Shown in pieces: positions 1-64,000 of a stretch of DNA of 64,000 nucleotides. The notes below the pieces were generated by a model. It was not told the origin of the DNA. It did not search any database and saw only the letters and a program-made list of their open reading frames with translations. The DNA comes from Candidatus Uhrbacteria bacterium (GTDB lineage: Bacteria > Patescibacteriota > Patescibacteriia > JACQRZ01): contig JACPMJ010000005.1 in NCBI GenBank assembly GCA_016186045.1, forward strand, positions 7,143 through 71,142, given 5' to 3'. Numbering within the stretch: the first letter of the stretch is position 1; every line of letters starts with the position of its first letter. A program made the position numbers and the translations under genes.

Positions 1-601
1 TCTGCCGAAAAAAATAGAAACAGCAGATGCTATTCTTGAAGGTGCGGCAATAGTAAGCGGCGCAAAACATGATCCCATCAAGAAGGATCCCTTGCAAGAT
101 ACGCAGGTGTTGATAAGTAGCAATGTCATCAAGAGTCCCGTGAATTCTGATTTTGCGCTCTCCCTTGACTCTGCAATTCCGGATAATGAGCTTGTTATAG
201 GGAAACAAAAAACATATCGTATTACATGGACTGTTTCCAATTCACTTCATGAATTAAAGGAACTGAAGATATCTGGTCGCCTGCCCTCTACAGTAGTATG
301 GCTTGGAAATGAGACGCTTACTGCCGGAGAAATCCGTTTTGACAGCCAGACGCGGCAGATACTCTGGACATTGAATCGTCTGCCTGTTTCCGTGCACCAG
401 ATATCCATTGCGTTTGACGTGCAAATAACTCCGACAGAAGATGATCTCAAGCGGATAGATGCGTGTTCTGAGCGAAAGCCCCTGCCCCTGCTTTCAAAAA
501 TCATCGCATCAGCCACTGATACTGTCGCGAAAAGCACTGTTCAATCGGAACAGTCCATTGTGATCCAGGGGCCAGCGCTGAAGGAATGTAAAAATGAATA
601 G
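1..601 (+). CDS. Hypothetical protein, C-terminal part (probably begins upstream of the window)
   Basis: The ORF track gives 92..601. It is beta-rich and resembles the C-terminus of 60165..61964 (YRITW..., LPSTVVWLG..., ILWTL..L). Confidence 0.6.
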   Translation, partial: LPKKIETADAILEGAAIVSGAKHDPIKKDPLQDTQVLISSNVIKSPVNSDFALSLDSAIPDNELVIGKQKTYRITWTVSNSLHELKELKISGRLPSTVVWLGNETLTAGEIRFDSQTRQILWTLNRLPVSVHQISIAFDVQITPTEDDLKRIDACSERKPLPLLSKIIASATDTVAKSTVQSEQSIVIQGPALKECKNE

Positions 602-625
602 TATAGACCCTTTGCAAAAAGTCTT

Positions 626-2038
626 ATGATCATGCTATATAATACACGTACCAGGAAAAAAGAACTGTTCATGCCGCGTGAAGAACATATTGTGGGCATG
701 TATTCATGCGGCCCCACCGTTTATAATTATCCGCATATTGGAAATTATCGCGCATATGTGTGTAGCGATCTGCTTGCGCGCGCATTGGCATACCTCGGAT
801 ATTCCGTAAAACATATCATGAATATTACCGATGTGGACGATAAGACGATTCGGGATTCTCAAAAAGAAGGCGTGTCTTTGAAAGAATTCACTGCGCGATA
901 TGAGCAGGCATTTTTGGAAGATATTGCGTCATTGCGTATTAGGACCATTACGCGCCATACGCGTGCGACAGAACATATCGAAGAGATGGTTTCTCTTATT
1001 CAGGCGCTTTTAAAAAAAGGAATTGCATATCGCGGAGAAGACGGAAGTATTTATTATTCCATTGAAAAATTTCCTTCCTACGGAGCATTATCCGGATTGA
1101 GACTGCAAGATTTGGAAGCGGGAGCATCTGGCCGTATGCAGGCGGATGAATATGAAAAAGAACATGCGCAAGATTTTGCGCTTTGGAAGGCGTGGGTTCC
1201 TTCTGACGGAGAGGCATATTGGGAAACGCCACTTGGAAAAGGCAGGCCTGGTTGGCATATTGAATGTTCTGCCATGAGCATGAAATACTTGGGACAGCAG
1301 TTTGATATCCATTGCGGCGGAACGGATCTTATTTTTCCCCACCATGAAAATGAAATTGCGCAGAGCGAGGGGGCATATGGCGGACAATTCGTGCGATATT
1401 GGATTCATAATGCATGGCTTTTGGTTGACGGAAAAAAAATGGCAAAGAGCGCTGGTAATTTTTATACACTGCGGGACGTTATGGCACGCGGCGTAGATCC
1501 TCTCGCGTTTAAATTTTTTTGTCTCACCGCGCATTATCGCCAGCCCATGAATTTCACATGGGAGGCGCTTGCAAGCGCCCAGCAGGGATTGTGCCACGTG
1601 CAGTCCGCCGCTTTGCATATGAAGGAAATGGCAGCACATGCCGAGGAAGAGGCTCCTTGCGCGCGTGTACACCAGCTGGTTGATCAGCTGAAAGCGGATA
1701 TAACTTCCGCGCTTCATGATGATGTCAATAGCCCGCAGGCGCTTGCCGCGCTCTTTGATTTTATCAAAGCAGTATACAAGGAAAAAAAAAGTTTTACGCG
1801 CGCGGATTATTTGGAATTATTCAGGGCGCTTTGTGACAGCGATCGCGTATTTGGGTTTTGTCTTGAAGAGATTGTCATTCCTGATATCCCTCATGAAGTA
1901 CGGTCACTCATGGAAGAGCGTGAACGTGCGCGCAAGGAAAAACAATGGGAAAAGGCTGATGAATTTCGTATGCATATTGAAGAAAAGGGATATGCCATTG
2001 AAGATACGTCGCACGGTCCGCGAGCAGTGAAACGGTGA
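626..2038 (+). CDS. cysS: Cysteine--tRNA ligase
   Basis: CGPTVY, HIGN, NITDVDDK, GRPGWHIECSAM and KMAKS motifs. Confidence 0.97.
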   Translation: MIMLYNTRTRKKELFMPREEHIVGMYSCGPTVYNYPHIGNYRAYVCSDLLARALAYLGYSVKHIMNITDVDDKTIRDSQKEGVSLKEFTARYEQAFLEDIASLRIRTITRHTRATEHIEEMVSLIQALLKKGIAYRGEDGSIYYSIEKFPSYGALSGLRLQDLEAGASGRMQADEYEKEHAQDFALWKAWVPSDGEAYWETPLGKGRPGWHIECSAMSMKYLGQQFDIHCGGTDLIFPHHENEIAQSEGAYGGQFVRYWIHNAWLLVDGKKMAKSAGNFYTLRDVMARGVDPLAFKFFCLTAHYRQPMNFTWEALASAQQGLCHVQSAALHMKEMAAHAEEEAPCARVHQLVDQLKADITSALHDDVNSPQALAALFDFIKAVYKEKKSFTRADYLELFRALCDSDRVFGFCLEEIVIPDIPHEVRSLMEERERARKEKQWEKADEFRMHIEEKGYAIEDTSHGPRAVKR

Positions 2039-2039
2039 T

Positions 2040-3083
2040 ATGATCTATATTTTTCTCTTCATCTTGGCCTGCGGCATGACATGGCTACTTACGCTCGGAG
2101 TGCGGACATGCGCGCTCACATGCGATATCACAGACAAGCCGACATCGCCGCGAAAAATCCATGTGCGCCCCGTTCCATTACTTGGTGGCGTTGGCATATA
2201 TCTCTCCTTTGCCGCCGTAATGGTTGGATATCTTTTTTTTGCTCCTGCGTCATGGCCGACATTGACTGACGCACATGTTTTGCCCCGACATATCATTGGC
2301 ATTCTTATTGCGGGATTTTTTCTCATGATCGGAGGATTTCTTGACGATATCTACACGCTCAAACCTTATCAGCAAATCATTTGGCCCATACTCGCAACAC
2401 TTACCGTGATTATGTCAGGAATCGGCGTTGAAAAAATAACCAATCCATTCGGCGGATATATTATTCTCAATGAACCGCTGTCCAATGTCCTCACGTTTGT
2501 ATGGCTTTTGACGATTATCTATACCACAAAATTTTTGGACGGGCTTGACGGGCTTGTATCCGGCATGACCGTCATTAATGCGACAATCATTGTTTTTCTG
2601 AGTTTATTTTTCTTTGTAAATGTTCCCACTGCGGTGCTTGCGGTGCTTGTGGCAGGATGTTTTTTTGGATTTCTGATATGGAATTTCCATCCTGCAAAAA
2701 TATTTCTTGGAGAAGCGGGAAGCACACTTGCAGGATTTCTTTTGGGAGTACTTGCCATCATTTCCGGTGCGAAATTCGCTACCGCACTCCTCATGCTGGG
2801 AATCCCGGTCCTTGACGGAGCATGGGTTGTATTCAGGCGGCTCTGCATGGAAAGGCGATCCCCGTTTCAGGGAGATACAAAACATATCCATTTTCGCCTG
2901 TTATCCGTTGGCTTCTCACAGCGTCAAGCCGTGTTTTTTTTGTACGGAATGTCTGCGATATTCGGCGGGCTCGCGCTCTTTTTGCAAAGTTCCCAGAAAA
3001 TTGCCGCGCTTGCCGCAGTATGTGGCATCATGATCGTGCTGGCATATGTGTTTTTTCGCACGGAAAAAAGGGGCGTTCGTTGA
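2040..3083 (+). CDS. Undecaprenyl-phosphate GlcNAc-1-phosphate transferase (WecA/TagO, MraY-like family)
   Basis: Polytopic membrane protein with RKIH..PVPLLGG, GFLDD, DGLDGL, NFHPAKIFLG and HIHFRL. Confidence 0.88.
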   Translation: MIYIFLFILACGMTWLLTLGVRTCALTCDITDKPTSPRKIHVRPVPLLGGVGIYLSFAAVMVGYLFFAPASWPTLTDAHVLPRHIIGILIAGFFLMIGGFLDDIYTLKPYQQIIWPILATLTVIMSGIGVEKITNPFGGYIILNEPLSNVLTFVWLLTIIYTTKFLDGLDGLVSGMTVINATIIVFLSLFFFVNVPTAVLAVLVAGCFFGFLIWNFHPAKIFLGEAGSTLAGFLLGVLAIISGAKFATALLMLGIPVLDGAWVVFRRLCMERRSPFQGDTKHIHFRLLSVGFSQRQAVFFLYGMSAIFGGLALFLQSSQKIAALAAVCGIMIVLAYVFFRTEKRGVR

Positions 3084-3148
3084 TATTTGACAGTTTTTAG
3101 AGTTGTGATATACTCATGGTATCTTACTTATGGATAGAAGGAAAGACT

Positions 3149-3463
3149 ATGCTTGCAGTGATTCGGACCGGCGGAAAGCAGTATATTGTCAAGGAGGGTG
3201 ACGTGCTTATCGTTGAAAAATTGAAGGGAGATGAAAATGACAGCGTCACATTTAAAGACGTATTGTTAATATTTGATGAAGCAGGAGAGCAGGTGCAGGT
3301 AGGAAGCCCAGTATTGAATGGCATTCAGGTAACAGGCACAATAGTAGAACAGGGAAGAGGGAAAAAAATATCAGTGATCAAATATAAGCGGAAGGTCAGA
3401 TATCGCAGAAAAAAGGGACATCGCCAGCATATTACGAAAGTGAAAATCACAAAAATTGGATAG
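3149..3463 (+). CDS. rplU: 50S ribosomal protein L21
   Basis: AVIRTGGKQY...KKGHRQ. The ATG at 3149 follows an AAGGA RBS. Confidence 0.96.
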   Translation: MLAVIRTGGKQYIVKEGDVLIVEKLKGDENDSVTFKDVLLIFDEAGEQVQVGSPVLNGIQVTGTIVEQGRGKKISVIKYKRKVRYRRKKGHRQHITKVKITKIG

Positions 3464-3464
3464 A

Positions 3465-3493
3465 AAAAACCGGGAATATTCCCGGTATTTTTT
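3465..3493. terminator. Bidirectional intrinsic terminator between convergent rplU and recR
   Basis: AAAAAA-CCGGGAATATTCCCGG-TATTTTTT hairpin. Confidence 0.7.
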
Positions 3494-4094
3494 ATACTTC
3501 CCGTCGCAATTTCATGGCATCGCCCAGAGTCACTTCGTCCGCGTATTCAATGTCTGCGCCACGTGGTAAACCGCGCGCGAGCCGCGTGACGCGTACCGGG
3601 TATGATTTCAAAAGTTTTGAGAGGTAGAGTGTCGTGCTCTCTCCCTCCAGATCCGGATTAAAAGCAAGGATAATCTCCTTTATTTTTTGATCCGGCTGCT
3701 TGAGCCGCTCAATAAGTTCTTTAATCGTGAGTCTGTCCGGTGTCACTCCTTCCAGGATATTGATGTTTCCTCCAAGCACATGATACATGCCGCGATAATC
3801 CCCGGTTTTTTCCAATGCCTCCACTTCGTGGCTGAATGCCACCACACAGAGCGCACTTTTTTCCCTTGACGGATGTAAACAGATCGCGCATGTCGTGCGA
3901 TCGCTGTAATTATGGCATACGATGCATGTCATGATGGAATCTCGGAGATTCATGATAAGCTTTGCTATACGCAAGAGTTCCTGCTGGTGTTGGCGCAACA
4001 GAAAAAAAACAAATCGTTGCGCTGATTTTTCTCCGATGCCGGGAAATTTTACGAATTGGTCTATGAGTGCTTGAATGGGGGAGGGGTAGGGCAT
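3492..4094 (-). CDS. recR: Recombination mediator RecR
   Basis: PGIGEKSAQR HhH, C4 zinc finger, YHVLGG, TOPRIM EGEST and RLARGLP. Confidence 0.96.
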   Translation of the reverse strand: MPYPSPIQALIDQFVKFPGIGEKSAQRFVFFLLRQHQQELLRIAKLIMNLRDSIMTCIVCHNYSDRTTCAICLHPSREKSALCVVAFSHEVEALEKTGDYRGMYHVLGGNINILEGVTPDRLTIKELIERLKQPDQKIKEIILAFNPDLEGESTTLYLSKLLKSYPVRVTRLARGLPRGADIEYADEVTLGDAMKLRREV

Positions 4095-4102
4095 AGTGAC
4101 AT

Positions 4103-4270
4103 GAGCCAGGAGAGTCTTTATGTTTATGACGTTTCAATTCAAAGAAATACTGCGCGTCTCACAACGCAAAAATCAAAACTCGCTTCGCTCAAACAGTTGA
4201 TTTTTGCTGTTTACCGCGTGTATTTCTTGTTGAATTTTCACTAATGTAAACATAAAGACTCTCCCGGCTC
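4103..4270. repeat. Long palindromic (MITE-like) element, copy 1
   Basis: Terminal inverted repeat GAGCCAGGAGAGTCTTTATGTTTA / TAAACATAAAGACTCTCCCGGCTC. Homologous in reverse orientation to 49497..49666. Confidence 0.75.
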
Positions 4271-4280
4271 TTAATAATTT

Positions 4281-5675
4281 TTAGAAAGGATTTTCAAAAA
4301 GAGCGAATGAGTCGCGACTCTTTTCCAGATTCTGAAAGCTTGCGCGTTTTTCATTCCAAAACAGTCGCGTACTTCCCGTGGGGCCGTTTCTGTGTTTTGC
4401 TACGATGATTTCCGCGGTGTTTCGCTCATCTTCACTCAAATCTTCAAAGCGATAGTTTTTATCCGCGGCTTTGCGATAGATAAAAAGCACCACGTCCGCG
4501 TCTTGTTCGATACTGCCGGATTCGCGAAGATGCGCAAGTTTTGGAATTGCCGGCTTACTCAGCTCTACGGCGCGCGCAAGCTGGGAAAGGGCGACAACCG
4601 GAATGTTTAGTTCACGGGCGATGGCCTTGAGTCCGCGCGTGATTTCCGCCACCTCTTGCACTCTGCCATCACTTTTTGACATACTCTCCATAAGCTGGAG
4701 ATAATCCAAGATAATGACGTCCAATCCATATTCGCTTTGAAGTCTGCGTGCTTTTGTTTTTATTTCTAAAATATTTGCTGACGCGGTATCATCAATGAAA
4801 ATTTTTGCTTCTGAAAGCGTGTTGAGAGAATGGCCGATTTTTACGAAATCGTCAGATTCAGGCTTGTCTGAAAGTTTCCCAGTGCGCATTTTCCATAAGT
4901 CAATACCAGCTTCCGCACAGATCATGCGGTCCACAAGCTGTTCTTTGGACATTTCCAGACTGAAAATACCTACGCTCGCCTTGGATCGTATCGCCATTTT
5001 CCGCGCGATATCCAATGCAAGGCTTGTTTTTCCCACGCTTGGTCGCGCCGCGATAATAATGAGATCCGATTTTTGAAAGCCTGCAAGAATATTATCAAGA
5101 TCAGAAAATCCAGTAGGCATACCGCGTAGCTTTCCCCGTTCGCGATGTAATTCCTCAATTCGCTCAAATGCTTCGGTAAGGATGTTTTTGATTGGGATGA
5201 AAATACGCTTCAGCAGGCGCTGGGAAACCGCAAAAATGCGCTGTTCCGCCTTGTCTAACACCTCCTGGACATCATCTTCAGTCTGATACGAAAGCTGGGT
5301 GATCTCACTTGCCGCTCCTTGCAGTCTGCGAAGCATCGCTTTTTTTTGGATAATACTGGCATAATGCTTGACATTGCTGGATGTGGGAACTGCATTTGAA
5401 AGCTCCATAAGGTAGCTTCTGCCACCCACATATTCCAGCTGTTTTTTTTCTTCAAGCCGGTTTGTCACGCTCAAAATGTCGATTGGCTGGTGTTTTTCGT
5501 ACAGGTCAATCATTGCTTCAAAAACAGTTGCGTGCGCGTTTTTATAAAAATCAGATACATGCGTAACATCCCCTATTTTCGTGATAGCATCTTTGTCTAT
5601 GAGAATAGCGCCAAGGAGCGATTGTTCCGCCTCAATATTATGCGGTGGAATCCGGTCGAGGAGTTCGTTTGGCAT
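4281..5675 (-). CDS. dnaB: Replicative DNA helicase
   Basis: PPHNIEAEQSLLG, AARPSVGKT, DYLQLM, LRESGSIEQDAD and KHRNGPTG. Confidence 0.97.
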   Translation of the reverse strand: MPNELLDRIPPHNIEAEQSLLGAILIDKDAITKIGDVTHVSDFYKNAHATVFEAMIDLYEKHQPIDILSVTNRLEEKKQLEYVGGRSYLMELSNAVPTSSNVKHYASIIQKKAMLRRLQGAASEITQLSYQTEDDVQEVLDKAEQRIFAVSQRLLKRIFIPIKNILTEAFERIEELHRERGKLRGMPTGFSDLDNILAGFQKSDLIIIAARPSVGKTSLALDIARKMAIRSKASVGIFSLEMSKEQLVDRMICAEAGIDLWKMRTGKLSDKPESDDFVKIGHSLNTLSEAKIFIDDTASANILEIKTKARRLQSEYGLDVIILDYLQLMESMSKSDGRVQEVAEITRGLKAIARELNIPVVALSQLARAVELSKPAIPKLAHLRESGSIEQDADVVLFIYRKAADKNYRFEDLSEDERNTAEIIVAKHRNGPTGSTRLFWNEKRASFQNLEKSRDSFALFENPF

Positions 5676-5815
5676 AGGAGTGGGATAGTCTGTTATTTGG
5701 GCTTTTTTATTGTATCTGATATAATAAATTTATCAAGGAAGGCGAAGTGGATGAATAGTGGATGAAATACTTGATATTTTTTGGTTATTGTGGTGTAATA
5801 CTGGCATTGTGATAT

Positions 5816-5888
5816 GCGCCCATAGCTCAATCGGCAGAGCAACAGCCTTTTAAGCTGGTGGTTGAAGGTTCGATTCCTTCTGGGCGCA
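5816..5888 (+). tRNA. tRNA-Lys(TTT)
   Basis: Acceptor stem GCGCCCA/TGGGCGC, D arm TAGCTCAATCGGCAGAGC, anticodon loop CTTTTAA and T loop GGTTCGATTCC. CCA is not encoded. Confidence 0.95.
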
Positions 5889-5962
5889 GAATTGCGTCCC
5901 AAACGTTTTTTGAAAATAAAAAAAGCCGCAATAGCTTGTATCACGGCGTATAAGACTGGTTC

Positions 5963-7384
5963 CTATCTAGAAGCCCTCCTCTTTTTCCTTTTTTGAAAAA
6001 AAGAGGCCTGCTTCCTGTTTCTGAAGTCCACCGGTTTCTTTTCCTGCTGCTCCGTTTGATTGGTGGGGGTCGGTCTGCTTATTTTCTTGACCGACTGCCT
6101 TTTTTGCTGGTAGGTATCCGTACTTTCCAGCGCTTTCTTGACCTTGATGAGAATCGGCTTGATTTGTCTCACGTACCCTGCATCATTGTAGCGTGGGAAT
6201 TTCGATTGAAATTCCTTTATGATGGGAGAGGTGTCAGTGAGAAGGGTATTATCAGGGCAAGGGATGTCATGAAGGCATTTGACGCCATCTTTCACGAGCA
6301 TCAAGACCATCTCATGCAGGTTTGCATTAAGCTCCCTGATGACTCCTATTGGAGAGTTTTCCTCATCCCACACCGGAAGCTGTATGTTGTATGGAAATTC
6401 AGGATTTCCTGAGGGAACCGAGAGAGGAATCTCTTCGATTTCCTCGGTTTCCAGAGTTTCCGTAGTAGTATCTTTTGTGGGATCCAATGGAACAAGCGTT
6501 TCGTGTGCCTTGACAAGCGCGAGAACAGACGGATTCTTTACTTGTTCTTCGGTAGCAGAAGCGAGAATCGGTGGCATGTCCTGAAACTCGGAGCGATCCT
6601 CCATATCCGTATCCGTAGAAACGGCAGAAACGTCGGGAATATGTTTGCCCCCCTGTTGATTTTCTTCTTGCTCAACCTGAACTGGAATTTTCTGTTCCGA
6701 TACGTCGGCCTCTAATTGTTCTAGGAATGCCTTATAGTCAATGTGGGGCTTCATCTTGGTGATGACTCTTTTTGCAAGAGCATACTTACCAAGAGACAGC
6801 AAGACCGAGAAGATCTCCATGGCCGCCTGCACGACTGTCACGTGCTGGCCAGAATCATCCCAGTCAACATATTTCTTGCTATCCTCCAAGAGCGAGAGGG
6901 CATCACTATCACGTTCTGATGCCATGAGAAGGGAGAAAATTGTGTTGAATGCGTAGGCAGGGATCTTCTTGTGAGGTTTATCCCATGCAAAGTACTGCCA
7001 CATATGTTCCAGAAAGCTCAAGGCATCCGTATCACGATCCGCGCCAAGAAGCGCAAAGAAAAGTTTACGAACAGTACCTTGGGTGACTTCTGCCGGAATA
7101 CTCCCGACAAGATGAGGACACGCCTTCTCAAAGGTAGCAAACGCGTCATCATACACCCTAAGACATACGGTTACTTGATGAAACTGATCCTGATTCAAGA
7201 GATAGAGGGTGTTATGTGCCGTTGTGTCTCCCTTGAGGGCTTGGTTGAAGAGAATACTGTCACACATCTCAATGATATCTTCTATTTCATCTGGAGAAAG
7301 CCCATCCAGAAGATCGGCTCCTTTCTTTAAATGATGCAAGAAATCATCCACATTGACAGTGTGGACTATGCGTTTTGAGCTCAT
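5963..7384 (-). CDS. Hypothetical protein (helical N-half with an internal repeat, acidic linker, basic tail)
   Basis: 473-aa ORF with AAGGAGG RBS. Internal repeat DRDTDALSFLE / ERDSDALSLLE. Confidence 0.8.
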   Translation of the reverse strand: MSSKRIVHTVNVDDFLHHLKKGADLLDGLSPDEIEDIIEMCDSILFNQALKGDTTAHNTLYLLNQDQFHQVTVCLRVYDDAFATFEKACPHLVGSIPAEVTQGTVRKLFFALLGADRDTDALSFLEHMWQYFAWDKPHKKIPAYAFNTIFSLLMASERDSDALSLLEDSKKYVDWDDSGQHVTVVQAAMEIFSVLLSLGKYALAKRVITKMKPHIDYKAFLEQLEADVSEQKIPVQVEQEENQQGGKHIPDVSAVSTDTDMEDRSEFQDMPPILASATEEQVKNPSVLALVKAHETLVPLDPTKDTTTETLETEEIEEIPLSVPSGNPEFPYNIQLPVWDEENSPIGVIRELNANLHEMVLMLVKDGVKCLHDIPCPDNTLLTDTSPIIKEFQSKFPRYNDAGYVRQIKPILIKVKKALESTDTYQQKRQSVKKISRPTPTNQTEQQEKKPVDFRNRKQASFFQKRKKRRASR

Positions 7385-7439
7385 AGTTTCCTCCTTATAT
7401 GAGCGTTACGAACATTTTGTTGTCAAAGACCATGCGACT

Positions 7440-7468
7440 ATGATAGCATATATTACCATTTTTGTCAA
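7440..7468 (-). promoter_or_regulatory. Sigma70-type promoter for 5963..7384
   Basis: TTGACA-17 nt-TATCAT with an extended TG on the minus strand. Confidence 0.6.
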
Positions 7469-7504
7469 TACCCTGCACTTTTCCCCTTATTTTACACATA
7501 ATTA

Positions 7505-8746
7505 TTGATTAATATATATTCTATGGAGGCAATACCAAGCGGCATAGTGCCCATTGCAAATTTACCCGGGACCGGATCTCTTATCGCCAGAAGCTATGCG
7601 ATATATGCGGCCCATTTTCAAAAGATCATCCAGCTGACCGGCTTGATGGTTTTGGGTTTTTTAATAAACATAAGCCTCTCTTCTTTTGTCGGATTTCTTG
7701 GTCAGAATGCACCGATATTTGGCAAATTTTTTCTTCAGCTCCTCTCCATAGGCATTAGTGGTGGAATTGGGTTGTATTATTGTTATGTTTTTTCCGCGCT
7801 GATTCTTATGATTGCCGCATGGTATCGGCATGCCGAGAATATTTCCTTACAAGAGGCATGCACGCGCGCAGGAAAGATATATAAGTCGTTGTTTCTCGTG
7901 GGATTATTGTATGGGTTTGTTATTGCTGGCACATCGTTTTTCATCCTTCTTCCGGTCATTTTTTCTCAAGGTCAGTATCCTGTTGATACGCCATCATTCC
8001 GTGGTCTACTCATGTTATATATGACCGCATTCCAATGGGGGACTGCGGTTGCGATTGTATTGCCACTCCTTTTTTCCGTATGGTATTATTTTGCCATTTA
8101 CGCGGTCATTCTTGACGGAGATCGTGGCATTGGCGCTTTGGCAAAAAGTAGATATCTCATGCATGGCATGTTTTTTAAGGTTACTGGCAGGTACATGACT
8201 GCCGCGGTTCTGTTGATTCTCGTTTTTTTTCTTCTGTATTTTACACTTGCGCTTCCCTATGGCTGGCTTATCTTCGTACTTCTGTTTATCGCATATGCCT
8301 TTTTGGTGCTTCCGTTTTTTGCGGTATATGAATATCTGCGATATGAGGATCTGCATACCGTGGAGCGGACAACGGAGTTTGCTGTGATCAGAGGAGAACA
8401 TAAAAGCATTTTGGCGTGGTCCGTGATTGGCGCCGGCGTGATGGTTATCAATATTCTTGCGGGATTTTTTGCGCTCCTTCCTATACAGGCGCAAAAAGAT
8501 TTTCAAACTTCTCTTGTGAAGGGATCGGTATATGTACTTGCGCCCGCGTCAATCGAAATAAACAAGAATGTTGAAATTCTCGCAAGTTTTTTTGCAAAAT
8601 TCAGGCCGCAACAGCAAGAAGAGAGATCAAATCCCGGAGGCTTACTCCCATTGGCGCCGGATGAAGAAAGCACGTATACTGCTCCAAAAAATTATTCAGA
8701 CTACAATCCTCCGTCAGGAGATTCGGGAAACACTGTTACATATTAA
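7505..8746 (+). CDS. Integral membrane protein of unknown function
   Basis: Multiple TM segments and a G..AL.KS..L.HG.F motif. The start may be the ATG at 7523. Confidence 0.75.
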   Translation: MINIYSMEAIPSGIVPIANLPGTGSLIARSYAIYAAHFQKIIQLTGLMVLGFLINISLSSFVGFLGQNAPIFGKFFLQLLSIGISGGIGLYYCYVFSALILMIAAWYRHAENISLQEACTRAGKIYKSLFLVGLLYGFVIAGTSFFILLPVIFSQGQYPVDTPSFRGLLMLYMTAFQWGTAVAIVLPLLFSVWYYFAIYAVILDGDRGIGALAKSRYLMHGMFFKVTGRYMTAAVLLILVFFLLYFTLALPYGWLIFVLLFIAYAFLVLPFFAVYEYLRYEDLHTVERTTEFAVIRGEHKSILAWSVIGAGVMVINILAGFFALLPIQAQKDFQTSLVKGSVYVLAPASIEINKNVEILASFFAKFRPQQQEERSNPGGLLPLAPDEESTYTAPKNYSDYNPPSGDSGNTVTY

Positions 8747-8855
8747 TCCTCCTTTCATTCAATTCTAATTCTATTTTATGCGACTTGAAGATGTTCGAAT
8801 ACAGCGCCTATATCATATTATAAGAGTTCATCTTTAAATGAAGGGAGGACAAGAT

Positions 8856-10358
8856 ATGGTTCGTGTCCGCATGGCGCCTTCGCCAACTGGATTTTTTCAT
8901 CTTGGAAATGCCCGTACCGCGCTTTTCAATAATCTTTTTGCAAAAAAGCAGAAAGGAGCGTTTATTTTGAGAATAGAAGATACGGATAATGAGCGGTCGA
9001 AAAAGGAATATGAAACAGTTATCATAGAGGCATTGCGCTGGCTTGGCATCCGGTATGACGAGGGACCGGACAGCGGCGGGCCATACGGGCCATATCGCCA
9101 AAGCGAACGTACAAAGATTTACCGCGCATACCTTGAACAGCTCACAGCAGAAGGACGCGTGTATCATTGTTTCTGCACAAAAGAAGAGCTTGAGGCGGAG
9201 CGAGAGAGCCAATTGCTTGCCAAACAGCCACCGCGTTATGGCGGAACATGCAAAAAAATTTCTCCGGAAGAATGCGCCGCGCAAAAAACCGCAGGAAAGG
9301 AATCTGTCCTGCGGTTTGGCGTTGATGATGCGCGCGGAAAAATTCAGGTCATTGACATGATTCGCGGATCCATGGAATTTGACCCGCGGCTTATCGGCGA
9401 TTTTGTCATCGCAAAGGATCTTGATACGCCGCTGTATAATTTTGCGGTTGTTGTGGATGATTTTCTCATGAAGATCTCCCATGTGATACGTGGAGACGAT
9501 CATATTTCAAACACGCCCAAACAGCTTTTGCTGTGCGAGGCGCTAGACTTTGATCCTCCTTTATTCGCGCACCTGCCCATGATATTGAATACAGACAAGA
9601 CAAAGCTGAGTAAGCGCGAAAACGAAGTCTCAGTGCTTGAATATCGGGCATTGGGATATCTGCCGGAGGCGCTGGTGAATTTCCTTGGACTTCTTGGCTG
9701 GAACCCGGGAGGAGACAGGGAGATTTTTTCCCTTGAAGAAATGCAGGAGTTGTTTCACATGGATGATGTGCACAAGGGAGGCGCGGTATTTGACATGCGT
9801 AAACTGCAATGGCTAAACGGCATGTACATCAGAAAAAAAGACGTTGTTACGCTTACGGACATGTGTATTCCCTACCTGTGTGAAGCAGGATATTTGGCAG
9901 AAGAGGGGAGCGAGAGTGCGCGAGAGTATCGCATACCCGCCACTGGAGAACGCGTCTCGCGTCAAACACTTGAGAATATTGTGCGCGGAGAGCACGAGCG
10001 CATGAAGACGCTGAAGGATATTGTCCAGCTTGCGGGATATTTTTTTCAGAAAGAGCTTTTCATCGATGCAGAGATTCTGCAGTGGAAAGAATGTTCGCGC
10101 GCGGAGACCGCGCATGCGCTTACATGTGCGCATGACACGCTTTTTCGCATGCAAAAATCCGATTTCACTTCCCTACAGATAGAAAAAAATCTGAAGGAGA
10201 TGATTGTTGCGCAAGGGCTGAGCAACGGCGCGGTTTTGTGGCCCCTGCGGGTATCGTTGACCGGATTACGTGCAAGCCAAGGGCCATTTGACGTTGCCGC
10301 TATTTTGGGAAAAGAAAAAACACTTCAGCGGATTCTTGCCGCGCATGACACGCTTTAA
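8856..10358 (+). CDS. gltX: Glutamate--tRNA ligase
   Basis: RMAPSPTG, HLGN, LRIEDTD, HVIRGDDH and KLSKR. GGAGG RBS. Confidence 0.97.
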   Translation: MVRVRMAPSPTGFFHLGNARTALFNNLFAKKQKGAFILRIEDTDNERSKKEYETVIIEALRWLGIRYDEGPDSGGPYGPYRQSERTKIYRAYLEQLTAEGRVYHCFCTKEELEAERESQLLAKQPPRYGGTCKKISPEECAAQKTAGKESVLRFGVDDARGKIQVIDMIRGSMEFDPRLIGDFVIAKDLDTPLYNFAVVVDDFLMKISHVIRGDDHISNTPKQLLLCEALDFDPPLFAHLPMILNTDKTKLSKRENEVSVLEYRALGYLPEALVNFLGLLGWNPGGDREIFSLEEMQELFHMDDVHKGGAVFDMRKLQWLNGMYIRKKDVVTLTDMCIPYLCEAGYLAEEGSESAREYRIPATGERVSRQTLENIVRGEHERMKTLKDIVQLAGYFFQKELFIDAEILQWKECSRAETAHALTCAHDTLFRMQKSDFTSLQIEKNLKEMIVAQGLSNGAVLWPLRVSLTGLRASQGPFDVAAILGKEKTLQRILAAHDTL

Positions 10359-10374
10359 CAATAAGACACTTCCC

Positions 10375-11561
10375 ATGCTTTTTCGTTTTTTTGCAAATTT
10401 TTTGTCCGATACAAAATATTTTTTACCGCAGTGTGTTTTTCTCATATACGCCAGCATGTTGTTTTTTCCTCTGTATGCATATTCCAGTGATGAAATGGGC
10501 GGAAATGCGGCAGGAGACATGAAAAATACTACGGTCCTTGAGCTTAATCAGCAGATTCAGCAGAAAAAAACAACAATTTCGAATCTTCGGAAGAGGATTG
10601 AGGTATACCAGAGAAATATCAAGATGCGGCAGACAGAAGCGGCAAATCTTGAAAATGAGATAGCGTCCATTGAGGATTCTGTTTCAGAAACAACGCTTGA
10701 CATTGAAGCAACGCAAGCAGAGATAGACCAGCTTGACCTTGAAGTCCAAGAGGCGGAGCTGGAAATAAGTCAGCGGGATGTGGAATCGTCTGTGCAAAAA
10801 GAAAAGGTGGGGGAATTTTTGCGGACCATTTATGAAGAAAACCAGCGGGATACTGTTGAACTCTTTTTTTCCAGCGAGAATTTCAGCGATTTTTTTAATC
10901 AAGTGCAGTATTTGGAATATGCGCACTCAGAACTTTATCGCACGCTGATGCGTATCAAGCAGCTCAAAGAACAGCTTACAAATCAACGGAGCGCGCTTGA
11001 AGAAAATAAAAAACGGCAAAGCGAACTCAAGACAAAACTCCTTGCAAAAAAAGATGAACTTGAAGATAAGAAAACCACCAAAGAGCATCTTATAGCTCAA
11101 TCCATTCTTTCCAAAGAGAAGTTTCAGCAGTTGCTCGCGGAAGCGCGAAAAGAGCAGCAGCAGATTGACAACGATATCGTGTATCTGGAGCGGAGTATTT
11201 TCATGATCCGTCATATCCGTATCGGTACGTCTATGAACATCCAGCTGTGGATATTCGGGCGTACCAAGGGACATCCATACAAGCGGCTGAAGCAGGATAT
11301 GTGGCACGCACAAAAAACGGCGGGGCAAAAGGGTATAGCTATATTATGATTCTCCATGACAGTGGTCTCGCCACAGTCTATGGACATGTGAACATAATAT
11401 TGGTTTCACAAGATACGTATGTGAAAAAAGGACAGGCGATAGCGCTTTCCGGCGGTAAACCCGGTACGGTAGGGGCCGGACCGCTGACTACCGGCCCGCA
11501 TCTTCATTTTGAGGTGCGTCTCAACGGGATTCCTGTTGATCCGTTGAAATATTTACCATGA
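10375..11561 (+). pseudogene. Coiled-coil + M23 peptidase (EnvC/murein hydrolase activator-like), frameshifted by an internal deletion
   Basis: The coiled-coil frame reads to ...YLERS at ~11195. The M23 domain ([20 protein letters not shown]...YGH...GPHLHFEVR) continues in another frame to 11561. Confidence 0.75.
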
Positions 11562-11585
11562 ATCAGTACTCAGTACTATTCTTGT

Positions 11586-12086
11586 ATGGCAGTTGAAATA
11601 GGCAAAGAATATCAAAAACTATCGCATAAAGAGAGTGAGCGGAAAGTAGAAGAATTTACAACGCGTATTCTTCCCGGTATTTTAAAACGTACAGGACGTT
11701 CGGGTCATTTTCGTCATATGAAGACACAGGAACTTATAGCGCCGTCTCAGATGTCCGATAATATAGAAGAGGACATGAAGCAGTATCGTACATTTACCTT
11801 ACAGCTTCATACGCTCTTGACGCAGAATGAAAAAGGAAAGGTGCGTGAGGCTGATAGAGAAAAAATTCGAGACATGTTTCATACCTATGGCAAAGGTAGG
11901 GAGCAGGGGAAGGTTCATTATTTTATAGAATATCTTAAAAACAAATCAGCACAGATTATTGCTGCGCTTGAATTAATGTTGGATGGGTATATTCCCCAAG
12001 AACGTCTTTCACAAGAAATACGAAAAGTACTCTCTGAACTAAGTGGTAAAGAAATAACACTCAAGAAAAAGTCAGCAGTGAAATAA
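11586..12086 (+). CDS. Hypothetical protein
   Basis: 166-aa ORF with no recognised motif. Confidence 0.65.
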   Translation: MAVEIGKEYQKLSHKESERKVEEFTTRILPGILKRTGRSGHFRHMKTQELIAPSQMSDNIEEDMKQYRTFTLQLHTLLTQNEKGKVREADREKIRDMFHTYGKGREQGKVHYFIEYLKNKSAQIIAALELMLDGYIPQERLSQEIRKVLSELSGKEITLKKKSAVK

Positions 12087-12229
12087 AATAAAAAATAACC
12101 TGGGAGTTTTTCTCGTCAGAACCAGATTAAATATTGTGCGACGCATAATATCACGAGTGGTTTTTTAGGGAGTTTTTTACCTATCTTGATTCTTTTTTTA
12201 TTTTACGGTAAGGTCAATGAAGTCGTTCT

Positions 12230-13231
12230 TTGACTCACAAAGGAGAGAAAGAAAGCGTGGATACCCAGGGACATAAAAAGACGCGCAAGGTGAGGAACAA
12301 TGGTGTGTCTCGGTCGAGGCAATATTACGGTCCGTCAAAAAAATACGAGTATAACGGACATACCTACGATGCCTATGGTGAAGTTCGTCTCGCAAAAATA
12401 TTCACCGAGCAGATGGATCCTCCCGTCGCATTTACCCCTCATGTTCGTGAAAGGTGTGCTGATCTTGACGGGGAGTTTGACTATGAGGTGGATTTTCGGA
12501 CCGAACGAGAAGTAAAATTTCCCGGCATGGGATTTGGCGCGCGTTATTTTGAGGTGAAGGGGTTTCTCTCTCGGAAATTCATCAGAAAGATGCGCGCGCT
12601 CGAGAACAAGACCGGACACAAGGGGTGGATCATGCTTCCCGGCCATTTGAATTTCATCGAAAAACCGGGAGGTACCGAATGGACAAGAGAAGATTTCATA
12701 AGCTTTGAACCGCCGAATTTCGGTAAGAATTCCGATAGCGACGCGATTGAAGAACTAAGAAAACTTCTCATCAAGGAGAGGATCTCCTTCAAAGAGTCCG
12801 CGGAATTTGAATGTATCGCATGGAAAGGCGAAGAGCTCATACGATTTACCTTCGTTGGGCACTTCTATTTTCCGGAACCGATCAAACTTTTTGGTATTCC
12901 ACATCCGGTACAGATACTTCGTGTGGTGGATGAGCTGACAAAAAATGAGATCATCGCGATGGAGTCGCTCACCGCGAGCGCCGAAGTGAATGGCTATCTC
13001 ACTTTGAAAACGCACGTCTACACATGGAAGAAAGAGGGTCTCGTCAAGCGTGGACGTCATCGGCCGGTACGGTCAATTCCCGGACCGATCATGGAGTCAC
13101 ACAATGGCTCTTCAAGGGAAAAAAAAGAGCAGACGGAGAAGGGTTGCGGCAAGGAAAAGTGTAAAAAAAGAAGGAGCGGCAGTAAAAACGGCAGTAAAAA
13201 TAGTAGAGGTACGCCGACCACCATTTCGTAA
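12230..13231 (+). CDS. Putative PD-(D/E)xK nuclease-fold protein with two tandem domains (T7 endonuclease I-like)
   Basis: E...YEVDF...YFEVKG motif in domain 1 and a degenerate second copy. A terminator-like hairpin follows at ~13241-13270. The start may be the GTG at 12257. Confidence 0.55.
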   Translation: MTHKGEKESVDTQGHKKTRKVRNNGVSRSRQYYGPSKKYEYNGHTYDAYGEVRLAKIFTEQMDPPVAFTPHVRERCADLDGEFDYEVDFRTEREVKFPGMGFGARYFEVKGFLSRKFIRKMRALENKTGHKGWIMLPGHLNFIEKPGGTEWTREDFISFEPPNFGKNSDSDAIEELRKLLIKERISFKESAEFECIAWKGEELIRFTFVGHFYFPEPIKLFGIPHPVQILRVVDELTKNEIIAMESLTASAEVNGYLTLKTHVYTWKKEGLVKRGRHRPVRSIPGPIMESHNGSSREKKEQTEKGCGKEKCKKRRSGSKNGSKNSRGTPTTIS

Positions 13232-13368
13232 CTGCACAGAGGGCTTTAGTGAGAAAGAAAGCCCTTTTTTTAATGTTTATAAAAAAATCAAAAAAGGAGA
13301 AAGGGGTATTGTGTTATTCTTTATCTTATTATAGAATGGACGAGTGCTGAAACAAAGGAGAGAGCGAG

Positions 13369-13557
13369 TTGAAACAAGCCATTTCTTTTATTCTTGGGAC
13401 CCTTCTTATCATTATTGCAATAGAAGAGGGAGGTAAATCGCTTGCGTCGGCATGTATCGCCTTCGCCGGATTAGCCGGTATCATTTTTGCGATAGTTTCT
13501 TCCGCAATGAATTCAATCCAAAGAAGCTTTGAGCGCATGATCGGCTTTGACGAATAA
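13369..13557 (+). CDS. Small two-TM membrane protein
   Basis: AGGAG RBS before a TTG start and two hydrophobic segments. Confidence 0.55.
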   Translation: MKQAISFILGTLLIIIAIEEGGKSLASACIAFAGLAGIIFAIVSSAMNSIQRSFERMIGFDE

Positions 13558-13574
13558 TAACGTCAAAAGATATT

Positions 13575-13874
13575 GTGCGACACAAGAAAGAAGGAGGAGA
13601 AAAGGTGACAAAGGAAGAGGTTCTCGTTATTTTGAATAAAAGAATATGGGAGATTCAAAGAACACCGTATGATACTACAAATAAGCCACGCGGTCAAGTC
13701 TCCGGAGATTTATTCGAACTTGCAGGAGAGTTAGAGACGCTCCTATGGGTTTGTCAGCTCGTAAGACAAATAGAGATTCCAGAGTCGGTCGCACCTTCAC
13801 CGGTCAATGAACAAAATTCCGTAGCCACTGGATGGCAGGCGGCGGTCACCGGAGAGCTTAAGCAGAAAAGATGA
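13575..13874 (+). CDS. Hypothetical protein
   Basis: ORF with a strong GGAGG RBS before the GTG at 13605. A terminator hairpin follows at ~13900-13931. Confidence 0.6.
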   Translation: MRHKKEGGEKVTKEEVLVILNKRIWEIQRTPYDTTNKPRGQVSGDLFELAGELETLLWVCQLVRQIEIPESVAPSPVNEQNSVATGWQAAVTGELKQKR

Positions 13875-14084
13875 CCCAGAGGTCATTCGAATTAACCACA
13901 GCGCGAATAAAAAGCATATTCGCGCTTTTTTATTTGAGGGTATTATCCACAGTTTTTTAGTGTTTTTTATGCTATACTTAACTGGGTATAATATCTCAAA
14001 CGCTCAGTAAAATGGATATTTGTAAAACTGACGGTGTGTTATCAAAGAAAGCCCTTCCCCTTTCCATATAACAGTCAAAATAAT

Positions 14085-15029
14085 ATGCTCCCCCTCTTTG
14101 ATGATTTCATCCTCCATTTGCAAGTAAATAATTATTCGAATGAGACGATCTATAATTATGAACGTGATCTTCGCGTATTTGAGATTTTTCTTATTGAGGA
14201 TGCACGGATTAATGACTTCTCCTGTGTTACAAAACAGACCATTGAGAGGTATAAGGCATATTTGAACTCCCGCGATAGAAAAACCGCCATTGGAGATAAG
14301 AAAAAAAGCGATTTAAGTTCATTTTCAAAAAATAGATTTTTTTCTTCTTTGCGCGGGTATCTGAAATATCTTATTGAGATGGATGTCAAAACTCCGATCC
14401 TGCCGGAAAACATACATCTCATAAAAACAGAGAAGAAAGTACCAAAAGTTGCCGAGCTTGCCGAGCTTGTCCGTCTCATAGAATTTCCCAGCTCTTTTGA
14501 AAAAAATATAAAAGTAGCGAAGAGAAACAGAGCGATGCTTGAGATACTTTTTTCGACCGGTTTACGTATCTCTGAATTAGTGAGTCTTAAAAAAGATCAT
14601 TTGGATTCGCGAGGAAGAATCTTTGTCATGGGAAAGGGGAAAAAAGAACGTTTTGCATATCTCACGCCACGTGCGATTGATCATCTGAAAGAGTATGTAG
14701 CGCTCAGAAAAGATACTATCCCCTATTTGTTCATTCCATACCGGGGAAGTCGGCTATCAAGCAATAAAGCGTGCATATCCACAAATTATCTTCAGGAAAA
14801 AATTAAGCGGTATCGGGAGATGTTGGGCATGAACATTCCCACATCCGCCCATTCTTTGCGGCACGGTTTTGCCACGTATTTAGCAGAATCCGGAGCAAAT
14901 CCAGCCGCGATACAAATTCTTCTCGGACATGAATCACTTGACACGACCACACGATATGTGCACGCTTCAGATAGATACGCGGAAAAGACGCACAGGACAT
15001 TTCATCCGCTCAAAAAAAGAACGGGTTAG
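14085..15029 (+). CDS. Tyrosine recombinase, XerC/XerD family
   Basis: SAM-like N domain, TGLRISEL, GKGKKER, HSLRH and LLGH..LDTTTRY. Confidence 0.92.
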   Translation: MLPLFDDFILHLQVNNYSNETIYNYERDLRVFEIFLIEDARINDFSCVTKQTIERYKAYLNSRDRKTAIGDKKKSDLSSFSKNRFFSSLRGYLKYLIEMDVKTPILPENIHLIKTEKKVPKVAELAELVRLIEFPSSFEKNIKVAKRNRAMLEILFSTGLRISELVSLKKDHLDSRGRIFVMGKGKKERFAYLTPRAIDHLKEYVALRKDTIPYLFIPYRGSRLSSNKACISTNYLQEKIKRYREMLGMNIPTSAHSLRHGFATYLAESGANPAAIQILLGHESLDTTTRYVHASDRYAEKTHRTFHPLKKRTG

Positions 15030-15272
15030 AAACTATTTAACATACGTGTGCAAATAAAAACAGAAGCTATTGTGCTTCTGTGTCTGTGAGATTCAAAGCG
15101 TTCTCTGCTCTTTACGCTTTTTTTCTATATACTGCAGGAGCTTTCGCATTTCTTTTTCTGGGAGATTGCCGTGGTACTCCCCCGGAAAAAAAAGTTGATG
15201 AGGCGGCATGATTCGGATAGGAAGATCTTTCTGCGGATAAAGCAGAGGGAGAATATCCATGGCATGCATCCT

Positions 15273-16313
15273 CTAATTTGACGGAAGATCCGCGCGCGAA
15301 CTGATGACTGTGAACTTTCCGTTCCACATCAGTGCGGATTGTTCGCGTATGGCTTTTTTTGAGATGCCCTGTGCCATGCGTGCGTAGGCTGACTTTATAT
15401 CAGCCACTTTCACCTGTGCCACCTCTCGCTTAAATGCGGCGTCAAAGACTTCCTTGAGATAGCGCTCGATGGTGTCGATCGGCCTCTCATTCTTTTCATG
15501 CCGCATCCAGGGATTCTTCTCATCTTTGTATGTGGCGATAATCTGGTTTGGATCATCAACACAACAAGTGACCAAAGCGCTGATTTGTGCCTTCACCTCC
15601 ACGCCGTCCGCCGTCCTGCTGGACACGTCCATTACCACTTCTTGCTTTTGTGGAATAGAGACGATTTTGCTGAATAGCGGTACCGCGTACATGGTGCCGG
15701 TTGATCCGGTGGTCTTGTTTCCAATGATCCAGACCTTGCCCTCAAGCGGCGCGGAAAAGACACAAGAAGAGATCGCGAGCGTCACGATCGCCGGTCCAAG
15801 GACGACGTTGAATCGGTGAGGAAAATCCTTCTGTCCTTCCTTGGGATACCAATAATCCCTGAGATCGGAGAGAAGGAATACTGCGAGATACGGAAGCGTG
15901 AATACCGCGGCAAGACCAGTGACAGTGCGTAGAAATCCTTCCGTGGAAATCTGCTGGATTACGGTGAACAGCAGAAGTCCTAGAAGGCACAGAAGGATCA
16001 CTTGGGAAAATCTCGAATTCTGTATGGCTGTACGCACGGGTGTCCTCCCCTTTCTTGTGGTGCCGGTGAGCGCCGGCTTGAAGCGATCCCAGAATGATTG
16101 TGGCGCCCCGGTGGCTGCGTCTTCTTCTTGGGAAATGGTGTCGGCCTCCTCTGGATGCGTTTCCAAATTTTCCGAATTTGGATCTTCAGAGATCTGGGAT
16201 TTCCCCTTCCTTAAAAAAGGCGGGAGATCATCAAGATTTGGAACACCCTGCTCTTCTGTGTCTTCTAGACTCTTTTTGCCGTCATTTTTTCTGGAACGGC
16301 CGGTGTTGCGCAT
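15273..16313 (-). CDS. Membrane protein with an SPFH/band-7-like C-terminal region
   Basis: Three TM segments followed by ...VSSRTADGVEVKAQIS.... The start at 16313 follows an AAGGAAGG RBS. Confidence 0.55.
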   Translation of the reverse strand: MRNTGRSRKNDGKKSLEDTEEQGVPNLDDLPPFLRKGKSQISEDPNSENLETHPEEADTISQEEDAATGAPQSFWDRFKPALTGTTRKGRTPVRTAIQNSRFSQVILLCLLGLLLFTVIQQISTEGFLRTVTGLAAVFTLPYLAVFLLSDLRDYWYPKEGQKDFPHRFNVVLGPAIVTLAISSCVFSAPLEGKVWIIGNKTTGSTGTMYAVPLFSKIVSIPQKQEVVMDVSSRTADGVEVKAQISALVTCCVDDPNQIIATYKDEKNPWMRHEKNERPIDTIERYLKEVFDAAFKREVAQVKVADIKSAYARMAQGISKKAIREQSALMWNGKFTVISSRADLPSN

Positions 16314-16462
16314 GAGAAACCTTCCTTTCTTGTATCTGAAAAACGGAATGATGCCAATAGTGAGAATGAACGTAGGTGCAGGTACCTTAGCATAAAATTT
16401 CCTTTTTGTCAAGGGGGACGCCTTTATGCAGCGTCTGAGTAAAATTTCATTATAAATAAGCG

Positions 16463-17602
16463 TCAAAACATCATTTTTGTTTCACGAAGTCGTCTCATGT
16501 GTTGGAGTTCTTGCCAGTCTTGCCATGACCGATTAACGTATTGAAGAATCTCTTTTTTGAATCGGTCCGCGCTGAATTTCAGCGCATAATTTCTGATGAT
16601 CTGGGGAGAAAACTGATCTGGCTTAAATCTGATGACCGCGTCAATAAGCGCGGCATAATCCTGATCAAAAAAGAAGACGCCGGTTACCTTATCCACAATA
16701 GTCTCCAGAGCGCCGCCTGCGGCAAGGGCGATCACTGGTTTGCCAGATGCCATCGCCTCAATGGCGGTAATACCAAAATCCTCTTCCTGTGGGTGGAGAT
16801 ATGCGATACAGTTTTTGTACAGTTCAGCACGCACCGGGTCTGAAACCGCTCCGGTGAATATTATATTTTTTTTTGCATATGAGCGGAGTTTTTTATATTC
16901 CGGCCCTTCGCCAAATATGTTTAGTGGCAATCCAAGCCTGTTAAACGCCTGGACAATAAGATCAAACCGCTTATAGGAAACTAGCCGTCCGCCCGCCAAA
17001 TAGTGCTCCCCCGCCCTATTGGACATTGAAAATTTGTCAAGTTCAACCGGCGGATAGATGATGTCGCTCTCTCTCCGATAATATTTTTTTATCCGTTCTT
17101 GAACTGTTCGAGAATTTGCAATGAATTTATCCACACGATCAGCGGCTGAGCGGTCCCATATGCGTAGTCCGCTCAAAAGAAACGGCACTGCTCGTTTGAG
17201 CGCGCGCGGCTGGTGCAGTTCCTTCAGATAGCTATGTGTGTCTGTCCAGAGATATCGCGTGGGTGTGTGGCAATAGCAGATGTGAAGCGTAGTGGATTTT
17301 GTGATAATGCCTTTTGCAAATGCAGATGTGCTAGAAAGCACCAAGTCGTATCTACTAAGGTCATACGATTCGGTCGCGTTTGGCATGAGCGGCAAGAGCC
17401 ATTGATATTTTTTTTTCGCAAATGGAATGTTTTGGAGATATGATGGGATGATCTGCGCATGTGGAAAATATTCACCCAAGCGTTTTTTGTCATACACAAG
17501 GGTGAAGATCGGCGCTTTTGGATACAGCTCCGTAAATATTCTCAAAACCCGTTCCGCGCCGCCGAGCTGAGTAAGATGGTCATGGATAAGTGCGACATTC
17601 AT
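16463..17602 (-). CDS. Glycosyltransferase family 4 (GT-B)
   Basis: HDHLTQLGGAERV and EEDFGITAIEAMASGKPVI. Confidence 0.92.
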   Translation of the reverse strand: MNVALIHDHLTQLGGAERVLRIFTELYPKAPIFTLVYDKKRLGEYFPHAQIIPSYLQNIPFAKKKYQWLLPLMPNATESYDLSRYDLVLSSTSAFAKGIITKSTTLHICYCHTPTRYLWTDTHSYLKELHQPRALKRAVPFLLSGLRIWDRSAADRVDKFIANSRTVQERIKKYYRRESDIIYPPVELDKFSMSNRAGEHYLAGGRLVSYKRFDLIVQAFNRLGLPLNIFGEGPEYKKLRSYAKKNIIFTGAVSDPVRAELYKNCIAYLHPQEEDFGITAIEAMASGKPVIALAAGGALETIVDKVTGVFFFDQDYAALIDAVIRFKPDQFSPQIIRNYALKFSADRFKKEILQYVNRSWQDWQELQHMRRLRETKMMF

Positions 17603-19020
17603 ACACGCGACTTTCTGGTTAAAACTTTCAGCGGGGTTTTGCAGAGAATGATAAAATCAATCCATGGCGACCAGTTTTCGATATAGTACATGTCAAGACG
17701 CGCCTCGTCTTCAAAATCAAGGTCGCTCCTGCCCTCTATCTGCGCCATGCCGGTAATGCCGGGCTTGATAGTGAAAAGCGCTCGATGATGTTTTGTATAA
17801 TGTGCCACTTGATTTGGCATATGCGGCCGCGGACCAACTAAACTCATGGATCCAAAAAGTACATTGAAAAGCTGGGGAAGTTCATCCAAGCTAAATCGTT
17901 CCAAAAATCTTCCCACGCGCGTGCGCCGCGGATCATTGAGGACTTTGTATACCGGTCCTTTGCGTTCGCTTTTTTCCTGCGCAAGCTGTTCTTCATACGC
18001 AAGCGCTTTTCCCGTGGCGTCGTATTTTTTTCCAGTACAATATTGGATGTACATAGATCGAAATTTATAGGCAAAAAATGCGCGTTCATCTTTTCCAACA
18101 CGTTCATTAAAATAAAATATCGGTCCGCGAGATTCCAAACGAATAGCGATTGCGATCATAAGGAAGATGGGGAGTAAGGTGATGATAATCATGCATGATA
18201 CGACGATATCAAAAAGCCGCTTCAGGATTTTTCCCCATCCTTCAAGACGCGTCCGTTTAACCTCTACAAGCGGTATGCCCGCAAGCGTGCGCACCTCCAA
18301 GCGTTTACTGCCAAACATGTCAGCGGAATAGCGAAATGGAATATGATGTTCGTTTGCAAAGTTTAGGATCGCATTCAGCATCGCATAATCAGCTGCAGGA
18401 CTGACAAGAAAAATTTCATCGAGTTTTTTGTGCAGTCGCATGGCATGAAGTGATTGCGCGGTTTCATCTGTCCATGCAGCGCACTGAAACACCACTTGGA
18501 ATCCCAGGGATGGCCGATGGTCAATTTCTGAAATAATTGGCGCAATGCGCGCCATATCTCCGATCATGGCGATGGAATGCAAGCCAACGCCGGCTTTGAA
18601 CAGCGCTGTTTCTGTCAGGCGCAAAAGCATGCGTCCCATGCTCACAAAAAGAAAGGAAAGAATCCATGCCGCCAGTACGATAAAGCGTGAGCTGAACAAT
18701 CCGCTGACAAAAAAGAGATACACCAGAATAAACATCATGCCTGTTGAGCAGGCGATGCATATCTTTTGTATCTCATTCCGTATCTTATAATGACCAATGG
18801 CATACAGTCCTGTCAGTGCAAAGACCGCGAGGAAGAAAAGCGAAACAGTCAGGAGTATCTGTGTGTACTGCGCGAGCGGAATTTCAAAAATCGCAGGACG
18901 GATGTCTGTTAACGCTTGGAAACGTAAAAAATACGCGGCATATCCTGCCGCGATCAACATACAAAAATCCAGTGGGACACGCAAGACGGTAAAAACAAGA
19001 TCGGTGCGGTTCATAGACAT
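17599..19020 (-). CDS. Polyprenyl glycosylphosphotransferase (bacterial sugar transferase)
   Basis: KRLFDI, YKFRSM, DPRRTRVGRFL, SLDELPQL, MSLVGPRP and KPGITG. Confidence 0.93.
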   Translation of the reverse strand: MSMNRTDLVFTVLRVPLDFCMLIAAGYAAYFLRFQALTDIRPAIFEIPLAQYTQILLTVSLFFLAVFALTGLYAIGHYKIRNEIQKICIACSTGMMFILVYLFFVSGLFSSRFIVLAAWILSFLFVSMGRMLLRLTETALFKAGVGLHSIAMIGDMARIAPIISEIDHRPSLGFQVVFQCAAWTDETAQSLHAMRLHKKLDEIFLVSPAADYAMLNAILNFANEHHIPFRYSADMFGSKRLEVRTLAGIPLVEVKRTRLEGWGKILKRLFDIVVSCMIIITLLPIFLMIAIAIRLESRGPIFYFNERVGKDERAFFAYKFRSMYIQYCTGKKYDATGKALAYEEQLAQEKSERKGPVYKVLNDPRRTRVGRFLERFSLDELPQLFNVLFGSMSLVGPRPHMPNQVAHYTKHHRALFTIKPGITGMAQIEGRSDLDFEDEARLDMYYIENWSPWIDFIILCKTPLKVLTRKSRV

Positions 19021-19030
19021 GTGTCATGTC

Positions 19031-19698
19031 GTTTTTTGACAACATGGCGCACCACATAAGCCGAATTCTGTATCCATCATCCGCCTCCGCCAGTTGGCGG
19101 ATAGCGGAGGTGGATGGTGACCATCACTCTATCTTCATGATTACCCATGAAGTATTGCGAGCGTCTATTGCTCTTGCATCTGGTAGGTGTTTGCCAAGCT
19201 GACACATCACTATGCCACTGGTGCGCTCTTACCGCATTTTGCATATTCTTTTTTAACTAGGAGAGTTTAAAGAACGATTTTGAATATGCAAGTATTTATT
19301 TGCGTCAACCCTTATTCGGGTATCCACACCATTTCACCCTTACCCATAGCCATCGCCTGGGCGGTATGTTGTTTCATTCAAATCATCCAAATGAAACCTT
19401 TGCGCATTCGCAAAGCTTTTCTGTTGCTCCCCTGTTTCTGAAAAATCAGAAACAGCGAAATTTGGCTCGTAAAAACCAAGACACTATCCCGTATGCCAGT
19501 CCCCTGCTTTTTTGAATAAGAAAAGGGTATTCCCCTCGTCTTGATCACATAAAAAAGAAAGAAAAAGCCATAGGTCGCTGTTAGCGACTACCCTGTTGTC
19601 CGGCAGTGCCGGACAGATGTTCGGACTTTCCTCCCCTGAATATGGAAATATATCCATTTCAAGGGCGATCACCGTGGTGCGCCATGTTGTCAAAAAAC
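19031..19698 (-). ncRNA. rnpB: RNase P RNA, unusually long (~670 nt)
   Basis: GAGGAAAGTCC near the 5' end, GGTAAGGGTGAAA and CGGTAAGAGCGCACC internally, and ACAGAATTCGGCTTA near the 3' end. Perfect 25-bp terminal helix 19031-19055 / 19674-19698. Confidence 0.93.
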
Positions 19699-19709
19699 AG
19701 TATGAGATT

Positions 19710-19738
19710 ACTATAGTACTATAGAGAAGAAAAGTCAA
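19710..19738 (-). promoter_or_regulatory. Sigma70 promoter of rnpB
   Basis: TTGACT-17 nt-TATAGT, 11 nt upstream of the P1 helix. Confidence 0.65.
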
Positions 19739-19747
19739 GGATGTGAA

Positions 19748-19782
19748 AAGAAAAAGCTACCTCGCGCGCTGGCGGGTAGCTT
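19748..19782 (-). terminator. Intrinsic terminator after the vWA gene
   Basis: AAGCTACC...GGTAGCTT stem followed by a T-tract on the minus strand. Confidence 0.6.
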
Positions 19783-19839
19783 GAGTGTCATTTCGATCCG
19801 CCAGCTGGCGGAGAGAAATTCCGACGATTCAGTATGACG

Positions 19840-21666
19840 TTACTTGAGATTTTTTACGATCTCTTCAAGAATATCTCCGAAATTGTTCAGGCAGTCCTCC
19901 ATGGTACTGAACAAAAGTTCGGTGGGATAGATATGCGGAGTACCGTGAACCCCAATGAACATGTGAATGACGATAATGCCGGACTCCTTGAGCTCACGGG
20001 AGATTCGCGCCGCGAGCTTCAGGTCATCCGGACCGTCATCGCAGAGCATGATGAGAACTTTACGCTTTCGCTTTGACTCGCGTAGTTTTTTTGCGGCGAC
20101 CGTGAGCATGTGCGTATCCGAGTTCCCATCATCCGCGCTAATGACAACGAATGACGGGAACTTACTGGGAGGGCCGTAATCGTAGATGATTTTTGAATTG
20201 AACGCCCAGATGTTTCCCGCACACACCGGATGAAGCGCCATAATCGCCTCAGAAAAGAGAACGGCGATTTGTTTTGCTTGTTCTATCTTCTCCCCAGCCA
20301 TGGATCCGCTTCTATCAATGCAGAGATGAATCTCCGCATCAATATTTCGCTCTTCCACGATGTCTTTTAGAAATCCGGAGAGGCCTGTTGCGATGCGTGC
20401 GACCTCTCGAGTATCCAGCTCCCCCTCGTCCTGCCCATAGAGGATGTATTCGGAGGGATTTTCGAGACGCTTGAGCTTTCGCACCAGCGGCTCTACAAGA
20501 TGTTGGACCGAAGCAAGAATGCGATTATACGCGGGAGCGTGAACGCCATTTCTTGGAATGCTTTTGACGGGAACCGTATCTTCCCTGCCTACGGAATGTG
20601 GTCCGCGCGGATACGCGGCGCGCATACCTCTCATCCACTTGACGAGATTATTGAGCGCCTGATTTCTTCCTACTTTGAGAGTTCCTGCCATGATTGCATT
20701 GAGATTTCCAAGGAGTGCGGGATCCAGTGGCTCTCCCATCTCAATACTCGCGGCCAAGAGACAGAGCGCGATGAACTTTTGTTCAAATTCCTTGCGAAGA
20801 TTTTTGAGATTCTGACTCTTTCCCTGTTCCTTTTCTTTTTCATCAGGATCGCCAAGAATCGCGTGGATTTCTTGGGCGGCCCAGAGGAGATAGTCCGGTG
20901 TCGCAGTGAGAAGAAGTTTCGGAGAGATCAGTTTCATCGCCTTATGCACCTTCCTGATGCGCGGGCGCTTGTGCCACTTTGCCGCGAAGAAAAAATCTTC
21001 ATAGGCATCAGTTGGTTTCCAATTCCGAAGAATTAAGGTGATATGCGCCTCTCCTGTTTTTTGCGTCGAAAGGTTTCGAGCGCTCCGAGAGAGATTCTTT
21101 TTCTGCTTTTCTTTTTTTGCCGATATTTTCGCGTGGAGGGGTTTCGGATGCTCTGTGTTTCGTATGTATGTTGAGAGTATTTGCGCAAGGGTTTGTCTGC
21201 GCGCCATCGTGGAGACATAGGCGAGACGCCTACGCAGTGTACTCGCAAATCCCGGCGCATGGCCTGCGGTTAGGATATCATCTTTGCGATCAAGGATGAT
21301 ATTGGTGATATGTTGTAAGATATCTCCGCCAAAGTCGTACGCCTCTGCAAGAAGTTTTGTCCCATAAGGGGAAAACTTGATATGACCGCTCTCATGATAG
21401 CCGGTTCCAAAACCGACCTCCTCATGTCCTTCAGTGAAAAACCATGGAGAGATACGTACCTCGGCGATGCAATCCGTACTTGCGGTCGGAATACTTGCAT
21501 CAAAGATAAGCCGGAACGGCTTACCGATAAGCGCGGTAAGGTGATCACAGAGAATCGGAAAGACGCGTTCAAGAATCTTTTTATCCCGTTCTTCTTTTGG
21601 AAGTGCGGCCTCTATCGCCACATCCATCTGATCAAGGGTATCTTGAATACGGGAAAAAGCGTTCAT
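19840..21666 (-). CDS. HExxH metallopeptidase-like + C-terminal vWA domain protein (CobT/NorD-like MoxR partner)
   Basis: HESGH, EGELD, MIDAS DRSGSM and LIMLCDDGP. AAGGAG RBS. Confidence 0.85.
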   Translation of the reverse strand: MNAFSRIQDTLDQMDVAIEAALPKEERDKKILERVFPILCDHLTALIGKPFRLIFDASIPTASTDCIAEVRISPWFFTEGHEEVGFGTGYHESGHIKFSPYGTKLLAEAYDFGGDILQHITNIILDRKDDILTAGHAPGFASTLRRRLAYVSTMARRQTLAQILSTYIRNTEHPKPLHAKISAKKEKQKKNLSRSARNLSTQKTGEAHITLILRNWKPTDAYEDFFFAAKWHKRPRIRKVHKAMKLISPKLLLTATPDYLLWAAQEIHAILGDPDEKEKEQGKSQNLKNLRKEFEQKFIALCLLAASIEMGEPLDPALLGNLNAIMAGTLKVGRNQALNNLVKWMRGMRAAYPRGPHSVGREDTVPVKSIPRNGVHAPAYNRILASVQHLVEPLVRKLKRLENPSEYILYGQDEGELDTREVARIATGLSGFLKDIVEERNIDAEIHLCIDRSGSMAGEKIEQAKQIAVLFSEAIMALHPVCAGNIWAFNSKIIYDYGPPSKFPSFVVISADDGNSDTHMLTVAAKKLRESKRKRKVLIMLCDDGPDDLKLAARISRELKESGIIVIHMFIGVHGTPHIYPTELLFSTMEDCLNNFGDILEEIVKNLK

Positions 21667-21741
21667 GGAGTTCTCCTTTCATTGTGAAAAGTTGTCAAAG
21701 ATCTTTATGGTTATTGTAATCCTTTTTTAGGGAATAGAGGG

Positions 21742-21830
21742 TGTCATCCTGAGTGATAACGAAGGATCCCGTTGGTATCATGTTTTTAACATCGGGATTC
21801 CTCTCCGCCAGCTGGCGGATCGGAATGACA
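21742..21830. repeat. REP/REPIN-like palindromic element
   Basis: TGTCATCCTGAGTGA..GAAGGATCCC...GGGATTCCTCTCCGCCAGCTGGCGGATCGGAATGACA. Near-identical to 38404..38485. Confidence 0.8.
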
Positions 21831-21884
21831 TACATAGTATTCCCTAAAAAAGAGGGGGAACGAACGTTTTTCATTCCCCGTGGT

Positions 21885-22150
21885 GGAGAGGTTGGATATT
21901 TGATGGGCTGCCCCGTAGCCGGTATTCCCGCGATCGGGAATACCGTGCCGAGCCCTCGCGTTCATCGCGAGGGTGAGGGGGCCACGCTTACCCTGTTTGA
22001 CCGCAGACTCCCTGATTCTGGTACAGAATCAGATCAGCGTCCACGCAAAAGCGTATGCAGTAGGGTCACGTCTAAGGTGACCTACCTTTTTCGCATAGTG
22101 CAAAACGGTCAAGAAATATCCAATGCGCCGTCTGGTACAAACGGCTCTCC
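21885..22150 (-). ncRNA. Putative structured ncRNA (retron msr/msd-like), copy 1
   Basis: Nested stems 21892-21901/22114-22123 and 21997-22003/22106-22112 enclose several hairpins. The core 22066-22113 is shared with 23595-23642. Confidence 0.55.
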
Positions 22151-22183
22151 CCTGTATGTGATGTGAGAAAGAAAGTTTAGAGA

Positions 22184-23290
22184 TTATGGAATCTTCATGG
22201 TAAGAGTGGCAAACGCCTTCGCCGCCTCTGTCCCGGACTTCACATCGATGGTTCCATCCTTCAAAACTTTAATGTCGGATGAATACTTATCAAGAAGTCC
22301 TCGCACGACCGCGAGTTTGAGCTTCCATCCTCCGAGCATGAGGCGCGCGGTGTTTCTGCATCCGCGATAACTCGGGGCGTATGAGATAGCGCCGGAATGC
22401 GCGAGATCGCGTATTGCTCGTGCGACCTGCACGATTGCGAGCGCGGCGCGTTCCGAGATACCCACCTCATCCTTGAGTTTTTTCACCTCGAAGTCCTCCG
22501 GCATGGACTCCACCCAAATGAATCCAAAACGATCCTGAAGAGCGGTGCCGAGAGAGAAGACGTCTTGATGCTGTGCGCCTTGATTCATGGTCCCGATGAA
22601 GTGAATATTCGGCGAGAGTCTGATCGTAACACTCCCGTCGGTCGTAGTAATAGCAATTTGCCCGGTGTCATCAAAAAGACCGTGCATACCCTGATGCGAC
22701 TTTTCATGGATGCGATTGATCTCATCCAAGATGACGAGGAAGTGCGTGTTCAGTCCTTGAGCGTATGCGATATTCGCCCGCTCTACGTAATCTGCAAAGG
22801 CGGACTTGACAAACTTTGTTGATGCATTCACTGCGGCATCGGATCCAAACATGTCGTTGCCATGCTTGATCGTCTCAATGTCCACCTTGCAGGGTTCTTG
22901 CCAGTGAAGGGCGTGAGCCACCGCATAGCCAAGGGTCGTCTTTCCGCTTCCCTTATCACCGAGAAGGATGACGTTGGTTCCATTGTTCAGCCAGTTCAAA
23001 AGCTGGCTCAACATAAGTGGATCGGTCCAGTGGCCAGGCAATTCTTTGATCTTTTGCCAGTCCGCAAGCTCCGTTTTTCTGGAAATAAGTCGCACAAACG
23101 ATGTACTCGTTCCCTTGCGACTTTTTTCTTGTCGTTCAAGTTCAACATGCCAAATATCACCATCATTGACGGCAACATTTGTCTGGTTTATCACCTGAAT
23201 CGCGGGAGGAATGTCATATTCCTCAACAAACGAAAGACAAGACACACCCTGTTCGGTGGTATGCGCTCGGGCAAGAAGTAAGTCCGCCAT
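22184..23290 (-). CDS. MoxR/NorQ-type AAA+ ATPase
   Basis: Walker A GDKGSGKT, Walker B VILDEINR, GTMN and ALQDRF. The start at 23290 is supported by an RBS; the ORF extends to 23341. Confidence 0.88.
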   Translation of the reverse strand: MADLLLARAHTTEQGVSCLSFVEEYDIPPAIQVINQTNVAVNDGDIWHVELERQEKSRKGTSTSFVRLISRKTELADWQKIKELPGHWTDPLMLSQLLNWLNNGTNVILLGDKGSGKTTLGYAVAHALHWQEPCKVDIETIKHGNDMFGSDAAVNASTKFVKSAFADYVERANIAYAQGLNTHFLVILDEINRIHEKSHQGMHGLFDDTGQIAITTTDGSVTIRLSPNIHFIGTMNQGAQHQDVFSLGTALQDRFGFIWVESMPEDFEVKKLKDEVGISERAALAIVQVARAIRDLAHSGAISYAPSYRGCRNTARLMLGGWKLKLAVVRGLLDKYSSDIKVLKDGTIDVKSGTEAAKAFATLTMKIP

Positions 23291-23358
23291 TATGTATCCA
23301 TCCTTTCTTTCTGTATCTTTGTAAAAGTACGGTTCCTCCATTTCAGATTATTAGACTC

Positions 23359-23490
23359 TGTCATTGCGAGGGATCCGCCTCCGTCTCCGCCAATTGGCGG
23401 ATGGCGGAGGTGGAAACCGTGGCAATCCCAATTAGAGATCCCTCGTCCCTCGGGGGTACTCGGGATGACATTACTTCGCTCGGGATGACA
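23359..23490. repeat. Composite REP-like palindromic element
   Basis: TGTCATTGCGAG...CCGCCAATTGGCGG...GGCAATC...CTCGGGATGACA (twice). Confidence 0.7.
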
Positions 23491-23494
23491 CACG

Positions 23495-23650
23495 GCGACT
23501 TTGATCCTATGGCGCAAGAAATGTTTTGTAAAGAAATGCTTGCGCGGATGGGATTTCCATTTGATCGAGGACGGCTTGATCAGATACGGTTGGATCACGT
23601 CTAAGGTGACCTACCTATTTCGCATGATGCAAAACGGTCAAGGAAACTGG
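23495..23650 (-). ncRNA. Putative structured ncRNA (retron msr/msd-like), copy 2
   Basis: Begins just after the RT stop. The 48-nt core is 45/48 identical to copy 1 and is followed by different hairpins (GCGCAAG...CTTGCGC). Confidence 0.5.
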
Positions 23651-23656
23651 TATTTT

Positions 23657-24901
23657 TTATTTGAAAGGAATGGACTCGTCCGCAGTATCCTTCTTCTTGC
23701 GACTTCTGCGCCGAGGTGGCTCCTCGGTGGCAATCTGTGTTTCCGCCGAAGTTTCCGAAGTTTGCGGCTCTGGAGTGACAGCAGTCGTTTTCTTGCGTCT
23801 GCGCGGTTTCTTACCTAACTCTCCGGCAAGCTCATTGAACTTGATGGTCTTGAGCTCGGTTTCGGCTTTTTCCGTAATAGCACGAACCTTGCTTGGGAGC
23901 TTGTCAGAATAGATATGGCGAAGATAGCCGATAGTGCCGGCGATCTCTCCGTATACCTGTTTGGTGGGCTCCGCCTTGATGACCGCGAGGAGCTTGTTGA
24001 TCCTCGCGCGGAACTGGTTTAGCTTGTTTGGGGCAAGCGTAATCCGTCCGTCCGGAGCCAAAACGATTCCCGTGATCACTGGTACTGCTCCGGTTTTTGG
24101 AGTGAAGTACTTCGTCTTGTCTTTCCGTTCATGAGGAAAAAATCCATTCTTTTTCATGACGGCAAGAATCCTCTTTCGGAGCTCCCCGGGAATTTCTTCC
24201 TCAAAGGAGATCGTGAGATCATCGCACCATACCGTGATGCGATACTCCTGAAGCGGTGTGGAGTTTTCCGAGATCAGCTTCCAGATATCCTGATCCATCT
24301 TACAGCAGACGATATCAAGGATGCGTGGACTGGTCGGAGGGCCTTGCGGGAGACGGTCATGGAGACAGACGAGATCCACGAGAGACTCGAGCATCTGTTT
24401 TATCTCTTCCGCCTCGAATGTCTGTCCGGAAAATTGCTTCAGCGCAAAGGTGAAGGGTTTGCGAAGATTCGCGCGGATCCTACTCCGATAGACACTGGGA
24501 AAGGCGTTCACAATGTCGATCGAAAAGGCTCGCTCATTTCCCGCGTGGTGCTCTGCGTTTGTCTTCACACTGCACCCTCGCTGGTTCCCGTGCCTGCAGA
24601 AATGTACCGGAATGGAAATTAGAAATCTGTTAAGGATCTTTCGCTGGACGCTTTTAAGTTCATCACAGGGAGCCGCATAACGTCGTACTCCTCTGCCCGG
24701 CCCCTTTGATTCCGCCCACTCGCGGTATGCCGCCTTTTGACGAAGCTTGTCGAGACAAAAATCCCACTCCTGCGTGGAGAGATGAAGCAAGAGTCGTAAA
24801 ATTCGCGCAAGTCGTTCTGGAAGCTCCAGAACGCTCTCGAAATCCTTGTACACCCATTCTTTGGGCGTATGACGCCGACGCCGACGTGTTGAAGTCGCCA
24901 T
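23657..24901 (-). CDS. Retron-type reverse transcriptase
   Basis: K..GVR...P, LKSVQRKI, region X NAEHH, DIVNAFPS, LPQGPPTSP, catalytic WCDD and region Y VITG. AAGGAGG RBS. Confidence 0.9.
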   Translation of the reverse strand: MATSTRRRRRHTPKEWVYKDFESVLELPERLARILRLLLHLSTQEWDFCLDKLRQKAAYREWAESKGPGRGVRRYAAPCDELKSVQRKILNRFLISIPVHFCRHGNQRGCSVKTNAEHHAGNERAFSIDIVNAFPSVYRSRIRANLRKPFTFALKQFSGQTFEAEEIKQMLESLVDLVCLHDRLPQGPPTSPRILDIVCCKMDQDIWKLISENSTPLQEYRITVWCDDLTISFEEEIPGELRKRILAVMKKNGFFPHERKDKTKYFTPKTGAVPVITGIVLAPDGRITLAPNKLNQFRARINKLLAVIKAEPTKQVYGEIAGTIGYLRHIYSDKLPSKVRAITEKAETELKTIKFNELAGELGKKPRRRKKTTAVTPEPQTSETSAETQIATEEPPRRRSRKKKDTADESIPFK

Positions 24902-25094
24902 GCGTATCCTTCCTTTCTCAATCTTTATGAAAAGAGCGATAAGAAACCTTTTGTTTTTGACACAAGGCTTCAGAATAGCTGATCACAAAAAGTGTTCAGA
25001 TATTCCGAAAACTCGAGATTAAAAAAGAGGACAAAATCCCCTCCTTTTTCCCATATTTCAAAGAAACTATGGGTGTTTGAACGTTTCCTGCTTT

Positions 25095-25123
25095 ACTCTA
25101 TCACTTCTTTATTATTTTGTCAA
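25095..25123 (-). promoter_or_regulatory. Sigma70 promoter upstream of the RT gene
   Basis: TTGACA-17 nt-TAGAGT with an extended TG, overlapping the rnhA stop. Confidence 0.55.
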
Positions 25124-25537
25124 GACCAGATGGGCATCTATCGCCATATTTACCAGCATATCCGCCTCCTTGTTTTTTTCACGAAAAATATGAGTAAATG
25201 TTATTTTTTTGAACTTTTGTTTAAGATTCCAAATTTTTAAAAATAATGGGGCGAGATTTTTATCCTTGACACGGTATATTCCATGGAGTTGTTTTACGAC
25301 AAGCTCGCTGTCTAAATAGCACCACACCTCCTGCGCATCCATCTCGTGCGCGCGCTCGAGCGCATACACCAGCGCTCGGTACTCCGCCTGATTATTTGTC
25401 GTCTCACCGATATATTTTTTGAAATGATGTTTTTCTCCTGTTTCTTTATCTTCCAAAACAATGCCGATGCCGGCGGGTCCGGGATTTCCCCGCGCGCCGC
25501 CATCGGTATGAATGATGAATGTTTTTTGATGAGACAT
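25112..25537 (-). CDS. rnhA: Ribonuclease HI family protein
   Basis: TDGGARGNPGPAG, TNNQAEY, DSELVVKQ and REKNKEAD. Confidence 0.92.
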   Translation of the reverse strand: MSHQKTFIIHTDGGARGNPGPAGIGIVLEDKETGEKHHFKKYIGETTNNQAEYRALVYALERAHEMDAQEVWCYLDSELVVKQLHGIYRVKDKNLAPLFLKIWNLKQKFKKITFTHIFREKNKEADMLVNMAIDAHLVLTK

Positions 25538-25561
25538 ATGATATTAAACTGGATTCCAGGG

Positions 25562-27379
25562 TCATCCGCCATCCACCAACTGGCGGAGGCGGACAGGAAT
25601 GACATTTTTAGATAAACGCAGATCAATAATTTTCAGCTGAAGTTCTTTCGTCCCGTTCCATTCATTCGTGTCTAATTCAACTACCACATCTATACTGCTT
25701 CCCGTCTGGATTTTTTCCAACCACGAACCGAATGAAAAACCGATGAGTTTTTTTTGTATACCATCTTGCTGGACGGTGAGACGGAGGTGTTTATTCTCTT
25801 TTCCCACACCTTGCATGCCCAGAACATGGATATCGGAAATAAGAAATAATGGCTTTGGATTACCGTTTCCAAATGGCTCAAATTTTTCCAATTGTTCAAA
25901 AAAATTCCAAGTGAACTGGGAAAGTTTCACTTCCGCATCTATGGAAAGAACCGGAATACGGTCGTTGTCCTGAATCATCTCATCTCCAAGGCGCTGGAGT
26001 TCACGCTTGACCTCCTCGCAGTCCACGCCATCCGTGACTGCAAATCCTCCGGCCGCCTCATGTCCTCCATAGCGATCAAAAAAATGGCTCAACTTTTCAA
26101 ATACGCGGGCGAGATGAAATCCGTTCATGCTTCTGCCGGTGCCCGCGACATGACCTTCATGCGCGCGTGTCATAAGAATAACCGGCCGATGGTATTTTGA
26201 TGATATTTTTCCCGCAACAAGTCCCAGGATACCCAGTGGCCAATCGTCTCCAATTGCCACAAAAATTTTTTTATCTGCACAAATATCTTCTCTAAGTTGT
26301 TCCTCTACCGCGGCAACAACGCGATCGGTCGCCTTTCTGCGTTCAACATTGCTCCTATCAAGACGCTCGGCAAGTACGGCTGCTCGCTGGGGATCTTTTT
26401 CCGTCATGAGAAAAAAAGCAATCGTGCCATGTGTCATGCGGCTTGCCGCATTGATCCGTGGACCAAGCGCGAAATTGATCGTCTGTGTCGTAATTTTTTT
26501 ATCGGAAATATTCGCAACGGTGAGAAGTTTTTGAAGACCACTTCGTTTTGTTTTGTTCAATACGATCAGGCCGTATCGCACAAAAAGTCTATTTTCCCCA
26601 ATCAATGGTACGCAGTCACAAATAGTCGCCATACAGACCGCGTCAAGAAGCCATTTTTCAAAGCCCTCCCAATGGATGGGTTTTCCAGTATCATCAGTGA
26701 CGTTTTTTTTCTTTTCAGAAAAATCAGAGTCAAAATCCGCGCGAATAATCCCCTGTACCAATTTGAATGCCGTTCCCGCGCCCGCAAGATGTTTGAAAGG
26801 ATATCTGTCTGCGCGTACGCGAGGGTGAATGATGGCGTACGCGGACGGAATATCTTCTTCTTTCTCCGGAACATGATGATGATCGGTAATAATGACATCC
26901 ATTCCGAGATCATGCGCGTAAGCAACCTGCTCTTTATTTGATATGCCATGATCATTTGTGATGATAAGTGCAGTTTCATCCGCAGCGAGTTCTTTGATGG
27001 CATCCATCTGTAATCCGTATCCCGCTTTTTCCCTATGGTTCATGTGCACGTGAATACGATCCGTAAAAAGGGAGAGAACCTCATATAAAACGGTTGATCC
27101 ACAGACGCCGTCCACATCATAATCCCCATAGATAGTGATCTTCTCTTTTTCTTTGATCGCGCGTATGATACGCGCCACCGCGCGTTGCATATCGTCAAAG
27201 AGATACGGATCGTGCACATCACGCGCATAGTCAGGTTCAAGAAAGGCGCGTATCGCGCCTTCGTTTTCTATTGAGATGTTTCTGTTCGCTAAAAGTTGGA
27301 GAATAAACGGATCGATATGGGGATATGTGTTGCGTGTTTCTTCATCAACCTTCTGTGCGAGTATCCAGCGTTTTTCCAT
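25562..27379 (-). CDS. recJ: Single-stranded-DNA-specific exonuclease RecJ
   Basis: YGDYDVDG, TDHH, GPRINAASR, GGHEAAGG and EPFGNGNP. Confidence 0.96.
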   Translation of the reverse strand: MEKRWILAQKVDEETRNTYPHIDPFILQLLANRNISIENEGAIRAFLEPDYARDVHDPYLFDDMQRAVARIIRAIKEKEKITIYGDYDVDGVCGSTVLYEVLSLFTDRIHVHMNHREKAGYGLQMDAIKELAADETALIITNDHGISNKEQVAYAHDLGMDVIITDHHHVPEKEEDIPSAYAIIHPRVRADRYPFKHLAGAGTAFKLVQGIIRADFDSDFSEKKKNVTDDTGKPIHWEGFEKWLLDAVCMATICDCVPLIGENRLFVRYGLIVLNKTKRSGLQKLLTVANISDKKITTQTINFALGPRINAASRMTHGTIAFFLMTEKDPQRAAVLAERLDRSNVERRKATDRVVAAVEEQLREDICADKKIFVAIGDDWPLGILGLVAGKISSKYHRPVILMTRAHEGHVAGTGRSMNGFHLARVFEKLSHFFDRYGGHEAAGGFAVTDGVDCEEVKRELQRLGDEMIQDNDRIPVLSIDAEVKLSQFTWNFFEQLEKFEPFGNGNPKPLFLISDIHVLGMQGVGKENKHLRLTVQQDGIQKKLIGFSFGSWLEKIQTGSSIDVVVELDTNEWNGTKELQLKIIDLRLSKNVIPVRLRQLVDGG

Positions 27380-27400
27380 GGAGGATGTCTCACGTTAAAA

Positions 27401-27871
27401 TCAAATGGTTTTTTTCTTTTTTGGAATCAGGAGAAGCGTCGCGAGTCCCAGGACACTGGCGCCAACAATGCCGGTTCCTCCATACAGTTTGGTATAGGGA
27501 TCAATGGTTTCCCACCAGCTTGGCTGTTTTGGCGGACGAGTATTTTCAGGAGTTGGCGCAACAACCGCGGATACGGATGCGGCATTTTCTTGCGCCTTCA
27601 TTTTTGTCGAAACAAAGAGTAATGAGGTGAATAACACCATAAATCCGATAGAGAGAAACACCGCCTGTTTGAGATGGACGTGATACTGGACTGTTGTTAC
27701 TGGCTGAGGAACTGATGCTGGAAGCGAAGGTGCTATAACCTGCTCATTTGGTTCCATAGGCGCATCAGAAAGAATAACCGCTGAAAGAATTTCCGGAGCT
27801 GATATCTCGGTTTTTTTGGATTTTTTCGAGCTTCGTTTTTTAACAACTAACGTTCGTTTTTTGGGAGGCAT
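27401..27871 (-). CDS. Hypothetical membrane protein
   Basis: Basic N-terminus and two TM segments. Confidence 0.65.
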   Translation of the reverse strand: MPPKKRTLVVKKRSSKKSKKTEISAPEILSAVILSDAPMEPNEQVIAPSLPASVPQPVTTVQYHVHLKQAVFLSIGFMVLFTSLLFVSTKMKAQENAASVSAVVAPTPENTRPPKQPSWWETIDPYTKLYGGTGIVGASVLGLATLLLIPKKKKTI

Positions 27872-28041
27872 AGGATCGCAAAAAAAGAAATAAGTTAGAA
27901 AAATGGGGCGATGACAGTGGAAATGACCATTGAAAAAATAACAATGACGGCAAGGACAAGAAAAATGCGGCGTATCTGTTTTCTACTTAAGAATGGCATA
28001 TCATTAGTATACACCTTTTAAAAAAATACAAATGTGGATAG

Positions 28042-29844
28042 CTATCGCTTGAGCACCGCAAGATACGCTTCCGCAGGGATATCCACCTTTCCCATGGATT
28101 TCATGCGCTGTTTCCCCTTTTTCTGTTTTTCCAAAAGTTTTTGTTTTCGAGTGACATCTCCGCCGTAGAGTCCCACCGTCACATCTTTTCGCATTGGAGC
28201 GATGCGGTCCGATGCTATGACCTTTCCTCCGATCGCCGCCTGAATTTTTACCTCAAACATTTGCCGCGGAAGCATTTTTTTCAATGATTCAACGATTTTT
28301 CTTCCGGCGTAATACGCTCCATCTTCATAAACAATGGAGGAAAGTTCTTCTACAATGCTTCCGGCAACCAAGATATCCATACGCACCACATCCGCAGTCC
28401 GATATTCCATGAAATCGTAATTCATTGAGGCGTAGCCGGATGAGACGCTTTTTATCTTATCATAAAAATCCACAAGAATTGCAGATAAAGGTAGCTCAAA
28501 ACGCAAGATAACTCTGCGTTCACTCCCGTGAAGTTCCGAAGAAAGGTATTCCGTATTTTTATACACACCCTTTCGTTCCGTAGTACACGCCATGATTCCG
28601 CCGAGTGTGGACTCGGGTGTCACAATATCCACGCGCATCCACGGCTCTTCTATTTGTATCGGCATCTTATTTTGCGTAAGTTCAAGCGGGCCATGGATAA
28701 TTTTCTCAGTATTGTTTTGATAAGTTACACGGTAAGCAACGGATGGGATGGTTACGATAAGATTTAGCTGGTATTCGCGGTGAAGCCGCTCTTGGACAAT
28801 TTCAAGATGTAAAAGTCCGAGAAATCCGCAACGAAATCCAAATCCAAGCGCCGGTGAGTGTTCCGGCTCAAAGGTAAATGCCGCATCGTTGAGCTTGAAT
28901 TTTTCCACCGCTTCCCGCAGGCGTTTGAAATCATCTCCGTCTTTGCAAAATATGCCCGCAAATACCATGGGTTGTATTTCCTTGTATCCGCTAAGCGCGA
29001 GAATCTCTTCGCGATGATCCATGGAAACAATCGTATCGCCCACACGACACTCGTGCACATCACGTAGTCCGGTGACAATATAGCCGATATCTCCCGAAAA
29101 AAGCTCATCAGAGGGGGTGGCGCGCGGTTTAAAAAATCCCACTTCGAGCGCCTGAGCTTTGGTGCGTGTTCCTTTGAAAAATATTTTTGATTCTTTGCGT
29201 ATGCTTCCGGAAAAAAGTCGTACGTAGGCGATCACGCCGCGAAATTCATCGTACAAAGAGTCAAAAATAAGAGCCTGAGGTAGCGCTTCTTTTTTCCCCA
29301 AAGGCGGCGGGATACGTTTGGTAATTTGTGTTAAAAGCATCTCGACTCCCTCACCTGTTTTTGCGGATACCCTACAGATGTCTTCGCGCGCGCATCCCAA
29401 AAGATTGGATATTTCAGACTCCACCTCCGAAACGCGCGCACCCGGAAGGTCAATCTTATTTATTGCCGGAATGATAATAAGGTTTTGTTCCAGCGCCAAG
29501 TAAAGATTCGCAAGCGTCTGCGCCTGGATTCCTTGCGTGGCATCTACCAAGAGAATCGCACCTTCAACCGCGGCAAGCGAGCGTGATACCTCATAAGAAA
29601 AATCAACATGGCCCGGCGTGTCAATGAGATTGAGATTGTAAAGCTGTCCGGTAAGCGTATATGCCATGCGGACGGGCTGAAGCTTAATAGTTATTCCTCG
29701 CTCTCGCTCCAAATCCATTTGATCAAGAAGCTGATCCTTCATTTCCCGCTTTGATACGGTTCCGGTATATTCCAAAAGCCGGTCCGCAAGCGTGGATTTC
29801 CCATGGTCAATATGTGCGATGATGCAAAAATTTCGTGTTTCCAT
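28042..29844 (-). CDS. lepA: Elongation factor 4
   Basis: RNFCIIAHIDHGKSTLADR, GFRCGFLGLLH and KQKKGKQRMK. Confidence 0.97.
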   Translation of the reverse strand: METRNFCIIAHIDHGKSTLADRLLEYTGTVSKREMKDQLLDQMDLERERGITIKLQPVRMAYTLTGQLYNLNLIDTPGHVDFSYEVSRSLAAVEGAILLVDATQGIQAQTLANLYLALEQNLIIIPAINKIDLPGARVSEVESEISNLLGCAREDICRVSAKTGEGVEMLLTQITKRIPPPLGKKEALPQALIFDSLYDEFRGVIAYVRLFSGSIRKESKIFFKGTRTKAQALEVGFFKPRATPSDELFSGDIGYIVTGLRDVHECRVGDTIVSMDHREEILALSGYKEIQPMVFAGIFCKDGDDFKRLREAVEKFKLNDAAFTFEPEHSPALGFGFRCGFLGLLHLEIVQERLHREYQLNLIVTIPSVAYRVTYQNNTEKIIHGPLELTQNKMPIQIEEPWMRVDIVTPESTLGGIMACTTERKGVYKNTEYLSSELHGSERRVILRFELPLSAILVDFYDKIKSVSSGYASMNYDFMEYRTADVVRMDILVAGSIVEELSSIVYEDGAYYAGRKIVESLKKMLPRQMFEVKIQAAIGGKVIASDRIAPMRKDVTVGLYGGDVTRKQKLLEKQKKGKQRMKSMGKVDIPAEAYLAVLKR

Positions 29845-29872
29845 GCGGTGAGCAATAAATTGATTTGTGTGT

Positions 29873-30664
29873 TTACTGTACTAATACTGAGACAATCCTG
29901 ACGCGGGCATAATCCACTGCCGGGCTCACGGATGCGGTTTGAAAAAGGTCTGTTGGCCGGGTATCGAATTTTGAAATAGTACCAATAAGCAAGCCCGCAG
30001 GAATACCATCTTGTAGCCCGGATGTCTCTACAATGTCTCCGATTTCAATCTTTTCTGACATGGGAATAAGATCAATTTTCAACCCCAATCCAAATTGTCC
30101 GTTGACAACGCCGGTTGTGGGAGGTGTCGCCGCAATAATGGCTGTTACTTTGCTTTTACTGTCATTGATAAGCAGTACTTGGCTTGTCGCCTCCATCACT
30201 TTGTTGATTTTTCCAACCAACACCCCATTATTCGTGAGTACTGGCGCAGATAGCGTGATGCCGTCATTCTTCCCCTTGTCAATCAGGAATCCGCTTCTTC
30301 GCACATCCGTGGTCCAGCCGATGCGATTTGCAAGTTGGACATGGAATTTGCTTTGCTGAACAAACTTCAGCTGTTCACGCAAGGTTTCATTCTCACTTTG
30401 CGCGATGGTCAGTGCCGCACGTTCCACTTCAAGTTTTTGGATGCGCTCTTCCAGTATATGCAGAGGAGTTTTTTCTTTTTGTGTGAATAGGTCAGATATA
30501 TTTTGAAAAAAATCTGATACGCGCGTCGCCATGAAACTAAGCCGCGAGAGCACATATCCACTGCGCGCTTCCACTGGTGCAAGTATGCCAATGCCATGCG
30601 CGATCCAGAGGGCGCATATGCTGACGATACTGATGATGACTGCTCTGTGTATTCTCTGATGCAT
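29873..30664 (-). CDS. mreC: Rod shape-determining protein MreC
   Basis: TM, coiled coil, IDKG..DG, TSG...IPAGLLIG. Follows mreB. Confidence 0.9.
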   Translation of the reverse strand: MHQRIHRAVIISIVSICALWIAHGIGILAPVEARSGYVLSRLSFMATRVSDFFQNISDLFTQKEKTPLHILEERIQKLEVERAALTIAQSENETLREQLKFVQQSKFHVQLANRIGWTTDVRRSGFLIDKGKNDGITLSAPVLTNNGVLVGKINKVMEATSQVLLINDSKSKVTAIIAATPPTTGVVNGQFGLGLKIDLIPMSEKIEIGDIVETSGLQDGIPAGLLIGTISKFDTRPTDLFQTASVSPAVDYARVRIVSVLVQ

Positions 30665-30679
30665 GAGCCATGAAAGATA

Positions 30680-31732
30680 TTACATTATTCCGGAATCCTG
30701 CACCACAACATTTTTTAAGAATGCAAGATCGTCAATAAGCACTGCGGTTCCGCGAACAACGCACGTGAGCGGATCTTCTGCGGCAAGCACTGGCACGCCG
30801 GTAGCGTCGGAAATGAGGTGGTCAAGATTTCGCAGAAGCGCCCCTCCACCGGTAAGCAACAGGCCGTTTTCATAAATGTCGGACACAAGTTCCGGCGGCG
30901 TATTTTCTATAGTTGACTTCACGCTATCCACAATCGTACGGACGCTTCTGGAAAGCGCCTCGCGCACTTGTGCGTCATCCATGATGATTTCTTTGGGAAG
31001 GCCGGTTACCAGATCCCTGCCGCGTACTTTCATGACCAATGGTTCAGGAAGGATATCCGCTGACCCGATTTTTATTTTTACATTTTCCGAGGTCCGTTCC
31101 CCTAAAAGCACATTAAAATAGTCTCGTGCATATTTAATAATATCTTCATTAAATTCATTTCCCGCAATTTTTAGGGATTTTGACGTGACAATACCACCTA
31201 AGGAGACCACCGCAATATCCGTGGTGCCGCCGCCGATATCCACCACCATGTGGCCGCTGGATTCTTGTACCGGTAAACGCGCGCCAATGGCAGACGCCAT
31301 AGGCTGTTCAATGAGATACACTTCACGCGCGCCTGCGGAAAGCGCCGCGTCAATCACGGCCTTGCGCTCCACCTCTGTCACCTCTAAAGGAATGCCGATG
31401 ACAATGCGCGGCCGAGGGGTAAATGCAAATGTCTCCTTGTGTACTTTGCGGATGAAATATTTCAACATTTTTTCCGTCACTTCAAAATCAGAAATGACGC
31501 CGTCAACCAGCGGCTTGGTGGCAACAATATATGAGGGTGTTCTGCCCACCATTTTGTATGCTTCCGTGCCAACAGCCAGGATTTGATCTGTGCGATTATT
31601 GACAGCAACCACAGACGGTTCATTGATAAGAATTCCCTTGTCTTTCACATAGACAAGCGTATTTGCCGTACCAAGGTCTATGCCAAGATCGTTTGAAAAT
31701 CTGCCGAATAAGATATTCAGAACTCCGCGCAT
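30680..31732 (-). CDS. mreB: Rod shape-determining protein MreB
   Basis: GIDLGTANT, EPSVVA, VVDIGGGTTD and LTGGGALL. Confidence 0.96.
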   Translation of the reverse strand: MRGVLNILFGRFSNDLGIDLGTANTLVYVKDKGILINEPSVVAVNNRTDQILAVGTEAYKMVGRTPSYIVATKPLVDGVISDFEVTEKMLKYFIRKVHKETFAFTPRPRIVIGIPLEVTEVERKAVIDAALSAGAREVYLIEQPMASAIGARLPVQESSGHMVVDIGGGTTDIAVVSLGGIVTSKSLKIAGNEFNEDIIKYARDYFNVLLGERTSENVKIKIGSADILPEPLVMKVRGRDLVTGLPKEIIMDDAQVREALSRSVRTIVDSVKSTIENTPPELVSDIYENGLLLTGGGALLRNLDHLISDATGVPVLAAEDPLTCVVRGTAVLIDDLAFLKNVVVQDSGIM

Positions 31733-31735
31733 ACA

Positions 31736-32995
31736 TTATGATTTCATCAAAGAGACAATGTCTGAAAGCCGTAATATTTTTATTTCTTTACTCGCGCGTT
31801 CTTTCCACTCGCCAGAATCTTGCGCAAGCGTTTTTTCACTGATGACAATGCGATGCGGAAGACCGATGAGATCCGCGTCTTTGAATTTTTCTCCGGCAGT
31901 CGCATCGCTTCGGTCGTCAAAAAGTGTTTCAATGCCTGCGGAGAAAAGCGTCTCATACAGTTTTTTCGCTTCGTTTGAAATGCGTGTCTGTATCGCATCA
32001 TCAGAGCTTGTCAGCGGAATAATATGTGCGGCAAATGGCGCGATTGCCACAGGCCAGATCATGCCGTTTTCATCATGATTTGTCTCAATGACTGTTGCCA
32101 ACAGGCGCCCCACTCCAATGCCATAGCACCCCATGATAATTGGTTTTTTTATTCCATCTTCATTCACAAATGTCGCATGCAACGGCTCGCTGTATTTTGT
32201 GCCAAGTTTGAAGATATGCCCATTCTCAATGGCTGATTCCGTGGTAAGCACAGCGCCGCATTGCGGGCATACGGTCTGTCCCTGTTCCATGGTTTCAAAA
32301 TTTGCCGCAAAATCACACGATGAACAAAGAGCGATTTTATCTTCTCCGGTTGGCGCAATGCAGGCGAATTCATGGGAAAAATTTCCGCCGATTGATCCGG
32401 ATGACGCGCGGATAGGAACTGCGCGGATGCCGCATCGTTGGTAGATCCGCGCATATGCCGCTTTGATCGCCTCATAAAAAATATCCAGATCTTCTTCTGT
32501 TCGATGAAAGCTGTACAAGTCTTTCATGATAAATTCGCGCACGCGCAGAAGCCCGCTGGTGGAGCGCATCTCGTTGCGGAATTTTGTCTGTATTTGATAT
32601 GCGGAAAACGGCAGGTCGCGGTAGGAATGCACATGGGTGCGGGCAAGATCGGTGATCACCTCCTCATGCGTACTTGCAAGGCCGATTATTTTTTTATGCC
32701 GGTCCTCAAATTTAAAAAGCGGCGGGTCGATGGTATCCCATCTGTTGCTTTCCATCCAGAGATTCGCCGGCTGAAGACTGGGCATAAGAAGTTCTTGACA
32801 GCCGAGTATATTGAGTTCCTCGCGAATAATGTTCTCTATATTTTTATGTACGCGAAATCCCATAGGCAGGAGGGAATATACGCCACTCATGAGCTGTTGG
32901 ATGTATCCGCTGCGTGTAAGGAGAATATGGCTGATACTCTCCGCGTCGCGCGGCGAATGTTTGGATGTTTTTCCTAAGAGCGTTGATTGGAACAT
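31736..32995 (-). CDS. proS: Proline--tRNA ligase (short form without editing domain)
   Basis: THEEVIT, QTKFRNE, REFIMKDLYSF, GHIFKLGTKYS and MGCYGIG. Confidence 0.95.
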   Translation of the reverse strand: MFQSTLLGKTSKHSPRDAESISHILLTRSGYIQQLMSGVYSLLPMGFRVHKNIENIIREELNILGCQELLMPSLQPANLWMESNRWDTIDPPLFKFEDRHKKIIGLASTHEEVITDLARTHVHSYRDLPFSAYQIQTKFRNEMRSTSGLLRVREFIMKDLYSFHRTEEDLDIFYEAIKAAYARIYQRCGIRAVPIRASSGSIGGNFSHEFACIAPTGEDKIALCSSCDFAANFETMEQGQTVCPQCGAVLTTESAIENGHIFKLGTKYSEPLHATFVNEDGIKKPIIMGCYGIGVGRLLATVIETNHDENGMIWPVAIAPFAAHIIPLTSSDDAIQTRISNEAKKLYETLFSAGIETLFDDRSDATAGEKFKDADLIGLPHRIVISEKTLAQDSGEWKERASKEIKILRLSDIVSLMKS

Positions 32996-33005
32996 AGACG
33001 ATTTT

Positions 33006-34601
33006 TTATGAATGGAGTTGCAAGAGACTTGACCCGGTCATATCCGCGGGTTTTTCAATATTGAGTAAATCAAGGACGGTTGGCGCAACATCAGAGAGCA
33101 TACCGCTGGTTTCAAGCACGCTGAGGTCTTTTTGCGACACATCCAACGGATGAAGCGTTTTTCCCTCAAGTTCGCTTGCGATGATGATACATGGGATCGG
33201 GCTCCCATTATGCTCCTTGTCAATTTTTCCCGTCTGTAAATCCAAAAGCACCTCTGCGTTTCCATGATCCGCGGTCATAATCACCGCACCATCCTTTTGC
33301 AGGATAAGCGGCACAAACTGTTTGAAACATTGGTCCAAAGTTTCAATGGCTTTGATGGTCGCCTTCATGTTTCCTGTGTGCCCCACCATGTCCGCATTTG
33401 CAAAGTTCACTGCAAAAAAATCGTACGTGTCGCCCTCTATTGCTTTCACAAGGCTTTGTGTGATTTTTTGAGCGCTCATTTCCGGTTTTTTGTCATAGGA
33501 CTCCACATGTGGCGATGGGATCATCTCCCGCTTTTCTTCCGTGAATGGTTCTTCTCTGCCGGCATTTAAGAAATATGTGACGTGCGCGTATTTTTCCGTT
33601 TCTGCAATATGGAATTGTTTCAGTCCGGCGTTGCTCACTGCTTCCGCCAGGCAATTACGGATGATTTGTGGAGGGAATGCTACGTGCGCAGGTGTTCCTT
33701 TTTCGTACTGCGTGAATGTTGCAAAAAAAAGATTGGCATAGTCCATTCGCTGAAATGTGTCAAAAGATGGATCAGTAAATATCTGTGTGATTTGTCGCGC
33801 GCGGTCTGCGCGGATATTGAAAAAAATCACCGCATCGCCATTTTGAACGGGCGCGACAGGTTTGCCATGCTCTGTGATGACCGTGGGGATGAATTCTTCG
33901 TCGGTGACTCCCCTTTCGTATGATTCTTTGATAGTCTGCACAGGATCCTCGTGTGTAGAGTCGGATATTCCTTGACTGATCGCTTTGTATGCCCTCTCCT
34001 CCCTATCCCAGTGGTGGTCGCGATCCATGGTATAAAACCGTCCGGAAAGTGTTGCGATTTTTCCGTGTACTTTTTTTAGTTTTTCTACAAGCGTTTCAAT
34101 GTATCCGACGGCGCTTGCGTATGATGTGTCTCTACCGTCAAGAATCGCATGAACAAAACACTCTTCCAATCCTTCTTTTTTTACAAACTCCAACAGGGCA
34201 TACAGATGATCAATATGGCTGTGGATGCCGCCCGGACTCACAAGACCAAGAATATGAATTTTTCCTTTATTTTTTTTGACATGTTCCACTGCTTCGCGCA
34301 AAACAGGGTTTGAAAAAAAAGAACCGTCAGAGATGGCGGCATTGATGCGCGACAATTCCTGATATACGATGCGGCCTGCGCCAATAGTCATGTGCCCCAC
34401 CTCTGAATTGCCAACATCTCCCCATGGCAAACCCGCCGCTTCTCCGCCTGCTTGCAGGGCGACCGTAGGATACGTGGAAATATAATGGTCAAAATTCGGT
34501 GTATTGGCTTGTGTGATTGCATTGGCGCGTGATGGAAGCTGGATTCCCCAGCCGTCAAGAATAACTAATGCAACAGGACGATGCGGTTTTTGCATATTCA
34601 A
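33006..34601 (-). CDS. gpmI: 2,3-bisphosphoglycerate-independent phosphoglycerate mutase
   Basis: ILDGWG, GNSEVGH, AETEKYAHVT, NADMVGHTG and TADHGN. Confidence 0.96.
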   Translation of the reverse strand: MNMQKPHRPVALVILDGWGIQLPSRANAITQANTPNFDHYISTYPTVALQAGGEAAGLPWGDVGNSEVGHMTIGAGRIVYQELSRINAAISDGSFFSNPVLREAVEHVKKNKGKIHILGLVSPGGIHSHIDHLYALLEFVKKEGLEECFVHAILDGRDTSYASAVGYIETLVEKLKKVHGKIATLSGRFYTMDRDHHWDREERAYKAISQGISDSTHEDPVQTIKESYERGVTDEEFIPTVITEHGKPVAPVQNGDAVIFFNIRADRARQITQIFTDPSFDTFQRMDYANLFFATFTQYEKGTPAHVAFPPQIIRNCLAEAVSNAGLKQFHIAETEKYAHVTYFLNAGREEPFTEEKREMIPSPHVESYDKKPEMSAQKITQSLVKAIEGDTYDFFAVNFANADMVGHTGNMKATIKAIETLDQCFKQFVPLILQKDGAVIMTADHGNAEVLLDLQTGKIDKEHNGSPIPCIIIASELEGKTLHPLDVSQKDLSVLETSGMLSDVAPTVLDLLNIEKPADMTGSSLLQLHS

Positions 34602-35869
34602 GCTTTTTTCAAGAGTTCCGCTTCTATCTCCATAAGACGGTTATATTTTTCCACGCGTTCAGATCGTGAGAGGCTTCCCGTCTTGATATACTCGGCATTT
34701 ACGGCAACGGCCAGATCCGCAATGGTCGTATCACACGTTTCGCCGGAACGATGTGAGATATTGATTTTGTAATGATTCTTTTGCGCGAGTAAAATACAGT
34801 CTATGGTTTCAGAGAGTGTGCCGATCTGATTAAGTTTAATGAGAATAGCATTTCCCACCTTTTTGTCAATGCCCATCTGCAGGCGTTTTGTGTTTGTGAC
34901 AAAAAGGTCATCGCCGACAAGAAGGAGTTTTTTTCCGAGTTTTTTTGTAAGCTCTTGCCAACCGCTCCAGTCATCTTCGGAAAGCCCATCTTCCACAAGC
35001 GCGATAGGATATTTTTCTTTCCATTGTGCAATGCGCTCTATCATCTGGTCGGATGTAAGGCCGGTTTTTTTCCCCGCATCCAGCATATAGCGTTTTTTTT
35101 CAGCGTCGTAAAATTCTGATGCGGCAAAATCAAATCCAAGAGACACATCTTTTCCGGCTGTGTAGCCCGCATCAGAAATAGCCGCGAGAATAAGCGCGAT
35201 CGCTTTTTCATTGGTTCCTGCGAGCGGCGCAAATCCTCCCTCATCTCCTACTAGTGCCGGAAATCCTTTCTTTTTTAAAATACTTTTCAGTGAATGAAAA
35301 ATTTCAGCGCCAATGCGCACGCGTTCTGAAAATCGCGCGTGTTTTGGAAGTATCATGAATTCTTGAATTGCAAGTCCGCTATCCGCGTGTTTTCCGCCAT
35401 TCACAATATTCATGGTCGGATGCGGAAGCTGATAGGTATTTCCAAAAGAAAGATGGAATATATCGCGGATATATTTGTAGAGCGGTTTTTTTGCTGATAT
35501 GGATCCGGCATACGCACACGCGAGAGAGACGCCAAGAATCGCATTCGCGCCAAGTTTTGTTTTATTTTCCGTCCCATCCAATTCGCGCATGGTTTTGTCT
35601 ATGATGCGCTGTTCCGTGACTTCCACGCCACTAAGCGCCTGTGCGATTGTGGTATTGATATTGCTAACCGCCTTTGTCACTCCTTTTCCTTTGTATCGTT
35701 TCGGATTGTTATCTCGGAGTTCAAGAGCTTCATGACTGCCGGTGGACGCGCCTGATGGAACCGATGCGGTTCCACTGATGCCATTGTCGAGAAATACTTT
35801 GACGCGAACCGTAGGGTTTCCTCGTGAGTCAAGAACTTCAGATCCAATGATGCGGGTGATTTTTGGCAT
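34598..35869 (-). CDS. eno: Enolase
   Basis: DSRGNPTV, PSGASTG, GDEGGFAP and SHRSGET. Confidence 0.97.
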   Translation of the reverse strand: MPKITRIIGSEVLDSRGNPTVRVKVFLDNGISGTASVPSGASTGSHEALELRDNNPKRYKGKGVTKAVSNINTTIAQALSGVEVTEQRIIDKTMRELDGTENKTKLGANAILGVSLACAYAGSISAKKPLYKYIRDIFHLSFGNTYQLPHPTMNIVNGGKHADSGLAIQEFMILPKHARFSERVRIGAEIFHSLKSILKKKGFPALVGDEGGFAPLAGTNEKAIALILAAISDAGYTAGKDVSLGFDFAASEFYDAEKKRYMLDAGKKTGLTSDQMIERIAQWKEKYPIALVEDGLSEDDWSGWQELTKKLGKKLLLVGDDLFVTNTKRLQMGIDKKVGNAILIKLNQIGTLSETIDCILLAQKNHYKINISHRSGETCDTTIADLAVAVNAEYIKTGSLSRSERVEKYNRLMEIEAELLKKA

Positions 35870-35887
35870 ACGATTGCTGTTTAGCTA

Positions 35888-37186
35888 TTAAGATTTCATA
35901 AGATATGTTAAGACGGGAAATTCTTTCCCAGAGAGAAGCTCCAAGGATGCGCCGCCGCCGGTAGAGACAAAGGTAAATTTTTTTGTCAGGTGGTATTTTT
36001 TTGTAAAACTTTGCGTGTCTCCCCCGCCCAAGATGGATGTCGCCTTACTGTGAATAATTGCCTGTGCGATACCTTTTGACCCCGCGCAAAATTGATCCGT
36101 CTCAAAATATCCTACGGGGCCATTCCAAAAGACCGTCTTTGCTTTTTTTATAATAGATGCGTAATACGCGACAGTTTTTGGACCAATATCCAGATACATC
36201 CAATCGCGCGGCAAAGTGCTGTTGTGCTCTATAGAGATATTTTTTATCTCGATTGATGGTCCATCTTTACGTGACGCCGCGACAAAGTCGAGTGGAAGGA
36301 CAAGTTTTGGCACATTCAGGCCGGGCCCGAGGTTGACAAAGGTATCTTTGGTTTTTTTCAAAAGCTCTTCAGCGGTCTGAAGAATAGACTGTGTTTCTTT
36401 TTTTGGAGTGAGACTCACATCTTTTTCAATGTACGATGCGCCAATTTTTATACCCTGTACTTTGAGAAAGTTATGCGCCATGGCGCCACCGATCAAGATA
36501 ACATCCGCAAGAGAAAGAAACGAGCGGAGTGTCTCGATCTTATCTGAAATTTTTGCGCCTCCGAGAATAACGATAAACGGAACTTTTGGTTTTTTCATGA
36601 GTGATTGCAGTGTGGAAAGTTCTTTTTCCATATGAAATCCGGCGACAGAAGGAAGCGCTTTGAGAATTCCTGTCGTAGAGGGATAGTCTCTATGGCTTTG
36701 CGCGAATGCGTCAAAGACGACACACTCACCGAGCGTGGAAAGTTTTTGACTAAATTTTTCATCGCACGCCTCTTCTTCCAGATGAAATCTGACATTTTCC
36801 AAAAGAATAATATCCTTTGGTTTCATAGCGGCCAATGCGCGATCTACGTCCGGGCCGATGCAGTCGTTTAGTTTTTTTACTTTTCTATGGATGAGCTCGC
36901 TTAGGCGCTTTGCTACCGGATCAAGTTTTAGTTTTTCCTCAGGTTTTCCCGCGGGCCTGCCGAGCCATGTGAGAATAACTATCTTACAATTATTTTTCAA
37001 AAGATATTTCAACGAGGGAATACTTGCGGCGATGCGCGTATCGTCAGAGACGATCCATCTTCCTCCTTTTTTTTCAACAGGCACATCATACGCGGTACGA
37101 AATAGGACATGCTTGTTTTTCAGGGATATGTCTTTGAGCGTTTTTAGGCCAATGACCATAGTGTTTTGCCTTTTATGGATAAACAA
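35888..37186 (-). CDS. pgk: Phosphoglycerate kinase
   Basis: LLENVRF, GGAKISDK, WNGPVG and STGGGASL. Confidence 0.95.
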   Translation of the reverse strand: MFIHKRQNTMVIGLKTLKDISLKNKHVLFRTAYDVPVEKKGGRWIVSDDTRIAASIPSLKYLLKNNCKIVILTWLGRPAGKPEEKLKLDPVAKRLSELIHRKVKKLNDCIGPDVDRALAAMKPKDIILLENVRFHLEEEACDEKFSQKLSTLGECVVFDAFAQSHRDYPSTTGILKALPSVAGFHMEKELSTLQSLMKKPKVPFIVILGGAKISDKIETLRSFLSLADVILIGGAMAHNFLKVQGIKIGASYIEKDVSLTPKKETQSILQTAEELLKKTKDTFVNLGPGLNVPKLVLPLDFVAASRKDGPSIEIKNISIEHNSTLPRDWMYLDIGPKTVAYYASIIKKAKTVFWNGPVGYFETDQFCAGSKGIAQAIIHSKATSILGGGDTQSFTKKYHLTKKFTFVSTGGGASLELLSGKEFPVLTYLMKS

Positions 37187-37338
37187 AAAGCCTCATACAA
37201 TAAAGATAGTATATCATGAATAAAAAAATAAAAAAAGAGCGGAAAATAGAGAGAAAAATAGAGCAAAACCCTCCGTTTTCAGAGGGTTTTTGAGTATTGT
37301 TTTTTACTACGAACTGACAACTGTGTACTGTGTACTGA

Positions 37339-38355
37339 TTATATCGTACTTCCCACATGTTCCGCCATCTCGGCAAGGCGGCAGGAGTATCCCCACTCGT
37401 TGTCATACCATGCGATAATTTTTACCAGATCACCATCTATGACTTTTGTGAGAGAGAGGTCTACTACCGTGGAATACGAGCTACCGATAAAATCAGAGGA
37501 GACGAGCTGTTCTTCGGTTACGCCGATGATGCCTTTGTACATGGGATCTTGTGAGACTTTTTTGAAAAGCGCGTTTATTTCCTCCACGGTTGTTTTCTTT
37601 TTCAGAACAAAAACAAAATCTGTCAGTGAGACATCTGCTATCGGGACGCGCATGGCAAGACCGTCAAAAAGACCTTTGAGTTCCGGAATGGCCTCTGTAG
37701 TGGCGATGGCGGCGCCGGTAGTGGTGGGGACGATATTTTGATACGCGATACGCGCACGGCGCATATCCCCTTTCTTCAGTCCGGGCGGCGGACCGTCTAC
37801 GATATTTTGTTCGGCAGTCACTGCGTGAATGGTGGTCATAAGCGCCTTTGCGATACCAAATGCGCCGTGAAGCACCGTTGCGATTGGCGAGATGCAGTTT
37901 GTAGTACAGGATGCGTTATTGATAATGGGCTCTTTTGCGTACTTGTGTGCGTTTGCGCCAAAGACATACGTGGGAACTCCACCCTTGACCGGTGCGGAGA
38001 CAATCACACGTTTTGCGCCGGCAGTCAGATGTTTTTTACAATCCTCGATATTTGTAAATCTACCCGTGCATTCCAGCACTACATCTACATTCAGCGCCTT
38101 CCACGGCAGTTTTTCCGGTTCTTTCTCCGCGATAACTTGGAGTGTTTTTCCGTCTATAAAAATATTTTTCTCGTCATGAGAAATTTCTTTTTGAAAAGCG
38201 CCAAAGACGGTATCGTACTTCAAAAGATGCGCGAGTGTGGCGGAGTCCGTAAGATCATTGACCGCGACGAACTCGATATTCGGATTATCGATACCCGCTT
38301 TCAGGGTATTTCGGCCGATGCGACCGAATCCATTGATGGCGATGCGTATGGGCAT
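37339..38355 (-). CDS. gap: Glyceraldehyde-3-phosphate dehydrogenase
   Basis: INGFGRIGR, NASCTTNC and WYDNEWGYS. Confidence 0.97.
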   Translation of the reverse strand: MPIRIAINGFGRIGRNTLKAGIDNPNIEFVAVNDLTDSATLAHLLKYDTVFGAFQKEISHDEKNIFIDGKTLQVIAEKEPEKLPWKALNVDVVLECTGRFTNIEDCKKHLTAGAKRVIVSAPVKGGVPTYVFGANAHKYAKEPIINNASCTTNCISPIATVLHGAFGIAKALMTTIHAVTAEQNIVDGPPPGLKKGDMRRARIAYQNIVPTTTGAAIATTEAIPELKGLFDGLAMRVPIADVSLTDFVFVLKKKTTVEEINALFKKVSQDPMYKGIIGVTEEQLVSSDFIGSSYSTVVDLSLTKVIDGDLVKIIAWYDNEWGYSCRLAEMAEHVGSTI

Positions 38356-38403
38356 AGGGATAGTACTTAGTTCTTAGTTATCAGTTCGCAGTTATTTTTT
38401 ATA

Positions 38404-38485
38404 TGTCATCCTGAGTGAAGCGAAGGATCCCGTTCGTGATAAAGAGCTGGGATTCCTCTCCGCCAGCTGGCGGATCGGAATGACA
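38404..38485. repeat. REP/REPIN-like palindromic element
   Basis: Near-identical to 21742..21830. Confidence 0.8.
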
Positions 38486-38590
38486 TACATAGTATACCCT
38501 ATTTTTATAATCTTCACAAAATAAAAAAAGACTTATTGCATTTTGCGATAGGTCTTTGAAATTTTTTTTGCGGAATTACGGGGATGATCC

Positions 38591-38650
38591 CTACCTTACC
38601 ATGCCTTGCCCCGCCGGACCAAACCATACCATACCGGACCTCACCGCACC
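38591..38650 (-). repeat. GGY-NN pentamer array B (12 units), downstream of the RAMP-like gene; putative guide RNA
   Basis: Minus strand: GGTGC GGTGA GGTCC GGTAT GGTAT GGTTT GGTCC GGCGG GGCAA GGCAT GGTAA GGTAG. Confidence 0.85.
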
Positions 38651-38715
38651 TTAGATAAAATATGAGGACGAAATATCTTTCCTAAATATTCCGCCCTCTG
38701 AACTATGAGTGACGC

Positions 38716-39381
38716 CTATGCGGCGCTCTCTTCGGTGTCGCTCTCACTTTCACTTGGCAAGACCAGAGCCTCGAACACGAGATCCTTTTCCTCCTCGTAC
38801 TTGAGGACGTCGAACTTGGTGACGATGAACTTGCCGAATCGCGGCCGATAGTCGCCAATGCCATTGTGTTGGCCTGCGCGGACGAGAATGCTCTGAAGCA
38901 CCTCTACCGGCAAGATGCGTTCGTCCAAAACGGAGAGCGTGAATTCCGTGCACCACTCCTCCAAGCGAGGCCGTGCGCGAAGCACACGGGCGGTACCGAT
39001 ACGTGCCGGACGCTTGTCGATGGCGTAGTCGTAGAGCTTCTCTCCCTTGAGATTCGTGATTCCCGAATACTCTGGAAAGACGCCTACGCCGCCCTTCACC
39101 GGATCCTTGAAGGTCTTCTTTCCCTGCCCCTTCACTTGGAAGGAGCTTGCCGCCTTTACCATGGTTTGGTAGACGTGCTCTCCGGGAACGCAGAGCTGGC
39201 CCTTCTTGTCGCCATTCGCCGGGTCAAGGCGATAGGCTCCCTGCTCCGCCTCCACCTCCGGGAGTGGCGGACCTGTCTTTCTGGACTTGACCGTGCCCTC
39301 CAGCTCGGCCGTGGCCTCCATGGAGAACTTGTGCATGAGAAGAGGGGCAGATCCTTGGATTTTCACTGCGACTTCGTACAT
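38716..39381 (-). CDS. Stand-alone RAMP/Cas7-like protein
   Basis: N-terminal strand VKIQGSAPLLMH, LCVPGEHV (cf. IPGSS) and C-terminal Gly-rich loop GIGDYRPRFGKF. AAGGAGGT RBS. The CDS call is firm; the fold is inferred. Confidence 0.7.
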   Translation of the reverse strand: MYEVAVKIQGSAPLLMHKFSMEATAELEGTVKSRKTGPPLPEVEAEQGAYRLDPANGDKKGQLCVPGEHVYQTMVKAASSFQVKGQGKKTFKDPVKGGVGVFPEYSGITNLKGEKLYDYAIDKRPARIGTARVLRARPRLEEWCTEFTLSVLDERILPVEVLQSILVRAGQHNGIGDYRPRFGKFIVTKFDVLKYEEEKDLVFEALVLPSESESDTEESAA

Positions 39382-39422
39382 CTCTCGTACCTCCTTACCT
39401 TAAATTGAGAGAGTTTTCGAAT

Positions 39423-39508
39423 GGGCCCTACCTTACCGTGCCTTACCACGCCTTACCACGCCTAACCTCGCCACGCCCAGCCAGACCGCAACCCCACCAG
39501 ACCAAACC
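39423..39508 (-). repeat. GGY-NN pentamer array A (17 units, one of 6 nt), upstream of the RAMP-like gene; putative guide RNA
   Basis: Minus strand: GGTTT GGTCT GGTGG GGTTGC GGTCT GGCTG GGCGT GGCGA GGTTA GGCGT GGTAA GGCGT GGTAA GGCAC GGTAA GGTAG GGCCC. Confidence 0.85.
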
Positions 39509-39575
39509 CTATATGAGTATAAAGCGGGCTGGTAAGCTGATTTCCTTATAAAAAGGATACATTGAGGACGAGCTT

Positions 39576-39605
39576 AGTATAGAACACATTGTATGGTTTT
39601 GTCAA
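39576..39605 (-). promoter_or_regulatory. Sigma70 promoter for array A and the RAMP-like gene
   Basis: TTGACA-18 nt-TATACT on the minus strand. Confidence 0.6.
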
Positions 39606-39619
39606 GGGTCAATACCCTG

Positions 39620-39656
39620 AAAAAAGAAAAAGGGTTCGACGTATTTGTCGAACCCG
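39620..39656 (-). terminator. Intrinsic terminator after the RNAP-like gene
   Basis: GGGTTCGAC...GTCGAACCC stem followed by a T-tract on the minus strand. Confidence 0.65.
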
Positions 39657-39667
39657 TGGGTTTTTGT

Positions 39668-41908
39668 TTAGGAGAGACTGAATACGAGATTATCCAGACT
39701 TCCAAGTAGGAACGGAGTATCACTCAGTGCGCACGCGGCGATTTTTTCGCACGTGAGTGAGGTGAGTGATGCCGTGTATCTTTCTTTGGACGGTACGGGA
39801 CTTTCCTTCAACTCCTGCTGTGCCTCCTCGCACAATGGAAGGTGAATGGCGAGATGCTCGCCGCCAAAGGAGATACCGAAGGCGCTGGCGTCAGAAGGAT
39901 TCAGCCGAATCGCTTCACCCCAATCTTCCCTCCGGGAGAGATGCATACGCATGGGAACGTATATGTCGGAATACGTCGCAAGGACCATGTGGTGATCCAT
40001 GTATGCCGACATCATCTCGAGGATATACGGTTCGAGTACTCCGCCTTCGAGCAAAACACCCGCCTCCTTTACGGTCATTGCTCGGCCGTCGGCGACAATC
40101 GTACTCATGATGATCGGTTTGAGAAGTTCAGTCGCGATAGTGGTCGGGATTCCCAGCATCTTTTTTTGAAGAGAGGGATCCGGCACACACACCGCGGTTG
40201 CGGAATAGTCTACCCGCCGCTCATAGAAGTCTCTCGCGGCATTATCGATCTCCATATCGATACTCTGAAGAAGACGGCCAAATGAACCCTGGAGTGTGGT
40301 ATTGCGCATCAGCGTTTCTACCGCCTCCTGTACCATTTGGCACTCGTTTCTGATGATGATCTCTGGGGCACCCATCTCCATCAGACGACTGACACGATTA
40401 TTCCTACCGATAATGCGTCGATACAGATCGTTGAGATCTGATGTTGCGAAAGTTTTTGCATCGTATCGGACCATCGGTCGGAGGTTGGTGGGCAGAACCG
40501 GGAGATTGCGTATAAGGAAGCGTGAGATATCAACCCCTCGCTCCATGCACACGCTCTCGAGTGCCGCCACTCCCCAGTCGCTTGGTTCGGCATCGTCATC
40601 ATCATCCACTATGGATCGTTTGTAATCGATGACAGCGAGAATGCCCTCGATATCTCCGATGCCGACTTGTGCAATAGTTTGTGCACATTGCAGCTTGAGC
40701 CATGGATGGACAACCGGAATCGCAAGTTTGATATGACCAAACCTGCTATTCGGTGCCAAGTGTGTATCAACTTGGACGCCGCACTTCATGCACGTGATAC
40801 CCTTATGCCTGATGCCCTCGAGTCTGCCACAACTGCACTTCAGATCTCGGCCGTTTCCGAAGATCGCCTCGCAGAAGAGACCTTCGTGTTCTGGCTTCAA
40901 TGTTTTGTAGCTGATGGTCTCTGGACGTTTTACCTCGCCGTGTGACTGCTTGACGATCTGCGCATCGGTTATGCGCATGATATGTAGAGCACCATCTTCA
41001 ACTTTCGTTGAGAAACCGCACCCAACCATCAATGTTGCAAGTCGATGTGCGGAGTGAGTCGGTGGTGTTTCCAATGCGGGGACGGGATTTCGGAGAAGCA
41101 ATGCTTCATATGCTGTTGCTCGCGCGCGTATGCCGCTTGATTTGACCATAGCCATTTCCACAGCGTTCTGTACGTATCCGAGGTGCGCAAACTTTTGGAT
41201 GTTGACCTTTTGTCCTGGATTTGGATGTTCCGATAGGGGCTGTTGAGTGACTAGGCTATACCGTCCAGTCGAACGTCCAGCCAACTTGTCTTCCATGCGC
41301 CGCGTTATTTTCGTGAGTTTCACGGCACGAAATGCAGGACCATCCGAATCCGGAACTGGAAGTCCCTTGAGGATATCAGCGTCTGGATGGACGAGAATAT
41401 CCGTACCAAAGGAAAAGCATCCCTTGGCGCTGAACCCTGCTACGACCAAGGTATGGCCGTGGTTATCATTAAGGACATCGCCGACAGCCAGCTTGCGCTG
41501 GATGAGGAGGTCGATGGTTACGACCTTACCCTTGTTGAAATCCTTGATCTCTACGTTTGTGACCAACGCCTCATCCCGCTGTTTTGCGATCGCGACGATG
41601 GGTTGTGTCTGGGCAAGCGTTGCGGCGAGTACCGAGCGCTGTGCGACTTTCGTACCGACCATCACTACGCCATTCTTATCCAGATTCGCACCCGGAAAGT
41701 ACCCCTCGAAGTCTGCGGGTTTTGCGCTTTTTGCCGGCGCATCGATAGAGAATGGTGACTGGCGCTCCAGAAGCGCGGTGTCAAACCGCCCCTGATCGCG
41801 CACCTCCTCTGATACGATGCAGGCGTTGCCGGTCAGCTGCGGATATGTCCGCAGAAGGTTTTTTCCGGCTATTCGGAGTCTGAGTCTTGATTTCCCATCC
41901 AGGATCAT
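39668..41908 (-). CDS. Degenerate RNA polymerase beta(C-term)-beta'(N-term) fusion protein
   Basis: RpoB-like RSTGRYSLVTQQPL. RpoC-like GEVKRPETISYKTLKPEHEGLFCEAIFG, C4 zinc finger, ATSDLNDLYRRIIGRNNR and RVDYS. NADFDGD is replaced by GISFGGE. Confidence 0.85.
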   Translation of the reverse strand: MILDGKSRLRLRIAGKNLLRTYPQLTGNACIVSEEVRDQGRFDTALLERQSPFSIDAPAKSAKPADFEGYFPGANLDKNGVVMVGTKVAQRSVLAATLAQTQPIVAIAKQRDEALVTNVEIKDFNKGKVVTIDLLIQRKLAVGDVLNDNHGHTLVVAGFSAKGCFSFGTDILVHPDADILKGLPVPDSDGPAFRAVKLTKITRRMEDKLAGRSTGRYSLVTQQPLSEHPNPGQKVNIQKFAHLGYVQNAVEMAMVKSSGIRARATAYEALLLRNPVPALETPPTHSAHRLATLMVGCGFSTKVEDGALHIMRITDAQIVKQSHGEVKRPETISYKTLKPEHEGLFCEAIFGNGRDLKCSCGRLEGIRHKGITCMKCGVQVDTHLAPNSRFGHIKLAIPVVHPWLKLQCAQTIAQVGIGDIEGILAVIDYKRSIVDDDDDAEPSDWGVAALESVCMERGVDISRFLIRNLPVLPTNLRPMVRYDAKTFATSDLNDLYRRIIGRNNRVSRLMEMGAPEIIIRNECQMVQEAVETLMRNTTLQGSFGRLLQSIDMEIDNAARDFYERRVDYSATAVCVPDPSLQKKMLGIPTTIATELLKPIIMSTIVADGRAMTVKEAGVLLEGGVLEPYILEMMSAYMDHHMVLATYSDIYVPMRMHLSRREDWGEAIRLNPSDASAFGISFGGEHLAIHLPLCEEAQQELKESPVPSKERYTASLTSLTCEKIAACALSDTPFLLGSLDNLVFSLS

Positions 41909-42022
41909 CGGATTCCTCCTTGCATCCCGTCTTCCGACAGGTAAAGCCCGGTTTTCCCGAGCGTGTCAAAGAACCGATAGTAATGTACATGCATGAATTA
42001 TATATTGTCAAGGAGCTGTACT

Positions 42023-42152
42023 GAGGCCGTTGCAAAACTCAGCTAAGCATGTCATTCCCGCGAAGGCGGGAATCCAGTTCTTTTAATTTAAGAAGAATTC
42101 TGGATCCCCGATCAGGTCGGGGATGACAATCGGAGGGTTTTGCAACGGTCTC
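42023..42152. mobile_element. MITE with IS5-family-like terminal inverted repeats enclosing a REP-like hairpin
   Basis: GAGGCCGTTGCAAAACTC / GGGTTTTGCAACGGTCTC ends. Flanking direct repeat TGTCAAGGAGCTGTAC at 42006-42021 and 42158-42173. Confidence 0.6.
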
Positions 42153-42195
42153 TGTACTGTCAAGGAGCTGTACAGCGCGAGTACATAGGTAACAC

Positions 42196-42507
42196 TTACT
42201 TGTCGCCAAAGCGCTTTTTATATCGCGCAGTAATCTCATCCACGAGATACTTTAAGAAAGTATCTTCTCTTACCGTTTTTAGTACCGGCTCCTCGAGAAT
42301 ATCGAGCAGAAATACTCCTGAGGCGACGAGTGTGAAGCAGATGCCGCATTCATCCGCATGCATGTCTCTCGGCTTTCCTGTACTTACGGCGATCGCCGTC
42401 CGAAGAATTTGTACGTCGCTGAAATGCGGATTTTCTCCGACCGATCGGATTCCGATCGAACGAAGAATCATGATCATCATCTCCTCACCCATCTGATTTT
42501 TCTTCAC
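42196..42507 (-). CDS. Hypothetical protein
   Basis: GTG start after an AAGGAGG RBS, within ORF 42196..42672. Confidence 0.55.
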   Translation of the reverse strand: MKKNQMGEEMMIMILRSIGIRSVGENPHFSDVQILRTAIAVSTGKPRDMHADECGICFTLVASGVFLLDILEEPVLKTVREDTFLKYLVDEITARYKKRFGDK

Positions 42508-42701
42508 ATTTCCTCCTTCGAGAATTCTTTTTAATCCCATCCATGTGCGCACACAGATATATGGATTAGCCAAAAATCCTCTCTTCAGGAAATCTACTAT
42601 ACATAGTAGTGATTTCCTGGAGAGAAGGCGCGAAGGTTTCTCTATGTCCTTCGCGCAAATATTCCTGAGCACCTATCAGTCAAGAACTACTCGTTCTCCT
42701 A

Positions 42702-44108
42702 CTATGGCACGAGGCGCTTGTAGCGACGATTGATATATCGCCGCATGAATCCGGAAACTTGCGCCTCCGCATGGAACTTAGCGTGCCCGATACTCATACG
42801 ACGCCCATCACTGACGAAGCAGTTCAGGAAGTCCTGATCCGTCATCGTGGTAACCACCTTGAGTCGCTCATCGTCAAGGATTGCCTTGAATTCTGGCACG
42901 AGTGCGAGTCGTGACGGAATTTTCAGGTCATTCCCAAGATCAACGGCGTTCCCGAATAGTTTATTGGGATCTACTCTACCGAGTCGCGCGGCCATGGCTC
43001 TGAAGTGAGTCATAATCTGACTCCTGTAGCGAGTCTTATACGGCTCTTGCACGAATACCGCCTCGGGCACGTGGCGATAGTCATGGATGAAAGCAGCATG
43101 CGCCAGCGCATTAGCGATAACAGTATCTGCTGTCGCCAACTCGCGAGCCACAAGCTCCTCCATTCGCCCCGTGAATTCATTCGGAAAGAGATACACAAGA
43201 CGCTGAAATGTTTTGCGATCGTCCCCTTTTGGCACACCCGGAAGAGCATCGAAGAAAGCGTTGATGATATCCCTCCTCGTCTCTTCGTCATAGTCGAGGT
43301 ACCAGCACCGCTGGCTGACGACGCTGATATCCCCGCTCCAATAGAGGTACCGTCGCGACGGAACCTCCATGCCACGCAGGAGCTCCTCCACGATCAGATA
43401 GATCAGCTGATCGCCCTCCAAGATACGATTCTTTTGGGCTTCGTTCTGGAAAGCGAAATGCCGACTTGCATAATCGATCACCTCTCGAATGAGCGCTGGC
43501 TCGATCCGTCCATCCGATGTGAATGCCTTGGACCGGAACTCGATCACGTCGCGAATGTCCGCAACTGGAATAGGAATGAACCCGACGTGTCCGTCCCGCC
43601 GTTTCTCCCGTTGGGCGATCGCGGCAGCCGCTTGCTTCCGACGAAGTGACCCTGTGGCGTACTGGACAATGAAATCAACCACCGGAAAGGACCGCTCGAT
43701 CTGAACGGGTTCCGTCCTATTCTCGTTGACAGGAAGGTCAATCACTGTGCGTCCGAGGCACGCCGCCGAGAAAATCGGCGGGATGCCAGCCGCTCTGAAG
43801 TCGCGTGCGCGCTGTTCGATCTTGTCTAGCAGCGCTGACGATGCCATCTGTTCACCAGCTAAAACGAGTTTTAGGTGATCGTAATGTGGGCCGTAAAAAT
43901 ATCCCTCACACATCACGAGAAAGCGCCGCGCTCGCTGACACGCAGATTCATATTCCCGTAAGTCAACGAATGTATATACATTGTCTCGCTTACGGTAGAG
44001 GCGCTTGATACCCGCCTGATTGAATACCTCTTCAGAGATACTTCGAACACTTAGGTTACCAGCAAGCTGGCTTATCTGAGCTGCCAATTGAGAAGTGCTC
44101 CGGGCCAT
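42702..44108 (-). CDS. Hypothetical protein
   Basis: Long ORF with the ATG at 44108 after AAGGAGG. No recognised motif. Confidence 0.75.
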   Translation of the reverse strand: MARSTSQLAAQISQLAGNLSVRSISEEVFNQAGIKRLYRKRDNVYTFVDLREYESACQRARRFLVMCEGYFYGPHYDHLKLVLAGEQMASSALLDKIEQRARDFRAAGIPPIFSAACLGRTVIDLPVNENRTEPVQIERSFPVVDFIVQYATGSLRRKQAAAAIAQREKRRDGHVGFIPIPVADIRDVIEFRSKAFTSDGRIEPALIREVIDYASRHFAFQNEAQKNRILEGDQLIYLIVEELLRGMEVPSRRYLYWSGDISVVSQRCWYLDYDEETRRDIINAFFDALPGVPKGDDRKTFQRLVYLFPNEFTGRMEELVARELATADTVIANALAHAAFIHDYRHVPEAVFVQEPYKTRYRSQIMTHFRAMAARLGRVDPNKLFGNAVDLGNDLKIPSRLALVPEFKAILDDERLKVVTTMTDQDFLNCFVSDGRRMSIGHAKFHAEAQVSGFMRRYINRRYKRLVP

Positions 44109-44359
44109 TGCTGGCCTCCTTTCAAATTTCAATGAAATTTCAATGAACTTTCCCCTCACCTTCAAAACACCACTAATTGATGTCCTGAAGAGAAAGTGGG
44201 AGCAAATCAGTACGAATACTATCTACTCCCAAATTACTTCAACCCCGTATCTTTTCACGCGCCGGCGATTATCCCGGCAAACTTCGCGACGGCCCCTTCG
44301 ACAAGGACGCTCGTCACCTCCTCGTCCATGCAGTCATGAATATACTCCCTTCTTCTTGG

Positions 44360-45055
44360 CTATACTGACGTTGGAACGTAAAACTCAAGAATGTCGATAG
44401 TTCGTTCGATGCCGTCTCGTATTGTGTCTATCATGGAGACAAGTTCCTCTATAGATCGATACGCGAGCGGTGGTGCTTCTGGAAGAACCAGCGACGGTTC
44501 GCTCGACCCTTGTCCGAAGAGCTGTGAGATAATCCTCCTACCATTACTTGGTAGGGTACGCGCCTCTCGAAGTTGATTCTCGTACTCCCACCGAAGATCC
44601 CGGATCAAATTTCTGTACTCAATACGAGCCAGATCCTCTACCCAGACTTTATCCTCCTTAACCTCAATGATCATCTCACCTTTTAGACGTTCTGGCCCGA
44701 GCAGATATCTATCACTCTCTTTGTCATACCGACAACCCACATAATTTGCTATGGAGCCTAAGTATAGAGCTCTATGGCCTGCCCAACGAATCCGTATGAC
44801 GGTTCTGCTAAAAGCAATGTAGAGTGATCCCTCCATATTGTCTCCTTGGGCATGAAAGAGTTGACCACGTTCATGAACGATCCCCATGTTGGGGTTTACC
44901 TTATGTCCCATCCTCCAATGTCCAACGGAAACAAGACCGCCAATCTTTTGGAGTTTCTTGGTCTCCGAGAGTACATCGAGTACATGCATCAGCTCGTTAT
45001 ACTTTTCAGTGAGATTACTCACAGACTCCTGAACGGCCACGTTACAAATTTCCAT
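44360..45055 (-). CDS. Hypothetical protein
   Basis: 231-aa ORF with a GGAG RBS. Confidence 0.65.
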   Translation of the reverse strand: MEICNVAVQESVSNLTEKYNELMHVLDVLSETKKLQKIGGLVSVGHWRMGHKVNPNMGIVHERGQLFHAQGDNMEGSLYIAFSRTVIRIRWAGHRALYLGSIANYVGCRYDKESDRYLLGPERLKGEMIIEVKEDKVWVEDLARIEYRNLIRDLRWEYENQLREARTLPSNGRRIISQLFGQGSSEPSLVLPEAPPLAYRSIEELVSMIDTIRDGIERTIDILEFYVPTSV

Positions 45056-45420
45056 GAAATCTCCAGAGAAGGCTATAACCCCACTCGGCCTTTACCGAAT
45101 GCAAGGCGGATTTTCACCCTCACTTCAGAGCATGCAGAGAGAGCTCCGATGCCCTGAAGAGAAGGTGAAATATTTTCTATATCTAAAACATGGCTATTCT
45201 CCTTTCTTCAAGGGTTGAAGATTGTAAGGAACAATTTGTATTACTATAATCCAAATATAACAGAGAGAAATAACATGTCAATAGCAAATTGACCACTTTT
45301 CATTATAATTTCAAGATTATTCTGACCATAATAAAAGGATTTACTACAATAAGAGGAAAATATGTCAGATGTATTTGACATTGTTAAATTATATGATATA
45401 ATTAAATCAACATTCTCTGT

Positions 45421-46185
45421 ATGTATCAAACATTACTCACACAACTCGGACTCGCAGAAAAAGAGGCGACCATCTATGAAACGCTCGTAGAAAAGGGCTC
45501 ATTGACTGCTGGACGCCTACTGAAAGAACTTCCCTACAAACGAGGAGATATGTATTACCTTCTTTCACGATTAAAGGAAAAGGGATTAGTGACAGATGTC
45601 CTTTCCAAAAAGGGAGTTGCAGTATTTACAGCTGCGAATCCCACAACTCTTGAATCACTCGCAGAAAAAGTTCTTGAAAAGGCTCAGCAGATAAAAACAG
45701 GTCTGGATGCCGCACTTCCAAACCTGAAATCTCTATACAATCTCGCAATGGAGAAACCTGGCATGCGCTTCTATGAAGGTGAGGCGGGAATATGGAAACT
45801 ACTCAATGACACTCTTGACTCAAAAACCGAACTTCTCTTTTTGGGTGATCACGACGCAATTAACACTCATATTCCGACACTCAATAAAGATTATGTACTT
45901 AAAAGAAAAAAACGACACATCAAAAAGCGTCTTATCCAATTTGATACGCCATCCGCTCGCGCATTTGCACGTACCGGTGATGAATTCACCGAGGTTCGAC
46001 TTATTGCCACGGATGCGTCAAACATCCGAAGTTTCATGCATATCTATGATAACAAGGTATCGTATGTAACGTTTTTGGAAACCGCATTCATCGGCGTTCT
46101 TATTGAAGATCCAATGTTCTATCAACTTCAACGAGTAATGTTTGAATATATGTGGAAAACTGCCACACGTTTTACGAATTCCTAA
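45421..46185 (+). CDS. TrmB-family transcriptional regulator
   Basis: LGLAEKEATIYETL wHTH, RFYEGEAG and IYDNKVSY. Confidence 0.85.
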   Translation: MYQTLLTQLGLAEKEATIYETLVEKGSLTAGRLLKELPYKRGDMYYLLSRLKEKGLVTDVLSKKGVAVFTAANPTTLESLAEKVLEKAQQIKTGLDAALPNLKSLYNLAMEKPGMRFYEGEAGIWKLLNDTLDSKTELLFLGDHDAINTHIPTLNKDYVLKRKKRHIKKRLIQFDTPSARAFARTGDEFTEVRLIATDASNIRSFMHIYDNKVSYVTFLETAFIGVLIEDPMFYQLQRVMFEYMWKTATRFTNS

Positions 46186-48611
46186 CCACGATACTCAAAT
46201 ACAAGTTGAGCGTGCTCTGCGTTTTTTGTGTATCGAGAAAGAACGTAGCCGTGTGCCAATGGGGCGAATATCTCCTGCATTATACGGGGATCGAATAGAT
46301 CACGCGTGTCTACTTCAAATGCGATTATCGATTTTTTTTCGGCAATTTGCTCTGATATGTCGAGCAGTGAAAAAGAAAGGAGCGGCGACGGAAATTCCGG
46401 CTTTGATCTTGATTTGATTTGCCGATCAATAATAAGAACGCCGTCCTGCTCTTCTTTATCATAATGGAAACTAACTCCCTCGAATTTTGCCTGCTCGATA
46501 TAGGAGGCGGCAATATCTTTCCACACCGATGTCTTTCCACGAATTAATGCGTCTTTTGACTCCTTCTCCAGCGCCTGCATAATAATAGAAGGATAGAATC
46601 CCGACCCTCTGTATGCAGTCTCGAAAAACAACGCGCTCCAAAATTTTTCATGCGGTGCCGTGTCGGTGAACACCGCCGATCCGATAAGAGGTTTCGGAGT
46701 TTTATCTTCTCGCAAAATCACATAAAAACGGCTTTTATTTTCCGGATCATTTACCCGCGCGTCCAGCTCTGCAAGAAGGCGGTCAACTTTTGCATTGTCG
46801 CCCCACTCTTTGCGCAGACTTTTCTCGTACCCCGCATGCACCATTCTCGTTATTTCTTTATGGGTGCGCATTTCTTTGGAGGTAAACTCATGCAAGTGGA
46901 ATAGTTTTACGTCTTCTAGGTCGATATGCTCCCCTTTCAGTGCCGCAACCCCCGCGCAGATCATAGACGCCTGCTCGTCAATCATTTCCAGGTCTGCTAA
47001 CAACTCTTTTTGATTCTTTTTTTTCACTGCTCCATGCAATAATTCTTTGCCGCGAGCAAGGAGATTGACAGTGAATGCACGCACAACTGGTTCTGCTTTC
47101 GGGCCTCCTCCAAAATTTTCTCGAAGATAATCAGCCGCGCGGTAAGCTGTCTGGGCGATTTTCGCGTATTTCTGAAAGAGTGGTGCTGCCGCATTTCCAA
47201 ATCGCCTCCCGATATCAATAAGTTTTGCGCCAAATTCTAGATCTCCTTCAGTTGCAAGAAGCGAAGTAAGCGCGTCATTGCCAAATTGTTTTACAAAATC
47301 TCTCATGGAAAGAGCGTGCATAATATCTTGCTGACTAAAAAAACTTAAAAAATTACGTTGCACCCACAATGGCTGATGATTTAATGTAATACCGAAATGA
47401 TTTTCAATAATCTCGCGCATCTGCAGACACATAAGATACGAATATTCATCGTATGACGCGGGATCAAAAGAAGCGGCTCCAGGATGCAGTGCAGTAAAAA
47501 AATCCTCCTTCGCTAATGGGTAATGGGGAGAATGGCCCCTCTTCTCTGCGAAGGAAAGAATATTTACTTCTTCCCCAGGGAATAAGTGCGATATATAGTT
47601 TCGAAGCCACACTTCCAAATGAGGGGACATCATGATTGCGGCAGTGGCATTGGCTTTCGCTGCGTTCAGCGCTTCGTAATCCTCATCAGTAGCAAAAAAA
47701 ATCGCAGACATTCTCCCTGTTTTCTGATATTCAGCGATATAGTGCGGCGCGAGCTGATAATAGTGTGCGTTTGGATTGTTATCTTTTCCAATAAGATAAC
47801 CACTCTCATTTTCTTCTTTGAAATGTTTTACCCGATAACGTTCAAAAGAATCGATGTGACACCTTTTGCCACCGATCTCCTTACCCTCGATAAAATAACC
47901 AAGCTGCAAATAGCGACCATAAATAAGAAAATTGCTATTTCTATGACGCGCCATAATATCGGCAATTCCGTAAAATTTCTTAGCACACTCGCTTTGGATA
48001 TCATGTCTGTCTTGGGGTAGAGATGCAATCAAGGCGCTGCTATAATGTTCAAAAAAATCGAGAATCTTATGGGAAAGCACATTGGCATACGGCCGATTAA
48101 TGAGCTGCAGTAATATAAAACCCTTTGATGCAGACGGCGATAACGAGTCGAACGGATATAATACTTCCTTGTTAACCTGCAAAAGCTCACCAGATGCTTT
48201 ATTATCTGCTCGATATTGGGACGCTACTCCAAGAAGTGTAAGGAGAGAAAGAGAGAGTTTTGTATTGGGTTGTATTTGATTCGCGATTTCAGCCTCAAGG
48301 CTCCTGATAAGCGCGGGGCGTTCTTGTTCGGGTGCATATTCAAGAGTCGCGCGGACATTACGGATAATTTCGAAAGTTTCGCTTCCATCCTGATCGATAA
48401 AAAAAATAGAGAAATCTTTTGGCAGCAATTTCATAGCATCCTCCTCCGTCGGCACCTCCTGTATCAGCTCGCAGAGCGCAATTAGCTCCTGCACGGCATG
48501 CTTAGGGAGATCGAATCCCTCTTTTCTAAATCTTGTAAATGTCTCTATTAGTTCCTGCCGAATCGACGGAGGCGTTTCTGGTAATCTTTGTGATTCGTGT
48601 TCTGATCGCAT
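46182..48611 (-). CDS. Large hypothetical protein with a possible C-terminal GNAT-like domain
   Basis: 809-aa ORF with ...ALFFETAYRGSGFY..IMQAL.... Confidence 0.7.
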   Translation of the reverse strand: MRSEHESQRLPETPPSIRQELIETFTRFRKEGFDLPKHAVQELIALCELIQEVPTEEDAMKLLPKDFSIFFIDQDGSETFEIIRNVRATLEYAPEQERPALIRSLEAEIANQIQPNTKLSLSLLTLLGVASQYRADNKASGELLQVNKEVLYPFDSLSPSASKGFILLQLINRPYANVLSHKILDFFEHYSSALIASLPQDRHDIQSECAKKFYGIADIMARHRNSNFLIYGRYLQLGYFIEGKEIGGKRCHIDSFERYRVKHFKEENESGYLIGKDNNPNAHYYQLAPHYIAEYQKTGRMSAIFFATDEDYEALNAAKANATAAIMMSPHLEVWLRNYISHLFPGEEVNILSFAEKRGHSPHYPLAKEDFFTALHPGAASFDPASYDEYSYLMCLQMREIIENHFGITLNHQPLWVQRNFLSFFSQQDIMHALSMRDFVKQFGNDALTSLLATEGDLEFGAKLIDIGRRFGNAAAPLFQKYAKIAQTAYRAADYLRENFGGGPKAEPVVRAFTVNLLARGKELLHGAVKKKNQKELLADLEMIDEQASMICAGVAALKGEHIDLEDVKLFHLHEFTSKEMRTHKEITRMVHAGYEKSLRKEWGDNAKVDRLLAELDARVNDPENKSRFYVILREDKTPKPLIGSAVFTDTAPHEKFWSALFFETAYRGSGFYPSIIMQALEKESKDALIRGKTSVWKDIAASYIEQAKFEGVSFHYDKEEQDGVLIIDRQIKSRSKPEFPSPLLSFSLLDISEQIAEKKSIIAFEVDTRDLFDPRIMQEIFAPLAHGYVLSRYTKNAEHAQLVFEYRG

Positions 48612-48887
48612 AGACTATGTTTAACGACTCAAAAGAAAGATTTTTCTGATACTCACATAGTATCATACATATTTCTCCAAAACAATTTTATTGAGACATA
48701 TCGGTAACACTGGGAGAGTCGCCAGACTCTACTACCTAACGTATCTCATTTTTTACAGCGGAAACCTATGAAAAACTAAAATACCCGCAGAATATGCGGA
48801 TATTTTAAGTGGGTTCTCGGGTCAAGCCCAAGCCTGTCCTCGGACTTGATCCGAGGAATGGCGCATATATCGGGAATGACAAGATAT

Positions 48888-49472
48888 TTACAACGCGAAA
48901 CGGCTGAAGCGATGTATCTGGATATTTTCCCCTGTTTTCGCAATCATCTGCGTAAGAAGTTGTTCTACGGTCTGTGAGTCATCTTTTACGAATTGTTGTT
49001 TTAAGAGACAGACCTCCTGATAATATTTTGCAACTTTTCCAGTGAGAATCTTTTCAAGAATTTCCGGTGGTTTTTTCTCTCCCACCATTTGATCGCGGTA
49101 GATTTCTTTTTCTTTCTCAATAAGTTCTGCGGGTACTTCTTCAGTACGTACATAGAGCGGATTCATGGCCGCGATCTGAAGCGCGATATCATGGGCGAAA
49201 TCCTTAAACTCATCGGTGCGCGCCACAAAATCCGTCTCACAGAGAAGCTCTACGAGAACGCCTACTTTGCCGTTTGGATGGATGTATGAAAGGATAAGCC
49301 CTTCTTTTGTGGATCGGTCTTGTTTGTTTGCGGCAACCTTTTGTCCTTTTTTTCGTAAAAATTCTACCGCCTGTTCATAATTTCCGTTCGCTTCCTCTAA
49401 TGCCTTTTTACAATCTACAATGCCGGCGCCGGTTTGTGTGCGAAGCGTAGTGACAAGCTTTGGGTCGATCAT
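48888..49472 (-). CDS. tsf: Elongation factor Ts (short form)
   Basis: LRTQTGAGIVDCKKAL and ELLCETDFVAR. Confidence 0.96.
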   Translation of the reverse strand: MIDPKLVTTLRTQTGAGIVDCKKALEEANGNYEQAVEFLRKKGQKVAANKQDRSTKEGLILSYIHPNGKVGVLVELLCETDFVARTDEFKDFAHDIALQIAAMNPLYVRTEEVPAELIEKEKEIYRDQMVGEKKPPEILEKILTGKVAKYYQEVCLLKQQFVKDDSQTVEQLLTQMIAKTGENIQIHRFSRFAL

Positions 49473-49496
49473 ATACCTTTATATTTATCATTTAGA

Positions 49497-49666
49497 GGAA
49501 GTGGGAGATTTTTTATGTTTATATTAGCGGAGATTCAATGAGAAATAGGCGTGGTGAGTAGTAAAAATCAATTGTTTGAGCGAAGCGAGTTTTGATTTTT
49601 ACGTTATAAGACGCGCAATATTTCTTTGAATCGGAGCGTCATAAACATAAAAAATCTCCCACTTCC
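49497..49666. repeat. Long palindromic (MITE-like) element, copy 2
   Basis: GGAAGTGGGAGATTTTTTATGTTTA / TAAACATAAAAAATCTCCCACTTCC ends. The interior is homologous to 4103..4270. Confidence 0.75.
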
Positions 49667-49673
49667 CGTCCCG

Positions 49674-50555
49674 TTACTCATCTTCGCTTTCCGGCCGGAG
49701 ATTCGCCGGAAGCTCTTCTACCTCTTCCTCTACTACGCCCGCCTTTGGCTCGGGAGAAATCGGGGCCTTTTGAGTATCTGGAGCTACTTCGGGAGAAGCA
49801 GGTATTTCTGTTATAGATGTGGGTGCGGCAACTGCTTTCACTGCTTGTGCGGTTGCTTGATCTTTTACTCGCTCTGCCTTTCCTTCTCGTATCGCATCCG
49901 CGAGTGCGCCAGTGATAATATCAATGGATTTTATCGCATCATCGTTTGCCGGAATAGGATAGGTGATATTTTCCGGATTTGTATTTGTGTCACATAATGC
50001 AATAACCGGGATATTGCGCTTCAGTGCCTCTCGAAATGGTGTCTCTTCTTTACGCGGATCAATGATATAAAGTGCATCCGGAAGTTTGGTAAGGGTCTGA
50101 ATACCGCCGATAAGTCCCTCTAATTCTTCGATTTTTCGTGAAAGTTCAAGTTGTTCTTTTTTTGTATATTTTTTATACTCCCCCGCCTCTGTCTTTTCCT
50201 TCATCTTGAGATAATTTTTGATCATCTTTGAAATAATGGCGTAATTGGTGATAGTTCCGCCGATCCAACGCGTATGTACATACGGCATACCGCAGGCGAG
50301 CGCGTGCTTTTTGATGATTTCCTGTGCTTGACGCTTGGTCCCTACAAAGATAATTGTTCCGCCTTGGCGCGCAATATTTTTTGCAAATATAAGCGCCTGC
50401 TCAAGATGTTCCGATGTTTTCTGAAGGTCAATAATACTAACCTCATTTTTGGAACCAAAAATATACGGTTTCATTTTTGGATTCCGCTTGGATGTTTTAT
50501 GCCCAAAATGAACTCCCGCCTTCAGCAGGTCGGGCACTGTAGGTATCTGAGACAT
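49674..50555 (-). CDS. rpsB: 30S ribosomal protein S2
   Basis: AGVHFGH, FVGTKRQA, RWIGGTITN and IPANDD. Confidence 0.97.
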   Translation of the reverse strand: MSQIPTVPDLLKAGVHFGHKTSKRNPKMKPYIFGSKNEVSIIDLQKTSEHLEQALIFAKNIARQGGTIIFVGTKRQAQEIIKKHALACGMPYVHTRWIGGTITNYAIISKMIKNYLKMKEKTEAGEYKKYTKKEQLELSRKIEELEGLIGGIQTLTKLPDALYIIDPRKEETPFREALKRNIPVIALCDTNTNPENITYPIPANDDAIKSIDIITGALADAIREGKAERVKDQATAQAVKAVAAPTSITEIPASPEVAPDTQKAPISPEPKAGVVEEEVEELPANLRPESEDE

Positions 50556-50974
50556 ACTTTGATTCTCCTTTTAGCCTCTACCCTTTGCTTCATCCGGCTC
50601 CGCCAGTTGGCGGACGGACAAGGAGACACTGGAACACTTGTGATATAGTTTCTCGTAGCGAAATGATGATTTTTTGAGCGAAAACAATGAAGCGTGAGGA
50701 GGTGAATAGAAGCCTATTCATTGACGAGCGGTGAATTGTTTGCAGCCAAAAAAGCATCATTGCAGTAGAGAGGGCTGTATCACAAGTGTTCCAAAGGGCA
50801 TGAGAGATGAGTAAATAAACGATGGGATGAGTATATCATATCCTCAAAAACATTCAAGCCCCTTGATAAATTGTCTTATTCTTTGTATACTTTTGACATT
50901 TTTTATTCCATCTTGACATGAAAAACATTTTTTGACATACTTATTGAAATAGTTTCACTTATTACTCTCTTTAT

Positions 50975-51268
50975 ATGAAAAAAGACATACATCCTGAATA
51001 CTTTACCGATGCAAAAATCACCTGTGCCTGCGGACACAGCGCGGTGATGGGTTCCACGCAAAAAGCAGTGTTTGTTGAATTGTGCAGTACATGCCATCCT
51101 TTTTATACCGGAAAGCAAAAACTTGTAGATACTGCCGGTCGTGTTGAACGTTTTCAGAAGCGTGCGGCAAAAAAAGATGCGGCGGCAACTGCTCGAAAAG
51201 GAAAAAAGATAAAAAAAGTTGCGGCAAAAAATAGAAAGAAAGAAAAAGAGGAATCCGTAGAAGAGTAG
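50975..51268 (+). CDS. rpmE: 50S ribosomal protein L31
   Basis: [22 protein letters not shown] and GRVERF. Confidence 0.96.
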
Positions 51269-51345
51269 CTTTATGGGAAGAACCATCGCGTCGATATGAA
51301 CAGAAGCGATGGTTTTTTATTGCGATATACTGTAATCTATACTAT

Positions 51346-52431
51346 ATGCAATTCAGTGAACACATTCAATCATTACGTATCCGGTTAAAAGAATTGGAGG
51401 TACAGCTTTCACAGCCCGCGATCGCCGCTGACGCAAGCGCGTTTATTTCCTATTCCAAGGAATACAAAGAAATTCAGGACGTATTACAGGTGGCAGATCG
51501 TGCGGAAGATCTGGAAAAGCAAATTTCGGATGCGAAAGAAATTATTGCAAGCGGACAAGATGACGAGCTTACGGCAATGGCACAAGAAGAGCTTGTAGTA
51601 TATGTTAAGGAGCTTGAAAAAGCAGAGGCGGACATACGTGAATATTTCCAGCCGGCAGATCCCATGGATAAGCGGGATGTTATCGTGGAAATTCGGGCAG
51701 GCGCCGGCGGTGATGAGGCGGCGTTATTTGCGGGAGAGCTTTTCCGGATGTATAGTTTATATGCGGAAAAAAGAGGATGGAAAACACGGCTTATCAGCGC
51801 AAGTCGTATCGGCATAGGGGGACTCAAAGAAGTTATTTTTGAAATCGTTGGTACAAGCGCCTACCGTTTCCTTAAATACGAGAGTGGTGTACATAGAGTC
51901 CAACGTGTGCCGGAGACGGAAAAAAGCGGTAGCGTGCATACCTCTACCGTCACCGTCGCGGTACTGCCGGTAGCGGAAGAAATTGATATAAAGATTGATC
52001 CAAAAGATCTCCGCATTGATACATTCTGTTCCGGCGGAGCGGGCGGACAGTCTGTAAATACGACATACTCCGCGGTTCGTATTACCCATATTCCGTCGGG
52101 TGTTGTGGTAAGTTGCCAAGACGAGCGCTCACAGCTTCAAAACCGCGAGCGGGCACTATCTGTCTTGCGCGCACGGATTTTAGCCGCCGAGCAAGAAAAA
52201 CAAAATAAAGCGCTCTCTGCGCAACGCAAAAAGATGGTAGGCACCGGAGACAGATCAGAAAAAATCCGCACGTATAATTTTCCACAAAGCAGGATCACTG
52301 ATCATAGGATAAAACAAAGTTGGCACACCATGACTGACATTTTGAATGGAAATATTGATGAGATGGTTGAGGCGCTTACCGTTGCAGATCAACGTGATCA
52401 ATTTGATAATGACCAAGAGGACGATGAGTAA
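51346..52431 (+). CDS. prfA: Peptide chain release factor 1
   Basis: [19 protein letters not shown] (PxT), GGQ and RTYNFPQ. Confidence 0.96.
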
Positions 52432-52523
52432 CGTCAGTACACAGTACTTGGTACATAGTTGTAAGTAAAAATACAACTACACAATAACTGTGAACTGACA
52501 ACTAAGAACTAAGTACTGTTTAT

Positions 52524-53081
52524 ATGATTCTTTGCGACAAAACACTTCGTGAGCTTATCCAAAAAGGTGATCTTGGTATAGATCCTCTTGGCGAAAATGC
52601 CATCCAGCCCGCATCCATAGACCTGCGGCTTGGCAATCATTTCCTTATTCTAGATGATCATCACATGGATATTATTCGTATGGATGGTGAAAGCTCGTAC
52701 CGCGAAATTGTCGCGGATTCCGTGACGATTCCTCCGCACTCATTTGTCCTTGCGACAACGATTGAATACGTACGGGTCCCCGCATATCTCACTATGGCGG
52801 TAGAAGGCAGAAGCTCTGTGGGTCGCTTGGGATTATTTATCCAAAACGCCGGATGGATTGACCCGGGATTTGAGGGAAATATCACACTTGAACTCTATAA
52901 TGCAAACTCACTTCCTATCGTACTACAGGCGGGAAGACGTATTTGCCAAGCCGTCACACAAAAGCTTGACTTTCCATCTGAACGGCCGTATGCAGGAAAA
53001 TATAAGGGGCAGAAAAATACCATTGGCAGTAGAATTTTCCGAGATAAGGAAATCACCCATGACGAAAAAAGCACTACATAA
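52524..53081 (+). CDS. dcd: dCTP deaminase
   Basis: QPASIDLRL, GRSSVGRLG and IDPGFEGNITLEL. Confidence 0.93.
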   Translation: MILCDKTLRELIQKGDLGIDPLGENAIQPASIDLRLGNHFLILDDHHMDIIRMDGESSYREIVADSVTIPPHSFVLATTIEYVRVPAYLTMAVEGRSSVGRLGLFIQNAGWIDPGFEGNITLELYNANSLPIVLQAGRRICQAVTQKLDFPSERPYAGKYKGQKNTIGSRIFRDKEITHDEKSTT

Positions 53082-53949
53082 AAAAACACATCATCTCACT
53101 ATTTCAGACGTGCTTCTTTCCGCGATGAAGACTCTCAAGAAAAAAAAATTGCCGTCGGTCGCTCTTGATGCCGAGGTGCTTTTGGCATATACGCTTAAAA
53201 AAGATCGCGCGTTTATTCTGGCGCATCCGGAGTATGTACTTGGGGCATCAGAAATTCATACGTACCGCGCATGCATACAAAACCGTGTACATCATGTGAC
53301 GGTTGCATACATTACGGGACGACGAGATTTTTATGGACATTCTTTTTTTGTGAATAACCACGTTCTTATTCCTCGCCAAGAAACAGAATTATTGGTTGAA
53401 GAGGCTAGTATGTATCTGCGACAGCATCCGAAAAAAAAATCACTTCTCGATGTTGGGACTGGAAGCGGATGCATCGCGCTTTCTGTCGCAAAAGAAATTC
53501 CATCTCTGCAAAAAATTATCGCAACGGATGTCTCAGAAGCCGCACTGTCAGTCGCGAAGAAAAATGCGCGTGTGTGTGGATGTGAAAAACGTATCGTATT
53601 CCAAAAGGCGCATATGTTTGGCTCACTAAAAGATTCTTTTGATTGTATCGTAGCTAATCTCCCCTATCTCTCGCAAAAAGAATACGCGCAGGCAAAAAAA
53701 CTTTACCCTGAAATAGCATACGAACCGAAAGGAGCAATCTGCGCGGGAAAAACAGGGTTGGAGCTTTTTGAGCTTTTTTTTCGGCATGTTTATAGACAGC
53801 TTAATCCCGATGGAACAATATTTCTGGAAATCGGCAATGAGCAGAAACGCAGTATCCAAAGACTTGTAAAAACATATCTTCCTCAAGCTGATGTCCGCTT
53901 CGTCCGTGATTTAACAAAAAGAATACGCGTTGCCATTGTTCAAATGTAA
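53059..53949 (+). CDS. prmC: Release factor glutamine methyltransferase
   Basis: VLIPRQETE, DVGTGSGCI and ANLPY. Confidence 0.92.
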   Translation: MTKKALHKKTHHLTISDVLLSAMKTLKKKKLPSVALDAEVLLAYTLKKDRAFILAHPEYVLGASEIHTYRACIQNRVHHVTVAYITGRRDFYGHSFFVNNHVLIPRQETELLVEEASMYLRQHPKKKSLLDVGTGSGCIALSVAKEIPSLQKIIATDVSEAALSVAKKNARVCGCEKRIVFQKAHMFGSLKDSFDCIVANLPYLSQKEYAQAKKLYPEIAYEPKGAICAGKTGLELFELFFRHVYRQLNPDGTIFLEIGNEQKRSIQRLVKTYLPQADVRFVRDLTKRIRVAIVQM

Positions 53950-53994
53950 ATAAAAAATAGCCCTGTCAGGTATCAACCGTAGATGAGCTATTTT

Positions 53995-54570
53995 TTATTT
54001 ATGCTTTTTTATTTTCTGCATGACCTCCTCTATTTTCTGCTCAAATTCTTCTACGCTTCCATTATTTTCTACAACAAAATCCGCGCGCTCTTTCAAGAGA
54101 TCAATCTCTTGTTCCGGTTCCGCGTTGCTACGCTTGAGGAATTCGTCGTATGGCATCCCCGCATCTCCGGGATTTTCATCGCGTTTCACATAGCGGTCAT
54201 AACGAATTTTTTCATCTGTTTCTATAAATAAAAGAAAAAAATTATCACGCGCACGAAATATTTCCGCGTCTATCTTTCTGCGCACACCGTCAAAGATGCA
54301 TATCTCTGCGGTTGATTTTTCAATGAGTCCACCGACCGCATGCGCAATAATATTTTCTCCATATGCAGATCGAAGAAACGTGGAGAGTTTTTGCATGGTT
54401 TCTCGTGATTGCGGGATGCTAAATATGTCCAATGACGCCCGGAGAGGAGTGGATGAGCGAAAGCGCTGGGCTCCGTATTTTTTCGCAAGGTACGCGCCTG
54501 CCATTCCCTTTCCGCATCCCATACGGCCGGCAATACCAATAATAATCTTTTTGTGCATATGTTTTGACAA
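53995..54570 (-). CDS. P-loop nucleotide kinase (dephospho-CoA kinase/dNMP kinase-like)
   Basis: GIAGRMGCGKG, DGVR and ADFVVENNGS. Confidence 0.8.
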   Translation of the reverse strand: MSKHMHKKIIIGIAGRMGCGKGMAGAYLAKKYGAQRFRSSTPLRASLDIFSIPQSRETMQKLSTFLRSAYGENIIAHAVGGLIEKSTAEICIFDGVRRKIDAEIFRARDNFFLLFIETDEKIRYDRYVKRDENPGDAGMPYDEFLKRSNAEPEQEIDLLKERADFVVENNGSVEEFEQKIEEVMQKIKKHK

Positions 54571-54584
54571 GCTAAAACAGTCTC

Positions 54585-55238
54585 TTATTTCTCTTCTTCT
54601 TTCTTCTTCTTCTTCTCTTCCACCTTTATCGCGGTAACATCTTCCACCGGTTTTTCCTCAAGTTTCTTCAAATCTTCTTCAGAGATCGGCGGTGTTATGG
54701 TCGCGATAACATTATTTTTATTATCGAGCACCTCGATGCTCTTTGGCAATGTGATATCTGAAATTTTGATAACATCTTCAAATGTTGCAAGGGAAGAAAT
54801 ATTCACCTCAATTTCGTGCACCAAATCGCCCGGCAAACATCGTACGTTGAGTTCTTGTACGCTTTTTACCAATATGCCACCCAATTCCTTTATCGCCCGC
54901 GATTCCCCAATGAATTTCAATGGTATCTCGGTAGTGAGTTTTTCAGTCATATCAACCTGATAAAAATCTATATGTGAAAATTTATCAGTAAGAGGATCTT
55001 TTTGGATATCATAAATAAGCACTTTTATTGGTGGCTGACTGTCAATCACCAAGTCAATAAGTGAACTCTCCCCTGCCTTTTGAAAAACTTTTATAAATGG
55101 CACTTCTGCAATACTCACCATTTTTCCCGATACATGATGCCCATAAAGCACACCAGGAATAAATCCTTTTTCCCGCAAAGCAGAAATTTTTTTCCCTGTG
55201 ATATCGCGTGATTGCGCCTCAAGGTTAAACGTTTCCAT
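54585..55238 (-). CDS. rplY: 50S ribosomal protein L25/Ctc
   Basis: LREKGFIPGVLYG, HIDFY, IPLKFIGES and GGIL. Confidence 0.94.
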   Translation of the reverse strand: METFNLEAQSRDITGKKISALREKGFIPGVLYGHHVSGKMVSIAEVPFIKVFQKAGESSLIDLVIDSQPPIKVLIYDIQKDPLTDKFSHIDFYQVDMTEKLTTEIPLKFIGESRAIKELGGILVKSVQELNVRCLPGDLVHEIEVNISSLATFEDVIKISDITLPKSIEVLDNKNNVIATITPPISEEDLKKLEEKPVEDVTAIKVEEKKKKKEEEK

Positions 55239-55281
55239 ACGTTGTTCATTCCAATAGTAAAATGATTATAACGTTTTTTAC

Positions 55282-55378
55282 TAGACCTGTTGCGAAATAG
55301 CTTCCCGGTCTCCGCCAGCTGGCGGAGGACAGAAGTGAGCCGGAAGAAATACATAATGGTATTTCGCAACAGGTCTAC
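55282..55378. mobile_element. MITE-like element with perfect 18-bp terminal inverted repeats
   Basis: TAGACCTGTTGCGAAATA / TATTTCGCAACAGGTCTA enclosing CCGCCAGCTGGCGG. Confidence 0.6.
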
Positions 55379-55507
55379 TATATCAAATATCTGATGTTTG
55401 TCAAACGTATATGCTCATGTGGTGGTCAGGCTTGACATTTATGCGGAATTTTATTATACTATCCGCATGTTTCCTTGACAATTTATTTGAAAGAAAAAGG
55501 AGGTGGT

Positions 55508-55681
55508 ATGTCGTACATAGGAGACAGCTGTCCCGTCTGTCGTTTTGGCGAGGTAGATGAGGGAATATGCGATCGTTGCAAGGTGGAATTTTGTCCGCTC
55601 TGTCATGGTCTTCTCCATGGCAGAATGAGTCCGAATGTGGATCCTTGCATATGCGATCGAGAACAAATCAAAGCCGTGTGA
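55508..55681 (+). CDS. Small Cys-rich (zinc-binding) protein
   Basis: Promoter TTGACA-17-TATACT (55432-55460), AAGGAGGT RBS, three CxxC plus one CxC, and a downstream terminator. Confidence 0.7.
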   Translation: MSYIGDSCPVCRFGEVDEGICDRCKVEFCPLCHGLLHGRMSPNVDPCICDREQIKAV

Positions 55682-55715
55682 TCGTATTCACCGGCTTTTT
55701 TATTTTAAGAAAAAT

Positions 55716-56740
55716 CTACGAATTATACACCTTAATGCTTTGCACGAGGCCAACTGCAAGCAAGGACAATGCGAGTGAACTTCCGCCATAGCTCAGGAAT
55801 GGAAGCGGTATGCCAGTCAGGGGTACGAGGCCTATATTCCCTCCAATATTCAGCATGACATGTGTGAAAAACATCATAGTAATTCCAAGGACGGCATAGA
55901 GCGCGAAGTCGTCTCGGCATATCTTCATAATACGGACGAGACGATAAAGTCCGTCTGTGTTTCCGGTAAGAATTTCAGGTGACTTTGCGAACCAAATCCC
56001 AATCCCCGGCCAAACAGCTGGCCAGACCCGATAGCAATCATCGCCTGGCGGATATTATATCCGCTTCCCTGTACATCTGCGGATGGACGCAGAAATGTGA
56101 CGATCCGTTCTTTTTGGTAATCTTTCAAAAAAAACAACCACGCACCCAATGATATCACCGCAATGCCAAGCACAAGCGCGAAAATATATTTTTTTGGAAT
56201 GCCGCTTGCCATGATCATGCCGAACCAAATCAGAAATAATACGACCGCAGATCCTACATCCGGCTGGAGAAGAACAAGTGCTATGGGTACGCCGGCAATC
56301 AAGGCGCTTGCAAGAATATGGCGGAATTGTCCGATCTGGCGGGTGTGGCCGGAGAAATATCGTGCAAGCACGCATACAAGCGCAAGTTTTGCAAATTCAG
56401 CGGGCTGGATTCCAAATGATCCGAGCATAAACCAGCCGCGCGTTCCCCGGATTGTTTGGCCGCTTAGGAGTACTACTATGAGCGCGATACATACCGCTAT
56501 ATACGCAAGAAAACTTACACTTCGTATCATACGGTAGTTCAAAAGTCCAACGATGAAAAAAAGCACAAGAAAAACAGCGAATACGCCCAACTGTTTTTGA
56601 ATGTAAAAAAAATTTTGTGGATCTTTTCCAAGTCCCACACTGTACAGTGCGGCAAAGCCAAAACTGCACAGTACGATAATGCTTAAGAAAAGGAGAATGT
56701 CAATATCCCTGAAATTCCTCAAGAATCCAATTTGCGTCAT
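55716..56740 (-). pseudogene. rodA: Rod shape-determining protein RodA, frameshifted by an internal deletion
   Basis: QPAEFAK, LQPDVG and FLPETQTDFI, then a frame change to YRLVRIMK...TGIPLPFLSYGGSS. The conserved 'EELGF' segment is missing. Confidence 0.8.
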
Positions 56741-56749
56741 AGCTTTGGG

Positions 56750-57700
56750 TTACTGCGGTTCTTCGAATTGCTGCTGTTCTTCCTGTTGTTGGCGAAGGAG
56801 CTCTTCTTCCTGTTTGATGACATCCGGACTTCGCTCTTCCAATTCCTGCACGGTGGGAGCCTGGTATAATCCAGGATTAAATATATCAACTGTCGGCAGA
56901 ATATCAACCGCGGTGGCGTTGCTCAGATCCGCATACCAACGGGATTCCATTGCGCGTGTTTCGCCGAATCCAAAATTAGTGAGTGGAATGGTATTGATAG
57001 CGATGATTTGATCCCCTGTTTTTACAAGTAAGGGAACAGATATGTCCCAAAAACGATAGACGGTTTCATTGAGAATTTTAAATGTCAGCTTGGTATAGGA
57101 AATTGCCCCTCCTTCTATTTGCTGGATCGGCGCGATTTTTATGTCTTTTACCGTGAAGCGAAGTTTTTGTGGCATTTCTTCCTTTTCTTTTTTTGATACG
57201 CGGTTCCAGGAAATATTTTGAAATTCCAAGCCAAGCGTTGTGGGCTGACTGGTGCGCTTGAGTCCCGGGAACATAAGATACTTTTCTTCTTCAGGCAAAA
57301 GAAATGCTTTTTGAGGCGGCAGAGGGCTTTCATCTGCGCTGAACACCGCGTCAACATATGCGAGCCAAAGCGAATTTGGATTTTTTACGCGAACATAGAG
57401 ATCATATGTTCCTTCCTCGCTTTGGATAAATGATACGCTGTCTTTTTGGATATCCTGAACAAGTGGGCGAATCAAAAGCGACGAGTATTGTTTTTTCAGG
57501 TCAGACAGCATTCCCTGATAATCCTGCCATGGGATAAAAATAATGCGCACAGCAAGGAATATGGCGATAGCCCAGATAAAAAAACAAATAATGCCCAATG
57601 TCATGGCTATCATGCGCAGAATTCGGTCTTTATGCGTGAGAAACCAATAACTTTTTTCAAGTTCTTCGTCAGTAAGATTTTGGGAAATATTTTCACTCAT
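56750..57700 (-). CDS. Hypothetical membrane-anchored protein
   Basis: 316-aa ORF with one N-terminal TM segment. Confidence 0.75.
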   Translation of the reverse strand: MSENISQNLTDEELEKSYWFLTHKDRILRMIAMTLGIICFFIWAIAIFLAVRIIFIPWQDYQGMLSDLKKQYSSLLIRPLVQDIQKDSVSFIQSEEGTYDLYVRVKNPNSLWLAYVDAVFSADESPLPPQKAFLLPEEEKYLMFPGLKRTSQPTTLGLEFQNISWNRVSKKEKEEMPQKLRFTVKDIKIAPIQQIEGGAISYTKLTFKILNETVYRFWDISVPLLVKTGDQIIAINTIPLTNFGFGETRAMESRWYADLSNATAVDILPTVDIFNPGLYQAPTVQELEERSPDVIKQEEELLRQQQEEQQQFEEPQ

Positions 57701-57774
57701 ACATTACAAATATAGCACATTCCAACCCCCTTGACAAAATAAGGAACGTATGGTTTGCTATACGTGCTTTCTGC

Positions 57775-57892
57775 GGTGTGGTGTGACGTAGTCGTGCAAG
57801 ACGGGGTGGGGTTGGGTCTGGCTAGGTATGGTTTGGCTAGGCGAGGCGAGGCACGGTAAGGTAGGGCTTATTCAAAGGAATGAGCTCTTTTT
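57775..57892 (+). ncRNA. Orphan GGY-NN pentamer array C (19 units in register) with terminator; putative guide RNA
   Basis: GGTGT GGTGT [GACGT AGTCG TGCAA GACGG] GGTGG GGTTG GGTCT GGCTA GGTAT GGTTT GGCTA GGCGA GGCGA GGCAC GGTAA GGTAG, then hairpin GGGCTTATTC-AAAG-GAATGAGCTC and TTTTT. Confidence 0.7.
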
Positions 57893-57955
57893 AATTTGAC
57901 GAAAAATAGGTGTTTGATAAGGTAAAAGCGGTGAAAAACAGAATCGTCTAAGAAC

Positions 57956-58028
57956 TGTCATCCTCGGGCTTGACCCGAGGATCCAGAGTTCATAGATCCC
58001 GGATCAGCGGAGGCGGATTGGGATGACA
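57956..58028. repeat. REP-like palindromic element
   Basis: TGTCATCCTCGGGCTTGACCCGAGGATCC...GATCCCGGATC...GGGATGACA. Confidence 0.7.
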
Positions 58029-58039
58029 ATTTCATACGT

Positions 58040-60124
58040 ATGACGAATGTCAGACTCCTTGTTTCTCTGATTATCGCATCTGGAATATTTAGCATCTTTT
58101 TATTTGGAAATACCTTATCTGGATTTGAAGCTGTTTACGCAGAATCGCTCCCCGTACCATTTGTTCGCACCGCGAATTATTTTTTACGAACCGTTCCGGA
58201 TATCAATCCGAATACATACGATGTATTGGCCGCGTACGACCTTCTCATACTCCCCATGGAGGCGCAAATCTACAATAGGGAGTTTTTTGATTACGCGCGC
58301 AAAAAAAATCCTTATATTATTATCTTAGCGTATGTTCCCTCGCGGAGTATCAATATTATTGACATAGATGACGGCGCACAGATCCGCAAAAAATTAAAAA
58401 ATGGCATTCAGAACGAGTGGTATCTGCGTGACAGTCGCGGAAGTATCGTGCAGGCATGGCCGGGAACGATCCCTGTAAACGTCACAACAGAATGGAATGC
58501 ATATTTGCCGCAATACGTGCATGAGGTGATTCTTTCCACGGGTCTATGGGATGGAATTTTTTATGACGAGGTGCAAGACTCCATGACCTATCTCAATCAT
58601 GGAGATATTGACATCAACAGTGACGGCAAACCAGACTCAAAAGAAGATGCGGATATATGGTGGCAAGACGGCATGCGAATATTATTCAAGCATACCCGTG
58701 AGCGTATAGGTGAAAAACCGATTATTCTCACAAACGGAAGCTCTCTGTCCGCATATGAGACGTATGTAAATGGCAGAATGTTTGAAAATTTTCCCTCTCC
58801 AAGGGGACATGGAACATGGCTTGAGTCCGTAAAGTCATATTTGCATCTTGATAAAAATAACACGCGACAGCCGATAAATATCATAAATACTACGACACTT
58901 AATACTGGTAATAAAAATGATTTTCGCACCATGCGTTTTGGCTTAGCATCCGCGCTTTTGGCAAACGGCTATTTCGCGTTTGACTACGGTGATAAAGATC
59001 ATGGCCAGCTGTGGAACTATGATGAGTACGACGTACAATTGGGGAAACCTACGGGATCACCGGAGAATGCCCTCGCGGGAATATCTACAAATATCCAAGA
59101 AGGAGTGTGGCGAAGAGATTTTTTACAAGGCGCGGTATTTTTGAATGCAACAGAGCATCAACAGACGTTTGAGCTTGAAGAAGAGTTTGAAAAAATTCGC
59201 GGGTCACAGGATCCGAATCATAATAATGGATCCATTATCTCTGAAATATCCCTTGATCCATATGATGGTATCATTCTTCTTCGGCCATTGGATGCTATTT
59301 TTGACCAGCAATTTTTAAACGGCTCATTTGCAAAAATTTTTAATGCGGATGGATCCGTCAAACGCAATGGATTTTTTGCGTATGAACAGCGTGTACGCGG
59401 ATCTGCGCAAGTGATTATCTCAGATGCCGTGTTTGTTGGCAGAAAAATTATCATTTCCGCGGATAGAGGAGTGGTTTCCATGAATTTCGATGACGGCGTA
59501 CCGATATATTCTTTTCAACCGTTTGGAAATGATTGGAAGTTTCCGATCTCTCTTGCGCTGGGAAAAAATGCTTTGTATACTTCGCTTCTGGCTGTAGCGC
59601 CGGCGCAGACAAACATAAAAAAACAAAAACACGGAACCAGTATCAAGATATATGATCTTTCATCAGGCAAGGAACAAAAATCTTTTCAGCCATTTGGCAA
59701 AACATTCAAGGGCTCTGTCTCGCTCGTATTCGGAGATATTGATCATGACGGCGCAGAAGAAATCATTGCCGCCGCAGGCGCTGGCGGAGGCCCGCACGTC
59801 CGCGCATTTCATGCAGACGGCACGCCAACAAAAACAAGTTTTTTCGCATATGAAAAAAAATTCAGAGGCGGCGTAGCCGTAGCGGTTGGGGATGTGTTTG
59901 GTACTGGTCTGCCGCAAATCATCACTGCGCCGGGTCCGGGCAGAGCGCCGGAGGTTCGCGTATTTTATTTTGACGGAAAACAATATGGAAAAACATTTTC
60001 TTTGTCTGAAAAAAATCGTAAAGACGGAACGCGCCTGGCAGTTTCTGACATAGATCATGACGGAAAAGACGAAATCATCACATTTACCGCCAATGTTTTT
60101 ACTATAGCCGGAGTTTCCCAATAA
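58040..60124 (+). CDS. Secreted putative glycoside hydrolase (TIM-barrel) with C-terminal FG-GAP-like repeats
   Basis: Signal peptide, WDGIFYDE, NGRMFENFP, GDIDHDGAEEII and GGGPHVR. Confidence 0.75.
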   Translation: MTNVRLLVSLIIASGIFSIFLFGNTLSGFEAVYAESLPVPFVRTANYFLRTVPDINPNTYDVLAAYDLLILPMEAQIYNREFFDYARKKNPYIIILAYVPSRSINIIDIDDGAQIRKKLKNGIQNEWYLRDSRGSIVQAWPGTIPVNVTTEWNAYLPQYVHEVILSTGLWDGIFYDEVQDSMTYLNHGDIDINSDGKPDSKEDADIWWQDGMRILFKHTRERIGEKPIILTNGSSLSAYETYVNGRMFENFPSPRGHGTWLESVKSYLHLDKNNTRQPINIINTTTLNTGNKNDFRTMRFGLASALLANGYFAFDYGDKDHGQLWNYDEYDVQLGKPTGSPENALAGISTNIQEGVWRRDFLQGAVFLNATEHQQTFELEEEFEKIRGSQDPNHNNGSIISEISLDPYDGIILLRPLDAIFDQQFLNGSFAKIFNADGSVKRNGFFAYEQRVRGSAQVIISDAVFVGRKIIISADRGVVSMNFDDGVPIYSFQPFGNDWKFPISLALGKNALYTSLLAVAPAQTNIKKQKHGTSIKIYDLSSGKEQKSFQPFGKTFKGSVSLVFGDIDHDGAEEIIAAAGAGGGPHVRAFHADGTPTKTSFFAYEKKFRGGVAVAVGDVFGTGLPQIITAPGPGRAPEVRVFYFDGKQYGKTFSLSEKNRKDGTRLAVSDIDHDGKDEIITFTANVFTIAGVSQ

Positions 60125-60164
60125 TGTACGATGTCATCCTCGGTTCGCCTCCGCCAGTTGACGG

Positions 60165-61964
60165 ATGGCGAATGACCGAGGATCCAGACAGAAAAATAAT
60201 ACTGACTTTATGGAAAACGCGCCAAATTTTCTCCACCCCGCATCTATTGCCGATATCCAGAAGAAATATTCTTTTTTCAGAAAGAGGTATGAAGAATTTT
60301 ATCATCATACCGTGCCCAGCAGATTTTTGCATATCATCGGCGATTCTTTGCTCATCATTCTTATTCTTTTTTTTGGATCATATGCCGGAGTATCGTATGT
60401 CCAGCAGAAGTTTTTTTCTCCTGCGTCAGCAAAAATGATAATCATTTTACCCGGAGACATTATGACAGTTGGTATGCCGATGAAATTTCTCATACGGTAC
60501 GAGAATACCACGCGCGTTCCTTTGCGCGATGCCCGCATAACATTCCAGTTTCATCCTCTTTTTACATCAGCAACATCATCACAATTCGCATTGAATCCGG
60601 AAACACGCACATTGGAACTTGGAACCATTGAGGCGAACCAGGAAAAAGAATTCGTACTTTCCGGTGTGCCATTCGGAGCGCTTGGCGATGTACAAACATT
60701 GTCCGGAGAATTGTCATTTCAAAGCAACAAGAAAGAAGGAAGGGAGCATATTCCTTCATTTGTTCGGTATGCCATCCAAAAAGGCGCACTCGCGCATCTT
60801 TCATGCGCTGTGCCAAGCTTTGTCACGTTTTATCAGATATTTGACCATGAGTGCACGGTTTTAAACATATCCGGACAATCCTTTGATCATGTTTCAACGA
60901 AATTTTCATTCTCTTCTTCATACACGAGTCGTTCGCGCGCCGCTGACTCAGAATATGCCCTTTCCGCGAATGAGGGAAGGGATATTTCGCATATGGGATT
61001 TTTCCAAAAAGAAGGCGTTGGCGCGCAAACAATCATTGCGCGGACATACCTTTCCTTGCATGATACAACATATCTTCAGGATGAAACACGCATGGCTGTG
61101 CGCGTCCTTGCGCCCGCACTTTCCTTATATGTGCGCTATGATCCGCTTCAGCCCCGTATGCCCGGAAAAACATATTCGTTTGTCTTGCATTGGAAAAATG
61201 AAAGCGCGCAAGGTATTTCTGACGCGCGCATACGCATGTTTGCGCACGGAGATTATGTGCAAGACAAAGAAATTGTATCTTTTATTAAATTCATACAACC
61301 CAGCAAAGAAGGAGATATTACATTCACACTTGCGTTAGATAAAAAACGTGAGCCGCAAAAAGAGTCTACTGACCATCTGTTTCAAATGACGTTTGAACCA
61401 TCCGCGTCATATATAAACCAAGAACAGCAAACAATAAAAGTTTTTGCCGTTCCCGTGCAGCTTGATATCAGTTCGGATATTTCAGTGCGGGCGTTTGCAC
61501 GGTATTATACTACTGACGGTGAACAAATTGGTCGCGGCCCCCTACCGCCTCGTGTAGGAAAAACCACACGGTATAGTATATTCCTTGCGCAAAAAAACAG
61601 CATCCATGCCATTGAAAATTTTACTGTTACCGCACAGCTGGGGCCGCACGCCTCATGGACCGGCATTGTGCCGATTGGAAGCGATGCGATCCGGTACTAT
61701 CCGGAGAAAAAAGAATTAGTCTATTTACTCTCGCTTCTTCCGTCTATATTTAACGCATCCAGCGAAGAATCGGGAGCGGTCTTTGAGCTCGCATTTACGC
61801 CAACCTCTCAAGATATCGGAATAGCGCCAACATTACTTCAGAATATCCGCGCGACAGGAAGAGACAGTGTCACGCATATGCCGCTGGAATTCAACGCGCC
61901 GGATATTACGACGGATGTACTTTTCGATTCACGAGCGAAGAGTATTGGAGGAGTAGTAAAATAG
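60165..61964 (+). CDS. Membrane-anchored Ig-like (DUF11-type) repeat protein
   Basis: One TM segment followed by beta-rich domains and GPLPPRVGKTTRY. Confidence 0.7.
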   Translation: MANDRGSRQKNNTDFMENAPNFLHPASIADIQKKYSFFRKRYEEFYHHTVPSRFLHIIGDSLLIILILFFGSYAGVSYVQQKFFSPASAKMIIILPGDIMTVGMPMKFLIRYENTTRVPLRDARITFQFHPLFTSATSSQFALNPETRTLELGTIEANQEKEFVLSGVPFGALGDVQTLSGELSFQSNKKEGREHIPSFVRYAIQKGALAHLSCAVPSFVTFYQIFDHECTVLNISGQSFDHVSTKFSFSSSYTSRSRAADSEYALSANEGRDISHMGFFQKEGVGAQTIIARTYLSLHDTTYLQDETRMAVRVLAPALSLYVRYDPLQPRMPGKTYSFVLHWKNESAQGISDARIRMFAHGDYVQDKEIVSFIKFIQPSKEGDITFTLALDKKREPQKESTDHLFQMTFEPSASYINQEQQTIKVFAVPVQLDISSDISVRAFARYYTTDGEQIGRGPLPPRVGKTTRYSIFLAQKNSIHAIENFTVTAQLGPHASWTGIVPIGSDAIRYYPEKKELVYLLSLLPSIFNASSEESGAVFELAFTPTSQDIGIAPTLLQNIRATGRDSVTHMPLEFNAPDITTDVLFDSRAKSIGGVVK

Positions 61965-61969
61965 GAAAA

Positions 61970-62629
61970 CTACAATTCCAATCTCTCCCCTATTTCCAGA
62001 AATCTGTAATTCAGCCCTGCCGCCTCAAATTCTTTTTTCACGAGAGGAATATCCGCGGGGAATTTTAGATTGTCATAATGTATAGGTACTACAAGTTTTG
62101 CTTCTGATTCTTTTGCAAAAAGTGCCGCTTCCCATGGACTCATGACAAGTCCGTGATTATTCACCGGTAAAAAGATGACATCACACTTGTATTCATTTTC
62201 AAAACAAAGAGTATCGCTCGTTTGGTATATCCTATGACTCCCATCGTCAACAATATACCCGATATTTTCATTCACCTCTCTGCCCTTAAGCAACGGAGTC
62301 CATCCATGGACCGCTCTAACAACTTCCACCTTAACATCATTAAAGTCCAGAACATCACCGGCCTTTACGATATTTGGGGAAAGTTCAGAATATGCATTCG
62401 CAACTTCTTGAGACGTATAAAATTTTGTTTTAGGATTTTTTGCTATCTCCTTAATCGCGTCAACGTGGCAGTGATCAGCATGTTTATGAGTAACAAGAAT
62501 AGTATCAATATCCGACCATTCTTTTTGGAGATATGATTCCTGATACTGAATAAATCCCGGATCAATAAGTATTCTCTTTCCCTTTGTCTCAATAAGTAAA
62601 CACGATTGCGCAAAGCGAGTAATGTGCAT
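61970..62629 (-). CDS. MBL-fold metallo-hydrolase
   Basis: ILIDPG, THKHADH, SDT and PIHY. Confidence 0.9.
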   Translation of the reverse strand: MHITRFAQSCLLIETKGKRILIDPGFIQYQESYLQKEWSDIDTILVTHKHADHCHVDAIKEIAKNPKTKFYTSQEVANAYSELSPNIVKAGDVLDFNDVKVEVVRAVHGWTPLLKGREVNENIGYIVDDGSHRIYQTSDTLCFENEYKCDVIFLPVNNHGLVMSPWEAALFAKESEAKLVVPIHYDNLKFPADIPLVKKEFEAAGLNYRFLEIGERLEL

Positions 62630-62766
62630 ATTTTTTATTTTCTATTTTTAATTTCGTTGATTTGAAATGATAATTCCTCTATTGATGGCATATGGTATGT
62701 ATAATATGGCATTACTATTATTTTACTATAACTTAGGTGTTTTACAAAATTTCACCCACAGTCCTA

Positions 62767-62795
62767 TTGACAAAAACAAGGAGATATGGTATAGT
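62767..62795 (+). promoter_or_regulatory. Consensus-like sigma70 promoter
   Basis: TTGACA-17 nt-TATAGT with an extended TG. Confidence 0.65.
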
Positions 62796-62980
62796 ATATT
62801 CGTTCCCTAAAAATTTACTTAAAATAAAAGGAAAAGAGGCATTCTAAAATGAGAATGCGGTTATATCCTGACCGAGCTACCTATTATAGTAATTATAGTA
62901 ATCTTTTTGACAGCGCTGATGAGCGAGGATGACCATCGCCATACCGAAATTCCACCGGTTCGCGAAGGAGGGTAAAGAAA

Positions 62981-63079
62981 GTGAATCAGATCTGCCTCAG
63001 CATAATCATGACGCTTGTATTCTCAGAAATTTTCATCGCAGTAAGCTATTATTATCTGCGACAGAGAAATAAGTCATGA
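62981..63079 (+). CDS. Putative 32-aa single-TM peptide
   Basis: GGAGGG RBS and GTG start; MNQICLSIIMTLVFSEIFIAVSYYYLRQRNKS. Terminator AGCCCAC...GTGGGCT-TTTTT follows. Confidence 0.45.
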   Translation: MNQICLSIIMTLVFSEIFIAVSYYYLRQRNKS

Positions 63080-63186
63080 TCGGAATGACCGAAATTCCAG
63101 CCCACCTAAAGAAACAGTGGGCTTTTTTATTTTCCCAAACCTGTTATAATGTATGTATAACTTCGTAAGGAAGCTCTCTTTATTTT

Positions 63187-64000
63187 ATGGTAAAAAAGAA
63201 ACACACCACCGGCGAATATGGCGCAAAACAAATCACTGTTCTTGAAGGCCTTGAGGCGGTACGGAAACGTCCGGGCATGTATATTGGTAACACTGCTGAA
63301 GCGGGTCTCCATCATCTCGTTTGGGAGGTGGTGGATAACTCCATAGACGAGGCGATGGCTGGCTTTTGTACGGAAATATCCGTAACACTCCTTCCTGATG
63401 GTGTAGTATCCGTACAAGACAATGGCCGAGGTATCCCTATCGATATTCATAAACAAACCGGCGTATCCGCTCTTGAAACCTGTCTTACCAAACTCCACGC
63501 CGGAGGAAAATTCGGTCAAGGCGCCTACAAAGTATCAGGTGGACTCCACGGTGTGGGTATCTCGGTAGTAAATGCGCTCTCAAGTTACCTGAAGGCGGAA
63601 GTGCGGCAAGACGGAAAACTCTATCAGCAAGAATATAAAATTGGAAAGCCACTCTATAAAGTGAAGCCAGTCGGAAAAGCGCACAACACGGGAACTACTA
63701 TTACCTTCAAGGCGGATGGCGCTATTTTTTCTGTTACGGAATATAATTGGGACATGATCATAGAGCGTCTCCGCCAGCAGGCATATCTTACAAAGGGAAT
63801 ACATATTACTGTTACCGACAAACGTGAAGGGAAAGAATCTATTCCGTATGAGTATTATTTTGAGGGAGGTGTTGCCTCATATGTGAGATTTTTGAATAGA
63901 AAAAAAGAACCCAAGCATGATCAGGTCTTTTACATGGAAAAAGAAATGCAGGAGGGACATATTTTGGTTGAGGTTGCTCTGCAATATGTGAATGACTATA
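63187..64000 (+). CDS. gyrB: DNA gyrase subunit B, 5' part (truncated by the window end)
   Basis: Translated by eye: YGAKQITVLEGLEAVRKRPGMYIG, EVVDNSIDEA, DNGRGIP and LHAGGKF..YKVSGGLHGVG. Confidence 0.95.
   Translation, partial: MVKKKHTTGEYGAKQITVLEGLEAVRKRPGMYIGNTAEAGLHHLVWEVVDNSIDEAMAGFCTEISVTLLPDGVVSVQDNGRGIPIDIHKQTGVSALETCLTKLHAGGKFGQGAYKVSGGLHGVGISVVNALSSYLKAEVRQDGKLYQQEYKIGKPLYKVKPVGKAHNTGTTITFKADGAIFSVTEYNWDMIIERLRQQAYLTKGIHITVTDKREGKESIPYEYYFEGGVASYVRFLNRKKEPKHDQVFYMEKEMQEGHILVEVALQYVNDY

Follow-up and report, generated by a model that had tools for sequence, protein, structure and literature searches.

The 746-residue protein P0001, encoded in the analysed window (a stretch of 64,000 nt from Candidatus Uhrbacteria), is an RNA-polymerase-derived pseudoenzyme in which the C-terminal part of RpoB, the N-terminal part of RpoC and the C-terminal end of RpoC are joined in a single chain. 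Judged from its sequence, it is catalytically dead. The same kind of evidence supports a selective retention of the outer docking surfaces while the active centre was lost, and modelling predicts a stable fold with a sigma-binding face. We tentatively read the protein as a decoy that titrates RNAP-docking proteins, probably phage-made ones, off the real polymerase, which we consider quite possible.

Gene, signals and assembly support

The ORF (39668..41908, minus strand, as are all features of the gene given below) runs over 746 aa without interruption, as the earlier note had stated. The note had also credited the gene with its own signals, and here only the ribosome binding site can be read plainly from the sequence: AGGAGG at 41915..41920, 6 nt ahead of the ATG. 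The sigma70-type promoter-like site TTGACA-18-TACATT (42011-41982; 10/12), whose -35 falls inside a repeat beside a MITE, and the intrinsic-terminator-like hairpin with T-run between P0001 and vipr (39655-39632) are mere consensus matches, since the scan returned 11 promoter-like sites with 7.6 expected and 7 terminator-like sites with 5.6 expected. A promoter-like site of the downstream RAMP gene (vipr) itself follows behind this hairpin (39605-39576; 11/12).

The host is a small-genome bacterium with a normal RNA polymerase besides: canonical rpoB and rpoC with intact motifs are located on contig C15 of the same genome, and P0001 shares 30-37% identity with these subunits. A chimeric assembly within the ORF is rejected, because the ORF is spanned by single unitigs; in two of four runs, all from one study and possibly the source samples, one unitig carries vipr and the whole ORF with zero differing letters. 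Across the repeats at ~38.46-38.50 kb and ~42.05-42.12 kb no unitig runs, so it is the assembly, together with similar depth, that ties the region to the chromosome on either side.

A three-piece RNA polymerase shell

Pfam domains Rpb2_6, Rpb1_1 and Rpb1_2 are found in P0001. Piece 1 (aa 1-305; 40994..41908) is equivalent to approximately residues 805-1342 of E. coli beta and comprises the flap body, the beta double-psi barrel, switch 3 and the beta clamp helices, while the flap-tip helix is deleted. In structural comparison, the beta-flap domains 3TBI_B and 3WOE_A match model residues 43-137. The catalytic-barrel motif of beta is degenerate (41447..41482), with the equivalents of K1065, R1069 and K1073 gone; here GDVLNDNHGHTL aligns to GDKMAGRHGNKG of the genome's own subunits, which confirms the change claimed for the GDKxxGRHGNKG motif. 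The segment RSTGRYSLVTQQPL (aa 212-225; 41234..41275), which we take to be switch 3, aligns to residues 1014-1027 of the genome's own RpoB and lies within the predicted sigma interface of the complex model.

Piece 2 (aa 306-702; 39803..40993) corresponds to residues 10-486 of E. coli beta' and contains the zipper, the zinc-binding domain, the lid, the clamp helices, a degenerate switch 2, the dock and the beta' double-psi barrel. The zinc cysteines C358, C360, C373 and C376 (40781..40837) are those of E. coli C70, 72, 85 and 88. Lid and clamp helices (40304..40486), where the motif SDLNDLYRRIIGRNNR quoted by the earlier note is likewise present, carry R502, E522 and A529 in the core of the predicted sigma interface. 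Their E. coli equivalents R275, E295 and A302 are the sigma-binding clamp residues, for which an excerpt of PMC8321222 is the cited source. The loop GISFGGE (aa 678-684; 39857..39877) is aligned where the genome's own RpoC has NADFDGD, as had been claimed, and S680, G682 and E684 stand at the catalytic Asp positions.

The fusion of RpoB C-terminus and RpoC N-terminus had been described as the whole protein, which holds for these two pieces and overlooks a third. After a ~830-residue deletion relative to RpoC, aa ~703-746 (39671..39802) represent degenerate C-terminal clamp-completing helices of RpoC (E. coli beta' ~1320-1355). The match of this piece to the RpoC C-terminus has an hhalign probability of 81.7 (E 1e-5), it is the site of the best domain in 133 of 147 scored canonical RpoC proteins (168 in the set), and structural alignments of the model reach the C-terminal end of beta'/Rpb1 chains. 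To the part of RpoC beyond its position ~490, P0001 shows no similarity other than in these helices; bridge helix and trigger loop are absent, and no partner gene for them was found in the family loci, nor in the genome of P0001 (G000) beyond canonical rpoBC. Both double-psi beta-barrels are present according to the model and its structural matches to such domains; they and the beta flap were missing from the earlier inventory of retained parts, the stated entries of which are all there. Switch 2 and the RNA/DNA-facing part of the fork/switch region are degenerate. The AF2 model is confident (pLDDT 88.4, pTM 0.85), its Foldseek top matches are beta' chains, and its top structural match is 3QQC (Z 24.2, rmsd 3.6, 280 aligned).

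Comparison with known systems

RpoB and RpoC (TIGR02013, TIGR02386) and their fusions (PRK09603, PRK14844) have the same fold and are the direct source of the family. They comprise ~2,400-2,900 aa, whereas family proteins have ~750-950 aa and are devoid of the lobe, protrusion, bridge helix, trigger loop, jaw and catalytic residues. P0001 stays far below all curated cut-offs, with 282 vs 963.5 bits for TIGR02386 and 33 vs 801 bits for TIGR02013, and scores 257 vs 5372 bits on the fusion models.

The top structural match, rClamp from Pyrococcus furiosus, combines these three pieces in identical order (B C-terminus, A' N-terminus, A'' C-terminus). It is an engineered archaeal construct without the flap and both barrels, whereas P0001 is natural and has them. 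According to an excerpt of PMC3094117, rClamp folds alone and binds Spt4/5 stoichiometrically, and thus shows that such a three-piece fusion can fold and bind a NusG-family factor.

Salmonella phage Arash gp206 and Vibrio phage D181 0267 resemble P0001 in carrying the beta C-terminal part and the beta' N-terminal part in one chain. These two-chain RNA polymerases keep GDK..G.HGNKG and DYDGD, in contrast to the dead motifs of P0001; their chain runs on into beta' and has a partner chain, whereas P0001 jumps to the RpoC C-terminus. On the family profile they reach 196-234 bits, far under the bacterial subunits. In the ESM Atlas, a viral cluster of 911 aa (TM 0.68) likely represents polymerases of this type.

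Anti-sigma factors such as Rsd and AsiA, as well as phage sponge and decoy proteins, are known. Stoichiometric sequestration is the proposed mode in common, which for P0001 is a prediction only; these proteins have small unrelated folds, whereas the binder in our family would be the polymerase's own surface. Neither a description of this family nor a natural decoy built from RNA polymerase itself turned up in our literature searches. Iyer and Aravind (2012) and Lane and Darst (2010) reportedly survey RNAP variants. The system in PMC8195603, by an excerpt of it, is a different RNAP-associated one (GreA/B-C plus PIN).

Residue retention and the predicted sigma complex

Residue counts refer to 40 aligned full-length family rows with a median identity of 31%. 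All three catalytic aspartates are kept in 0/40 rows, and 28 rows keep none, which agrees with the claim of a dead enzyme. The active centre is eroded in both subunits (beta: E813 0/40, D814 3/40, K1065 0/40, K1073 4/40, H1237 0/40; beta': R425 1/40, D460 1/40). All four zinc cysteines persist in 38/40 rows and the sigma-binding clamp residues in 24-34/40 (R275 31/40, E295 34/40), with all three together in just 17/40, a count against the decoy. The flap-tip helix, absent from P0001, is kept by 35 of the 40 rows (E898/F906 31/40). Clamp helices are missing from two rows and the zinc finger from two.

In P0001, 18/23 invariant residues are kept in the predicted sigma interface vs 85/173 elsewhere (Fisher p=0.013), which bears out the supposed selective retention of docking surfaces. 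The family-wide contrast weighs against the decoy: 0.69 at the interface vs 0.56 in the rest for all invariant columns (p=0.16, not significant), and a modest 0.72 vs 0.48 for polar ones (p=0.036), where the rest takes in the active centre.

The proposed modelling with sigma yields a predicted complex of P0001 and RpoD 158-350 that scores 0.78 vs 0.24 for the best control, although this is a textbook pair and possibly memorised. Among solved pairs, 116 of 157 attain the mark for this score, as do 2 of 215 mismatched ones. At least 89% of contacts are common to the runs, and the partner pLDDT is 81 or higher. The RpoD was taken from a genome of the same family, since none was found in G000 (91.6% complete).

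Distribution and genomic context of the family

P0001 is not a decaying one-off, as had been supposed: homologs with the same fusion architecture provide the 40 full-length rows. The copies are rare stand-alone chromosomal genes beside intact rpoBC in several phyla (Patescibacteria, Myxococcota, Planctomycetota) and in unlabelled metagenomes. In three sets of relatives the gene is found in 0/60, 0/15 and 0/40. This patchy, fast-changing distribution resembles that of conflict genes and counts for the decoy, as do an alpha-CTD added as an extra docking module in 5/32 proteins and a host RpoC N-terminal peptide in the linker of five distinct myxobacterial-type proteins. Phage protein P7, by an excerpt of PMC3985653, binds the homologous RpoC N-terminal peptide together with the flap tip.

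Three genomes have extra clamp-only genes of 213-292 aa, of which L158 and L234 keep all three sigma-docking residues. L157 and L161, without clamp helices, and L163, a RpoB-only derivative, remain intact ORFs. Paralogs with differing subsets of the surfaces fit several ligands, not sigma alone. Two genome copies are interrupted, by an in-frame stop in G425 and a frameshift in G062, which counts against the decoy; a second match in G427 is a contig-end fragment. Against it we also count that defence genes were not seen as regular neighbours of family loci and that PADLOC 2.0 models matched no families in P0001 and five neighbours. In 19 loci, one sigma-like gene was found, 5.8 kb off, by a search in which the ECF control escaped the RpoD profile and a single query covered ECF genes.

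Pattern-limited searches, which do not prove absence, gave no member among 23+1 viral loci of IMG/VR, zero among the matches listed for INPHARED (best 40 of 42 phage records), none among those listed for PLSDB (best 30 of 67, all canonical-like) and, in a metagenome scan, one locus without match to the family profile. Word-indexed protein searches were dominated by canonical RpoC. P0002, P0003, P0010, P0024, P0047, P0104 and P0120 were rejected as members; they keep canonical motifs and are rpoBC read-throughs or contig-end pieces.

Match to host RpoC

In trees, the RpoB part of the family forms one clade. The zinc-finger/clamp part groups with RpoC of the host lineage (AU p=8e-5) in a segment tree, a quick IQ-TREE tree; contrary to it, FastTree on the whole RpoC part sets the family apart from canonical rows, and long-branch effects are possible in both. 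Excess silent identity to host rpoC occurs in one planctomycete copy, solely in the zinc-finger and clamp segments; this and the host-lineage grouping count for the decoy. Three points here count against the decoy: this silent-site signal is one clear case of seven, the host RpoC is no closer than foreign ones to P0001 and other Patescibacteria copies, and the branches of P0001 are long.

Possible functions

Phage takeover proteins and many regulators have RNA polymerase as their main target. We suggest that a folded dead shell of flap, clamp, zinc finger and both barrels would bind, in the cell, proteins that dock on the real polymerase. These ligands would probably be phage-made inhibitors, antiterminators or sigma factors of invader origin, which would be titrated off the host polymerase; inevitably, the shell would also bind some host sigma or NusG. 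The zinc-finger/clamp face may be refreshed from host rpoC by recombination, so that the mimic stays matched. Without its flap tip, P0001 lacks a main site for phage factors, which counts against this reading. With more reserve, dead shells, clamp-only minis and alpha-CTD fusions may be seen as modular decoys against transcription-targeting factors of phages, the face being periodically overwritten from host rpoC; the foreign-type copies in Patescibacteria might then be aimed at transcription factors or phages of their host cell.

The intact R275/E295/A302 equivalents of P0001, the modelled sigma complex, the sigma residues of L158 and L234 and the host-matched clamp face in the trees would also suit an anti-sigma-like regulator that strips sigma, be it housekeeping or alternative, or NusG from core and slows transcription in dormancy, development or abortive infection. 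We find such a host-directed role rather unlikely: a housekeeping regulator is expected to be inherited, yet none of the relatives counted above has it, the intact L157, L161 and L163 speak against it, and the 19 loci hold no adjacent cognate sigma or regulator. A shell with sigma might also melt promoters without transcription and block them, with alpha-CTDs adding UP-element contacts. The alpha-CTD fusions, zipper Y46 (26/40) and a precedent, beta' 1-314 with a sigma fragment being enough to melt extended -10 promoters (Young 2004, as cited in an excerpt of PMC4057154), favour this; it is improbable given that switch 2 and the template channel have lost DNA-facing basic residues (K334 0/40, R339 3/40, R352 13/40, R1269 10/40), and neither a conserved target nor a regulator was found near family loci.

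That the gene is a mobile, slowly decaying rpoBC remnant, kept only through recent transfer, would account for rare singletons, long branches and the two interrupted copies. This is decidedly improbable, since some 40 members share piece boundaries at 31% median identity, the predicted fold is confident, and identity to the genome's own rpoBC is at chance level for silent sites (19/89 vs 24 expected) and 0.57-0.77 at second positions, with an open frame. Neutral simulations at 50% identity left the frame open in 0/200 cases (mean 18.6 stops). A recent duplication from the own rpoBC is likewise rejected; silent sites are saturated, and no close DNA pair for dN/dS was found. Fidaxomicin, myxopyronin, corallopyronin and ripostatin are switch-region drugs. 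A sponge for them would suit myxobacteria, several copies occur in Myxococcota, and the three fused pieces meet at the clamp base; the pocket-lining switch 2 and nearby beta residues are however the most degenerate (K334, as above; R337 deleted; W1276 0/40), an N stands at the R99 position of P0001, and copies do not as a rule lie by biosynthetic clusters, with L162 1.7 kb from polyketide-like genes, which makes this a very remote prospect. We give next to no credence to a role as vap, an accessory gene of VIPR, the RNA-guided silencing system beside it. P0001 adjoins the phrog_4652 gene on the same strand and unitig, so that the adjacency to the RAMP/array unit in the earlier note stands, but conserved linkage does not: a Vipr homolog occurs in 0/18 other family loci, the phrog_4652 gene in 2/14 genomes (in the second on a different contig), and the hairpin and the separate promoter-like site intervene. 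VIPR silences transcription, but the excerpted main text of 10.64898/2026.04.26.720920 never mentions RNA polymerase and names DNA-binding proteins, nucleases and helicases for vap1-6.

If the decoy reading is true, the strategy would be new, whether anti-phage or regulatory, with evidence that gene conversion keeps a mimic in step with an essential gene. Irrespective of their role, the natural clamp-flap modules, single-chain and predicted to be stable, offer ready tools to pull down unknown RNAP-binding proteins and to obtain structures of sigma, NusG and phage factors of uncultured phyla. In phylogenomics, family members score as rpoC paralogs.

The gene and its setting

P0001, the 746-aa polymerase-derived pseudoenzyme, is encoded at window 39668-41908 (-) in 746 codons without interruption, as the earlier note had stated, and carries the Pfam domains Rpb2_6, Rpb1_1 and Rpb1_2. 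The canonical genes proposed there as a check are present in the source genome G000, which has 928 kb at 91.6% completeness and whose RpoB and RpoC cluster with named Patescibacteria in trees: contig C15 carries an ordinary rpoB and an ordinary rpoC, their motifs intact, and P0001 is 29-37% identical to their products. A chimeric assembly within the ORF is contradicted by the reads, since one unitig covers the gene and its downstream neighbour without letter differences in two of four sequencing runs, and coverage is even in all four (one study, perhaps the source samples). In two of seven relatives' loci gap directly adjoins tsf, while in G000 10.5 kb including the P0001 gene separate them; the gene thus sits in an island. 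Of the proposed own promoter, RBS and terminator, an AGGAGG, a promoter-like site (10/12) and a terminator-like hairpin are present, but such promoter- and terminator-like sites, which are consensus matches only, are not enriched over shuffles.

Read depth over a MITE-like element (42003-42173) is very high in each of the four runs, and the element's flanking repeat holds the -35 box of the P0001 gene. Orphan ORFs of 158, 487, 231 and 809 aa (42196-45055 and 46182-48611) have no Pfam or PADLOC match, and a TrmB-type regulator (45421-46185) has four paralogous matches in G000. RpoD was not found in the G000 assembly, which holds a single ECF sigma; all four same-family genomes have RpoD, and its absence is probably an assembly gap.

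Anatomy and structural likeness

Mapped on E. coli numbering, residues 1-305, which contain internal deletions, correspond to beta about 805-1342, and residues 306-702 to beta' 10-486, in line with the initial description as RpoB C-terminus plus RpoC N-terminal clamp. That description missed a third piece, the last 44 residues, which derive from the far end of RpoC: of 168 canonical RpoC searched with the family-tail profile, 147 gave a domain, and in 133 of these the best one lies there; profile-profile alignment agrees (probability 81.7, E 1e-5). Switch 2/3, lid, zipper and dock are the usual names of the structural elements.

The AlphaFold2 model (pLDDT 88.4, pTM 0.85) finds as its top match among 48,161 solved chains 3QQC_A (Z 24.2, rmsd 3.6, 280 aligned), an engineered Pyrococcus furiosus fusion of three clamp-forming polypeptide parts, in the same order as in P0001. 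M. tuberculosis beta' ties within 1 (Z 23.8), the alignment reaching beta' residue 1257. According to PMC3094117, the engineered fusion is soluble and binds Spt4/5 stoichiometrically. Model residues 43-137 match isolated beta-flap domains solved with the phage proteins gp33 and gp39 (Z 9.6 and 9.5).

Residues lost and retained

Forty full-length rows of this architecture were compared (median identity 31%, maximum 55%); four fragments, an interrupted copy and the short paralogs were excluded. The three catalytic aspartates occur together in none and are all missing from 28, which bears out the claim of a catalytically dead protein; beta E813, K1065, H1237 and W1276 and beta' K334 are each found in 0/40 rows, beta' R425 and N458 in 1/40. 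The four zinc cysteines are retained in 38 rows and the flap-tip helix in 35, P0001 being without it; 5 of 32 members carry an alpha-CTD. Clamp residues R275 (31/40), E295 (34/40) and A302 (24/40), required for holoenzyme formation according to PMC8321222, are combined in 17 rows, P0001 among them. Two rows are missing the clamp helices, which argues against a pure sigma story.

A complex was predicted for P0001 and RpoD 158-350 from a same-family genome, with a score mark that 116 of 157 solved pairs and 2 of 215 mismatched pairs reach. It scored 0.78 against 0.24 for the best control; the contacts agree in 89% or more, and the partner's pLDDT is 81 or higher. The predicted interface comprises switch 3, zipper, lid and clamp helices; since a like complex has been solved many times, this shows likeness, not binding. 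Invariant residues are kept by P0001 at 18 of 23 predicted interface positions versus 85 of 173 elsewhere (p=0.013). The proposed selective retention of interaction surfaces is thus supported for P0001; family-wide the contrast is modest for polar columns (p=0.036) and does not reach significance for all invariant columns (p=0.16).

Family extent

HMMER, run in full against 1.84 billion representatives, gave 6,367 matches. The best 150 include 32 full-length proteins with the P0001 architecture (query included), a minimum for the family, so that the homologs sought do exist, and six fragments, all of them lacking the four canonical motifs that were tested; organism names were available for two clusters out of 30 proteins examined (Paceibacterota; Sandaracinus/Polyangiaceae). 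A DNA pattern matched 107 times over 185,579 genomes, and the family profile hit 10 of these: Saccharibacteria, two Paceibacterota, Falkowbacteria, Planctomycetota, Bradymonadaceae and four myxobacterial-type bins, one of which has an RpoB-only derivative instead. Canonical rpoC is present in 9 of 13 other carrier genomes, the remaining four being draft bins.

The gene is rare. It occurs in 0/60 relatives, 1/400 Patescibacteria, and 0/15 and 0/40 family-level relatives of two carriers; with 12-15 candidates scored per genome, it was found in at least 2 of 300 genomes from the phylum of the Myxococcales bin and in 0/300 from the planctomycete carrier's phylum. Myxobacterial carriers nevertheless have two or three variants, the clamp-only genes among them.

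Membership of P0001 in RpoB/RpoC, RpoBC fusions or phage polymerases was rejected. Arash gp206 and D181 0267 have the same beta-C/beta'-N junction, yet their catalytic motifs are preserved. Pfam, NCBIfam, PHROGs, PADLOC and large ESM Atlas clusters yielded no dedicated family, and full-text literature searches (open-licence PMC and bioRxiv) no description. The family is real, under selection and, as far as searched, undescribed; the functions considered below are proposals.

Evolutionary history

Between the P0001 gene and the genome's own rpoBC, fourfold-degenerate sites are at chance level (19 of 89 identical, 24 expected), the second codon position is the most similar, and none of 200 neutral simulations kept an open frame at 50% identity. 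The gene is thus old, purifying selection acts on its protein, and the view that it is no decaying pseudogene is supported.

In the RpoB-part tree all 41 family rows lie on one side of a branch versus 18 canonical RpoB (SH-aLRT 99). In the zinc-finger and lid/clamp columns (quick trees, six gappy rows excluded), 15 rows join planctomycete-type RpoC (98), another 14 join myxobacterial-type RpoC (97), and a single family clade is rejected (p-AU 7.8e-5); a whole-RpoC FastTree, unlike these segment trees, sets the family apart from canonical rows. In the planctomycete copy, silent sites shared with host rpoC are in excess in the zinc-finger and clamp segments (23/39 vs 15.6; 25/34 vs 14.5) but not in the RpoB part; over seven copy-host pairs this one is clear, a second is marginal (p=0.017) and the other five give no such signal. 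In a 9.07-Mb single-contig genome of the myxobacterial phylum (G734:C1, L231:7333-10121), the family gene is split into two genes whose stop and start overlap as GTGA; the N-terminal peptide of the host RpoC opens the second, which ends with an alpha-CTD. A single origin of the family, followed by overwriting from host rpoC, best explains the RpoB-part clade, the split clamp trees, the planctomycete silent sites and the L231 peptide; conceivably, though, the origins were independent and long-branch attraction shaped the RpoB tree. P0001 itself has long branches, changes subgroup between the two trees and is no closer to its own host RpoC than to foreign ones, and is thus probably an acquired, unrefreshed copy.

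Possible function

P0001 is a dead enzyme shell presenting docking surfaces for sigma, NusG and many phage factors, and such a shell would act by binding. That the family is a decoy for invader proteins is the reading we tentatively favour over a sink for host sigma or NusG, which seems rather unlikely, because the surface subsets vary, an alpha-CTD and a beta' N-terminal peptide are added, the distribution is patchy and fast-changing, and the sequence tracks the host. The added peptide is a homolog of the P7 site (PMC3985653). A dead holoenzyme blocking promoters, for which Young 2004 speaks as cited in PMC4057154, we consider improbable, and a relic, set against the purifying selection, slightly more so. 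A sponge for switch-region antibiotics is very improbable.

A VIPR accessory, finally, is hardly credible. Downstream of P0001, a 221-aa gene (38584-39511) with 5-nt-periodic repeats on its flanks matches phrog_4652 and is Vipr-like, and the earlier note had proposed to check linkage to this RAMP/array unit. Linkage is not supported: none of 18 other family loci has a Vipr homolog, and the second of the two found in 14 carrier genomes is unlinked. Neighbours are unrelated between loci, and the main text of the VIPR preprint (10.64898/2026.04.26.720920) leaves RNA polymerase unmentioned. The two genes are most plausibly neighbours because a single island carries both as cargo.

Variants and related genes

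Clamp-only genes of 213-292 aa, which have zipper, lid and clamp helices and may or may not have the zinc finger, occur in three myxobacterial-phylum genomes (L158:7415-8293, L233:8083-8724, L234:7743-8603); that of L158 overlaps a Ser/Thr kinase gene at the latter's stop, within a vWA-FHA-kinase run. A Polyangiales bin encodes a 686-aa RpoB-only pseudo-subunit (L163:524-2584) without catalytic lysines, composed of degenerate N-terminal, middle, flap and barrel pieces. P0123-P0126, P0128, P0133, P0138, P0163, P0255 and P0262 have a zinc-ribbon insert, CxxC...CxxC, between flap and beta barrel, which is absent from P0001 and from the nine host RpoB checked there. In P0236 a 400-aa N-terminal extension gave no match to canonical RpoB, and P0163 has a Sel1 repeat ahead of the alpha-CTD. 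A Patescibacteria copy (L168:7017-9587, G425:C5) has one in-frame stop, and its zinc finger is planctomycete-like (61/86, against 45-47/84 for Patescibacteria RpoC). Two complete rpoBC sets in one Patescibacteria bin (G375:C8 and C20; 3% contamination) probably reflect binning. An otherwise full-looking deltaproteobacterial RpoB (L073:3-2651) carries GDILADRHGNKG, in which the first catalytic-barrel lysine is replaced.
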